From: Podarcis melisellensis
Lineage: Eukaryota
DNA: 64,000 bases
Assembly: GCA_964234715.1 (NCBI GenBank)
Contig: OZ174279.1
Strand: one strand, 5' to 3'
Shown in pieces: positions 1 to 64,000 of this stretch (positions are counted from its first letter, which is position 1; every line of letters starts with the position of its first letter). A model generated the notes under the pieces. It did not search any database, was not told the DNA's origin, and worked only from the letters and a program-made list of their open reading frames with translations. Made by a program: the position numbers and the translations under genes.

Positions 1-1012
1 TCTCAACCCTGAAGGCCTTTTGCTCTTACGTGTGCTTTTGGTGGAGGATGAGTTACTCTTGGTCCTGGAGTGTCCATTGGTGGTTTTGTGGTGAACCACT
101 GGCACAGGGCTATTGGATAGCCAGCCGTCCTTGGCATTCTCCACATGGGTCTTGTCAACAGGTTGCATGTTATAGCTCCCCTTGCTTTTCCCTGAAGCCT
201 GGAGGTGGTTCTCTGCCTTCAGTCTTGCTTCTTGGTCATTCATTTCAGTATCCGGGTGCAAAGAGGCTTTGGAGCTGCACTGCAAGGCATTCTCTTTGTC
301 TGCTCTCCTAGGGGAGTTGGTGGTGAAGCCTGGCTCTCGTGTTTCCTCTGGGAAAGCTTTAAAAGTGTTCTTCTGGGAGCCCACCAGACCGTCTTCACTC
401 ATGTGCATGTTTGTTGCTTTCACAGCATTGTAGCCTCCCAGCAAAGCTCTATTTTGCACCTGGTCTTTGTCATCCTCACCTTTCCTACCCCCCATCTCTT
501 GGTCACTACCAAGGGCTTGGCCTTCCAGACTTTTAGCAGAGTGATGGGAATTGGAAGCAGTGAGGTATCCTTGAGAGGGACTGTCCCTGGGACTTGCAGA
601 ACTTGTTCTAACGCTAGGAAGCTCAGGGAAGTCTCTTCGGACAACTGGACTGCAGTTTTCCCTTCTATCTGTAGATTTCAGATCCACAGCCTGCTTCAGG
701 GCATGGCAAAGTTTGCGCAGAGAGCCATGAGACCCTGATTGCTCTGTGTCCAGGGAAGAAGGGAGCTTTGATTCAGAGCAAGAAGTTCCAAGCTCCTGGT
801 TCTCAGTGCGATACTGGCTGCAGCCAGAGCTACAAGTGGACACATCCATGTTTTCTGCTCCAGGTAACTGCTGTCCCTCACAGCCTGTCTGTACTTCAGT
901 GCAAATGTCGTTTAGGACACGGACGAAGTGCTTCTGATGGTACGTGCACAGTCTGACCATAAATTTTTCCAATGGAGATTTCGGCTGGCCAAGACAATCT
1001 GCAGCGTCCTCA
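1..1012 (-). CDS. LCOR: LCOR alternative terminal exon encoding the PALI1 (C10orf12) region; 5' part only, runs off the window edge
   Basis: Acceptor ctctctccctctctctAG (AG at 1014-1013). Phase 2 matches the donor at 27221 (GG|T GAG). The frame 1011->1 is stop-free for 337 codons (checked triplet by triplet): EDAADCLGQPKSPLEKFMVRLCTYHQKHFVRVLNDICTE...KSNSSSTKSTRKSKRPSGLR. This resembles human PALI1 segments as I recall them (KSPLEKFMVKLCTHHQKQFIRVLNDL; RKSKRASGLR). Confidence 0.93.
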
Positions 1013-1346
1013 CTAGAGAGAGGGAGAGAGAATGAATCAGTAAAGTTGGGTAGCAAATCACTTTACACTGCAAATCTTCACAACTCTCTCTCTTTCTGCT
1101 CCCCTACACTGCATGCTCTACGAAGATGGCAGCTCCAATTGTCTACCTAAAATGAGCAGGCAACTAAAGCAAAAGCTCAAGATTATGTTTGTCATTTCTC
1201 CCTTGCCTCCTCATGGCTCACCTATAGCCTCAGTATATTAAACACTGAAAAGTTATTGGGGCAAACCTTGCTTTATCCCTTCACTTTTGTCCTTTAGAAA
1301 GCTTGGTTCTAGGGGAAACCAATCTGAACAAGCTGGAAAACAACTA

Positions 1347-1597
1347 CAGTCATATCTTGGCTTTCAAACGTCTTGTGAGTCGAACATTTTCGGCTCCCGA
1401 ATGTCGCAAACCCAGAAGTGACTGTTCTGGTTTGCAAACTATTTTTGGAACCCAAATGTCTGACGGGGCTTCCATGGCTTCTGATTGGCTGCAGGAGCTT
1501 CCTGCAGCCAATCAGAAGCCACACTTTGGTTTTCGAACGTTTTGGAAGTCAAACGAACTTCCGGAAGAGATTCCATTTGACTTCCAAGGTACGACTG
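1347..1597. mobile_element. Tc1/mariner (Tigger-like) MITE
   Basis: TA flanks at 1345-46 and 1598-99. TIRs CAGTCATATCTTGG / CCAAGGTACGACTG. Internal hairpin with perfect 20-bp arms at 1476-1520. Confidence 0.85.
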
Positions 1598-2613
1598 TAC
1601 CAGATTCTCCATTTCCCTGCAGACATTTCCCTATTTCAGGCAATGAACAGACTGCCATCACTGCTCTGGGAATCTGGCCGAAGGGAAGGCCAAATATCTC
1701 TGTAAGTGATTATCTTCCCAAATTCAGTGCAAGTCCTCAACAGCTTCACAGGGGCAGGAGTTTAGGACAATGAATAGTCTTTACAACAGCTATATATACA
1801 AGATCCTTAACATACTTAGACTTAATAGCCAACCTATAGACAATAGCATTTGCCCTCTCCACATCAGCCACCACAATTCCATAAACATGAAGATTTGAAA
1901 GAGCTGTTTTGAATAATAATTAACTCAACAAGTGTGGAAGGAGGTGGCAGCCCTGAGGACAGCAAGGGGCTGGGGGATGGCAGCTGGAGTGTTTGAGAAC
2001 AGCAAAGCATCAATAAACATCCCTATCAATCTTTTCCCTCCTGCCCCCAAAGTAGGTAGCCAGGTTCTGATTTATATATAACTTATATAATCCAGTGGCT
2101 AGGCTGCTGGTAGAGAAGATACATCATCCTAGAGAGTGAGCAGTATTATCTCTTGACAGCTACTGAATAAAACGATCAACCTTTCTGTCTTTGGGAAGTG
2201 CATGAAAAATTATTCACTCTCACTCATTATTGAACTCAGGAGGGGCACTTCTGAAGCGGTTCATATGTTAATGGCAAGCTAGGTGACAAGGTCTTGTGCT
2301 CATGTTTTCCTCCTCCTTGTGCCCCACTTCAGTTAGTTACTTCCTCTTTAGGACAAATCACAGTTTGCCATCACATCTAATCTGGCAAACTGTGGTTCAC
2401 ACCAATCCTCCAAGCAGGAATACAAACAAGTTTTGAACCATAGTGTGCAATCTTGGAGAGCAAGCACAGAAGCCATAGTTTGTGCTCTGATGAAATGGCA
2501 TCTGAACAGAGGAGAGCTATGGGACAATTGTGTGTGCTAAAGAGAAGGAAACTAACTGAACCTGAGTATGGGAGGGAATAGAGTTGTGTGTCAACACAAA
2601 GCTTGTTCAAATA

Positions 2614-2854
2614 CAGTCAAACCCCGTTTGTCGAATGCAATCCGTTCCGGAAGCCCGTTTGGCTTCTGAAATATTCGACAACCAAGGTGCAGCTTTCGAT
2701 TGGTTACAGGAGCTTCCTGCACTCAAGCGGAAGCCGCACCGGATGTTTGGCTTCCGAAAAACGTTCAAAAAACAGAGCATTTACTTCTGGGTTTTCAGCG
2801 TTCAGGAGCCAAAACATTCCAAAATGGAGGTGTTCAGGATCCGAGGTTTGACTA
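2614..2854. mobile_element. Tc1/mariner MITE related to 1347-1597
   Basis: TA flanks. TIRs CAGTCAAACCCCG / CGAGGTTTGACTA. Shares the core GATTGG..CAGGAGCTTCCTGCA with the copy at 1347. Confidence 0.8.
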
Positions 2855-4253
2855 TAGTAGCAAACCATGTCTGAACGGAGCCACTATTAGAAGCTGGCTA
2901 CTGATTCCAACGAAAAAGCATTCACATTAGTTTCTTATCAGGATTGCTCAGGCCTATCTCTCACAAATGAGGGAATACTCCTGTTTCTCAGCTGTACCAT
3001 TGCAGATTTCTGTTAGGGGCTCAACAAGATTGAATGCTCTTCCATTTGAAAAAATGCATAGAAAACTAGATGGCTAGGAGAAGCATCCTTGCCTTTCTCT
3101 CTAACATGTTAGATTTCTATGTGTATTTCTTTTGAATGGAATAGCATTCAATCACTTTAAATCTCTAACCATTTACTGAAGTGGTACAGTCCAAACACAG
3201 GATTGCCACATGAGACAACTAGAGCTCAGATTGCCTGAAGTAGAACCTTATACTCTTATTTTGTAGCTTCTCTTTACCTGAGCTCTAATTGTTGGGTACA
3301 TAAACCTCATATCTGAATATTTTGCAAGCCCACATAATCCATGGAAACTTCCTTTCCAGCTCATTCATAAACAGTGTTTGCCAATCTCTGAATCAGAATG
3401 GAATTAAGTATCTTAAGTAAATATATAATTGTTCAGTCCAATACATATTCAAATGCATGCATAGGACATCATCCTAGAAAACAGGTTTTTTTCAATCTAG
3501 TTTACTAATTATACTGAGATGTCAAATCAACATTCAATTATGATGTCAATCAAGCAGTTCCACAGAAAGAATCAATGGAAAAAGTGACCGAACTAATGAT
3601 GTAAACCAAGCTTTCCATTCGGTTATTTGAACTATCCTTGAGAAAGTCAGGCAAACTTAACAACTATCGTCAGTAAGCTAAAATGATAGAACCTCGGCCT
3701 AACTGAAACCCTGTCACAGTCCAAAGCAAGGGTAACCAACGTGGTACCTGTTGTTGAACTATAACTCCCATCAACTTCAGCCAGCATGAGCAGTTGTCAG
3801 GACAGCAGCCATATTTAAGTACTTAAACTGGGCTATAAAGATCCTGGATAGAGTATGGCTTCTCAACAGCATTCCCCTGGGTTCTGTTCAATCACTGTTG
3901 GGCTTTCTTTCGTTTGTTAAATTAACTGGAAACTTAAAGGACCAACACACCAGCATATTTAACTGAGAGTCACGTTGATTTTAATGGAACTTGCTTCCAA
4001 GTAAGTATGCTTAGGATTGCAGTCTCAAGAGGCCAAATAAAAGGTGAACTGTGCTTATTAAGGTCACTTCTTAGACCTGTTTATTGAGCATTCATCCTAT
4101 TTTTTGTTAGCAAAAAGCTTGCAAGGAGGTTAGACAGCATCATTATGATTTGTTTAAAGGGAGTTTACACAATTTTACATCAAGCAATTGTTACCCCCCC
4201 CCCATTTTCACAGTACTTTCCTCATCACAAAAGGTCTAGTTTTGTGGAAAACA

Positions 4254-4254
4254 C

Positions 4255-4300
<46 letters not shown>
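4254..4300. repeat. (TAA)n microsatellite, tail of the adjacent LINE 3' end
   Basis: Directly visible TAA tandem array. Confidence 0.95.
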
Positions 4301-4305
<5 letters not shown>

Positions 4306-4362
4306 TTTTTATTTATGCCCTGCCCTCCCCAGCCAAGACCGGGCTCAGGGTGGCTAACACCA
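4301..4362 (-). mobile_element. L2-type LINE 3' end remnant
   Basis: Reverse complement of the 3' terminus seen at 50905-50975 (agccgccctgagcc...gggagggcgggatataaataaaatt followed by a TTA tail). Confidence 0.6.
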
Positions 4363-7300
4363 GGTAAAAACAATTGATTAAAATACAACTTAAAAACAAG
4401 ATTAAGTAATCTGATGTACAAGAGCATCAAATCAACCACATTTGTGCTCCTTGATTTGGCAGTATGTGACTGAACCCCACCTGAAAATAGCAACAGTCTA
4501 GCAGCACCTCAAGATCATTTAATAGTTAGTTTTTAAAATGAACAAGGGATGTACTCATGACATTTCACTGAGTCTGGTCCAGACACTGCAGTCAAAAGGT
4601 TTCTTAGCAACCATTAGGATACAGGTAGGGTTCCCCGCTAGGTCACAACCTGCAGAACCTTCTCATCTCTTGGGTAGAGCCACAGCCATTAAACAGGATT
4701 CAGCTGTGGCTTTTCCTGTTTCTCCTCCTAGGCCTCTTACGCACCCTCCACCCCCAGCTGCTGTGTGTCAAAACAAGAGTTTCTCTGGCTGCAGCAGGTG
4801 GGGGAAGTGTGAGTGTGGAAACTGAAGCTGCATCCTCCTTCAGAGCTGCAGCAATATTAAAGTAACAAAAGGATTCACATGGTTGTCGCCTGGCAAGCCT
4901 TGATGCATGTAGGGATGTCAAATCTGGATCTTGATCAGCTAAACTCACACACTGCAGAAGAACTCCCATTTATGTAAGAACAAAAGAACATTCAAAATGG
5001 TGGTTGTTGCATATGCTTGTTTGCAGATAAAGTAACTCTTTGCAGGATCCACTTTTCCAAAACTCTTGAGAGCCTCCAGCTTGCATAGATTTTCCTGCAC
5101 ATTTTTTTAAAATACGAACTTTAAAAAATCCCAGTATAAACACATCTTTCATTGGAAATTGCGGGTAGTTTATTTTTGCTATCCTTTTTTATTACTTTAC
5201 CTTGTTGATCTGACACATCTTAGCCTCTATAAAGCCCCCCCCCCATTCATCAAGGAGCTCTGTTCCTCTTCTGTTGTGCAAATAATTTTAAGAGCCTGGA
5301 GGTCACCCGCAACAGATTTCACCTCTCTGCCTACTGACTTTGGGGCTCTTATAGCACCTGCCACAGCTTTCCCCAGGGCAGCCATCATTGCTTCTTATTC
5401 CAGTTTGTCACTAAGTACGAGAGAGAGAAATCAAGGGGCAGTAGCTGTCATTTGTTCAAACACAACTGTTGCCATGCAACAGTCACAGTGCCACAATTAA
5501 TGCTTTTCAGATTTTGCTCTGCAGTGCAGCTATTTGCATAGCTGGATGCTGAAACATGTCTATTTGCACAGAGCTGTCACTGGCTGGTGTTCTGTTCTCA
5601 ATTAGTATGTGTGCACAAATCCCTACATGCACATATACAGTCTGTTTGTTGTTGTTGTTGTTTTGTTTTCTTCTGAAGGATGCACACAGGCTGCTAAAGA
5701 ACATTTTAAAATTTCTGAGCAATGCTGGTGATTTTTAGGGTGGGGGCAGGAGATTAGCTACAATAGCAAACAACAGTAATCTTCAACTTGTAGGGATTTG
5801 GAGGGTTTACCTGAGAAATGTAGTTCTTGAAGTTCAGGCCATTCAGTTTGGCCCCTATTTGTATAACCACCAAAATCTTCTACTTAACACACAAAACACC
5901 CCCCTATTTCCCACTTCCTTAATATGACCAAAAAGGATGCATGTTCCCCAGCTACAGAACAGACTGTTTGGAATCCATCTAATTGAGCTGCTGTATATCC
6001 AAATAAGAGGGGTGCGTGTGACCCAATTAATCACCCACTGCCTCCCAAGTTTCCTTTCCATCTCCATTTAGCCCCCTGGTAAATCAGTTTGACAGAGTAT
6101 AAGTTTACAGGTATGTTTTGTACCTCAGAGGCACAAGAAGAAGCAGCAGAACAAAAGTTCAAGGCTAAGTGTTTCTGTTCCTTTCAGATCACTCTAAGCA
6201 CCACGATTATAGCTCTGTAAAAAAAACAAGACATAGCTATAAACTTATAAAACCCAGCCCTGGTTTTTTTTTATACATCAAGAGGGAGACTGTTCTCTCC
6301 CTCTCCCTCATGCTTTTCAGCAGCCAACTCACAAAACAGATTATCAGCAGCAGAAGTCCCAGCACCCAGCTGTAGCAGAACTTCCTCTCCCCTTCAGACT
6401 GAGGGGGCAACAAAAACCAAGGAGTTTGAATGGACAAGATGGACATGGTTTTGAGCCTGGGATGCAGAGGCTTTAGAAAGGTCAGTGAAGAAGTGACACA
6501 TCACCTCTGTGCAGAAACACCCCTTATGAACAGTGGTCCAGACCTCCTCATAGCAGCCCAAAAAACACAGGTGGTTAGTTTGAAAAACTGCAGCCCACAC
6601 CTGGATGGGCTGAGGAAGAAGAAAAACACACTAGTTCCACCCTTAAATGCATTTCCAGAACACCAATAATGTCTTTTAATCCTGAATGAATCTCTTGCGG
6701 ATGATTTTTTAAAAAGGGGGAGACCCACTTCAAACTGAATAAAATTTTCCATCGATGTGTTTTTTTTCATGCAGAAAATGCAACCAAGAAACAAAACTAA
6801 GGCCAGTTTGTGTTGCCTGTGTTGTCTCAGGCTGGCTAGTTTATGAATCAGAACAACAAAAGCATTGGCTATAATCTGGAACAAGTCCTGTGCTTCCACC
6901 CATTTGTCACCCAATGCAGGGTGGTTGGCAGAAATTAGTCTACTCTGAACACACAAGGAAATCTGAGCCAGAAAAAAAATAGTTTATGAATCAAGGGGCT
7001 TGTAAAGAGGAGGGGTAGATTTTGTACACAATTCTAAAAAAGCCAAATACATAGGCAATCAAACCTACAAGTCCCTTGATTTTCTTTGTTTTTGATGATG
7101 TCTTTTGGATTAATATATTCTATATGGGAGAGCAAGGCAGAATTTTAGCCCTTCAGAGTATGGAATTTTGGAAGTACTATACATTTTTTAAAAGCAACCT
7201 TCTTCACTATCTGAATCCAATCAAGTTAGGTAAAGAAGCCTCTGCAACCTATATCAAGGGTACCTGATCTGTGCATTTTATTTCTTTCCAGAGCGTTCTG

Positions 7301-8850
7301 CTCTCCTTCCCACCCACCCACCCACCCTCACCCACCCACTTTCCCCCATACAACATTTTAATCACCAGCTGTGACGCATCTAACAACCTTCTTGTGGCTA
7401 ATTGAAAAACGTTATCATTCAGTCCATCCCTTTTAAACCAGGGGAGATTTATCATGCTGAAACATTAACCCACGTACTGCTTTCATTTCAAGGGCTTTTC
7501 ACAATGGTCCTTGCTAATTTTTCTGATTATCAAGGACGTTGGGGAGCTTTTCTTCCTCTTCCCCCCACCCCGGGTGAATGCATGGTGTTCCTGCCGCTGA
7601 TGGTACAAACACCACTCACTCACTTAACAGCTGGGTGTCGTGGCAGCCACCACGGCCACCTTTATAAAATAAAAACACAAATAAGAGCTTGCAAACTTAT
7701 GAATTGATGAAAGGCTTTGAACATGAAACTCAAACCCAGGAAAAAGAATCTTCTAATCCAACAATTCCAGGGCTCTGAGAATGATCTCTGTAGCTAGGAA
7801 ATAGAAGCCCCAAGCTACAGAGGGCTACCTGACCAAGGCCACTTCTACTACATTAAAAGGTTATTACTGTGCGGGTTTATATAAGTCTCGATTTTACTAC
7901 ACTCTATGAACAGAAGATACCATTCATTCGCTTAGCACAAGTTCATACATCAAATCCACCGAGTTATCTTAAAAACTTCAGGTGAGGATATCAACCAATC
8001 ATTAGAAAATGGATGAGCATCTTTAAAACATCACATGATGCCTGTATCCTGTGCAAACAGAAGTTTTTAAGAGAAGATAAATATATGGATAACATAATGA
8101 ATTGCTCTTATGTGAGTAAAGCATTTGTTATTTATATAGATTTATATGCTAGCCTCATATTACTTATTATAACCCAGCCTAGAACTATGGCAAACAAAGC
8201 AGATAAGAATACAAATAAATAAAATCATACGGTAGCTAAGGGTATAATCTGGGGTTCTCAGTGCAAAACAATGGGCAATGCAGCACTCTCAGGCACCTGA
8301 CTTGGTGCCCCCCAATCCTCCTCTTAATTTTTTAAAATTTAGTTTTTTAGCTTCTTGGAGAATGTTGACTGTGTTTTTTTCTGTGTTTTATTTGCTTGGG
8401 GTGTACAGTGTTATGTCTGTGTTTTTGGGAGGGGGGTTCACAGCATCTCCAGTTTTTTCTTGTGTGAAACTGGCACTTTATAGTGGCTACAGCAGTTTAT
8501 TCAATTTCCAAACGTGCCCCTTGACAAATAAAAGTTGAAGAGTCCTACAAATGCCTTGAGTTGTCTCTCATGATTAAGGCTACCCACTCTAGACAAAAGG
8601 CACCATCAGTGCAGTGGCATAGGAAGGGGGTGCAGTGGGTGTGGGCCGCCCCGAGTGTCATCACTGAGGGGGTGACAAAGTGGCAAAAATATGTGTTTCT
8701 GGGTCACTACTGGGTGTGCCGCAATGCTCAGTCGTGCACATATTGAACGTGTGTAAATGGGGGCTGCCTGTACTGTACACACACAGCCACAGCGCCCCCC
8801 CCCCAACACCAGTATCTACTTACTTCTGCATAGAATAGGATCTTAAGACC

Positions 8851-9665
8851 ACTGCCATGGTTGCCAGTTCATTTCCAGGCCCAATTCAATGTGTTCATGT
8901 TAGTGTTTAAAACTGTAAACAACACAGGCCCCAATTTTCTGAAAGACTGCCTCATTCCCTATAGACCACGGGTAGGCAAACTAAGGCCCGCGGGCCGGAT
9001 AACCCATCTGCCTTCTGGATCCAGGAATCGCAGCATGGATTGCCAGCGCGTTTGTTCTTTCCCTCTCTCTCTCTCCGTCCCCCTCACATGGCGGCGTCAG
9101 TGGCACCTCCTCCCTCCCTCCTCCTGGCTTCTCCCCACCCTGCCTAGAGGAGGAAAGGAGCTGGGCTTTGTTGGTGCCAGCAGCAGCAGTGCTTGAGCGG
9201 CCGCCATTTTAAGCAGCCCCTCTCCAGAGCCCCTTGGCGCGCTGCTCATCGTCCCCCCGTTGCCGCCAGCCCCTGCCGCTCACAAGACACAGTTAAGCAG
9301 CCACCGGGGCTCGTGGTGCTCTTGCATCATTCCCCCCCCCAAAAAAAATATGGTCCAGCCCCCCCCCAAGGTCTGAGGGGCAGTGGACCAGCCCCCTGCT
9401 GAAAAAGTTTGCTGACCCCTGCTATAGACTGTCTCAGGTGCAGCAACTGGTGGGCGGTGTGGCAGCCTCAGAGAGGGCCTTCTCTGTGGTGGCCCCTAAG
9501 TACTCCTTCCCCAGAGGTGTGTCTGGCACCTCTTTACCCTGACCTTTGACACTTGAGGTGTATATCTTAAGATGGATCTTATTTTGTCATTTTAAGTTGT
9601 CTTAAACAGTTTTTGATGTGTTTTCAATGTTTTAACCCACCCTGGGACCTTAGATGAAGTGCAAG
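8851..9665 (+). mobile_element. L2 LINE 3' fragment interrupted by a hAT MITE
   Basis: Decayed L2 ORF2 C-terminus (WLPVHFQAQFNVFMLVFKTVNNTGPNFLKDCL). It resumes after 9429 with agagggccttctctgtggtggcccct and a 3' end aacccaccctgggacc. Confidence 0.7.
8967..9421. mobile_element. hAT (Charlie-like) non-autonomous DNA transposon
   Basis: Perfect 8-bp TSD CTATAGAC (8959-8966 and 9422-9429). Termini CACGGGTAGGCAAACT / AGTTTGCTGACCCCTG. GC-rich interior. Confidence 0.88.
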
Positions 9666-12600
9666 AATCCATCCATCCATCCACGAGAGTACCAGTAGAC
9701 ATGACTGCAGCAGAACCAAACAGGACAGAGTTCTGCTTTCTTACACAAATTGAAACCAGTGCCAATAGTGGCTAATGGAATCCATATTACTGGGACTATG
9801 CTAGCGTTGACTGAATTCTCTCAGAGAAAAATGCACTATTCAACTCTCGTCCTGGAAATTAGCACCATTTTCAGTGTTGTGTTGCTGAGTAAATTTGATG
9901 TTAAAGTTTATTTACATGCCTGAAACCTCACAATGCTATTTCAAAAGGATTGCGTGTGTGTGTGCATGTGAGTAAAACTAAAGGATTAAAGACAAAGTTA
10001 TAATAAATAAAAGGGCTCAAGGGAAAAGTCACAGCAAGGTGCCTTAGCCAAAGGTAACAGCATGGCATGAAAATCATGCAGAGCCCTCCCTCCTCAGTTG
10101 ACAGGGCAGTGAAGAAGGGAAATCCAGCCTTGACTTACCACCTGTATTATGTTATGTTGAAAGAAGTATATAGAGTTTCTATACTGCTGTGCGATGAATT
10201 GAATGCAAATTATGCTCCTTGCAGCAGATGGAAGGGTGGGGGGGGAGCATAGAAGTTGTTTTTTGCTACCTGAAATAATAGCCACCTGAATTTTCTACTG
10301 CCTGTATTGCTCTTCCCCCTCTTCTCACCCACAGCACAGGAAGCTTTGCTAGTGAAATGAGCTGTTGTTGGGTCTTAAAGTATTTCCAATTAGTTGAATC
10401 AAATATCTGGAGTCTACAGGCAAACACAGAGCTTAGCAATACAGTGAACAGAATGAAGTGCTGCCAGTTACTCTTGTTATGCAGAAATAAGTAGCTATAA
10501 GCATTTTTAACAAAATCACATTATTTGGGCTCGTATACAGGCATTTCAGGCATAGGTAGTACTAGGCCTGCTGTCAGGCTAGTTATTAATACTAACATCA
10601 AATCTTCAGCCTATGTGGCATATTAATCACAAAAGAAAATGGCTCCTCTGCTTGTTCTGCAGCCGGCAGCACCAACTGCTCCCACGCATGACTCACTAAT
10701 AACAGCACACATATTGGGAAGTGAAATCCCACTAAACTCAGTCAGACTTCCTTCCCAGTAAAGGTGTTTAGATTCAGGCTGCTACTGTCAGCACCTCCAG
10801 CTAAACCTATCGTGAGGGCTGCTACATTGAAAGGACTGGACGGTTGTCATTCAAACCGAAATCCACTGGGCAAAAAAATTTTTTTTTTCAAAATCCCATT
10901 TGATTTGCAAAAAATAATTTTAAAAAATCAATGAATTGTTTGGTGATCTAAGGATGTTGGAGGATGTTTGTGCAGGCAAACATGTTTCTTGCTTATACTG
11001 ACCAAAACAGAAAGCATGAATTGTACACCACATCTCTTGGTTCAGTCCCACTTCCTAACTGGGTTCACTGCTGATTTGATAAGCTTGAAAGAAAACAGCC
11101 TAATTAACACAGAGATGAATCCAGACTTCACTTCTGTTGACATGCACATCCTCCTAGCAGAGTCCCACATCAGAGAACACTTTCTCTAGCAGAGTAACTT
11201 CTGCAGATTCCCTCTCCCTCTGCAGCCCCCAGTGCCACTGCCTACACTCTGCCGGAGTACTGGGGGGTACTCGAGAACAACGTGGGAGGTGGCACTGGGA
11301 GCTCCAGCTGATGGAGAAATCTGCAAAGTTGGTTCATCCCATCCACCAGTAGGATCCCTCTGCTGAACCAAAACCCTTCCATGGATTGAGCCAGTCTCTC
11401 TGTCAACAGAAGTTAAAGACAAATTTGCCTATTTCTAGTATGGATTACTTAGCTAAAATACAGTGTATAGATAATTAATTGCACCTGGCCCACCAAGGCT
11501 TTAATTGTACTGTAGTAGTTTTTACCTATATGGATAACCATATACATGGAAAGCCTGGCATTCCCTAGATGTGTATACAAAGGCACATACTGGCATATTT
11601 TTGCTTCCAAAATTCAGACTATTCCTGCAGTAAAGATGGGTAGAAGATCAGAATTTCATCCAGCAATTGAGAGCACAGATTGTTGCCAAAGTAGGTCAGT
11701 TAACTTGAACACTAATTGGTCAGAACTTCCCAGGAAGCAAGTGCCCCCCCCCATGTTATTTAGATGAAAGGTAGAGCTGTTGCCAGTTTTTGTGCATTTG
11801 TTCTTGTGCATCTGGGAAACAACCTGCCCAGACAACCCTCCTGAAAAGAGTCTAAGGAAATCAATAGGTTTCCAATCACTCTCCTAAAACAAAGTTTGGG
11901 AAGGGAAGAAAAGAATACTATGCTTCCAGGTGTTAAGTTAAATGTTTAGGTAAAAGGAAGAATTTCCTTACACCCCCCCAAAAAAAATATGGGGTGCCAC
12001 CATGTTTAGTTAGGGCAATAGGGCAGATCGCCCAATTTCAAAAGCAACTTACACTACCACATTGGATCTGTGAAGGACTGAAGGTTTGAGAGAGGTGAAT
12101 TAGTAAAGGACTGTGTGTAGTAAATGCATATGGGGAATATAGTGATGAAAGAACTCTACTCCAACTTGACAGATCTATATATAAACCACAATTCCCAAGA
12201 TTCTGTGGCATTCTAATGTCACAATGAGAACAAAACTCTGGATGGGGACAGACAAAGGGAAGGAGGGGTAGCTTTAGTTCTCAAAACACTTTCATTGTAT
12301 TTTGTGAGACAAGCTAAATAGTCTACAGTCTGGAACACTGTCAAGAATAGATAGGCAACAGCAGGCTTAGCTCTCAAGCCACTATTGGGCCCCAAGTAGT
12401 TCCCTTTAATTTCTCCTATATAAGTAAATATTGGATGTTCATTGAGAAGGAGGGAAATAAAACATTAAGACTTCTAGCCAGTTTTGCAGTGCAGGCAAAA
12501 TCTTTCACCCCTGGCAATAATAACCTAGTGCCTACTGATACAGAATTGTGGGTGACACCGGGTTGCAAAATACAGCTGCTGCCTACGTACAAAAGAACAA

Positions 12601-14194
12601 ACTACAATGATGAACATTCTGCAAGTAATTCATAATTTGCAAAGTGACTATTAGGGACAGACAGAAGAAATTGTAGGGAGTTGGGATAAGTAATATTATT
12701 ATGCAGAAACATTATGCCTCTACACTATGCAGCTACACTATGGAAAATGTGATACCCAGCAGAGGCAAGTCTTTTTGACCCTATAACAGTGTATGACTGA
12801 CCATGTCTAATCAGAAGTAGGTCCTATTGAATTCAACAGGGCTGACTCTCAGGGAGTAATCTTAGGATTGCAACCTTAGTTTATCAGAGGAAGCAATTCC
12901 CCTCCTCTCACAATGGACTAGTCAATTAAAAGTCCATGTATGATGGCCCATAGAATTTAAAGAGAGTTGTTGAAAATGAAGCCTCTTTCTGTCTTTCTGC
13001 CTTGCCCTTGGTTGTGTTTGTTGCTGATGCAAACTGTGTGACAATGGAGGATCCCAGAAACTTGCACATATATAATGACTTGAGAACTCAGCAAACTACA
13101 CAGCTGAGGTAGTTAAGAGTGCATATTAATAGGAATATGAGATTAGAAGGAAAGTGCTGTAAATGAATCATCCTGAGTGAAATATAGGATGGTGGAAAGG
13201 TTGTTTATAAAAAGTACAGGCATCACTAATATGGCCTTCTATCCAGCAGCCGCCGAAAACTATAGATCTACTTCTTTGACTGACTGGGGGGAGACGAAAC
13301 TATGTAGAAAGGCCCTATAACACTAATTTCAAATCAATGCCTAGTGGCAGCATTGTGCTACACATAAGCCATATGCAAAAGGAATTATTTTTTTATCCAG
13401 ATATGTACTGTGTTGCTCAAGACTTTTGTCTTGCCCATATAAATTAAAGGCTGTTAGCAATTACAATTACAACATTTCATAGTGTCTGTGGTTAGATTCA
13501 GATATTCATTTTTGAAAGAATGTAGCAAACACAAGTTTACACATTATTTTCATATTTTCATAATTTCTTCTGAACATGCTCCCATGTGGCAGGCCTGAGA
13601 TTTATCATACCTAAGATACAATGAAAACATACTGTATCTAGTAATAATACCTCACTAGACTGAAAAGAGCATTCGGAAGAACCACAAGGAAGTGAAAGGT
13701 AAAAGACACCTTGTGGTGACATTTCCTCATTTGGTACAATTTATTTTTAAATCTTGCATCCCAGTTCTATATAGGAGCTTCAAAAGAGCTAAGAATAAAA
13801 AATCAATTCATGTAAAAAGTTAACTCAACTACTAAAACTGATACAATAACAGTTTAGATGAATCAAAACCATAATAATGGAGTATGTCATTGGATAGTGC
13901 TATGTTGCTAGATAATAAACCTACACATCAGCTAATCATTAAAAGGTGGCCGAAGGAGGGAACTGAAAATGTGGCTGAGAGGCAGTTACTGCACGACAAG
14001 AGTACATTTTTAAATTCATGAGCATCTGCTCTGCTACTCAAATACAAAACACGGTTTTACTTGTATATATAAACATATATCGACCCACCCTGGTACTCCA
14101 CTGAAAGAGCATCACAAGGAAACAGAACCATAGATATTTTAAAAAGACACTTTAGAAACCAGCGCTTTGAACCATTCAAGTTTTCACAACAAAA

Positions 14195-14200
14195 TTTATT
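14195..14200 (-). terminator. Candidate polyadenylation signal for the LCoR isoform
   Basis: Minus-strand AATAAA followed by ttttgttgtgaaaacttgaa and a U/GU-rich stretch (gtttctaaagtgtcttttt). Other AATAAA copies occur at 13745-13740, 21521-21516 and 21814-21809. Confidence 0.5.
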
Positions 14201-17200
14201 AGAAGAATAGTGGTTCTGAAAAGTCTAGCATCCAGTGAAAACTACCATACACGTTACAGCTGGGAATGTGTTTTCAAAATGACATGGCCAAAGAATACAA
14301 CAGGGCTGTTAAACCCTTACACATGCACAACGAGAGAATCAGCGCTTTTGACATACAATGCAAAAAAAAAAAAGTGGACCACGTGAATTAAAAATTTATA
14401 AGTACTTATCACATACATTAAGACACAGCTTATTTAGTCCAGTCAAAAAATCAGAACTGCATTAAAAATTAAATGTAGTGCAATCAAACCAAAACCTTAA
14501 TTTGTGATCATAAGTGCTCTACTACATAAAATGTTGATCATAGCAAGGAACAAAAAAGTTCAAATCACACAGTACAAAAAAAATCTGTAAATAAATACAA
14601 ACTACAGTACAAGAGAAATATTAAATTATACAATTCCGTCAAACTGTAAACAGTATATTGAAATGAGGTCCATAGATTAAAAAGGGGGTTCCTGCTTTAT
14701 TTTTCCATGACACTTGTACTTTTAGAGGTCTGTGAAAAATGCCATTTTTCCATACTCTACATAAATAGAACTTTCCAAGGTGTAAAGCATCAAATAATAA
14801 AGCAGAGGCATTGCTGACGCACAGTTACGGTGAAATTAATGCTGGTGCGAGCAGCAGGCTTTATTTTAATGTGTTACACACATGCTCAGCAAACAGACCC
14901 ACCACTACAGGCGTGAAATGCCAACACACTCACAATTAGTGCGTGGCACAAGAGGTGACACGCCCAACAAAGAGCATAAAAGTAGGTGTGATCATGTGCT
15001 CCCACAATCTATGTGCTGCTGCTGATTATTTGAAAGTTTTACACTCTTGCCATAAAACACCAACTTTGGCAGAAGGGTTACTAATAAACTCAAGCCCATC
15101 TGGCCCATTGGCTTCCATCACAGTGGCCAGTGCACAGAATTCCTAGAGACATTGCATAACTAGAATGTAGAGGTCAGACACCCAAGGGCCAGGGCTCAAG
15201 TTTAGAAGTACCTGGGATGAAGGAGAAACCACAGCCGTACTGAGAAGCTGCCCCTGTTCCATTTACAGGGACAGCCAGGAATGTATTTGACATTAGCTGT
15301 GCTGGCTTGGTAGTGGCATTTTTAAATATATACGTTTAAGATTACATATATAATATATATGTATATAACATAATACACATACTATATATAGAAATTTCTT
15401 ACAATACATAATTATCAGGAACCCCCATGCGATCTTGCTCAGTAGTAATAACTGAATATACAGAATGCCACTACGTGTCTGAGGCACTGCGTGCTGGAGA
15501 GTAATATGCAGCTTTAAAATCCGTTTGGCTGAGTTATACCTGGATACCTGAACTGAGTTTAAGTTGACATTCATCAAGGATGTGCTATTAGCACATCAAA
15601 AGAAAAGCAAAAACAAAATACAAGTCACTGCTAGGTTTAAGAATAGTGTACAAGTACCTGAATTGAGTGAGGGTAGTGTGTAAACTGTCCCTGAGGGTTT
15701 TCAAACAGTGTGTGTACAAGCTGGAATCCTAAGCACGTTAGTTTATAACTTACACTGCGGACTGATAAAATACCAACATTTGACAATTTAACAAGTGGAG
15801 GTTAGAAAGAGTTATGAGCAAACACTCAAAACATATTTATACATGTTTAAGCAGCAGTAAGCTGCTGTAAGCAAAAATCCCATGGATATAACCACCCAAT
15901 GGGACTCTGAGAGGCTGCAGTCTGTAATCTGTTTTTCTGATGCTAGGGCGTATGACAGCCGCCATCTACCCTCTCTCAACAAGTAAAGAAGTTTCACCTG
16001 CTAATGTAGAATGCACCTAGTTACAGACTAGCAATTCAAGATTAGATTTTTAATCAAAGACTTTCCTATTACATACTAAAATCCCTTAAGATCACTAATG
16101 CTGGTATGCTAATCTAGTTAGTTTTTTTTTTAATTTCCCCCTTCATTTAAGAAATATACCATTCGACAACTTAAACATTAAGATCCATTTTCAGTCCTCT
16201 GATGTAAAAAGCATGTCAGTGAATTTATATTAAAAATTTACATGGTAAAAAGGCTTGAATTTCAGCCAAAGATTCTAAATACTGCTCATTCCCTGAAGAC
16301 AAAAGGGAGAGAGAATCCCTACCCATTTTCCTAGTGATATACTTTCAAACTGAGCACTACACAATGGTCTAAAACTATTCTTCATTTGGGAAACTTTACC
16401 TAGCCTCCCCTTTTAGATCCCAAACCTTAAAGCCCTGAAATGGTCTACTGAAATGTTTAATTAAAATATCATGCATGTACACCCAGAAGCTGCCTGAACA
16501 TTATAAAATTCCTGGACTGAAACTTTTACAGTACCTTAGACTCTGAAGACCAGATAAATTAAGACTCTAGTTGTAACAGTAAAAGTGCTGAAAGGTCCCT
16601 TTTCTGTCTTTTTTTAAAAAAAACAACAACAGGTCAGACAAGTGCTTTAATGGTCTATCTATCTTTCTATCAAGTCTGTAAAGGTCTGATGAGTTTAGCA
16701 CCGAATGTGAGGTACATTAGAGGCTGAAGTGGCATGTCCACAATTTTAGAGTGGGAGAGGAAATACTTAAGTCAAATTTTTATAAACTAGCAACCAAAGA
16801 CGCAATGTATTTATTGTATAAAGAGATGGAACATCTAATCGTCTAAGGATCTTTTTTTAAAAAAACTTTGTATTAATAAAAACGGATTGTGCAATCAGGT
16901 TAATAATTTGAGAATTTTATGATGAATGTTTTCAGGCCATTACCTAATTACAGGTAATTTTGCAGGCTTGAAAATATTACTGACTTATACAAACTGACTA
17001 AATCAAATCTAGATATCTGTCAGAAAGATGCTGCAGTGGCCAACAACTTGAGTTTTTATTTCTCTGGCATTTCGAGTGCATCTGTGGATCATTTTAGGTG
17101 CCTACATAGATTCATCCACAAATTTGCAAAAAGTAACATTACAGTACTTGTTACATCCAATTAAACTGCATCTGCATAATTTTAGACTTCAACAAAAGCT

Positions 17201-17649
17201 TGCTCACTTGCAAAATTTCAGTTTATGACTAGATATTCTATGGTGTATTTCCAAGGAAGTTGCCAAGTTCTACATTTGAGAACTCCATAAGGCTAAAGGG
17301 CCAAAAGACCCACATCTCCAAATCTTTCCCTTTCTTCCAAGCCCTAGATCAGGCCCAGACCCTGGTCAGTCTGCAGCTCCTTCCTTCTGCCTATCAGCCC
17401 ACGACGTCAGAGGCCCAAATATCTACAACTGCATTCTTCTCTTTGTCTCCTTTGGACCTAATGTGAAGCTGCAAGCTTTTGATGGAAGGAGTGAACAGAA
17501 AATCTCTATCTCTAGTACACCAAATTCTCCATCAGTGATTTTATGTTCACAATCTTGAACTGCCCAGATTTGGCCAACCCTGGTATATATCACGACAATT
17601 TAACAAACTGTTCACTTATCAAAAAAACTTGGAAAGCACAGATATAATG

Positions 17650-18075
17650 ACCACATTTGGGCATAATGTTAAACTATGGTTTAGTATTATTAGAATGAGC
17701 CTTGCCTCCTGCCGGGCTCATGTATTTCCTCTCCTCATTCCTGCTGCACAGCAGGGAAGAATTTAAAAGCTTTGGTTTGCTTTTAGTTAAGTAGGGTGTG
17801 CCGCTTCATCCTAACTGGGGATTGTTGTCTAACACTAACTTTGGCTAACGTCACGAAGCCAGCTGCTTAACTCATGGTCTGAAAGTGGCTTATTTTTAAA
17901 CTAACCAGTCTGTGTTGAACCACAAACCCTAGCTTGAATGAAACATACCACAGTTAACTAAAACCAAAAGCAAATGTTTCTGAGCTCCTTCTGTGGAAAG
18001 TGTGGAGGGAAGGAGAGAACATGCGAATTTAGAAGGAGACTAGACTTGTTAAAATGGTGCTAAATCACAGTGTTT
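17650..18075. mobile_element. Old palindromic (fold-back) MITE, possibly Harbinger-like, inside the 3' UTR
   Basis: Imperfect inverted arms: aaactatggtttag ~ ctaaatcacagt; catgtatttcctctcc ~ ggagggaaggagagaacatg; tttggtttgcttttagttaa ~ ttaactaaaaccaaaagcaaa. Confidence 0.55.
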
Positions 18076-21000
18076 TAAAATTCAACTATGAAAGCCATTA
18101 GACACCCATGTGTTATAAAAGCCAACTGCAGAATGTGTAATTCGCAGACAGCAGGGAAATTGATTTTTTTAATTACATTTCTGAAACTGCAAGGAGAAAA
18201 GCAAAAGATGCCTGATCCACAAAGAATGGACACCCTAGAACTTCCTAGAAGCACCTATTTTTTTGCCTGAAAACATATGGAAAAAATTGTTTTTATGTGA
18301 AGTTTATCTTTTCAAGACTGCCCATGTCCTTCAAGCAGCCTTGGCTAATATGTGAACCATCCCACTATGGAGCCGAAAGCTAGACTTTTAAAAGTTTCTG
18401 TTTTAGAGTTCTAGCAAAGTGCTTTTGGATAATAAAGGGGGGTGCTAGGAATGCTTCCCCAACCCACTCAGGTGCCATGCCTTTATCCTCTTTATCACCT
18501 CTGAGACACTCAGAGACTTTAGGAAGATTTAATCCTAAATTTATTATACATGGAGGGTGGAATCTGCTTTTCCCTGTCAACACCACAATGGAATTTGACT
18601 CCCTTTCCATTTTTTTGGCTTGCTAAGGAGCTTACCATGAGACATCAATAGCATGATGTCAATGGGATCACAAATACAGCCAATGTGTGGAGGTTTTCAT
18701 GGGAAATAAATAATTCCTGACAGTTTCTGAGCAATCATGGTGTCATCTGAGATCATAGTTCAAACTGCCTCATCACTTGTCAATATGCTTTGGGATAAGC
18801 CACAGGAAACAAAGCAGACCTGCACTGCTACCATGTTTATAAGGTACATCTCATTCTTAAAGGATAATGAAAATTTATTCCAGATTTGCATTAGAAAATA
18901 TTTAAGAAAACATTCAGACTAGGCCTTTCCTTTGGAGGCAGAGCAGCAGGCAGTATGGAGCAGTCCTAGGGCCATACAGATGCAAGGGCATATTCTTGGG
19001 GCATTTGGCTAATGCAAGAAGAGGATCTTCGTGCCCCTGGAGGAGTTATCTTTCAATCCTTTTAATAAACTCAGGAGTTTGGAGGTTATATATATATATC
19101 TATATATATATCTATATATAAAGTAAGGGCAACAGTCCAAACCCTACAACTTCCATTCTTTATAGCTGTAGTGAAAACAAAAAGGCCTGGGGCACAGAAA
19201 ATGAGGTTCTAGAATGGCTGACAGAGGTAATAGTGTATCAGATCGCCAGGAAAGAGCTTTTATATTTTACAGATCCAAGTAAAAACTGATACATTTTCTA
19301 CACACTGGGCTCGCTCCACAGAACTGCACAATAATTAACTCCACACTTGTACCCCTACAACACTAAGCCTTACTCATCTGTATAACCTGCTGTAGCAAAA
19401 GGTCACCAAGCAACATCTAAATTCCAGTACAATAGTGAACTTGATTTTAAACGTTACACAAACACACTCTAACATTAGTCTTCTAGGCTGGGAGTAGAGG
19501 GAGAACCTATCCTTCATGATACCTGGTCTGTATAAGCAGAGGCTGCCACAAATACTGTTCACAGTTTCATTCTGTCATCCAGGTGCACATGACACCATCA
19601 ACAGATACACAATAATTCCACCAAATTTTGGTTCTGGATCTAACACACATGTGGTCAAAATGTCCAGTTCTTCCTCCCAAAGACTTCACCATTTCTGGAG
19701 CATTGCACTTGGCTTGTCCCCTTAATATGCTCTCAAAAACGACAGGGAAAACAAGGCCTAAGCTCTATGTCTTGCGCAAGTTACATGAGCATCCATTTAC
19801 TGGAAAACAGGAGAAAACAAGGCTTCTCTTACAAAGACAGCAGCGAACCACATCTTCCCACATCAAACTATGGTCAGTTGAGGATTTTGGCCATGCAAAC
19901 TTCTGTTCAGCAGAAAATTAAGCATGCTAATGGATAAACACTGGTTCCATTTTTTCCTAACAGGAAAGATGCTCCCAAATACTACTCAAAGCTGCAACAA
20001 AGGCATCTGTCAGAGCAGTCTTACTTCAGTGAATCACTTAGGATCTAGAGTGAGATACAGTCACAGGATGAGCCACCTGGGCAAAAACAGGTGAGATGAA
20101 GTCTTAAACAAAAGTTAAACATTAAAAAGGTGCACCTGAATATTACAGACTAAGTTTACAAAACCTACAATAAGGTAAAATATAGATATATTTATATCTT
20201 TTGAATATTCAGCAGCTTTTTGTTTATTTTTGAGAGGCTTCTGAAATTTTAGAAAGGGACAACTAACTAATTTCAACCATGCTTCACAAAACAATAATGG
20301 CTATTTTATATTGCAATTACAAAAGTAATGCAATTAGTGCTTTAAAAATAACCTACTTTTTCCTTTTCTTTTTTTAAGCAGAGACCTTTTGAGGAAATAT
20401 GGTTGTTCCAAAGCTTCTGGGATATTTTTTTTACCTGAATAGGAAGTGATCACAGATATTAAGTGTTATATTTCAAAGCTCTGCAGATAGGAATCTTACA
20501 ATCGTCAGGTCCCAGGACTTTTATCTGAGAAAATTAAGTGTTTGGTTGTTTAATTCATTTTCTAACCAAAGCAATAAGAATACGCAACTATCACTATCTA
20601 TTTACAGTTCTCAACCTATGGTCTGAAATGACGTACAAGTAGTTCTCTTTCTAAACTGCAGCATTAAAGGGTAGGCACACCATTTTTCTGCTGCACGATT
20701 GTCTTCCACTTAATGATACACATAGAAAATATTTAGGTAAGTAAAATGAGCACTCCACATACACTATGACAAGGTTTTACGGAACTCAACTCATACATCA
20801 CTTAAATAAAAACAGCCACAAAAGGTTAAACCTCTGACAGTAAAACTCTATGCAAGTGTTACACTTCTAGCTTGCAGCAAATCTTCTCCCACACTTTCAA
20901 TAGCAGATGAAACCACAAATTTAAAACAGTGCATTTTTATTGCAATTTCCAGAAAAACTGGAGTATATTGCAGAGTTTCTACACCACTATGGAGCTTCAA

Positions 21001-22968
21001 ACAGGTTTCTGTACTGAGATGACATCTAGATAGCTAAAGGAACTCTGCTTTTGAGTATGGAAACACATTAAGCTACCAAAACAAAAAGAAAAGTCTAAGA
21101 ACAGTAGTACAAAGCATATCTGGGCCAAAAGCCCAGTCTCTCTCAAGAATGAGAAGTGCATATTTAACACGACAGCAATGGTGTGCCTAACCTTTGAATA
21201 CAGTGGGTTACGGGGAAGCAATCAACCAATCAAGAAGGCCAACTCAATTAATTGCCCCCAAATTCAAGCAGCAGCCCTGGGGCTATCTAGGCCTTCTTCC
21301 TATGAATCTTAGCATCCACTTTCAGTCATTAACACAGGATAACTAATTAAGAACAGTGCTCAAATGATGTTTCACATACAAATTCCATTGCCTCTTTTGG
21401 TTGTGCAAAGCAGTAGAGTGGAGTCTTACCAATCTTTTGCACGGCTAAGATTAAATTGTTTCTCTACCCAAAGAACCATTAAGTCTGATTCAGTGAAGCT
21501 GCAAGTCCAGAAAGCTTTATTTAAAGCTTAACATGTAAGAATGTTCAGATGCCTCTGCAACTAACAAGACTGAACTGTGGATTTAGGAGTGCTAGTGGTG
21601 ATCTGCCTATGCGAGTGTGTGCTAGTCCCCTATTAAAATCAATAGTGGATGAAATAAAAACAGAAAATCAGGATATGCAAGCACATTTCCTGCTACTGGC
21701 AACTGTAGTATTTAAAAAGGAAACACCCATTGGGTGTTCAACCCTGACAGTGTTACAACTAGATAAGATGCTCAGCCTAAGTCAGACCAGAGTGATCTGA
21801 TAATGGGTTTTATTAAAATTTGTAAAAATTTCTTCCCTGAACATTAACATAGATCCTTCATTTACATGACTATTTAGGCAGACTATTGAGGTTGTATGTT
21901 TAGAGATCAGTTGGTTTGATGAGGATTTTTGTTTGTTTTTTGCCCAAGATTACAGTAAGCTGTTATATGTATTCCTGACTCCCAGAAGAGAGTTCTTTAA
22001 ACGAGATGTTGGAAACGCACAGTTTAGCAAACTCAGAATCCAGTCTGTTAAAAAGCACGTAGGTCACAAAAAAGCCATTATTTTGTTAAAGTGAGGAATA
22101 CCCTAGTATATCATTCAATGTACCCTGATGCTCCTGAATGGAGTGTTGAGATAAGGCTACATCCTCAAGCAGGCAAGCTGAACTCTCTCGCCTTTGCAAA
22201 AGAGCAAACACAATTACAGTGAAGGTAGTGTTCCAAAGGAATGAACCAAAGCATTCTGAAGGTAGTGTATGTAAAGTTCCCCCATCCCACTCCCACCTGC
22301 CCCGCCGGGTGAGCACTAAGCAGATTGCAAATAGTAAAGGAGGAGTTGAATTTAAAACAAAATGGCTCCGATTAGACCCAACTGACTCGGAATCCAATCA
22401 CTAATCACTGAATTCAAAATGACTAGCCATACTTAAAAAGTTTAAACTCTCTTTCAGGCCAACTGGATCGAAGAAGAAAAAAACTGTGAAAGCCTAATTA
22501 TAAGCAATTATCCAGTTTTTGTTTTACAAGTCTGGTACTAGAGCTCAAGAAAGTGATTTTTTTAAAAAGGCCATATGAAGAAAGCAAACCCAATAAAATA
22601 ACTGAAAGTCCATGCAGGCTCAAGAGGCAAACAGTCCACTTCCATGTCTGCATTCTTTGTGAGGTAACTCAATTCTCTATAGAATATTAGAGAAACATGC
22701 AAAAGGCCAAAAAAAAAAAAAATCCCCCAACAACAAAACAAAACAAAAACACAAAAGAGGGCTCTAAGCCATTCCGGGCCAGAAAATTTACAAATATGCA
22801 ACATTCAGAGCACCCTTTTCCCCCTGTGTCCACACAAGTCTTTGCTGAACTGCAAAGGAGCATGTCCTGCACCCAGTGACTGAAGAGGAGTTGGGTACAT
22901 ACAGCAGGAGTTGAACAATGCCATAGTGCTCACCCAGTTTATAATGTAATTGGCACTCTACAACATCC

Positions 22969-23938
22969 CTAATCATCCTTTGACTCATTCGCACTCTGTG
23001 CTGCCTCTCCCTGGGGATCTATCTCAAGCTTTACAGAGACATCCTGTCCCTCCGACCGCATTAATTTCATTTTTTTCTTTGGAGGGTTTTTCAAAGTGCC
23101 CAGCCTCTCTTTCACTTTATATTCCAGGGTGCTATGGGGAATCCCATAAATACTCTGAGCTTTGGAGACGCTCATTTTCCCACTCATCACCACAGAGATC
23201 GCTTCTTCCAATATCTCACTGTTGTACTGTCTGTATCTGCCTCTTTTCTTCCGAGGTTGCTTAGAGCCAGGATCTCCCTCTTGATCAGAGGTGGGATATG
23301 GCTGTCCAGAGGTAGATTGCTCAGCATCTGAGCCCCAGGAGTCTGGTCCGGGATCCAGCAAGCTCCTTCTGTTTTGTTTCGGAAGGATAGCCCTTAACTT
23401 TTTACTAAGCGCGCTCTCCGTTTGTGAACCCATTACCAAAGAGCTATAGCTATACTGGTCGCCAGAACGGGACTCCCATGAAAGGTCCATGCCTCGAACT
23501 TGTGGTATCTTTAAATCCACAGGAGTTGAATGGCTCATGTCCTTTTTCCCATCCTGTTTAGTTTGAAGTGCCATTTTTTGAAAGGCTGAATTTTCTGTAA
23601 GAAAAGGAAGGTCACTGATGTTGCTGAGTGCACCGTTTCCCCTGAATTTCATTCTGGTGAAGTTGAATTCGTAGTGTGGTTTTGCCCAAGAAGCCTCCCT
23701 GGATAGTATCATGTGCTGTCCGTGATTCTGCAGCCCAGACGGCCCATGGCTGGCAGCTGTAGCATGCTGGTTTCTGCTCAGCAGTTCTTCGCTTATCTGC
23801 AGTGATCGAGCCAATGGAACTTTGAGAGATGTGGAGTGGCCAGACCCTTCCCTCGTTCCATCCTGCCAACTTCTCGGGGGCACCCCATCACCACTCCGAA
23901 GTCCCTCTGCATGGTGCTGGCTGGGTCTCCCAGGTCGC
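22969..23938 (-). CDS. LCOR: LCOR terminal coding exon of the LCoR isoform: pipsqueak-type HTH domain and basic NLS
   Basis: Acceptor ...ttccttccatccaattAG (23940-23939), phase 2 (GG|G CGA CCT). Encodes RPGRPSQ...PVDLK...KQPRKKRGRYRQYNSEILEEAISVVMSGKMSVSKAQSIYGIPHSTLEYKVKERLGTLKNPPKKKMKLM...ESKDD*, near-identical to the vertebrate LCoR sequence as I recall it. Confidence 0.98.
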
Positions 23939-24148
23939 CTAATTGGATGGAAGGAAACTGATGTGAGCAGGACTTGCACAGGTAGGGAGGAATGGGTGAG
24001 GGGGCCACTCCTTTATTAGAAGACCTTGCTTGGGTAACATCACTTTTGTGGGTTTTTATTTTTATTTTTTTAAGTCTCAGCAGTCAGTTTTTTTAAAAAA
24101 AATTGTTCAAAAATAAAGAGAAGCTTTTTGGGCAAAGAAAAACGAAAC

Positions 24149-24211
24149 CTGTCAGCTGGTCTTTGGTTGGGTTCACAAAATCTTGGAGCAGAAAAGGCTT
24201 CGCGCAAGTGT
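24149..24211 (-). CDS. LCOR: Candidate 63-nt cassette exon of LCOR
   Basis: Acceptor gctattttcAG and donor AG|GTttcg. 63 nt, phase 2-2, stop-free (HLREAFSAPRFCEPNQRPAD). The donor is weak and no transcript evidence is available. Confidence 0.4.
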
Positions 24212-24994
24212 CTGAAAATAGCATCTTAATTATAGATTAGAAAGGAATAATCATTTGCTAGAGTCTATTCACGACTGTATTACTAGTGTGACGTTACCAC
24301 TAAACAAGTACAGTAATAAAAGAGTAAGCCAAGTGACAAAATGCAGCAAATTCAACACGCATACTCTCACACACCAGCCACTTGCACTTTTTATAAAATG
24401 CTGAAAGCTCTGGAGGGCATGGATTAACACTATATATGCTAAAGTTGCTGCTCAGCATCAAGAGCGCTCAGCAGAACTCAAAGGTGTTTGCTTATTTTGC
24501 ATTAAACATTAGAACAGAAAAACGGAACGGTTCTCAAATAAAAATGTTGCACAAATTCAGACTCCATTTCCTTTTAAAATTAATCATAAGTCACATAAAT
24601 ATCAATTTGATTCTGTTTTCACATGCTTAGGTAAAGAAGCAGGATATTTTCTTGCCACATATGTATTATTTATTATGCTCTTTCCAACTTTACTGATTAA
24701 ACAGATCCGGGTTAAATCTATTTTTAAAAAGAGTATGATATACAGTCTAATCAGACTATCAATCTTGTTTTATGTACACAATTATTTCAATTCCTGTAAA
24801 TAATATGAACAAAAAGTATGCAATGCATTCTTGGTGCTTTGCTCATTAAGATGATTACTGTGTATATCCTATCTAGCAGACAGCCTTTATATATTCACAG
24901 ACCCCTTTAACCTAGCCATCTGAGATATGTATTTTAGGACCCACCTTACTCTCTTTACTGTAATTTGTATTTCAATATTGTATTTTTACATTTT

Positions 24995-25074
24995 TGTAAC
25001 CTGCCCTAGGACCTCATGATGAAGGGCAGGTAAGAAATCTAATCAACAACAACAATAACAACAACAACAACAAC
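24995..25074 (+). mobile_element. L2-type LINE 3' end with (CAA)n tail
   Basis: tgtaacctgccctaggacctcatgatgaagggcaggtaagaaat followed by a CAA/TAA array. Confidence 0.55.
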
Positions 25075-25343
25075 GTACAGAAGATTTGGATGCATAGCAA
25101 GGCAGAAGGAAGAACTTACATTCAAGTTTGGACTTCCTAATTCTTTAGCAAATGCCTATTAAACATTACTCAGAATTTGAAGATTCTTAATTTGGTAACA
25201 AACAATCCACATGAATTCTGAACAAGAACCACCCCAGTGTCAAGGAAAATAATAAATTTCTACCAGAACTTTAAACATGCATTGAATATTTCAGCTAGTT
25301 CTAAAACAGTGAATCACTGTCCAGATATAAAGATTAACTAGCG

Positions 25344-25479
25344 CAGGCTTCTTCAAACTCGGCCCTCCAGATGTTTTGAGACTACAATTCCTATCATCCC
25401 TGAACACTGGTCCTGCTAGCTAGGGATCATGGGAGTTGTAGGCCAAAAACATCTGGAGGGCAGAGTTTGAGGAAGCCTG
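25344..25479. mobile_element. Palindromic hAT MITE
   Basis: About 35-bp TIR caggcttcttcaaactcggccctccagatgtttt / aaaacatctggagggcagagtttgaggaagcctg. Degenerate 8-bp TSD aactagcg / aactaaca. Confidence 0.85.
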
Positions 25480-25815
25480 AACTAACACTTTGAAAGACAA
25501 AGGGCAATAGTTAACTGGCATTTAACTTAACAGTACAAAGCAGAAACACATGCTGATCTCTTGAAGATGCTTTCAGTCAGCCATGTAGGAACACTTTTTT
25601 GTTTTAAATGCACAGAACCTGTTAGAATATTCAGAAAGGGAACAGAAATTGATATTCTCCTTCACAATACAGTGTTTAGAGTTCTGACATACAGGGTTAA
25701 GTAATATATCCATGTTGTGAGGAATTTAAATGTCTCTTTTGCAGTTATAAGTCAGTGACTGTTAACAATGGTTATTTTTATATCACTAGAAGTCCAGCAA
25801 CTTGAAGATTATGTA

Positions 25816-26073
25816 CCGTATTTTTCGCTCTATAAGACGCACCAGACCACAAGACGCACCTAGTTTTTGGAGGAGGAAAACAAGAAAAAATTATTCTGAA
25901 TCTCAGAAGCCAGAACAGCAAGAGGGATCACTGTGCAGCGAAAGCAACAATCCCTCTTGCTGTTCTGGCTTCTGGGATAGCTGCGCAGCTTGCATTCGCT
26001 CCGTAAGACGCACACACATTTCCCCTTACTTTTTAGGAGGGAAAAAGTGAGTCTTATAGAGCAAAAAATACGG
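25816..26073. mobile_element. Tc1/mariner MITE
   Basis: TA flanks. TIR ccgtatttttcgctctataagac / gtcttatagagcaaaaaatacgg. Internal inverted repeat cagaagccagaacagcaagagggat / atccctcttgctgttctggcttctg. Confidence 0.88.
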
Positions 26074-26538
26074 TAATTCCACATCTATATTCAGCTGCTT
26101 AATATTCTAAAGGCTGATTAGCTTTAAAATTATACAAAAAATGTATTCTATCGCAGCATTTTAAAGTATCACCCCAAATTTCTTTATTCTCATGTATCTT
26201 CACCCTATCAGCAACAAAAAATACAAAGTTGATGGGATTGTATAACCTTCACCAAGAAAAAATTGCACCCAGAAACTGTCTACTAGTCTAATAATAGTAT
26301 AGTATTTGGAATGTTTGAATTATTGAGTATTCATCTTGGAAACAGCTCCAAGGTAAGTAATTACAAATCTGTCATATATCTAATGAGCCATTAGAAAACA
26401 AATGGAATTATAGCACTGTACTATAATAGTAGGTTATACAAAAAAAAAATCCTAACAAATATTTTACAATTCTTGCTCAACCACCATCTTTACTTTAGCG
26501 GCCTTGCCTAGACATTCTGACTACTAAAGGAAACACTG

Positions 26539-26592
26539 TTTGGTTTGCTGATCTATTCAAACTAGGCTTTGGTTTGCTGATCTATTCAAACT
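26539..26592. repeat. 25-bp direct tandem duplication
   Basis: tttggtttgctgatctattcaaact at 26539-26563 and 26568-26592. Confidence 0.9.
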
Positions 26593-27220
26593 TCATCCCA
26601 TCCTATCAAAGGCTGAGATCGGGTTCAGATACTTATCAAGCCTCATGTGATCACCTGTGGGATGTGCATGGAACTACCAAAGGTTCACAACCCAACAAAG
26701 ATCATGTGCAGCCACTGGTTGTATGACCTGATACCCCCATACATGAAGCCACTGAAACTGCATTGTGATAACACTTTTTGACTCGCTACAATCATGAAAA
26801 CTGCAGTAGTCATTTGTATAAGCTTCAAGGGGAAATGGTTGTTCATACAACTGGCACCCAACATAACCCCTGCCAAGTTGTTAGCCCACTCACCCAATGC
26901 TCCCATAGTCAAATGCACAGGTGTGGCTGAGCATGTGAACAAAGTCAAAATAGTCAAATTATTAAAAGGTTGAAAGATCAAAGCTCTACATTTCATATAT
27001 CAGGTACAAAACCAAAGTATTCCTGAAATGGAATTAATTTTTCAGTTGACTTCATATTTAAGGATTGGAAGAAGGTGTTTTAACAAGATGTAATTATACT
27101 CTGAAGGGTTAAATCAACCCTGTCTATGGAAGCAATAAGGAAGAATTTGACCCTCAGTTTGTTGTTATGCAAATAACTTGAGGGGGGTTTTAGCTTAAAA
27201 ATACTAAGAATTTCCCTTAC

Positions 27221-27314
27221 CCATTCCCAGGAGTAGCGGAGCAGCCAGGTGAATGGCTCAAGGAGGCGCTGCCTGCACATGGACTTTTCTTAGTGGACAG
27301 ATCAAGTACTCCGT
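27221..27314 (-). CDS. LCOR: LCOR common coding exon (94 nt) with the second CtBP motif VLDLS; donor for both terminal exons
   Basis: ctctgcAG|AC GGA GTA CTT GAT CTG TCC ... GGG AAT GG|GTaagg encodes (D)GVLDLSTKKSPCAGSASLSHSPGCSATPGNG. Confidence 0.97.
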
Positions 27315-28012
27315 CTGCAGAGACATGAGAATTACTTGAGAATAGGAAGAAATTAATAAAACTAAACACACACAAACATACAACTTGGTAAGTTTTTATG
27401 GCTGAAACGCTGTCTCAGTTAATCTTGGGTTGCTTTGGAACTTCCTACTGAACCTCAACCAAAGTCTCTTGACATATCAGCCATTATTTTATTTTCCTTA
27501 TTTTGTTTTGTTAAGGACATATCGATATTATGACTTTCATTCAATAAAATATTAATGGTAGATTAAACAGTATGAACACATTATATCTGAGAGCATAGAC
27601 TGCAAGTTAATTTCAAAACATAGTTCTCTGCACATACTTCATAATGTCTGAAAAGTGGATCAAGTTACTTCTTTTTGAGCATGTATACTTCTTGTTATCC
27701 ACCATACATTCATTAAGATGTAGTCCATGTATTGATAGTTTCAAGTAAGACACAAAGGAGAACAGGAAAGAAAAAAACATCTTAACAAGCAGAACCGAAG
27801 TTCATGTACCCATAAAAGAAAACTCAACAAGTGTGTAATTCAGGAACTACAAAATGGAGCAAGAGTGGAGAATTTCTTACCTTACAATTATTATTGCAAA
27901 CAAACTGCAGCTTTCATATTAAGTATTTTCTGGGTACACTTCATTTTATTTAATATATTTATATTCCATCTTTAAATTTAGCAAAAACAATACAATTTAA
28001 TGGGATAGCTTA

Positions 28013-28133
28013 CAGGGCACTCTCCAGATGCTGTAGGCTACAACTTCTATTATCCCTGACCACTGGCCATGTTGGCTGGGGTAATGAGAGTTGTACCCCA
28101 CAATATCTGGAGTGCACCACTTTGGCTACCACT
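28013..28133. mobile_element. Degenerate palindromic hAT MITE (family of 25344-25479)
   Basis: ctccagatg...ctacaacttctattatccctgacc...gagagttgta...atctggag. Confidence 0.65.
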
Positions 28134-30374
28134 AATCTTGCTTTTTAAAAAGTGCTGCAGTCCAGATATTCAGTCCATGAGCTATTCAATTAGAACAGAG
28201 ATAACTAGTTCAGCAATGCTAGCCTTGCAAGTTCCAAGGCAGTAAAGCAGATGCTAGAAAGTCATGTGACTGGATTTTTTAAAAGTCATGTAATAATATA
28301 TTTTGCATTTATAAGATAATTGAGATATTGTTAGCCATTAGTGGAAGACTAACTAGTAAGCTTGATGAAATCATTTTTTCTACACAAAGACTACTTACTG
28401 CCTATCTCCCATAAAGCTTAAGTATAAACATTCTTAAAAGCTGCACAATTCTGGAAGGTAACAAGCTACTTGTTATATTACTAACAAATTTTAAGAGGCA
28501 GCCAGTGGGAAAGAGGAAGGGTAAGTGGTGGCAAGTATAGAGTAGTTACCAGACAATTTGCCAACGTGTAAATTTACAGATGCGCGCATCTCTTCTTTTT
28601 CTTAATAAGCTGGGTAGATTCTCAATGAATTATTGCTGTGTTTCATATAACACCTAAACTCTCAAGGGATCCAACTGCATTCCCAGCATATGGAGTATAC
28701 AGCAACTTCTAATGCACACAGGAACTCACTTTTTAGCAGCTGCAGCTCAGTGAAACAATGTCTCCTTTTCTAGCAAACAAGTAACAAAGCTATAGTTGTA
28801 CAGACCACCTTTAAGACTCTTATCCAGAACTTTATTATGAATCTAAATCTTTCTGTTCTCTCCTCTATCAAAACAGTTTTGGAACTGTTTCAAGTCTGTT
28901 TGTAACTACATTATTAGTACAGTTAAGGAGGTTTGTTAATATTTGCTGTCCATGCATTTATATGCTAAAATGTACTATTTGGCTCACAGAAATGGAAAAC
29001 ATTCAAGTTCATAATTATTCAAAGCAATGTTATTTAAAGCAAACCTAAATTTCAAGATCATCTATACTGTTAAACAATAAAGAATATTTAGTTTTTCAAC
29101 ATGTATTTTTGCAATTTAAGGGGCCAGAGTAAGGTCTGAAAAAGGTCTACTTATTAATAGAGAGATGGGGCAGTACCTTGTTACACCCTGTCCAATTAAA
29201 TACTTCTTTGGTTCTGCGAGAAAACCAACTAGAAGACCCATGTTATTCTTCCAAGCTGGAGATTCACAATCCTTTTCACTATCAATTTTCATCTGTGTCT
29301 GGTGTAGGTGAAGTTTTACACATATGAAGTAACATGCAGAAATGGAGAATAGCCAGCTATGCATGCTTACAAGGATTTGAGGCTTACAGTAGCTAACAAA
29401 ATTAAGTGTGACTCAACAACATCAACCTGTGACAAAGATTAATTCTAATTTGCATTACATTAAGACTTAAGTAATAACAGTATTTGTCGGTAAGACATTA
29501 TTTCTAGTGGGTCAAGTTTTTGGTTCAATATCTTAAGAAAGTGTTTAAAAGCTAGTGGATTCTGTATATATGTGGAACTCTCTCTGGTAAATTATATGAG
29601 GAAATGCTACAGGAATAGGTATATGTAGCCTTCAGCCCAGAAAGCCAAGTGGGCAAACAAATTATGTTTTCAAGAAATACCAGAGTGGAAAGAATGAATG
29701 GTTTTTTCAGCTTTCTATGAAAACAAAGCAAAGAAGTTACAGGTTTAAAGTGGGAATTTGATGCACACTCACTTAGGAGAAAGCACAATTGAACACAGTG
29801 GGATTTTAGTTAGTAAACATGTATCAGATCGCACTGTAGATTACCTAACTGTAATGATTTAGAAAATGGACAAGTTGCTTAAGCTGTATGTGAAAATTTC
29901 TTAAGGTTTTTAAGAAAGCTAAAAAGAAAATGCTAGACAATAATATTTTAAAGTGCTTTATTTTCTAACACATATGTATTGACTTTTCAGCAAAGTCCAA
30001 GTGGCAAAGAAAATAATCCAACTTTATGGCAGACATTTGTTTTCAATAGCTTATGGATTTCTCTCGTCTCTAGAATGCATTAAAATAAACATACATTATA
30101 ATGTAAGATGAAGGGCAAAATTCTTCAGGTCCATTAAAAGTACTGTGTATATGTTCACTTCCAAGGGAAAAGAACAAAATGTTCAACTGCTTCAACCTTG
30201 CATTTGTTCTTTCAAAAGCACTTGGTCAACACCAAGGTTTTCTTTTAACATAAGCACCACAATCAGAGGTTGACAAATGCAGTTACCATATCTTAAGATG
30301 CTGGCAACCACCTGCTACCTCCAGCATAAGATGAGAAAGGTGGGGCTCATCTCTGATGATGTTCGGGACTTTGG

Positions 30375-30475
30375 AAGAATGTAAGAGCCTCCTGGATCAG
30401 GCCAATGACCCATTAAGTTAAGCATCCTGTTCTCACACTGGCTCATCTGATGCCTGTGGGAAACCTACATCTGGA
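30375..30475 (-). mobile_element. CR1-type LINE 3' remnant
   Basis: aagagcctcctggatcaggccaatgaccc...agcatcctgttctcac, similar to the start of 51150-51690. Confidence 0.5.
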
Positions 30476-30897
30476 ATCAATGAGCAGTTCCTCTGCTTCC
30501 AAGTGTTCCAGAAGGTCAGGAACAAAATTCCATCTTTCTTCTAGAACACCCAAGAAGCATTGATTTCACCTGACAGTGGACAGAGCATCAGTATTTCCAA
30601 AGTCTGGTGAGGCAGTTACAGTAATTTAACTAAGGCTGAAACTTGGGGGAAAGGTGAAGTCTCTTGTTTGACTTTGCCCTAGACTTCAGAATCACCTGGA
30701 ACCAGTGAGAAGTGCTAATGCTTCTGGGGCTCAGAATGACACAAGCCACAAGGTCCTGACCCTGCACCAAATCTCCTTTGCATGTCAGAAGAATAGGTGG
30801 AGAACAGGGTCAGTGATAACCACAACTGGTTCCTGGCTACCAAGCTCAGTCAAAATCTGTGGAATCTGTCACCAGAAGACACACTCTTATGTGTAGG

Positions 30898-31250
30898 TTA
30901 AAGGTAAAGGGACCCTTGACCATTAGGCCCAGTCGTGACCAACTCTGGGGTTGCGGCGCTCATCTTGCTTTATTGGCCAAGGGAGCTGGCGTACAGCTTT
31001 CGGGTCATGTGGCCAGCATGACTAAGCCACTTCTGGTGAACCAGAGCAGCACACGAAAATGCCGTTTACCTTCCTGCCAGAGCGGTACCTATTTATCTAC
31101 TTGCACTTTGACGTGCTTTCAAACAGCTAGGTTGGCAGGAGCAGGGACTGAGTAACAGGAGCTCACCCCGTCATGGGGATTCGAACTGCCAACTTTCTGA
31201 TCGGCAAGTTCTAGGCTCTGTGGTTTCACCCACAGCACCACCCACGTCCC
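30898..31250 (-). mobile_element. Sauria SINE, full length
   Basis: (ACCTTT)n tail on the minus strand and tRNA-like head with B-box GTTCGAATCC. TSD ATGTGTAGG at 30889-30897 and 31252-31260. Confidence 0.9.
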
Positions 31251-31763
31251 AATGTGTAGGATACCACATACTTAAAAGATGTCATACACAAAGAACTAAA
31301 CACACAAAGAAAGTTACAATTGACACGAAGGACTATATTTTAAGTAAATAATACAGCCTTTACTAAGCGGCTGCTGTAAGACAATTTGAGTATTCAGATC
31401 CAATTACAGGCATTCTGCTTATGAGCAAATTGCCAAAATACTTGCCAAGTGTGATTACAGGCACAATTCACTACATGGAGGCTGGAAGTACACTATCAAA
31501 CCCATTAATTCAGCATAAGTAAATTTCCCAGAGAGTAAGTTTCTTTTCTGGCAGACCCAGCATCCATCTGGAATATGCTTAATAAAATGAGGGCACATAG
31601 CTGTTAGCACTTTCGCACCATTTTCAGCACAGCTTTTCTCCATTCCCTATGCACTACTAATCAATCCATGCCTCTCTTCTTTCCGTTCTATGATTTACTT
31701 AGTCATTAATGGCCAGCAAATTGCAAATGGTTGCAAGGGGCTATGAACAGAAATGTGGCATAC

Positions 31764-32051
31764 CTTGTTCGCTAGGATCCAACTGAGACTTTCTGACAGT
31801 GAGGTCCAAGGGCGAGTCCTGGTCAGCCATGAGAAGTTTGCTGAGCACAGGATTTTGAGCCGTTGCACCCACAGGGGATGAGGCTACCAGAGATGCTTTC
31901 AGCAGGCTTTGGTTCTTTGTGCTATTGGGCGAGCTGGAGTCCTGAGTAGAGCTAGTTTTTGAGGTATATTCAGCAGCAAACTGTCGAATCATCCGCTGCA
32001 TGATCTCACGGGCCACTAGGGGAATGTTGGGGTCAGAGACCCTATGACTGT
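31764..32051 (-). CDS. LCOR: LCOR coding exon (288 nt) with the conventional ATG (32001), LxxLL NR box and PLDLT CtBP motif
   Basis: accatttAG|AC AGT CAT... encodes (D)[31 protein letters not shown]...VLSKLLMADQDSPLDLTVRKSQLDPSEQ, ending G|GTatgc. LSKLL at 31845-31831 and PLDLT at 31812-31798. Confidence 0.98.
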
Positions 32052-32838
32052 CTAAATGGTAAAATAAAATAAAAAAAATAAGAAGGAAGTTTTATGTAGA
32101 ACAAATTTTAAAGCAAGACAACTTCCGATACTGAGGGTTGTGGGGGTTTTTTAAATTTAAAAAAGCTACAATATTTTAACTTGCAAGTGCAAGACAATAA
32201 AAAGGCACAGATCTTACATTGTATCTTCAAAATCTGAAGCAACTTACAGAATTGTGCACCCATTCGCTACAGCTCCCTCTCTTAACTGCATTTAAAAGAG
32301 CCACTATGTCTGCACCAGCTCCTTAAGATCACAATGCCCAATTTTTAACACAGAGAATTTAAAAATGATACAATACATTCACAAGAATGAAATAATTTAT
32401 TCCATGCTGGAATGGGAAGAGGGAGGCAAATTAAGCATGTATTCTTTGTACAGAGGTTTAAAGAATCACCTCCAGTATAACAGCCCTTTGCCAACGTAAG
32501 ACAGAGACCCTATGTATGTCCCCAGATAGAATTCTAGGTCTGCAATAATCTGCCCACCAAAATAAGCTGAGCTAAAGAGAAAGAACTAATAAATTATCAA
32601 TGTGAATCTCATCTTAGTCAAAACTCTCTAGGTAGAATTAGACACGCCATCTTAAATCCACAATTCCTCTTACCTTCCCCACAACCACATGGATATAATA
32701 TTTGCCTATTTACTGGTTCTGAGATAATATCTCTGTGGTACTTTGAACACAAACTCTGCTGTGTAAATGCTATTATTAGTCTCCCCAAAATTCTTCTCTT
32801 CCCACCAGTCCAGCTGCCTGAGAAATCTTGGGCACTAC

Positions 32839-32954
32839 CAGGGCTTTTTTTCAGCTAGAACTCACCAGAACTCAGTTCCAGGTGGGTGTGATTGCCATTG
32901 TAAGAGAAAAAGAGAAGTGTTCATGGCACCTCTTTTTCTAGAAAAAAAGCACAT
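32839..32954. mobile_element. Short hAT-type MITE
   Basis: cagggctttttttcag...ctagaaaaaaagcac termini, with approximate TSD ggcactac / ggcactgc. Confidence 0.6.
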
Positions 32955-33453
32955 GGCACTGCTGCATGGAGACAAAATTTAGAGCACAAACTACCCAGAG
33001 GGTGGTGAGCCTTTTGGGCCCAGTGGGACAGAACTTTATCTTCCCTCAACTCTGTGAGTCAACTTCTAACAGGTGGGTAGGACTGCCCAAATGTCAATCA
33101 TCTAACATCACAGTAACACCAGCGGATTGATACATCAACATTGGGCCACAGGAGTCAGAGCACTCAGGAGATAGTTCAAAAGTCTTGTTCTTCCCTGTAT
33201 GCAGCACTTCACAAATGCCTGAAAACCAGATAACTGTTGGGCCTCTGGGAAGTGCTTGGGAAGCATGTTGGGTGCAAGATATATTTAAAGGTGTCAACCA
33301 GTGTCCTTTTATAGATTATTTGTACAGATAAAAAACCTTGAGATTCTATGGAAATAATACATGGCTATCTCAAAAAAAGTATTTTAAAAAGATCAGTTAG
33401 CCAAGCATGCAAGCCAGTTAGAGTATTGATTTCATTCTTTCATCATGACCAAC

Positions 33454-33586
33454 CTTTTCGATAAAAGACTGCATGGATAAATTCTTCCGCTTGCCTCTCG
33501 AACCGAGTGATTTTCGCTTGCTCTTGTCTAAGCAGAGCTTGGTGCCCAACTTCCAAAGCTGGCTCATCCAGACTGACTAAGTGTTC
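33454..33586 (-). CDS. LCOR: LCOR upstream exon (133 nt), in frame with the main ORF
   Basis: tttttcatAG|GAA CAC ... CGA AAA G|GTtggt encodes [44 protein letters not shown]. Resembles LCORL IECQAENYLNALFRKKD as I recall it. Confidence 0.88.
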
Positions 33587-35397
33587 CTATGAAAAATATT
33601 TAATACAAATGTAAAAATATAAACACCTCTTCTTTTTCATGCTGACTTTAAAAAAAACTGCTCACTGTAAAGACAGTGATACAATTTTATCTGATACAAT
33701 TTGGAATATATGTCAGAATTTGTCAGCCATCTCTCACTGCTTAACATTTAGGGCTGCACATTTATTAAGAAGCAGTTTCCACTAAACTCAGGGCAGCTAC
33801 ATCTGAGTAAATATATTCAGGATCTTAATTCATCTTAAATGATGAATGCACCAACAAATTCACAATATTAAATACAAAACAAGAAAGGCAGAACCATCTT
33901 TGCATTATTTAATAAAATTTACCATATAAGGAAAAGTACTCAAAATTTTCACTTCAAACTGATCAAACACAGGGTTGTTCCAACCAAGGCATTGGGGGGG
34001 GGGGATGAAATGGCAACCTGCCTGGCTGCTGACTGCAACAACTCCACATTATGTGAAGGGGCAGGGGAAAATTGGTTCAAAGAAAGTATGTGGGGGGATT
34101 ATGTTGCCACTGCTGCTTTTACTACTAAGTTCTGTGCCCCAATCTTGAAAATTTTACTACTGTCTCCTGCCCTCCAAAAAAACTACTTCATTTTTATCCT
34201 CCCACCCACCTAAAAGTCCCTTTCCATCAAAACCTCTACCACACTCCTCATAAACTATATTTAGGGAGAGTACATGCAAAGTAGCTAAGGAAACTGATCA
34301 ACACTGAGGTCAAATCACATGCCCAGTTAGGCATGTAGGTAACCTACCCATTTTCTGTCAAGGTTGAATTTAAATCTCCAGCGTCAATATTTTGTGAAAA
34401 AATGACTGTCTGAGAACCCAATAATAAGCACACAATGGAATTCAGTTTGTTAATGCTCTTACCCCTATTTAAGAAATTGGGAACTTTACATCTGAAATAG
34501 ACCTCTTTAAAAGAAATCCCACATCAAGCACAGCAGTTTGTGAAATCACTAATACAGGAAACAGTTACAAAGACCCTACTTTCCATATGCAACCACTAGA
34601 TAGCACTCCTGGCCATGGTTGCCACCTGGCCTTTCCAAGAAGAAACCTGGATTCAAAAGATGTTACCAAGCAGCAAACCAGGTTCTTTAAGAGGAGTGTG
34701 ATTACATTCAACAGGAATTTCCCCCTGTCTCCATTAAATCCCTGTTGATTAATTCTTATCCAAAATAGTCTGTAGGTATTTATGAAGGGTGAGGACAGAT
34801 GCTGCTGGATCCAAAATAAATAAAAAATGTAGTTTGATGTTATCCACATGCAACTCTTTCCAATAGTCTAACCATCTGAACCCAGTGACATTATAAACTA
34901 TGGGAGCACATGTAAGTAGTTCCTGAATGTTATAGATGGAAATGAAGATGCTCAGTAGAGCCTCTCTTGTACTATAGGGAAGAGAATGACAAGATGGTGT
35001 GCTCACCCTAGTTTTGATGTACAGTAACAAAATAAGTGGAGGAGGGAGAAACACACCTCTTTCCATTTGTAGGTTCTCATAAATAATTATTTCACCCCAC
35101 ACAATATATAAAGAACATGAAATTTCTATAAGACAATATGGTTTCTAGTAGATATAAACCTATCAGTGAGTATTAGACACAATACCTAAATGTTATGCTC
35201 ATGTTCAAGAAGCAACATACCCTTCAGAATCAAAGTCTAGAACTGAAACAACAGGAGACACCCATTATCATTCTGTTCTGTTTCTGAGCTTCCTAGTTAT
35301 TATTCACCACTGTTGGAAACAGAATGCTGAGCACAATTGAATGGACAGATCCATTTTTAGGTTCTTAATCCGAAAGGTCGTCAAAATATTGCCCTTC

Positions 35398-35423
35398 AAC
35401 ACACACACACACACACACACACA
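35398..35423. repeat. (CA)n microsatellite
   Basis: Directly visible. Confidence 0.9.
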
Positions 35424-37435
35424 ATGGGAACAAAGAAAAAGAAAGGACTTTAAAATATATGATCAATGCCCATTAAGAGGTTGGGTATGAGGTAAAGTGT
35501 CTAGCATGTCTTAAGAAACACTCTCCCAAGTGCTTCAGGCAACTTATACCTTTAATATCCCACATAACTCCTTGCCAGAATTATGCAAAATAAGCAGCTT
35601 GGCTTAAGCTCTTCAACCTATGCATAATTTATAAAGGCTAAATAATTTTATTTTTTTCTTAGCACAATTTAGTTTACCTTGCTGCCAGGTTTGATTCAAT
35701 TTTTAAAACAGAAGTGCTCACATGAATTTTAAGACCCTTCTTTATTCTGCTTTATCTGAAAATCCATCCTTTCCTTACAGGTAAAAATACCTTGCATAGA
35801 ACAAGGTACCTAATGTTAGTATATATCAGTAAAGAACTCACGGCACTTTTTAAAAAATACTTTCAGTAACACTGGCTTCATTGAATAGGGTTGCTGCTGT
35901 CCACATATGCCAACTGAATATGGTGTTATAGCGGTGAAGGACAAAAATGGATTGAAAAGCAATTGTAAGGAGGGAATAAAGAAGTGGATCAATTACAGTT
36001 AGGCACCAAATGTCTTCAAGGAATGAACCACCCTGTGTGCTGGTGTATAGCACACTGTCAAACATAGGCTAATAACACAAAACACAATAAGCTCAACAGT
36101 TCCAAAACATCAACCACCCTCAGACTAAGGCTAGGTAGGGTATTATGTAGCTCCAGCAAACCTTGGTACAAAAAAGCAAAGCAAAGGATATCTCATGTAT
36201 CCAGATCACAGCAAGGGCTTACACCACTCTTGACCTATAGAACCACAATACATAGGACCACAAGAAAGAACTTGGCAATGTGAAACTTTAGTGAAAATGT
36301 ACTGTACACAAACCCAAGGATAACAGGGTGCTGATAAAAAAAGTGCTACGGAAAACAAAGAAAAATAGAACATTTGTGAGTTCTGACTTTCCAAAGGAAT
36401 TCTACAGTATTTATTCATGTCACACTTTCTTCCACAAGGCAATTCAACAGTGCATAGATAGGGTTCCCAAGTGCTTTCCCAATCAGGCACTGGCCAGAAC
36501 CAATCCTACTTTAGCTTCAGCAAGGCTGTTGCAACATGTGCCCTCAAGCCATGCCCTAGGATCTGCATTAGGATTCTGGACACAAATGCCAAACAGAAAT
36601 TTCAACTCTTGAGCTGAAACACAATGCAACACAAAGCACAAGCACTGGTAACCAAGGGAGGGAGAGGGCAGTTTAACACCAAAGTATATCTTAACATACA
36701 ACCAGAACAGGCATGGGCCAATGATCAGCACCAAGATCAAGAAATGTTTATACCCAGGTAAGTCCCCAATAGAAGCTACTAAAGGAATGCCAAGCACAAA
36801 CAAGGCCTTGGATTTCAAGCACTCTGCTCACTAGAAGTGCTTGATCTAACAACTCTATACTATCCTTTCTTGCATAATAAGCACAACCAGAAAATACACA
36901 GCAGAATAATCATTACTAAAGTAATCTATGACTGCCTAGTGTAAACCACTGAGAAGTCTTTTGTTGTAGTAGACTGAAAATAAATGTTAAATAAATAAAA
37001 AATAACTTCAGTGCAATATGCTCCTCTGGAAAGATGCATACAGTCTCTAATATTAAATTTTCAAACATCTAAACCCCACCTCAATTATGGAGAATATAAG
37101 GTGACCACAATGACAAGAGGAGCATGTATGGGTCATGGATTCCTCAGCAAGACTGATGGAATGGGGATACAGATTGAGCCTTTCTTGTGCACTGACCAAT
37201 CCACTCCTTTGCAATGAACACACTATATATTTGGTACCTACTTTTCTTTATAAAATAATCTGAAACCAGAGTATAATACAATAAAATGAATTAAAAATCA
37301 AGCAATCAATGAACAATAAAACATATATAGTTCAATAGCTATTTAGAAAGTGAAGTGACACAGATTCAATCCAAAGCCCAGGTGGTTAAGTAGGTCTTCA
37401 ACTAGTGCTGAAAGCTAACAAGAGTTGCCACCAAC

Positions 37436-37579
37436 CAGTGTTTTCTTCTAGAAAAAAGGTGCCAGTACTCACCATGAAGTTGTTACATTAAGTGCCACAT
37501 TTTTAAGCAGTACTTTTCTTCTAGGGAAAAAAATGTGCTGGTACTACGTAACCTTGAGTATCCCTAGAAAAAAGCACTG
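37436..37579. mobile_element. hAT-type MITE inserted in a decayed minus-strand L2 fragment (about 37370-37630)
   Basis: TIR cagtgttttcttcta / tagaaaaaagcactg. Approximate TSD ccaccaac / ctgccaac. Confidence 0.65.
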
Positions 37580-38800
37580 CTGCCAACTGTAAATGAAGGG
37601 TAAGGGAGTTCCACCATCAGGGCACCATGCATCCCAGGTGCAAACCATCTCATACTACTCTTAGCATGCATCTTTTTTGAACTGCAATCTACGATGAAAT
37701 ACCCACTAAGGCAAGGATGCTTCCCTATTTGGTACCACACAAACAGCTAAGATAGCTTGGAGAAGAAGCAATCCTTTGCACACTACTTGAAACCACCAGA
37801 ACTGAGAGAGCTGAAACAGTTAATCCATTTACTTGACACTATTGGAGGTGGTTTAAGAGCAGGAACACCTCTCCTGCGCACCACCACAGACTTCTCACAT
37901 ATCATGTGTATGCAACAGTGCCCATAAAGGGATAACTGAGGCACTAACTGCCTTGCTGCAATAGCCACCAGAATGGGGTTTAACATCTTCCCAATGAGTA
38001 GTCACTCCTCATCAGCCATGATGATCTGGCAGGCCCCTCATTCCCACCTCACCTAGAAGTGCCAACTTCTAGAATATAGCCAAATAATTGTTTTTATTTA
38101 TAATCCACCAACTCATTAAAAAAAACTAAGGTGGTGTAGTTAAATCATTAAAACACCTTAAAATCTTAGGCTCATAAAATACAGAATGAATGGCCAACAG
38201 TGAAAATACAGAGGAAGATGGAAAAAGCGAGAGATGACCTGGGGATATGAGCATTCACTGACTCATTCCATCCACAATGGTCATTGAACTGTCAACCACT
38301 CCAACTACTTTCCCCATCCTCTGTGGGACTTCACAGTTGGGGACACCAATAACTGCACTTGGAAACTATGTTATGGGGCAATGAACTCATGAACAAACAA
38401 AATATTGCACCCAAATTTTGTGGTCCACTTGTATGATTAGTGGAACAGGGCCAACAAGACAAAGCTCAGGAGTTGAGGTTGGGATGTTGCTCTCGCCCCA
38501 CTGTCTCAAATAAACTGCCTTTCTGCTACTTCTATCCTTTACCATCTGAAACTGTTGCCAGCAAGAAATCTATTCAGCATATTGCACCTTGTACAAAAAC
38601 ATCAGTGGCACCAGCATCATCTAAGAATGAGCTTATGCAAACCATACCCATATACTCCCAGGAACAGCCTAAATATCCTAGAGTCTTAAGTGTAATACAC
38701 AGAAGCTACACCTAATATGCCATTCTACAAGGCATGGATGACCAACTGGCTAGACTGCTGGTGCAGGCAAACTGCCAATGGCATGTAAGAACTCTGCTAA

Positions 38801-39277
38801 ACTATCTGCACTGGCTGTCCATTTGCTACTGGGACCAGGTTCCAGGCTCTTGTGGTAATATATAAAACCGTGAACAACTTGAGTCCAGGATACCTTAAGG
38901 ACCACCTGAGCTCTAATATCCAAACTCAATCATTAAGATAATCCAGAGGAGCAATTAGTTGTTCCCTGAGTTACAGAGGTCCAACTGGCTTCAACCAGAG
39001 GTTGGGCATTTAGTGTTGCCAGGCCCATGCTGTAGAATATTCTTCCACCACAGATTCATGAGGTATCCTCGCTACTGACTTTCGGGTGTCTCATGAAGAA
39101 CTTTTTATGCTGACAGGTTTATGAAGTTATTTAAACTTTCCTGATTAGCCAGTCATTTTAACAATTACTATTGGGGGATTTTTAGTTTTCATTGCATGTT
39201 ATGTTTTATTGTATATACTGTTGTACATCACCTTGATATTTTATGAGTTGGCAGTATATAAATATTTCTATAAATAA
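38801..39277 (+). mobile_element. L2 LINE 3' fragment
   Basis: Decayed LHWL...YKTVNNLSPGYLKDHL-type sequence, then gttgggcatttagtgttgcc and an AT-rich 3' end. Confidence 0.65.
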
Positions 39278-39626
39278 AAATGATAAAAGCAATGCAAAGC
39301 AACACCATTATTGCACAGCATAGCCATCTGCAATGCAGATACTTTGGTTACAATCCTAACACCCTATCACTGATCTATGACAGAATCTCTGTGAAACAGG
39401 CATCATCATTGCCTCTTGTCTAAGAGAAGGGAAGAGTACAAAAAAGGTTCCACATATGCAGTAAGGAAACTTCTGCTAAGCTTGGACACTTGTGGATCAA
39501 AATGAGCACTCCACACAGATCCCTATCCAGCTTCTTAAAAGTGACATGGGACTGATCTGCTTCCCTCAGTGGAGGGCATAACTGTACAAAGGGTCATGGA
39601 GTACAGACCACAAGTACATGCATGCC

Positions 39627-40324
39627 ATCAAAGTTTCTTAACACCTACCAAAATAGCTAAAATGTATAAGACAAAAACAAATCTGTGCTGGAGGTGTGGT
39701 AAAACAGAGGGGACACTTATACATGTGTGGTGGACCAGTGAAAAAAATCAAAAGCTTCTGGAACACAGTGTATGATAAGCTTAACAAAATGTTTAAGTAT
39801 AACTTTATGAAAAATACAGAAGCTTTTCTACTAGGGATAACGGACACAGGCATAGCAAGAGATGATCAGAAAATATTCCCTGATGCCACAAGAGCGGCAA
39901 GGATCCTAATTGCCAAAAACTGGAAAAAAGAAACTGTGCCAACAAAAAAGGAATGGCAAGATAAACTGTTAGAGTATATTGAACTTGCTAGATTAACAGA
40001 GGCAATTAGAGATCACACTAGACAAGTTTCAAAAAGCATGGGGGGAAATGCAGAGAATACTTCACAAAACAGTGCCCTAAAATACATACCTGGACTTGTT
40101 TCGATTAATGTCTGCAGGAGACGTTGTGGATATGTAAGTTATAATTAGAAAAATCTTAATAATTATTCATAAAGGACACAATTTATAAGAAGTAAATAAG
40201 GAGGCCAGATACAGGATAAAGGAAGTCTTTTATTTGGTTGTTTGTATTGTTGTATGTTATGTTCACTGTGGGGTGGGGGTGGGGGGTTGTGTTATGTTGT
40301 AAATAAAATTCCAATTTAAAAAAA
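39627..40324 (+). mobile_element. L1-clade LINE 3' fragment (ORF2 C-terminal Cys/His zinc-binding region, frameshifted)
   Basis: FLTPTKIAKMYKTKTNLCWRCGKTEGTLIHVWWT then a frameshift to KIKSFWNTVYDKLNKMF...EAFLLGI...AARILIAKNWKKETVPTKKEWQDKL. AATAAA and an A-run near 40302-40324. Confidence 0.85.
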
Positions 40325-40451
40325 TGAAGTTTCCCCATAAAATATGTAATATGAATATAGATAATAAAAAGGAATTAAGGCCAAATAGAAATTTTTGAGA
40401 GTTTTGATATTTTGTATCTAACAAAGAGAAAGAATGATACCTTGATGTTAG

Positions 40452-41745
40452 TATTTATTGATTTATCCCCTGCCTTTTTCTCTGACGGAACTCAAGGCAG
40501 CTTACAGATAAAAGTAAGAACTGCTAAAAACATAACAATCATTAAAAAGATGAAACATCAGTAGAATTAAAACTATATACATATATAGAATCTGTTAAAA
40601 TCGTATCAATAATTGCAACACAGCACCAGCTCTTTCATTAAAACAGTCAGTTCACAAAAACATGTTGAAGCAAGGAACTCTTCACCTGCAGGCAGAAATA
40701 CAACAAGGAGTGAGCCAATGTAGCTTCTCTAAGGAGGGAATTCCAAACTCTGGGAGCAGCCACTGAGAAGGCTCCCTACCAAGTGCGCCCGTGAGGGTGG
40801 CAGAACTGAGAGAAGAGCCTCCTCTGAAGTTCTCATATGAACCCAGGAAGGTTCATATGAGGGAATACGGTCTTTCAGATAGCTTGGACCTAGGCCCTGT
40901 AGGGCTATAGGTTGTAACCAGCACTTTGAATTGTGCCTGGAAACAGACTGGTAGCCAGCGGAGCTGTTATAGTAAAGGGAGACATATGCTTCCTATAACC
41001 AACCCTGGGCCCCAATCTGGCTGCAGCTCTTTGAGCCAGTTGAAGTTTGCAAAGTGTAGTGTGTGTTACAGGCATCCAAATGGGGTGTAACTAAGGAGTA
41101 TATCACTGTGGCCAGTGATCAAGGGGTACAGTTGGCACACAATCTTTAACTGTGCAAATGCACTTCTTGCCCCTACAGAGACCTGGGCATCCAGGCCCAG
41201 GGCTAATTTCAAGAGCACACCGAAACTGCAAACCTGTGTCTTCAAGGAAGTGTTACCCCCATTCAGCACAGCCTGAATCCCTGTTCCCTGTTCCGCCTTC
41301 CGAATGACCACTACTGTCTTGTTTGGATTCAGTTTCAATTTGTTCACTGTCACCCAGTCCATTACTGATTACAGGCACCATTTTAGAACCAAGAGAGCTT
41401 TCTTGGATTTAGGTGGAAAGGAGAAATAGAGCTGGGTGTCATCAGCATACTAGTGACACCGAGCCCCCAAACTCTAGAAACCTCTCCCAGCAGTTTCATG
41501 TAAATGTTAAATAACAGTATAGAACCCTAAGGAACCCTGCAGGTCAACAGCCAAGACATCAAACAGAAGTCTCCCAGCATCACCTTCTGTGTTTGCTGCC
41601 CCTCCAGGAAGGGACCCACTGTTAAAGAGTGCCTCCAAGTCCCATTCCAGCAAGGCAGATCTAATCAGTCTCCTCCACTCAAACTGAGGTGCCACCACGC
41701 ACTCTAGAACCTTGCCCAAAAATGGGATAAAGCAGATTGGAAAAG
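40452..41745 (-). mobile_element. Decayed L2 LINE with RT remnants
   Basis: Minus-strand YADDTQLY at about 41450-41427, MDWVTVNKLKLNPNKT and PFLGKVLECVVA. 3' terminus gtaagctgccttgag...ggggataaat near 40505-40460. Confidence 0.85.
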
Positions 41746-42447
41746 TTTTCTTTTTAAAAACAAAAAACAAAAGTCATATTATATTTAATGTTACATTTAC
41801 ACCGACAGTTTACCTTAAAATAAGTGTTCTGTGCTCATCTAAAATACAAAACTAATTATAGAGCTCCTACCAAATATATTTCTATTTTTTAAACTCTTTT
41901 ATGTATATTCTGGGGGAAAACACCTTTCTTATCAGGACATTCATCCCTCCAGATTTTCCTCAAATGTCTTATTATCTAACAGTGATATCTAATGCAGTGC
42001 TCACACAAGAGGGCTTCTCCTTTCTCTCCTCCCCTTGCAACCTCTTATAAACCTCCAATCTTTTTCAGAGGGGTTTGAGACACTCTCCAGAGCAAATACT
42101 GGGGGCACACAGAGGCAGTAGGGGGAGAAAATAAATCAGAAATCCTATTCTGCAAGCAGATGAATATATTGGATGTTGTCCTAAAGTTATGCTTGTTAGA
42201 GCTTTTGTCTATAAGTGCCTTGTTGAATTGTCTCTCCATCACCTGAGAGAAAATATATTTAACAAAGCTCAAAAGAAAATTGCAATCATAACTTAGGATG
42301 CCAAGTGCATAGTAACACTAGCCATGTAACATATCAACCCAGCTTAAATTTATTTTATCTAGCATTCATTTTTCACAGGACAAAAACAATCTGCAACTTT
42401 AGAACTGAGCTAAAAGACCAAATGTTCAATACCTTCAGCATGACTGA

Positions 42448-42797
42448 GTAAAGATAAAGGTAAAGGGACCCCTGACCGTTAGGTGCACTCGCGGATGACT
42501 CTGGGGTTACAGCGCTCATCTTGCTTTACTGGCCGAGGGAGCCGGCGTACAGCTTCCGGGTCATGTGGCCAGGATGACTAAGCCGCTTCTGGCAAACCAG
42601 AGTAGCGCATGGAAACGCCATTTACCTTCCCACCAGAGTGGTACCTATTTATCTACTTGCACGTGCTTTCGAACTGCTACGTTGGCAGGAGCAAGGACCG
42701 AGCAACGGGAGCTCACCCCATCGCGGGGATTCGAGCCACTGCCCTTCTGATCGGCAAGCCCTAGGCTTTGCGGTTTACACCACAGCACCACCCACAG
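42448..42797 (-). mobile_element. Sauria SINE
   Basis: Close match along its length to the copy at 30898-31250. Confidence 0.9.
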
Positions 42798-42863
42798 GGA
42801 CACAGCAAATTCATATCCATCTTCCTGAAAACAGGAAGATATTCACTGCATAAGGACATAAAT

Positions 42864-43137
42864 CAGGGGTCTCCAAACTTTATGAACCCCAGGACCATTT
42901 CACAGAAGAACAGGCAATGCCCAGGACCCTCCAAAAACAGCCAAGCACACCTACATTGTCACAGAGACACACGCACACCAAAACAAACAAAATGCAGGCC
43001 AAAGAAAAAGCAGGCAACTTTCCCCCAAACAAAACAATTATCAGTTTTTTAAAAATTAAATATTAGGCAGGGCAGCGGGTCTTGGCAGGCACCAAGGAGG
43101 TGTCTGAGGGCACCACAGTCCCCACACTTTGGACCCT
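42864..43137. mobile_element. Degenerate hAT-type MITE
   Basis: caggggtctccaaactt start and cactttggaccct end. Confidence 0.45.
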
Positions 43138-43538
43138 ACATGCATCAGCTTAAGCGCCTGCCTAATGCTATAATAGCCATATGTGGGTTCAGAATGGAAA
43201 CAAGAATGAATTAGGTACTTGATTGCATTAGGAATTTGCAGTGAAGTGAGAAGTGCCATAAGCATAGTGCTGTTCCTACACTTAAAATTAGGGTCACTAA
43301 CATCTGCTTTCCAAGCAGTCCACATTCTGATCTGCCTAGATTACAAAATACTTTCTTCTCCCCACTTTAATAATGATACAAAAAAGGACAGTGGTGGTGT
43401 GTACAGTGTGCAGATACTTCCAAAAACAGCAAGGCACTTGTCGCTCCTCTAGACATTGGACTCCGCAAGTAACTGCAGTATCTCCTGAGTTTACTGACAA
43501 AGGTGCATAGCTTATTTAAAGATTAGTAGAAAAGCTTG

Positions 43539-43619
43539 GGAGGACAGAGGTGCCTGGCGTTCTCTGGTCCATGGGGTCACGAAGAGTCGGACACGACTAA
43601 ACGACTAAACAACAACAAC
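43539..43619 (+). mobile_element. 5'-truncated RTE-BovB LINE insertion
   Basis: gcctggcgttctctggtccatggggtcacgaagagtcggacacgactaaacgact(aac)n. 11-bp TSD AGAAAAGCTTG at 43528-43538 and 43620-43630. Confidence 0.88.
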
Positions 43620-44227
43620 AGAAAAGCTTGTGAATGTAGTACACAGTCCACTATGCCAAGAAAAGAAGGTGCAAAGCTAATAATATCTATTGGTAATTGT
43701 GAATTAATGTGTGCAGAGAATGAAACAGCTGCCATCAGACTGAACTCAACCCACATAGATACTTATACAAGAACCACAACCAAGCAATGAAGTTAGATTC
43801 TGGCAGATATAGCTTTCTGTTGTTCTTATGGCACAACTTCATTGCAGTGAAGCAACAGATCTCCACAGAGTGCACATAGGAAAAATGACTCTATATTGCA
43901 ATCACAGACAAAGTGACATGCTAGGCAGCTCCTATAGACTGAACCTCACAGTTGGCAACCACTGAAGGAATTGAGTACCATTTGCCTTCACATACAACAT
44001 AGAATTTAAGCACCCCTTCACAATACAGATTACTCTAAATAGGAAATGAGTAAAAGGAAAAGACCTCCACTGCCCAATTTTCTTTTTCTTTTTCCTTTGT
44101 TCAATGTCCTTTTACTTTAAGGAAGCAAATGTGGGTTCCTCTACCCATTACTATTTTTGCCAAACTAAAGCCAGATAAAAACCCAAATCCTTTTTTTAAA
44201 AAAGACTGAGGATATTTGCTTTGTTAC

Positions 44228-44307
44228 CTTCACTTTCTCTCGTCTCAAACAGCAGAAAAGACAATTTTCATCAAAAGACCAATCAGACACACCTTCAGGC
44301 TCAAAGT
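44228..44307 (-). CDS. LCOR: LCOR upstream exon (80 nt), in frame
   Basis: cttcttcttcttcacAG|AC TTT GAG ... GTG AAG|GTaaca encodes (D)[26 protein letters not shown]. Resembles LCORL EPEELTDWSMDEKCSFC as I recall it. Confidence 0.9.
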
Positions 44308-44717
44308 CTGTGAAGAAGAAGAAGCCGTTACTTCATATCTATAAAGACCACAACTTGCTTATGGCTAAAGCTCATTCCCAATTCACTACATGATTTAGAA
44401 GACACTTGGTGAAATTCAGAAAACATAAATTTGAATTCTGTCATGCTTTTAATTCCACAATGCTACAAAAGTATAATATTTGCCTACACACAAAGCTGAT
44501 TTTCCTAAGCAACACCAAAACCACTGCCAGTTATACAGAGATGAAGGCATGCTCATTAGTAATTTTAGCCAATATGAAACTAACTGTGAGCATTGCCTGG
44601 GGGGAGGGAAAAAGCACAAATCACCAAGGTAACATACATTTTCTAGAGGCAGAGCAGAGGTTGATTTTGTCATTAGAAATGCAGATCAAGGCAAAAAAAG
44701 GGGGGTAGATGTAATAC

Positions 44718-44783
44718 CTTTAAACAAACTCAGATCTTTTAATAATTCAGGTCCAAACAGCCCTTCTAGAATACTTTCAAATC
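44718..44783 (-). CDS. LCOR: LCOR upstream exon (66 nt), in frame
   Basis: tttctttgcttttAG|GA TTT GAA ... TTT AAA G|GTatta encodes (G)[21 protein letters not shown]. Resembles LCORL [22 protein letters not shown] as I recall it. Confidence 0.9.
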
Positions 44784-46534
44784 CTAAAAGCAAAGAAAGA
44801 ATAGTTAGCTTTCTCTATAATATATGTTACTGTCAGAATATTGAAAATGGTTCTTTATTCATCTGTTCCTTGGATGCTTTTATGCAATGAACTCAAGGCC
44901 TCCTGGTCAATCATGACAAATAAATTGGGGGAGGAGAAATGAGCCTTTATGTATATTATCTTTAAGAGTTACACTAAATAACTATATTAATAATTAAGAA
45001 GTATATGGTAGAAAAAATGGAAATGTTTGTGTATCAATGGAATTAATTTTTTCCACAAAAATCTACCACTCTTTTTAGGTTATAAAAAATATGTATTTTT
45101 GCCTCATCTTATAGATCACATTTTAAAGCAAAGATTTTGAACTTCAAGCCTTAGTATTTCTTAGAAAAAGGAAAGCCACTAAGGTGCAAAGGAAACAGCA
45201 AAATACAGTGTGCATGCATTGTGTATGAGCTTGTTTATTACAGAGAAGATTTTCTATGCCTTTTTAAAGAGTGCAGTCTGTTTGTGTTCTAAAAGATTCT
45301 ACCACCACCACCCAATTATTGCCACTATTTGTAAATGTAAATTCAGTGTTAATCTAAATCATGGCTTGCAGCTAAAGAGATAGCCAAACTAGCTACCCGT
45401 TACCCATACCATAAGGAAAGGGGCACATTCTAGAAAATATACCAGGGACATTTTAGGAGACATTTGTTAATTCTGCCAGAGTTTGCTCTGAAAAATAAGA
45501 CACATTTTTGGGATTTTGTAATACAATTTCCACATATACTTAACAGTACTGTACTTGTGTAATTTCTACTTTTACTACAATATTTGAAGTCAAGAAAGAA
45601 AGCCTTGAAAAAAAGCAATGCAACAGCTATTTTTGGAGCCACAATAGAGTGCAATATAGGGCAATTTTGCTTTAGAGATGCATGACTCTCTCTCTCTCCA
45701 ACAAGCTTCACAACCCAGTGGTTGTACTTTCATTTATAAAGTATACACAAGAACCATATTGCAAATTTGGATGTGTTACAGTCATTAGAGATCAGATGTA
45801 AAACTTAAAACACACTGCTAACAGAAGCATCTCTTGATCAATGTTGATCAGCTAACAACAAATCTATCAGGGTGAAGCACAAACACAGAAGAGACAAAAA
45901 TACAGAGAAAAGAAGGGGGAAGTGTAATAAATATACATGTGTGTAATGCAATGAGCACACAATAAGCCAAAATACAATGGATGCAGCTGGACATCATTAT
46001 CTTACAGTTACTCTGCTAACTTTTAAAAGTTACAAAGCAAAACTGACAAAAATATGTCACAGTCAAGTCTGGGGAAACATCATTACTATTACTAAGAAAA
46101 AGTTAAAATTCTAAAAGATTATCTGTATATTATGCACATGTTTGCAATAGAGAACCGTTTGCTTTATTATTAGAAAAAATAAAAGCCAGAGAAGAATCTG
46201 TGAAATGCAGAAATGGCAAGCAGAGAGACGTCCCTTCCTGCAAATGGCAACTATTTATTTATTTTTAAAGAAAAAAGTGTTGGGGCACTCTTGCACATAT
46301 GCATGTAACATGTAGATGTTATATAAATATTTGTAACTCAATAAACAAACAAGTCATGGCCTGTTTCTCCACCTGCTCTTGCCTCATGCCTTTGTAACTT
46401 GGTGAGTGAGGTGGGGTGGCAAAACAAAGCATTGTTAAGTGAGGCTATAGAGTATGGACATAATATGAAAGCATAGCCCGAAAAGAAACCATGGTCAGTC
46501 TCTTGGGTTGGGTCTGCAAGTTCAGCAAACCATA

Positions 46535-46895
46535 AAGGTAAAGGTAAAGGACCCCTGACAGTTAAGTCCAGTTGCGAACAACTCTGGGGTTGTGGCGCTC
46601 ATCTCACTTTACAGGCCGAGGGAGCCGACGCTTGTCCGCAGTTTTTCCTGGTCATGTGGCTAGCATGACTAAGCCGCTTCTGGCGAAACCAGAGCAGTGC
46701 ATGGAAATGCCATTTACCTTCCCACCGGAATGGTACCTATTTATCTACTTGCACTTTGATGTGCTTTCGAACTGCTAGGTTGGGAGGAGCTGGGACCAAG
46801 CAATGAGCGTTCACCCATCGCGGGGATTTGAACTGCCGACCTTCCAATCAGCAAGCCCTAGGCTCAGTGGTTTAGACCACAGCGCCATCCATGTC
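46535..46895 (-). mobile_element. Sauria SINE
   Basis: Third copy. TSD CAAACCATA at 46526-46534 and 46898-46906. Confidence 0.9.
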
Positions 46896-46999
46896 AACAA
46901 ACCATACCTAGGCTAAACAAAGCATTGCTTTACATTATATGCAAAGCAGGCCAAATATTATTAAGTTCTACTTATACACGCATGTAATTTTGTTCCTGT

Positions 47000-48130
47000 T
47001 CATTATTCCATGGTGACGTCCTATGTTACTCTAAATTATAAAATACTTCCACTATTCAATAAAATCATTTTTGTTTATTTTCCTACCTCAATCAATGGTT
47101 TTGTTAGCTTTGCCAATAGCCTGCTTTCCAAAGCTTGCAATACCATTGTTCTAGCAAGATTTACTTATGTCTTCCAGTTTCTCACAATGATTTACAACTT
47201 GCTGGTGATATAAACAGTAACATTTCTTTGTATGGCATAGTTTTGTTCTGCCCTTCAAATCACATGGTAGTTTGGGCGTACATCTATGCATTGCCCTAAT
47301 ATTTTTACACACAGAAAAAAATGCCAGAAATTGTTTTTCAAATTGCCAGAAATTGTTTTTTCCATCACATGTGTTAGAACATTGCCACTTCTAGGCATCC
47401 TCTGTAACACTGAGGGCTTGGCAAACTGTATATGTGGCGTATTTCTAATGGTGTTAAATATCATCTGTGATTTTGACTGCATTCTAATCTTTGTTGACAC
47501 AGATTTAAAGGGTCTTTTAGTCCATAGATTCCCATTGTTCTCCTTGTAGTTGATCCCCCATGTCTTTTCTCCCTATAGTCACTATACCTTCTGTTGTGTC
47601 GTAGATTATTTTACTATTCTTCTATATATGAAACCATCCCTATATGCTTAGTAGTTGTTCATATTCTATTACAAGTCTGATTGCATCTGCACTTACTTTA
47701 ATGTCAGAGGTAAAACTAATTTGTAGTCAGCTACTTTATATTTTACAATTGTTATTTAAATGGCTATCCTGGGTTTTTGTTTGTTCAGGTATATTAGTCT
47801 CCTAACCTGTATAGGTCCTTAACCTCTCTATCTTCATATTGCTGATTCTTTTCCTGATAGAATAGCAGGCAATATAAAAATGGGATAAGCTGAAATATAC
47901 CCAGGGATATTTTTTAAAACCATTCCCTTCCCCATAATTGTAATGTTAACAGGATAAATGGATAATGTATTCTGCTGATGTTATTTTATCCATTATCTGG
48001 GATATCTATTGTTTTCCTACATCTCTTTCTGTACCATTGCTATCAGAAGCTTTAGTTGGTATGCTGCATCAGACCATCCAAAATTAGATATTCCTAAATC
48101 ACTTTATGTTTGTTTTTCTTCTAAATCCAT
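47000..48130 (-). mobile_element. Heavily decayed L1-clade LINE fragment (boundaries approximate)
   Basis: Minus-strand YLTPLEIRHIYSLPSPQCYRGCLEVAMF*HM*W around 47460-47360 resembles the same L1 motif seen at 39630-39735. Confidence 0.55.
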
Positions 48131-49339
48131 GCACTCCCCTCCCCTCCAAAATGTATACATGAAATCAGCAGCTTTTGCTAGGTTTTTAATTTCTCAAGAA
48201 TATAAACTGGAAAAACTGGGTGGGGTAGACAAAAAGCTTAGATACAAAAGCATGTAAAGTGTAGTTAGTATCTAAATGTTACTACTTAAGATTACAGTCA
48301 GTTTAGTTCTGTGCAAGGCTGAATGCTTTAAAAAACACACCCATACCTCTTACAATATCTGTAATAGTAATTACCAATGATTCATGTCCCATGGAGTTTG
48401 CTATGAATGCAATAGAAAATTCACAATGTCTGCCAAGTGGGCTACACAGCCTGGACAGTATAGAATCCTACCTTGTTCACTGTTCTCACCAATGGTAATG
48501 CCACTTGATTTTTATTAATATTAAATATTAGATTTAACAGTTGCATAGCAACAGCAGAAGAGCTTATATGTAATACTTGTCACCAAAAATGCCAAATAAG
48601 GCAAGAATGAATATATTCAAAAATTATTTTAAAGGACTTGGCATAATGCAGCAGCAAACAACATGCAGCAAGAAGCAACACAGAAATGAAGGGCTATGAC
48701 CTGCCTGTTACTTTCAATCACTTAAGAGTCCATAAAAAGCATGCGCTTGTATCGGCAACAAATACCCTGAAAAAGATCTTGAAAAATGAGATCCTGGCTA
48801 GTTTTTACTAGGATTTGTCTCAATCACTCTTAGGAGATAGGAGAGAACATTCCTTTCTCCAATGATATTTTCCTTCCTTCCCTATTTGACAGATTATGTT
48901 TTCTCCATATTTCAAAGGAAAAGAATTAACATGGCTGTCTGTTAAATTCCTGTATTCATACCTTCATCATTCACATGCATGTTTGATCATTTACAGCTGC
49001 TGAAGAGAAGCAGTTGTACAACAGTGACAAGCATAAGAGCACAGGAATTGTAAGAGACTCAGGATGTTTCAATTTTGATATTTTTCACAACATTTCACAA
49101 CTGATTTTACGTATGAAGACTTGGCAATAAGAGAAGGCCATTTACAATGAAAAACAGGCTTGCTAATGTTTTTATTCTACAAAAATGAGTAAGGGTACCT
49201 GGATTTTCTAAAAGTTTCCTCTACAACAAATTAGCTATTATTTACTACAGAAGGACCGCTGATTGATTATTGTAAGAGTTGCTTGAAAGGAAACTGTATC
49301 TTGATGCATGCATATACACACATTTTCTTGCACTTTGGA

Positions 49340-49848
49340 TATAATAATAATAACAATTTATTACTTGTACCCAGCCACTCTGGGCAGCTTCCAACAAAGA
49401 TTAAAAATACATTAAAATGTCACACATTAAAAACTTCCCTAAACAGGGCTGCCTTCAGATGTCTTCTAAATGTCAGGTAGTTGTTTATCTCTTTGACATC
49501 TGATGGGAGGGTGTTCCACAGGGCGGGCACCAGAAGGCCCTCTGCCTGGTTCCCTGTAGCTTTGCTTCTCGCAATGAGGGAACTGCCAGAAGGCCCTCGG
49601 CACTGGACCTCAGTGTCCGGGCAGAAAGATGGGGGTGGAGATGCTCCTTCCGGTATACTGGACCAAGGCCATTTAGGGCTTTAAAGGTCAGCACGAACAC
49701 TTTGAATTGTGCTCAGAAACGTCCTGGGAGCCAATGTAGGTCTTTCAGGACCGGTGTTATATGGTCTTGGCGGCCGCTCCCAGTCACCAATCTAGCTGCC
49801 ACATTCTGGATTAGTTGTAGTTTCCGGGTCACCTTCAAAGGTAGCCCA
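49340..49848 (-). mobile_element. L2 LINE 3' fragment with (TAA)n tail
   Basis: Minus-strand VLTFKALNGLGPVYRKEHL...ARTLRSS...RQRAF. Confidence 0.85.
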
Positions 49849-50829
49849 TTAAGCATTCTTATTTCAAACTAAATGGATCTTGGTTTTTGAAAAACAACTT
49901 AAAACAATTTGCATAGTTGAATTTGGTAATAAATAAAATTCACTGTGGGGTGGGGGGGTTAGTGTGCAGGTGCATATATGCATCTAGAATATGAAAACTG
50001 GACATTCCCCCTATTAACTAACCTTGTATTTTAGGCTAATGGTTTAATGACCTGCTTCCCTTCTTTAATAATTAAATCTTTTGGAAAATTTTGATGTACA
50101 CATGCACACACACACTGCATCATGTAGGCTAAAACAAACACAGTTCCTTTAGCTTTTCCTTAGGCTGGCCCTGGTCTTTTGAGTCCAATTCATCACACTG
50201 AAGACTCATAAACCCTAAAATATCTCTCAATTGCTTTACTTAGCCAGTTATCTCTTATTGCATACCCTGGCTTTACATAGCCATTTGTCTAGTCACCTGT
50301 AGTGAGCAAACACTATAAAAAGAGGGAGATTGGGTACCTACACAAGTTCACAATGGAAATAGGATTTGTGGCACAGAATAAAATGCTCTATTACAGCCCT
50401 TTAGAGACTAGACAGAAAGCCCTCTGAGTCCTAGAACTGCTTCTACTGCTTCTGGAGTGTTCCCTAGCCACTGAAGAGCAGAAACCAAGCAGCTTAGTCC
50501 TTTCCTTCCAAACTTCATACAAGAAGTCTCAAATGTCTGTCAAGAAACACTGTTTTTGCCTGGGTTTCACATGAGAGACTGAATGTGAGCCAGCCAGCCT
50601 GTTTCCTTTCCAGAAAAGTGAGGGTTGGAATGCTAGCCAAGCCAGGGAATATGAGCCTAGGTTTGCTTCTCAGAACGTGTTGTGTCATAATGTGTTCTCA
50701 GTGATGTGGAGTAGATGGCAAAGGCAGCTGCAAGAAATTAATGGACTTATCACTGGTTCTTTCAAATTGTACAGAATACAGAACACCTTTAGGTATATGA
50801 CTCAAACTAGTAATCTGCTATAATATTAC

Positions 50830-50976
50830 TCTTACAAAGTTGCAATAAGAGCTTTGATTTTAATTAATTTTATAATGAATGTTTTTAGAATGTTGGACTA
50901 TTTTGATTGTTGTTAGCCGCCCTGAGCCCAGCTTTGGCTGGGGAGGGCGGGATATAAATAAAATTTATTATTATTA
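50830..50976 (+). mobile_element. L2-type LINE 3' end
   Basis: ttgttagccgccctgagcccagctttggctggggagggcgggatataaataaaatttattattatt. Confidence 0.6.
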
Positions 50977-51149
50977 ATTTTTTTTTATTTGTGCTACTAT
51001 TCTTGCTTCTCACTTGCCTCAGATTACTCAGTCTTCTGTATCAAGTGGAATAAACTCACAAATTTTTGATGCACTTACACACTCACATTCAAAGAACTAA
51101 CATGCAAACGGGTAGAAAAGGTTCTTTCCTTTCATATATTTTCTGAAGA

Positions 51150-51690
51150 CCATGAAAACAAGAACACTGCTGGACCACATCAATTGTATTTCTGAGCTAC
51201 CACAGTGTTTCCCAAGGTGGCCAACCAGGTGCCAGTGGGAAGGCCAAAAGCAGGACATGAGAGCAATTCCCATTCTCATTGTTACTTCTCAGCAACTGGG
51301 ATTCAAAGGCATGCCACCTCTGATCCTGGAAGTAATGTTTAGCCACTAGGACTAGTAGCAATTCGTACTAGTATGATGAGAGAGAAAATTTCCACACCAT
51401 GCATAACATTATGCACTTCTATTATCCCCAACTCACCTTTTTTCTAAACTAAACAGAACCTAACGTTCAAACTTTTCTTCATAGAGGAGTTGATCCAGCT
51501 CTATGGCTGCACCATAGATTTGTACAGACACGTCGAGATCACAAGGGGTTTTAATTTTTGTCTTTCCTGCTGATCTCCAACACGGAATTTGCCTTTTTCA
51601 CAGCTGCAGTACACCGGATGGTCCCGAAGCTCTCCATCACAACCCCAAGATCCTGTTTCTCATCATTTACTAGCAGCTCGGTCTCCATCA
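51150..51690 (-). mobile_element. Decayed CR1 LINE 3' fragment
   Basis: Minus-strand gatcttggggttgtgatgga...tgcagctgtgaaaaaggcaaattc and ttctgtttagtttagaaaaaagg are typical of the CR1 ORF2 3' region, followed by a 3' UTR-like segment. Confidence 0.6.
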
Positions 51691-52400
51691 CTGCACATAT
51701 ATGAAGTTAGGAAAAGCTGTGGCACTGAGTGGGTAGAGCGTATGTGAAGCATTCTCCACACAGGCCATGTGGTTCTTCCCCAGCACTTCAGGCAATTTAA
51801 TACAATCCACCTGGTAACAACTCCACAGGCAGTCCAACCCACTCACCAAACCAAAGGCCAAGACTTCACTCATTAATAGATGGTGGCAGTGCGTTAGGGT
51901 GCATTGAGAGAAACCATAGGCTTGCTAGGGGGATGAGGAGTCAGTCAATGTGGCAAGCTTTCTCTTCAGCAGATGGATTTATCTCCAGCTGACCAAGCAT
52001 ACTCTTGCTAACTTTTAATCTAAAGGGAAATTGCAAAACATGTTCCAATGACTACTGCACAACAAAGCATCTAGACAGGATATTTAGTCAAACTCTAGTT
52101 ATTCTCAGTAAGAAACTATTACAAAGTTTGTGTTGTATGCTTCAAAAAGAAATTTACAGTATGTATATAGTGGGGTACCAGTCACAACTTCATACAAATA
52201 AAGATGCTACACCTGAGAAAGAGGTAAAACAACAAAGCTACAGAACACCTGCAGCTGGCGCCAACTCCCACTCTCCTTTGCTGCTTAGGAGCAGCAAGTA
52301 CACTACAAGATATGTATGAGAAGTGGGGCCTCAGATTTTACTTCAGTATTAGCAAATAGGATACAAGGGAATCAACATTCTAATCCAGCACACATAGGTA

Positions 52401-52568
52401 CCGTACTTTTCCGTGTATAAGACTAGGTTTTTTTACTTTAAAATAAGGTTAAAAATCTGAGGGCATCTTATACACAGATAGTGCATGTGTCCATTTTCTA
52501 AATAGGGGGTCTCCAAAAGTAGGGGGACATCTTATACACGGGGGCATCTTATAAACGGAAAAATACGG
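52401..52568. mobile_element. Tc1/mariner MITE (related to 25816-26073)
   Basis: TA flanks. TIR ccgtacttttccgtgtataaga / tcttataaacggaaaaatacgg. Confidence 0.85.
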
Positions 52569-52602
52569 TAATTATCAAAACAACTGATTACATGGGGGGA
52601 GA

Positions 52603-52770
52603 CAGCCTTGCCAACATAGTGTAGTGGACACAGGTTGGCTTTGGACCAAAGACATGGGTTCCACTGTCATAAAGCTCACTCACAACCTAACCTCATTTAC
52701 AGTGTTGTTTGGGATAATTCCCCCATGTATGTCATCCTGAGTTCCTTGGAACAAAAGCAGAATACAAGTG
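52603..52770 (+). mobile_element. Decayed tRNA-derived MIR/CORE-like SINE
   Basis: Similar to 55813-56013 (agtgtagtgg...gggttc...aagctcact...acctaacctca). Confidence 0.45.
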
Positions 52771-53914
52771 TGACTAAAGACAGTGCTTTGCAAGGGTGCT
52801 CACAGCCCCAGATACACACACAATCCTGACATGAGAGTGGGCCTATCTTTTAAATCTAATAGTTTTACAGTTGAAGTCTGACTTCACTGTTCTTGCAAAT
52901 TTAGTATGTAGATATGCTGGCTCCTTTGGGTAAAGCAATTTTGCAACTTTTGGCTCTGTTCATCAAGAGATAAACTGCCTTTGTTACTTCCGTACCGATT
53001 ATTCAAAATGAAGAACTTCACACCAAAATGTATATATGTAATGCATATATTATACAAACTTGTAGGAATGTGACCTTAGCGAGTGGTAAGATTTCATATA
53101 AATGAGTGTGTGAAAACAGGATAGATGTTTATCAGGAATTGTGTAAATTAATTCATTCGGCCACAGAGCAAAACATGAGTTACATTAACTCCATGAGTGT
53201 CTTCGAATTCTTCCAAGAGATTTGCATAATCAGCATCACTTCCACCTTCACTAAGATCCTATTGATGACAAACATCTAATATAGACGCTGTATAGCCTCT
53301 AAGGACCATATCAACTTCTCACTTTAAGAACATCCTTCACATACATTGCACATAAATCCTATGTACACAGCTACATGCGCCAAATGCACACACTTCAGTA
53401 TATGCAACATAAGTTACACTTATTAATAATCATATGTGATTAACATGTACACAGAGTTTTTTATTTTAAAAAGAAGCATTAACATTGCAAAGATATGCTT
53501 GGAAATGTGTGGGTGTTGCTTGTTGAAATGTCAGAAGCTAGAGGAATTGCACAATATGATTTCCAGTAGTTAAGAGAACAGCACTTCAGCACACTGTAAA
53601 GCTTTGTGCCTTCTCCATGACAAACAAAAAACAATGTAAGTTATGCAGAAGAGTAAAAATTGCAGAATTATGCAAAGTACAGTAAGAGGAATCATGCATA
53701 TCTGCTGAATATTCATAATTTATAGAAGTTGTAGAATTCAGCTTCCCTTATTACAATAAAGAGAGAATGAGAAAAGCGAAACACATTCAGCCTCTTACTG
53801 AAAACATATTCAGTCTCTTCTAAAAATATATTATACAGCAAAGCATTCAAAGAGTTTCATCTTTATATACAAACCTTGAATACAGATAATTTTTATAGAC
53901 TCCCTGTAAAGTAA

Positions 53915-54055
53915 AACAGCATTATTACCCCATGTTGTGGTTAGGGTCTAAGGCTGAGAGAATGTGACTTGCCTAAAGCCATCAAAATTCAAGATTTGAA
54001 TAAAGGGCTTCCTGATTTGTAGCTCAGTCTCTTAGTCACTATACCACCCCAGCTC
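53915..54055 (-). mobile_element. MIR/CORE-like SINE remnant
   Basis: aggctgagagaatgtgacttgcctaaagcc...tctcttagtcactataccac. Confidence 0.5.
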
Positions 54056-54624
54056 TCTGCTGACATCATGTAATCACCCGCACATCCCTATGCAAAACCC
54101 TAATTGACATGGATGAAACAAATCTGCAGATCCTAGGTAATTGTTGCCTTTACCTTCACATGAAGTGGTAATTGCTTTGGCAGACTGTGTCTTAATCTTC
54201 TAGATTTGAAGGGGGTGGGGAGCAAAAAAACCAACACATCCTTTGGCTTTATGTACTTTTGACTTTTAATCTACCTAACTGTAAACGCTTTTCTCTCACT
54301 TTCTACATCCAATCAACCTCTTCTACCCAGCATACAGGATATCACTACTGTCCCTTCATCATGCTCACAGAAAAAGCATAATGCATTTAGAGGAGTGTTG
54401 CATTTTTTTCTCCAATTGCTTTAATAATATTTAGACTAGAAACAAAGATTTTTAAATAAGAGATTATTCTGCTGGCCAGACACAACTTCACAGGCCACAG
54501 TCAAGGATATTACTTTTTTTTACAAGTGTTTGACTCTCTTTACATGCAACAGCAAATGCAGTCTTATGAATTCAACAATATGGAACTCAGAATTTCTAAA
54601 GCACCATGCACAGCAGAGTGCTCT

Positions 54625-54703
54625 GATGGTGTTTCCTGCTTGGCAGGGGGTTGGACTCGATGGCCCTTGTGGTCTATTCCAACTCTATGATTCTATGATT
54701 CTA
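54625..54703 (+). mobile_element. CR1 LINE 3' terminus
   Basis: ggcagggggttggactcgatggcccttgtggtctattccaactc followed by a (TATGATTC)n tail. Confidence 0.85.
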
Positions 54704-55812
54704 GAGTTCTTTCCCTAGTTCTGCACTGTTCTGCCTAAGACCCCTGCTGGCAGTTTGCATATTCTTTACACTGGATGATAACAGTTTTACTTCTCATTTA
54801 AAATTAGTTAAGAGTGGTTCAGGAGAATGAAATCTAATTTCTTCCTGCACAGCCAGAGCAAGAATTGACCAGTGAAATCCATTCTTAGAAGTAACAGCAG
54901 CCTTTTTAGGACTAATGGCTTCTAAGATGTCTAAGATTTCGGGCTGGTACTGTCAGCCAATCCGATAATTGTGATTGTGAGGGTCTTCCCCACTGCTGGC
55001 TTGTTAGAAGCAAGTACCTCTCCCCAACACCAAAAGAAGTTCTCCCCCTGCCCAACCTTTCCTGCAAGCTAGGAGCTTGTGAATTTCAACCAATGCTTAG
55101 TGAGAGAGCTCTGGCCCTTCCACCAAGCAAAGGCTCAAGAAACATCCCCACCTTCCTCTCCTTCAGGGAACATGCAAACTTCAGTCATTACTCAGCAGGG
55201 GACCACATCATCAAGCAGTGGCTGGAACCCCTACCACCTCTTTCTTGCAGAAAAGAGTGCTTAGGATCATGTCAGCTTTATCAGCTAATCAGAAGCAGAG
55301 CTCCGGGCCTGTCTCCCAAGCAACAACTGTAAAGGCCTCTTTATCTTGTGGGAAAGAGAGGCAGGAATGTGGGAAATTCAGCTGGTGAAGTTAACAGCAC
55401 TTGCTTTCAAATAGCACCCAAGATGTCCATAAGCAGGAAGGGAGAGGTATTGCTGGTTTGTCCCTCTGGGACCAAGGAACTCCAGGGGGCTTGGATAAGT
55501 GTTAGAAACTCAGATATTTATATGCTAATTGACAAATGGCACTTTAAGCCTAGGTTATGGTCGTGTGTTTGTTGTTGTTAACTTCATTTCTATACCACAT
55601 TTCTATACCACTATACCACACATATGAGATTTTTTTAAAAAAATCTCAAAGTGGTTTACAACACATTAAAACATCAAATAAAACAATCCAGAATAAAACA
55701 AATTCAAGATCGAAGGAAAATATTTAATATCCTTCTCTAAGAATTGTTTTGCTTTCCCAATATTTATTTACCAATTTAATTTATACAGCAGCCCAATAGC
55801 AAAAGTACTCTA

Positions 55813-56013
55813 GGAAGCCAGTATGGTATAGCGGTCAGAGTGTGGACCTGGGAGTGGAGTTCAAATCCCCACTCAGTCATGAAGCTCACTGGGTGACCTT
55901 GGACAAGTCACAGCCTCTTAACCTAACCTCACAGGGTCATTGTAGGGATTGACTGAGGAGCAGGGTGAACCATGTAGTCTTTGGAGAAAAAGGTGGGATA
56001 TAAATGCAGTAAA
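55813..56013 (+). mobile_element. tRNA-derived MIR/CORE-like SINE
   Basis: A-box tggtatagcgg and B-box gttcaaatcc, then gaagctcactgggtgaccttggacaagtca and an A-rich end. Confidence 0.65.
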
Positions 56014-58572
56014 TAAGCTCTTCTTCTTACCTGCTCAAGAAAACTGGAGGGGCTAGCCAGATGGAGATGTAAGTTGCCAACCTGGCATCCACAGATCTCC
56101 ACATGGTCGCAACTGGACCTGCACCAGTCACAAAATGTGCCTGGTGAATTTCTAGCACAGGCATGAATCACACAACTTCAATACCATCCCTAGCCTTCCT
56201 CCCAACTTTAGAGAGGTGAAGGGGGCAGAGATTGCCTGGACATTTCTGGGATGATCCTTCCCCATTCCCTGGTTTTCAAAGTTGGGAGGAAAGCTGGCCA
56301 CTCCTCATGCTTGCTAGAGGGTGGTGCCACACTTGCCATGACAAGAGTAATAGCTGAATCCTGCTCTGTTTGAAGCAGCAGATACCATTTCTCCATACCT
56401 GCCTCAGCAAAAGAATAGGAAACAGTTGGTGGTATTGCATGAAAGAGCAAATGGGCACATCTCTCTCAGTCAGCCAGCAATTTGTCATTCAGGACTTTCT
56501 TGTGGAGTTACCAGAATGAACGCCTTTACATGCATTTATCTTGCTGACATTCTTATGGTCAGCAAGGATAAGTGCAAATTAAAAGCTTATTAACACATGG
56601 TGATTTTAACAGGAACAAAGGAATCACACACATGGAAGGATTTATTAATCCATAGAAATCATCCCTGAGCTAGACAAATATAGGGCTTCCCTTCCCTGGG
56701 TAGCAAAATATAACAAAAAAAAAAAAAAGAGGAACTCTGGCCTGATGGCACAGCATGCAGCGTAGTGAGAAGTTTAAAATATCTAGCATATGCCACTCTT
56801 GTCAGTAGTGTAAATCAACATCCAGGAAGAGGTTATATATTACAATTCCTACTGCTTGATTGGCTGTACTTTGCACCCCAGTATGAGATGAGCTCTCATA
56901 CTTGTCCCATGGGAACAAGAACCCTGAACTACTCTGAGTAGACCCACCGATATTAATGAACATTACTTCATTAGGTACATTCATTTCAGTGTGTCTACTC
57001 TTAAGTAAAACTTAATTGACTATCACCCTTGAGTTTTTTTACTCACATCAGCCCTGCTTAACATATAATGAAGTTCCAGATAAAAGTATCTTGTATTAAA
57101 ATGTGAAAATTGGGGTGAAGCTGCAACAACAGAATGTACAACTCTGTTCATAAATAGGGCTCCAGACTTCATAACAACTTCTAAGCACATCTATTTTCAA
57201 GCCCCAAATTTAAAGCCCAAAACAACGGAAGGCAAGATTCTCAACATGAATTTTGAGCCAGAGTTACCCTTGCACAGCCCTGTGTATTATTTTCACATTA
57301 GTAATCTTCAATACTCATATAAAAAAGAAGAGACCTATGAACATATCACATGTGAAAGGGGGGGGGTCAAGTAAAGTTTGCTCTGGGACGCTAATTTACT
57401 TTCCCCATCTTGTGATCCTTCAAGCTGCAAGGAAGCAGCCCCACTTAAAATACTTTGTTTGGAAGGGTAGATTGGCCTCAGAGAATATACATCCAATTTC
57501 CCCTATCTTTGGTCCCTAGGCAGATGGCCATTTGCCAAAACTCTTTAGCCTAACTCCCAGCACCAGCTGGCTAAGGGCTCTTGCATACATGCTGCTCCCT
57601 GCTGCCAACATTCCCTGGCAGCCTGCAAAGAAAACCATCAGCTTCCACTTGTTTGGGGGGTTGAGGAAGAGATGGAGGGTCATTTGCATCCCTAGTGCTT
57701 TTTCCGCAAGGGTAGGAGATCTGAAAATTCTGATGTGACCATCTCTTACCCTACTGCCCTATCCCAAGCACACATACATGATCTAAAACATTAATTTACT
57801 AAGCAAATGGGGGGCAGCGAGAAAGCAAGGCAAATAAGAGGATTTTCCCCCTTCCTGTAACTTTCCACCCCAAAGCCCTCACTGACAGACATGCCAGAGA
57901 CCATTTTTTCCAGAGGGGTAGTTGTGTTAGTCTGTTGCACCAAGAACAGAATCCTGTGGCACCTTAAAAAGAATAATTGTCAGATGCAGGAAGTGAGATC
58001 TGAGTTGGCAAATATGTACTGTATACACAAGGGTTAGGGAAAATAAATATATAAAGTGGGAGCTAAATGGCAATGTGGTGCAAAAAATGCAATCAGTGGT
58101 AATTCAACCAGAGCTTAGATGTATGTTAAACAGGCACAATATAGGAAAGCATTGTGTCTATTCAAACCAAATTAATGTTACTGAGGCATGGAGCCAGCTC
58201 TGGAAAGGGCTTTGGAGCCCTTCTGTAATCAAGGCCAAATACAACTGTGAATTGCATGAGCATTATGCTAGAAATTGTGTATTCTAGCCCACTCTTATCC
58301 CTGCTCATTGGGGCCAAACTGTTGTGGCACACAAAGAATAAGAGGCTTCACTTTCTCAGCCCTTTTGTCCCTGATATTTGCCTCAGATCCTATTCTACTC
58401 TACTCCTTGACTGGACCTGATCTGCCTTGCTCCTTTAAATCCATCTAGGCTTGGTGGCTCCAGCTTTGACCAGAAAAGGGCACAGAGCTCCAGAGAAGGA
58501 ATGCCAAGTGCCCCAGAATTGCCACTGAAACCACAAGTTAATCACTGCACATTGCTCTTTATTTACAATAAA

Positions 58573-58734
58573 CTCACTGGGTGACCTTGAGCTAATCAGT
58601 CTCTCATCCTTCCCTACCTTCTATGGTCGCTGTGGGGATAAAACAAGGAAGAAAACAATCATGTACATCACCTTGTGCTCTTTGGAGGAAAGGTAAGATA
58701 TCAATATAATTAATTAATTAATTAATTAATTAAT
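58573..58734 (+). mobile_element. 5'-truncated SINE of the same family with a (TAAT)n tail
   Basis: ctcactgggtgaccttgag...tttggaggaaaggtaagatat followed by (taat)n at 58707-58734. Confidence 0.6.
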
Positions 58735-59368
58735 ACTATTCTATGCATGGTGTAGCGTTTTATAAAACTATCTTCTCTAAACTGCTTTCTGGTTCTATTC
58801 CCTTAGCGTACAGCCCCTCTCGTCTGCTGCAGTGATATGCACAATCTTACTGCAATGCTACTGTCCCCCCAATCACTCTTCCATCTCCTTCTTTCCTTTA
58901 CCCATTCACAACTCTCTGCTTTTTTCAACCACTTTCAAATACTCCACTGGTTCATTCATTCCTCCTCACCAGATTTCTGCATCTTGAACTTAACCATTTT
59001 TCCACTCACCCCATACAATATTTCATTCACTCCTGTTAAACACTTCCAAACAAAATATATGAGAGATTCATGTCATTTCCACTTAAGAGATATCAGGCAG
59101 CAGAGACAGGAAAAACTATCAGTGCTTGATGTTGGAGAACCTCTGCCGGTAACTAGATGGACCACTGGTGTGCCAAAGAATAGGCAGTTGGTAAGTAGCA
59201 ATTGCCCCTGGACAAGCAGCCAAGTGGCAAAAAGGACCACATCCCATGCTTCCCCTTCACCCTCCCACTCCAATGAACTTCCCCTTTGACTGCATTGCCT
59301 GTTCACTTATTCTTATCACTGCCCCTTATGATTCCAGTTATAGCAGGACACCTCTATTATGTCTTCCT

Positions 59369-59402
59369 GTATGTATGTATGTATGTATGTATGTATGTAT
59401 GT
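59369..59402. repeat. (TATG)n microsatellite
   Basis: Directly visible. Confidence 0.92.
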
Positions 59403-62400
59403 TTGCTTTCTCTTTCATTTCATGCTTTATGGGGAGACTGAACAAAGGGAAGCAAAAGACATTTCTGAAAAGTTATTGACAAAGCTAACATTACTGTTAA
59501 GAGAAAGTTCTAGGGATCTGACCATTTACAGACTGCTTTGCATAGCATTTAGAATATGGTAGGGGAACCATGTTTTCATATTAGGCTGATTCAGCTATGC
59601 CCATCAAATTATTAAATTTTCAGTCAATCCCTCACATTACAAAATAAAAAGAAATAAATAAAGCAGACACCAAAGTCATGTATTTCATGCAATTTACAGC
59701 TCTCCTACTCAAGATGGAGACTTTACTGAGAAAGATTGGTATTAAACTGTGGAACACAGATTATTCTGAACCAAATAAAAATAATGGAAAAAACCAATGC
59801 CATTATTTTTGTGTTTTAGATATTAAAGTCTCTACAGACTAGAATCATCTCAACATATAGCCACTATTTAAAACTATCTTGCACAAAACACCTGAATGCA
59901 AACCATTTTATAATACCATAATCACAAAGTTTTTATTCCATTTTGGGGAAACAGACACCTAAAATCAGACTCCCAAGTACATTTGGCTTTATTTTAGTTA
60001 GAAATACTGAGCTTTCTCAACTCTCACTTGATAAAGGGAACAGACAGTAGTCAGTGCTTCCAAGAACCTATCATATTGGGATTAATTAGGCACTAGGCTT
60101 TTGGCACACATTTTCAACATCTTGGCCAAACTTTACAGAAGCTCTGTAAGTTAACTTTTTTTACTACTGCTATTTATAAAGTGCCACAATAGCCAATCAT
60201 AGCCAAACAACCAACGTACAAATAGTTATTGGCAACATAACAAAGGAAGGAAAATGGTTTAAATATACTAACATCCTAGTCTTGGGGCATCCAGTCAAGC
60301 TACGCAAAGAGGTGTTTTTGTCCCTTGCATACTCCCAAATGTGGAAGTAGGATCAGAAACGGGATCTGGAAGAAAGGGTAAACAGCATGTTAGTTAAATT
60401 CACAGATGGCACTACACTGGGTAATGTTGCAAACATTAGCAGGAACAAAAATATAAATGAATTTAGGAACATACGAAGGAAAACACATCACATTTCAGGA
60501 AAGTGTGCTAATGACATGTAATGAAATTCTAGCACAGAACAAAAATGTTCAAAGGAAACAGAGGATTAGTTGTGATGGATGAAAAGTAGATAAAGGGGAC
60601 TGCAAGAGATCAAGAAGTTAGAAAAAATGATGTGTGCTGTATCTGGTCAGTGTGCAAGCAGGACTAACACTGGCACAACAGAACATCCCTTCCCTCACCT
60701 CCTCCCATGCAACCCTTATCTGCTTTGTGGAAAGCAGGGGAGAGAGACGTTCTGTTGCAAAAGCAGTTGTTCTGCTCATTCAATGACTTTGTTGGATACA
60801 ACACTGTGCCTTCAAGCCACACTAAAGACACTCTTGTCTCATTGTGCTAGAGCCACTTGCTGTAAGCCATTGTACCAATCAGCTTTCTTCACTCTTACAC
60901 ACTGCTTATCTGACTAGTAGATTAGGACAGGGTGGGCAGATCTTAGACTGGTAAGATCAACTTTGTTTTTTCACTAGAATCCTGAGATCTACCAACCAGA
61001 GCCGTGTGCAAGGCACACAGAATTAAAGAACAAAGTGCCTTTGAGCATATTCTGAGCATTTTCAGGATCACAACAAATTGAGTTTAGTGTCTTTTCACAC
61101 AACAGTCCAATCCTGATTAATCTTCATTTCAGCAGACTAATTTTGGTAGGGAAAGTTGTTTTGTTGCCATTGTTTAATAACTGGGAATCAGAAATACTTG
61201 CTGATCTACCCAAAATCATCCAGAGATCCTGAATTACCGTCTGTCTACCCCATCTTAGACAATGATACAACACTAGATATTGATTTTTGTTTCCCTAGAA
61301 CTTTTTTTCTTTTTCTTTTTTAAAGAAAGTTTGGCTTCAACAGGAAATAAATAAAATTCTATGCTTCAATTGTATCATTCTCAGCAAAGCATATTCCAGG
61401 AACATAGAAGTTTATGTGGTACGTTTGACCTTAAGATTGACCCTGAGGTCAATCTAGAGTTTTACTTATATATATATTTAAAAGTCACTGAGGGAGGGAG
61501 ACTTTGCCAGTGGTCAGCATGCAGCAAGCTAGGCATGAAGATGTGGTGGGGGAAAGAGTCATATGATGTAGTATTGAAATAAAGGATTCAGAACTGAGAA
61601 TGGAAGATGAAGCAGGGGAAATAGTTAGATGTCTAAAGGAGGAAATAGGATTAGGAAGGAAGCACCCAAAAACAGTGGCAAGGAAGCAAGAGATGCACAT
61701 TCCCCTTTAAAAACGTAATCCGAAAATGATTTTCTACAGTTGTTTATTCCTTTGAACATTACTGGAGAAGGAAACAAAAGGGTCAATTTATATTAGGGTT
61801 GGCTGCCTTTTTTGTTTGTTTGTTTTTGCCTAGAACTCTGGCCAATTTGTATTGGACCAACTTTTCCAAGTTGGTCTTAATGTAGATAAGAAATTAAGTT
61901 CAGTACTTAAATACAAGAAAAAATGAAATTTAACTGTTTCACTCAATATAATCTCATGGGATTCAAAATGAAAATTTTTGAATAAGCATTTTCAGAATAA
62001 TTGCAATAGTAAGAAGAGCTTCAATTTATTTCCAATGATCAGGAAACAGAACATTTGTGCAATTTACCTTCCCTATGTTGCAGTCCCTCTCAGCTCTTTC
62101 TCTCCCCAAGAGAACTGCACACACACACACAAACAATATCCAAGCCTTATTACTCTACTAGAATGTCAAGAATTAAGCAAGAATTAACCAGAAGCACCAG
62201 TGACCATGTTTTGGACCTTTTTGTACATAATCTGAATAGTTTATAAAATCTCATTATTAAATGTGCATAGATTTTTTTTCTTGGCTAAGAAAAATTGGAA
62301 TAAGTGTATGAACTAATAATGGCAAGGTCCTCAGAGTTAGGTTTCATACTTTTAACATCCACTGAGCTCTCATAACAGACACAAATCCTGCAACTAACTT

Positions 62401-64000
62401 TATATAGACAAAGTTCAAAGCACAATGCAACATAACCATATATTCTTAGCACATGTCTGAGAAACCACAAAAGATGCAAAAGAAAGGGGTTTCCTTCTTT
62501 AGTCAAAGTAGATCCCAATGAGAAGAAAACATTTCAGTATCTGTATATGCTGCTTAACCAGGGCCATCTTAGGTCAGAGGACAGTGTTAGAAGGTATTTT
62601 GTACACAGGTAGAGATAGCTGAATAGAAGAGTTATATGTATGTCGTGTATGAAAAGCATATTCTATTTTTATAACACATGAAAGCTGGGCTCAATTATTT
62701 TCTCAGTTATCACTTATAGATGTATGAGCTTCACATAGACATTTTGATTTTGATAACAGAATGCTGGTCTCTGTAGCTAGAACATGTGCAGGCCTCTAAA
62801 TGTTGTGCATTTTGTTGAAGATTTGTTGTTTTAACATTTTCCACTGCTCTGCAAGTCCCGAGTTACCTGCATATTTGATGCTGAACAACCAGAAAAGCCT
62901 ACAAACAGAGGTCAATGAAAACAGTCTCTCTATTCACGATCAAAGAAATAAGCATGACTGTTTTACATCTTGGGAAGAATAACCATCAGGCTATTCAAGG
63001 TTTGTAAATGTATGCATCTATAGTAATACCAATTCCATATTTTAACTTTTATACAGTATCTAGGACTGTAAAATGAAAACTAGATGTAATACTGAACAAC
63101 CTATAATTGCACACCCACTCACAATGTTTCCAAGTTCAGAGGTCCTTGATTTACAATCTACAATGCTACTATTATGTAGACCATACATAATGATGAATTT
63201 TAGTTTCCCAGGATGTTCATGATTCAGGCTTAGAGCCAAATCCAGCAGGTTATAGCATGTACAAAAAAGGAAACATATGGGCACATTGAAGGTTTACGGG
63301 GTCATTTTTCCTTCACTATTGAGGGAAGTGTGTGAAGTAGGTTCAAGGGTATATTAGTGGAGCTCCTATGAAAGGGAGAAGGTTGAACAAAATATTGGCA
63401 TGTACACTATTGACAAGAAACAAAACATACATTATTAATGCACTTTCATTAAGATTCAGAAGAAAATCGTGATTTTATTTTTCTGACAGATTATTAAAAT
63501 TTACCAGAATAGTGACAGAACATCTTTCTTTGTCTTCACTGTGCTTCTAATTTTAAGTATCATGCTTCAGCTTCACAGAATTACATCTTTTGGAATCTGG
63601 ACCAGGTAAGTGTGAGTGTCACTATGATGCTTGCATGACGGTCTGGTGCATATAAATTCTAAAGTAGCACTTATAGGGACATTCAGATATTAGGTAATCA
63701 AGGTATCTTGTGAAATACTTTTTATCAATACCAAAAGCAACCATAAAAATAAAGCTTGTTGACTTTGTTCCCTGTGTTAGAAAGTAGCCCTAGGTATCAA
63801 GCCTCTATCTGAAACTTCCATTATTCCACCAGAGCATTCCAAATTAATGAGATTCATATCAAACACTGAAAAACACACTCCTAATTTCTAAAACATGCAA
63901 ATCAAAAAACTACAACTCAGCGCTACGCTATTAGTATGTGATCCTCCCCAACAGTCAGTCATATCACTTCACAGATGTGTAGCTTTCAACATGAAGATGA

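What the first reader, a model, noticed from the sequence alone, without database searches (positions are those of the whole stretch)
32002..44783. Hidden in-frame N-terminal extension of LCOR/PALI1 (about 110 aa) across exons usually treated as 5' UTR
Seen: exons of 66, 80 and 133 nt plus the first 50 nt of the ATG exon splice with compatible phases (1-1, 1-0, 0-1). They give 329 nt with no stop and no in-frame Met: (G)[114 protein letters not shown]. None of these small exons is in the ORF track. Knowledge (from memory): canonical human LCoR (433 aa) starts at MQRMI, whereas the paralogue LCORL has a collinear N-terminal block ([11 protein letters not shown]...DWSMDEKCSFC...QAENYLNALFRKKD...[12 protein letters not shown]). 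Inference: both isoforms here carry an extra conserved N-terminal domain that initiates at an AUG or near-cognate codon beyond position 64000. Some non-mammalian annotations may already include it.
Basis: partly seen in the sequence, partly recalled or inferred. Interest (0 to 1): 0.72.

Follow-up and report, generated by a model that had tools for sequence, protein, structure and literature searches.

The report
LCOR conserved N-terminal coding exons
Three small exons upstream of the textbook LCOR start codon are real, strongly conserved protein-coding sequence, but this longer N-terminus is already in public gene models from sharks to mammals, so it is not a new discovery.

Summary
On the minus strand, exons of 66, 80 and 133 nt plus the 50 nt before the MQRMI ATG have AG/GT borders. 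They join in phases 1-1, 1-0 and 0-1 and read open with no in-frame Met.

The exons match annotated LCOR proteins of 562-580 aa in shark, bichir, frogs, turtle, alligator, birds, platypus, marsupial, sheep and apes. PALI1-type isoforms of about 1700 aa also carry the region. dN/dS against alligator, bird and turtle orthologous DNA is 0.12-0.19, like the canonical coding sequence (0.06-0.17). Introns 150 nt away are 55-71% identical (87% just downstream of exon A), against 84-97% for the exons. A profile search finds the domain in LCORL and in amphioxus.

In orthologues the initiator is an AUG in a 97-nt exon 1 ending in G|GT. It was not found in the window and most likely lies beyond position 64000.

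"Hidden" is overstated. RefSeq and UniProt models already include the extension, although the LCoR papers read here number the protein from MQRMI.

The domain has no Pfam family and no structural match. The model is helical, with conserved CX4C and CX2C motifs, and its function is unknown.

The parts
44718..44783 (-). Exon A (66 nt), codes (G)[21 protein letters not shown] plus the first base of the next codon. Enters in phase 1 and leaves in phase 1.
   Evidence: Sequence read. tblastn to LCOR orthologues is 75-95% identical. RNA reads cover these bins and not the intron.
44228..44307 (-). Exon B (80 nt), codes (D)[26 protein letters not shown]. It holds the chordate-invariant W and the CxxC motif.
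   Evidence: Sequence read. It is 79-93% identical to orthologues from frog and mammals to catshark (90% to catshark). dN/dS is 0.03. RNA reads cover it.
33454..33586 (-). Exon C (133 nt), codes [16 protein letters not shown]...[13 protein letters not shown] plus one base. It has a variable linker followed by a conserved helix.
   Evidence: Sequence read. It aligns without gaps to most orthologues (one 1-aa gap against the marsupial) at 61-84% identity. dN/dS is 0.12-0.36.
32002..32051 (-). The first 50 nt of exon D, upstream of the canonical ATG. They code (D)[16 protein letters not shown] in frame with MQRMI.
   Evidence: Sequence read. [11 protein letters not shown] is nearly invariant in 40 vertebrate sequences.
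31764..32001 (-). The rest of exon D, from the canonical start MQRMI. It contains the NR box LSKLL and the CtBP motif PLDLTVR.
27221..27314 (-). Exon E, codes (D)GVLDLSTKK...GNG and holds the second CtBP motif. It is the last exon shared by LCOR and PALI1.
22969..23938 (-). The LCOR-specific terminal exon with the HTH_psq domain and the stop codon.
   Evidence: Pfam PF05225, E = 3e-15..
1..1012 (-). Start of the large PALI1-specific exon (acceptor ctctag|T). It stays open to the edge of the window.
   Evidence: tblastn to the deer PALI1-type isoform P0250, residues 267-600, 47% identity, E = 1e-65. Sequence and translation.

Best explanation
Exons A, B and C and the first 50 nt of exon D are ordinary coding exons of the long, ancestral N-terminus of LCOR. 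In transcripts that begin at the CpG-island exon 1, translation starts at an AUG there. Exon 1 was not found in the window and most likely lies beyond position 64000. It contributes about 32 codons plus the G of the split Gly codon.

Translation then runs through A, B, C and D. It adds about 142 aa in front of MQRMI on both the HTH isoform (LCOR) and the PALI1 isoform, because both share exons A to E.

Exons A-C have no in-frame AUG. Transcripts that begin at other, non-coding first exons would therefore read the same exons as 5' leader and start at MQRMI. Promoter choice would then decide whether the domain is made. This last step is inferred, not shown.

The domain is a helical module with conserved CX4C (exon 1) and CX2C (exon B) motifs. 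It is present in LCOR, LCORL and the amphioxus homologue. A zinc-stabilised or partner-binding role is my inference only.
For: - Anatomy, phases and open frame.
- Collinear matches of every exon to annotated LCOR proteins of 562-580 aa, with no frame breaks.
- Purifying selection: for the extension, dN/dS is 0.19, 0.12 and 0.13 against alligator, passerine and tortoise DNA, and 0-0.05 among those three. Fisher p ranges from 1e-4 to 6e-10. The canonical exons give 0.06-0.17.
- Third-position excess of substitutions, and exon identity of 84-97% against 55-71% for most flanking intron stretches.
- Alignment of 40 vertebrate sequences: mean column identity 77%, with 42 invariant columns.
- Profile search of 1.84 billion proteins: 258 hits, mostly starting at residue 1 of proteins of 1577-2157 aa. 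Every cluster looked up that carries a clear name is LCOR or LCORL, and two are amphioxus.
- Deer isoform X2 carries the N-terminal domain together with DUF4553.
- Passerine exon 1: gaagATGG context, 97 nt, donor G|gtgagg, GC 67%.
- RNA reads of a bulk RNA-seq run fall on exons A and B only. Their one difference from the window is synonymous.
- Out-of-frame ATGs in exons B and C would act as upstream ORFs if these exons were mere leader.
Against: - Exon 1 and its AUG were not seen for this genome, so the start is inferred from orthologues.
- RNA support here is only 5 reads, and no joint reached the listing threshold.
- This lineage carries more amino-acid changes in the extension (10-12) than alligator, bird and turtle differ from one another (0-2). 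These include Cys to Phe at the otherwise nearly invariant DCEPE position.
- Models of 433 aa starting at MQRMI are also annotated in many mammals, so the short form may be the major product in some taxa.
Confidence: 0.9

Rival explanations
1. The exons are coding in principle, but in this species most transcripts start at non-coding first exons. The main protein would then begin at MQRMI, and the long form would be a minor isoform.
For: - There is no in-frame AUG in exons A-C.
- The MQRMI AUG has A at position -3.
- Models of 433 aa and various alternative first exons are annotated in mammals and turtles.
- The LCoR papers read here number the protein from MQRMI, for example LSKLL at aa 53.
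Against: - Purifying selection on the extension is as strong as on the canonical coding sequence, which implies that it is translated often enough to matter.
- Three out-of-frame ATGs in exons B and C would hinder scanning to MQRMI.
- Most listed non-mammalian models are of the long form.
Confidence: 0.25
2. The exons are untranslated 5' leader. Their conservation would reflect RNA-level or regulatory constraint, and the open frame would be incidental or a longest-ORF artefact of gene predictors.
For: - Some annotated N-termini are clearly predictor artefacts. Examples are the turtle alternative exon, whose frame is broken in the bird and in this window, and the GC-rich first exon read through in a human TrEMBL entry.
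Against: - dN/dS is 0.03-0.36 with a third-position excess.
- The frame is kept from amphioxus to mammals.
- The other two frames carry stops.
- The paralogue LCORL has the same block at its annotated N-terminus.
Confidence: 0.03
3. The extension starts at a near-cognate (non-AUG) codon within or just upstream of exon A, rather than at an AUG in a separate exon 1.
For: - There is no AUG in the 329 nt.
- Exon 1 was not found in the window.
Against: - Orthologues from amphioxus to mammals all begin with an AUG exon, MA..C, that is itself highly conserved: C5, C10 and W24 are invariant.
- That AUG has a strong Kozak context.
- The acceptor in front of exon A is a good polypyrimidine-AG site, so exon A looks like an internal exon.
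Confidence: 0.04

Closest known systems
Annotated long LCOR isoforms. Examples: XP_074089338.1 (Macrotis lagotis, 574 aa), XP_027816054.2 (Ovis aries, 575 aa), XP_017659376.1 (Lepidothrix coronata, 575 aa).
   Same: The exon structure is the same and the sequence is collinear. This window's exons A, B, C and the 50-nt stretch are 70-95% identical to them at the protein level and meet the canonical MQRMI sequence in the same frame.
   Different: - This window lacks exon 1, which lies outside it.
- This lineage has about 10 private substitutions, including Cys to Phe in DCEPE, Gly to Glu in GPGLL and Pro to His before RVSDP.
LCORL (Mlr1) N-terminus
   Same: A collinear N-terminal block runs from the MA..C....C start through [14 protein letters not shown].FC and [8 protein letters not shown].E.M. 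It is 48-60% identical to bird LCOR and lies at residue 1 of both short and PALI2-type long isoforms.
   Different: LCORL is a paralogue at a different locus. In LCORL this block belongs to the accepted protein, whereas canonical LCoR numbering (433 aa) omits it.
Canonical LCoR (433 aa) and PALI1, as used in the papers read here
   Same: It is the same gene, with the same NR box, CtBP motifs, HTH_psq domain and PALI1 exon.
   Different: The papers read number the protein from MQRMI and do not describe the upstream 142 aa. A review states that PALI1 and PALI2 share no extensive homology beyond the CtBP and PRC2 regions (PMC8864842). The N-terminal block contradicts that statement for the long-form models.

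Membership tests
LCOR (ligand-dependent corepressor, Mblk-1/E93 family) | C-terminal HTH_psq DNA-binding domain | tested here: met
   PF05225, E = 3.4e-15, on the terminal exon 23938..22969.
LCOR (ligand-dependent corepressor, Mblk-1/E93 family) | NR box LSKLL and CtBP motifs PLDLTVR and VLDLS in the shared N-terminal exons | tested here: met
   All three motifs are present in exons D and E. Their positions agree with PMC5562849.
LCOR (ligand-dependent corepressor, Mblk-1/E93 family) | Orthology to LCOR rather than LCORL | tested here: met
   The terminal exon is 92-95% identical to bird, turtle and alligator LCOR. The extension exons are 82-100% identical to sauropsid LCOR, whereas shark and smelt LCORL are 48-60% identical to bird LCOR over the same region.
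LCOR/LCORL N-terminal domain (no Pfam family) | Collinear block: exon 1 (MA..C....C..ER.G.R..LD.WR..L..CV), then [9 protein letters not shown], DW....C..C, QAE.FLNAV and DPNIPLVA.E | tested here: met
   Exons A, B, C and the 50-nt stretch match the block. The exon 1 part lies outside the window and was not testable. The exon peptides have no Pfam hit.
PALI1 isoform of LCOR | Large alternative exon that ends in DUF4553 (PF15090) and is spliced after exon E | tested here: inconclusive
   The start of the exon is present at 1012..1 and is 47% identical to deer P0250 residues 267-600. The DUF4553 part lies beyond the window edge. DUF4553 was confirmed in the orthologue P0250, which also carries the N-terminal domain.

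The most novel reading that the evidence does not exclude
The roughly 142-aa N-terminus is an ancient, chordate-wide module of the LCOR/LCORL family, found from amphioxus to mammals. It is helical, with conserved CX4C and CX2C motifs, has no Pfam family and no structural relative. Published LCoR and PALI1 constructs that start at MQRMI lack it.

Alternative first exons would switch exons A-C between coding sequence and 5' leader. The gene would then make proteoforms with and without this module, and these could differ in activity or partners.
Probability: 0.4. Interest if true: 0.5.

Novelty: already known. Interest (0 to 1): 0.25.

Why it matters
For genome annotation this is routine. The correct model for this locus is the long form, and public pipelines already predict it in related species.

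The point worth passing on concerns the papers read here. They number LCoR from MQRMI and do not mention a block that is at least as conserved as the rest of the protein: exon B is 90% identical between this animal and a catshark, against 57-61% for the canonical exons. Anyone who studies LCOR or PALI1 function, maps variants to its "5' UTR", or designs knock-outs or cDNAs should take the long N-terminus into account. Its function is open.

Tried and rejected
- **Pfam on each exon peptide.** Nothing above threshold; the CSPP1_C and YceG scores are noise.
- **Search for exon 1 in the window.** Regex and lenient tblastn found nothing.
- **Turtle-type alternative 5' exon.** A recognisable copy lies about 4.1 kb upstream of exon A, but it has indels and stops and its donor reads CT instead of GT. 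I rejected it as a start exon here.
- **AlphaFold2 of residues 1-145 with 40 sequences.** pLDDT 47, unusable. Residues 1-92 with 82 sequences gave pLDDT 73, about 90 over residues 20-50, and four helices.
- **Fold searches.** Foldseek against PDB gave no match. VIA-align wide gave a best Z of 4.0 on generic long helices, which is not meaningful.
- **RNA reads.** Only 5 reads were laid, so no joints or loose ends were listed. The two Logan contigs are intronic and uninformative.
- **Earlier findings of the scan.** None for this place or these words.
- **Literature.** No paper in the held library describes an LCOR N-terminal extension.
- **Sheep locus.** The look-up failed because the gene is not on record.
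- **Spliced protein of this window.** It was never joined and sent to a search. All searches used single exons by reference, or database orthologues.
- **Human records.** No human contig was fetched. Two human protein records that a cluster listing returned were only displayed.
Full report
**1. Observation**

| Exon | Coordinates (minus strand) | Length | Borders |
|---|---|---|---|
| A | 44783..44718 | 66 nt | ttttag\|GA...AAAG\|gtatta |
| B | 44307..44228 | 80 nt | cacag\|AC...AAG\|gtaaca |
| C | 33586..33454 | 133 nt | catag\|GAA...AAAAG\|gttggt |
| D | starts at 32051 | — | atttag\|AC |

- The ATG of MQRMI is at 32001..31999, so exactly 50 nt precede it.
- The other two frames of each exon contain stops.
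- The chance that 109 random codons of this composition stay open is about 8e-4.

**2. The rest of the locus**

tblastn with orthologues and direct reading give the remaining exons.

- Exon D ends at 31764. It holds the NR box LSKLL and the CtBP motif PLDLTVR.
- Exon E is 27314..27221 and holds VLDLS.
- The LCOR terminal exon is 23938..22969. It carries an HTH_psq domain (PF05225, E = 3e-15).
- The start of the large PALI1-specific exon is at 1012..1 and is open to the window edge. It is 47% identical to residues 267-600 of a deer PALI1-type isoform.

**3. Is the extension coding?**

Three lines of evidence say yes.

*Collinear orthologues.*
- A word search with the terminal exon returned many LCOR models of 562-580 aa, about 145 aa longer than the 433-aa form. 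They come from catshark, bichir, sturgeon, frogs, caecilian, turtle, alligator, birds, platypus and a marsupial.
- Each of the four extension pieces aligns to them in order. The alignments are gapless apart from one 1-aa gap in exon C against the marsupial.
- Exon B is 90% identical to catshark, while the canonical exons D and F are 61% and 57% identical. The extension is thus at least as conserved as the rest of the protein.

*Substitution pattern.* I fetched orthologous loci from alligator (L001), a passerine (L002) and a tortoise (L003). I compared codons exon by exon, leaving out the split codons.

| Comparison | Extension dN/dS | Canonical exons dN/dS |
|---|---|---|
| Window vs alligator | 0.19 | 0.07 |
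| Window vs passerine | 0.12 | 0.06-0.09 |
| Window vs tortoise | 0.13 | 0.09-0.15 |
| Among the three | 0-0.05 | 0.07-0.17 |

- The excess of synonymous change is significant, with Fisher p from 1e-4 to 6e-10.
- Substitutions concentrate at third codon positions.
- Exon identity is 84-97%. Intron stretches of 150 nt next to the exons are 55-71% identical, except the stretch downstream of exon A at 87%.

*Depth of conservation.*
- An alignment of 40 vertebrate N-termini has 77% mean column identity and 42 invariant columns.
- A profile built from it, run against 1.84 billion representative proteins, found 258 hits.
- Most start at residue 1 of proteins of 1577-2157 aa. Those looked up are named as lcor or lcorl long isoforms. 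A deer isoform of 1700 aa has both the N-terminal domain and DUF4553.
- The profile also hits the amphioxus homologue, in a 572-aa HTH_psq isoform and a 2054-aa isoform. Its first 95 residues or so keep C5, C10, W24, C31, W64, C70 and C73.

**4. The start**

- The 329 nt have no AUG.
- In orthologues the protein begins with a separate exon 1 of pattern MA..C....C..ERRGFR.ELDSWRHKLIHCV.
- In the passerine locus this exon is 97 nt in a GC-rich (67%) region. Its context is gaagATGG and its donor is G|gtgagg.
- The passerine model starts at this exon, 31 kb upstream of exon A. The alligator and tortoise models start about 24 kb upstream of their exon A.
- The window offers only 19 kb upstream of exon A. 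Neither regex nor lenient tblastn finds exon 1 there.
The codon is an ordinary AUG, and the whole extension is about 142 aa.

**5. RNA in this organism**

- One search found RNA runs labelled with the same organism as the best partial holders of the stretch.
- Laying two raw-read runs and two contig runs on 44150-44850 gave only 5 reads, all on the bins of exon A and exon B and none in the intron between them.
- Most of these reads run on into sequence not in the stretch, as spliced reads would.
- The one consistent difference, 44288 C>G on the plus strand, changes GTG to GTC, which is Val to Val.
- This is weak but consistent support. The joints were too few to be listed.

**6. Not hidden**

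- Cluster listings show long LCOR models in sheep (XP_027816054.2, 575 aa, with the same exon 1 as marsupial and platypus), whales, camel, pig and apes. A human TrEMBL entry carries exons A-C read in frame behind other first exons.
- Ruminant PALI1-type isoforms also carry the extension.
- Models of 433 aa that start at MQRMI coexist with them.
- The papers I could read number LCoR from MQRMI, with LSKLL at aa 53 (PMC5562849). They do not mention the block (PMC8864842, PMC5343783).
- No paper in the held library describes an LCOR N-terminal extension.
- The feature is therefore known to annotation pipelines but is not discussed in the papers I could read.

**7. How it may work**

*Shown:* the exons are under protein-level constraint and lie in frame with both isoforms.

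*Inferred:*
- Exons A-C lack an in-frame AUG. Transcripts from the exon 1 promoter make the long protein, while transcripts from AUG-less alternative first exons would start at MQRMI, whose AUG has A at position -3.
- Three out-of-frame ATGs in exons B and C would be upstream ORFs in that case. This argues that the leader use is not the primary one.

*Structure:*
- AlphaFold2 on residues 1-145 failed, with pLDDT 47.
- On residues 1-92, with 82 sequences including LCORL and amphioxus, it gave pLDDT 73. This is about 90 over residues 20-50, with helices at 8-32, 34-42, 44-53 and 71-88.
- Foldseek found nothing in PDB. The wide structural search gave only a best Z of 4.0 on generic helices.
- The conserved CX4C and CX2C motifs suggest a zinc site or a partner-binding helical module. 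This is untested.

**8. Lineage note**

This genome has 10-12 amino-acid differences from alligator, bird and turtle in the extension, while those three differ from one another by 0-2. One of them is Cys to Phe in DCEPE. That position is nearly invariant in vertebrates, but it is Phe in amphioxus and varies in a few fish. It is probably not a metal ligand.

**9. Procedure notes**

- The spliced protein of this window was never joined and sent to a search. Searches used single exons by reference or database orthologues.
- No human contig was fetched or compared. Two human protein records returned by a cluster listing were displayed only.

**10. Verdict**

The novelty is low because public gene models already carry the extension. 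The residual interest lies in the uncharacterised, very conserved N-terminal module.

Noticed in passing
window about 48822..48930 (minus strand); L001:24002-24106, L002:29658-29760, L003:23209-23313: Sauropsid LCOR loci share a conserved alternative 5' exon of about 105 nt, 2.3-2.5 kb upstream of exon A. Turtle RefSeq models read it as coding (..EKDKIGGKRNVLFKLLRAVTMERKNTIK(R)|FESIL). The frame is broken in the passerine. The copy in this window, about 4.1 kb upstream of exon A, has indels and stops, and its donor reads CT instead of GT. It is probably a non-coding leader exon or a conserved element, and the ORF in turtle models is likely a longest-ORF artefact.
   Followed up: partly
P0358 and P0367 (Branchiostoma): Amphioxus has one LCOR/LCORL-like gene with the same N-terminal domain. 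It has two isoforms: 572 aa with two HTH_psq stretches, and 2054 aa with no Pfam hit and no DUF4553. A short-plus-very-long isoform layout therefore exists outside vertebrates, although PALI proteins are described as vertebrate-specific (PMC8864842). I did not test whether the long isoform is PALI-like.
   Followed up: partly
window 44303-44305 (minus strand; first full codon of exon B): The nearly invariant Cys of DCEPE is Phe here (TGT to TTT). This is one of about 10 private substitutions in the extension of this lineage. Amphioxus also has Phe at this position.
   Followed up: partly
window 44288: Three of three RNA reads of run X24 show C>G on the plus strand. This changes GTG to GTC, a synonymous Val change in exon B. 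It is a polymorphism or a strain difference.
   Followed up: no
window 39569..40148 (+) and 41066..41362 (-): Open frames in the B-C intron look, from memory, like fragments of LINE-type retrotransposons (a Cys/His-rich tail CWRCGK..H.WW, and a ..NKLKLNPNKT.. segment). They were not examined further and are not part of the finding.
   Followed up: no
P0009 (Phocoena sinus, Ensembl-derived): This is a mammalian model in which exon C is joined directly to exon E, skipping the MQRMI exon D, and the frame is kept because both junctions are phase 1. If real, it would give a protein with the N-terminal domain but without the NR box and the first CtBP motif.
   Followed up: no
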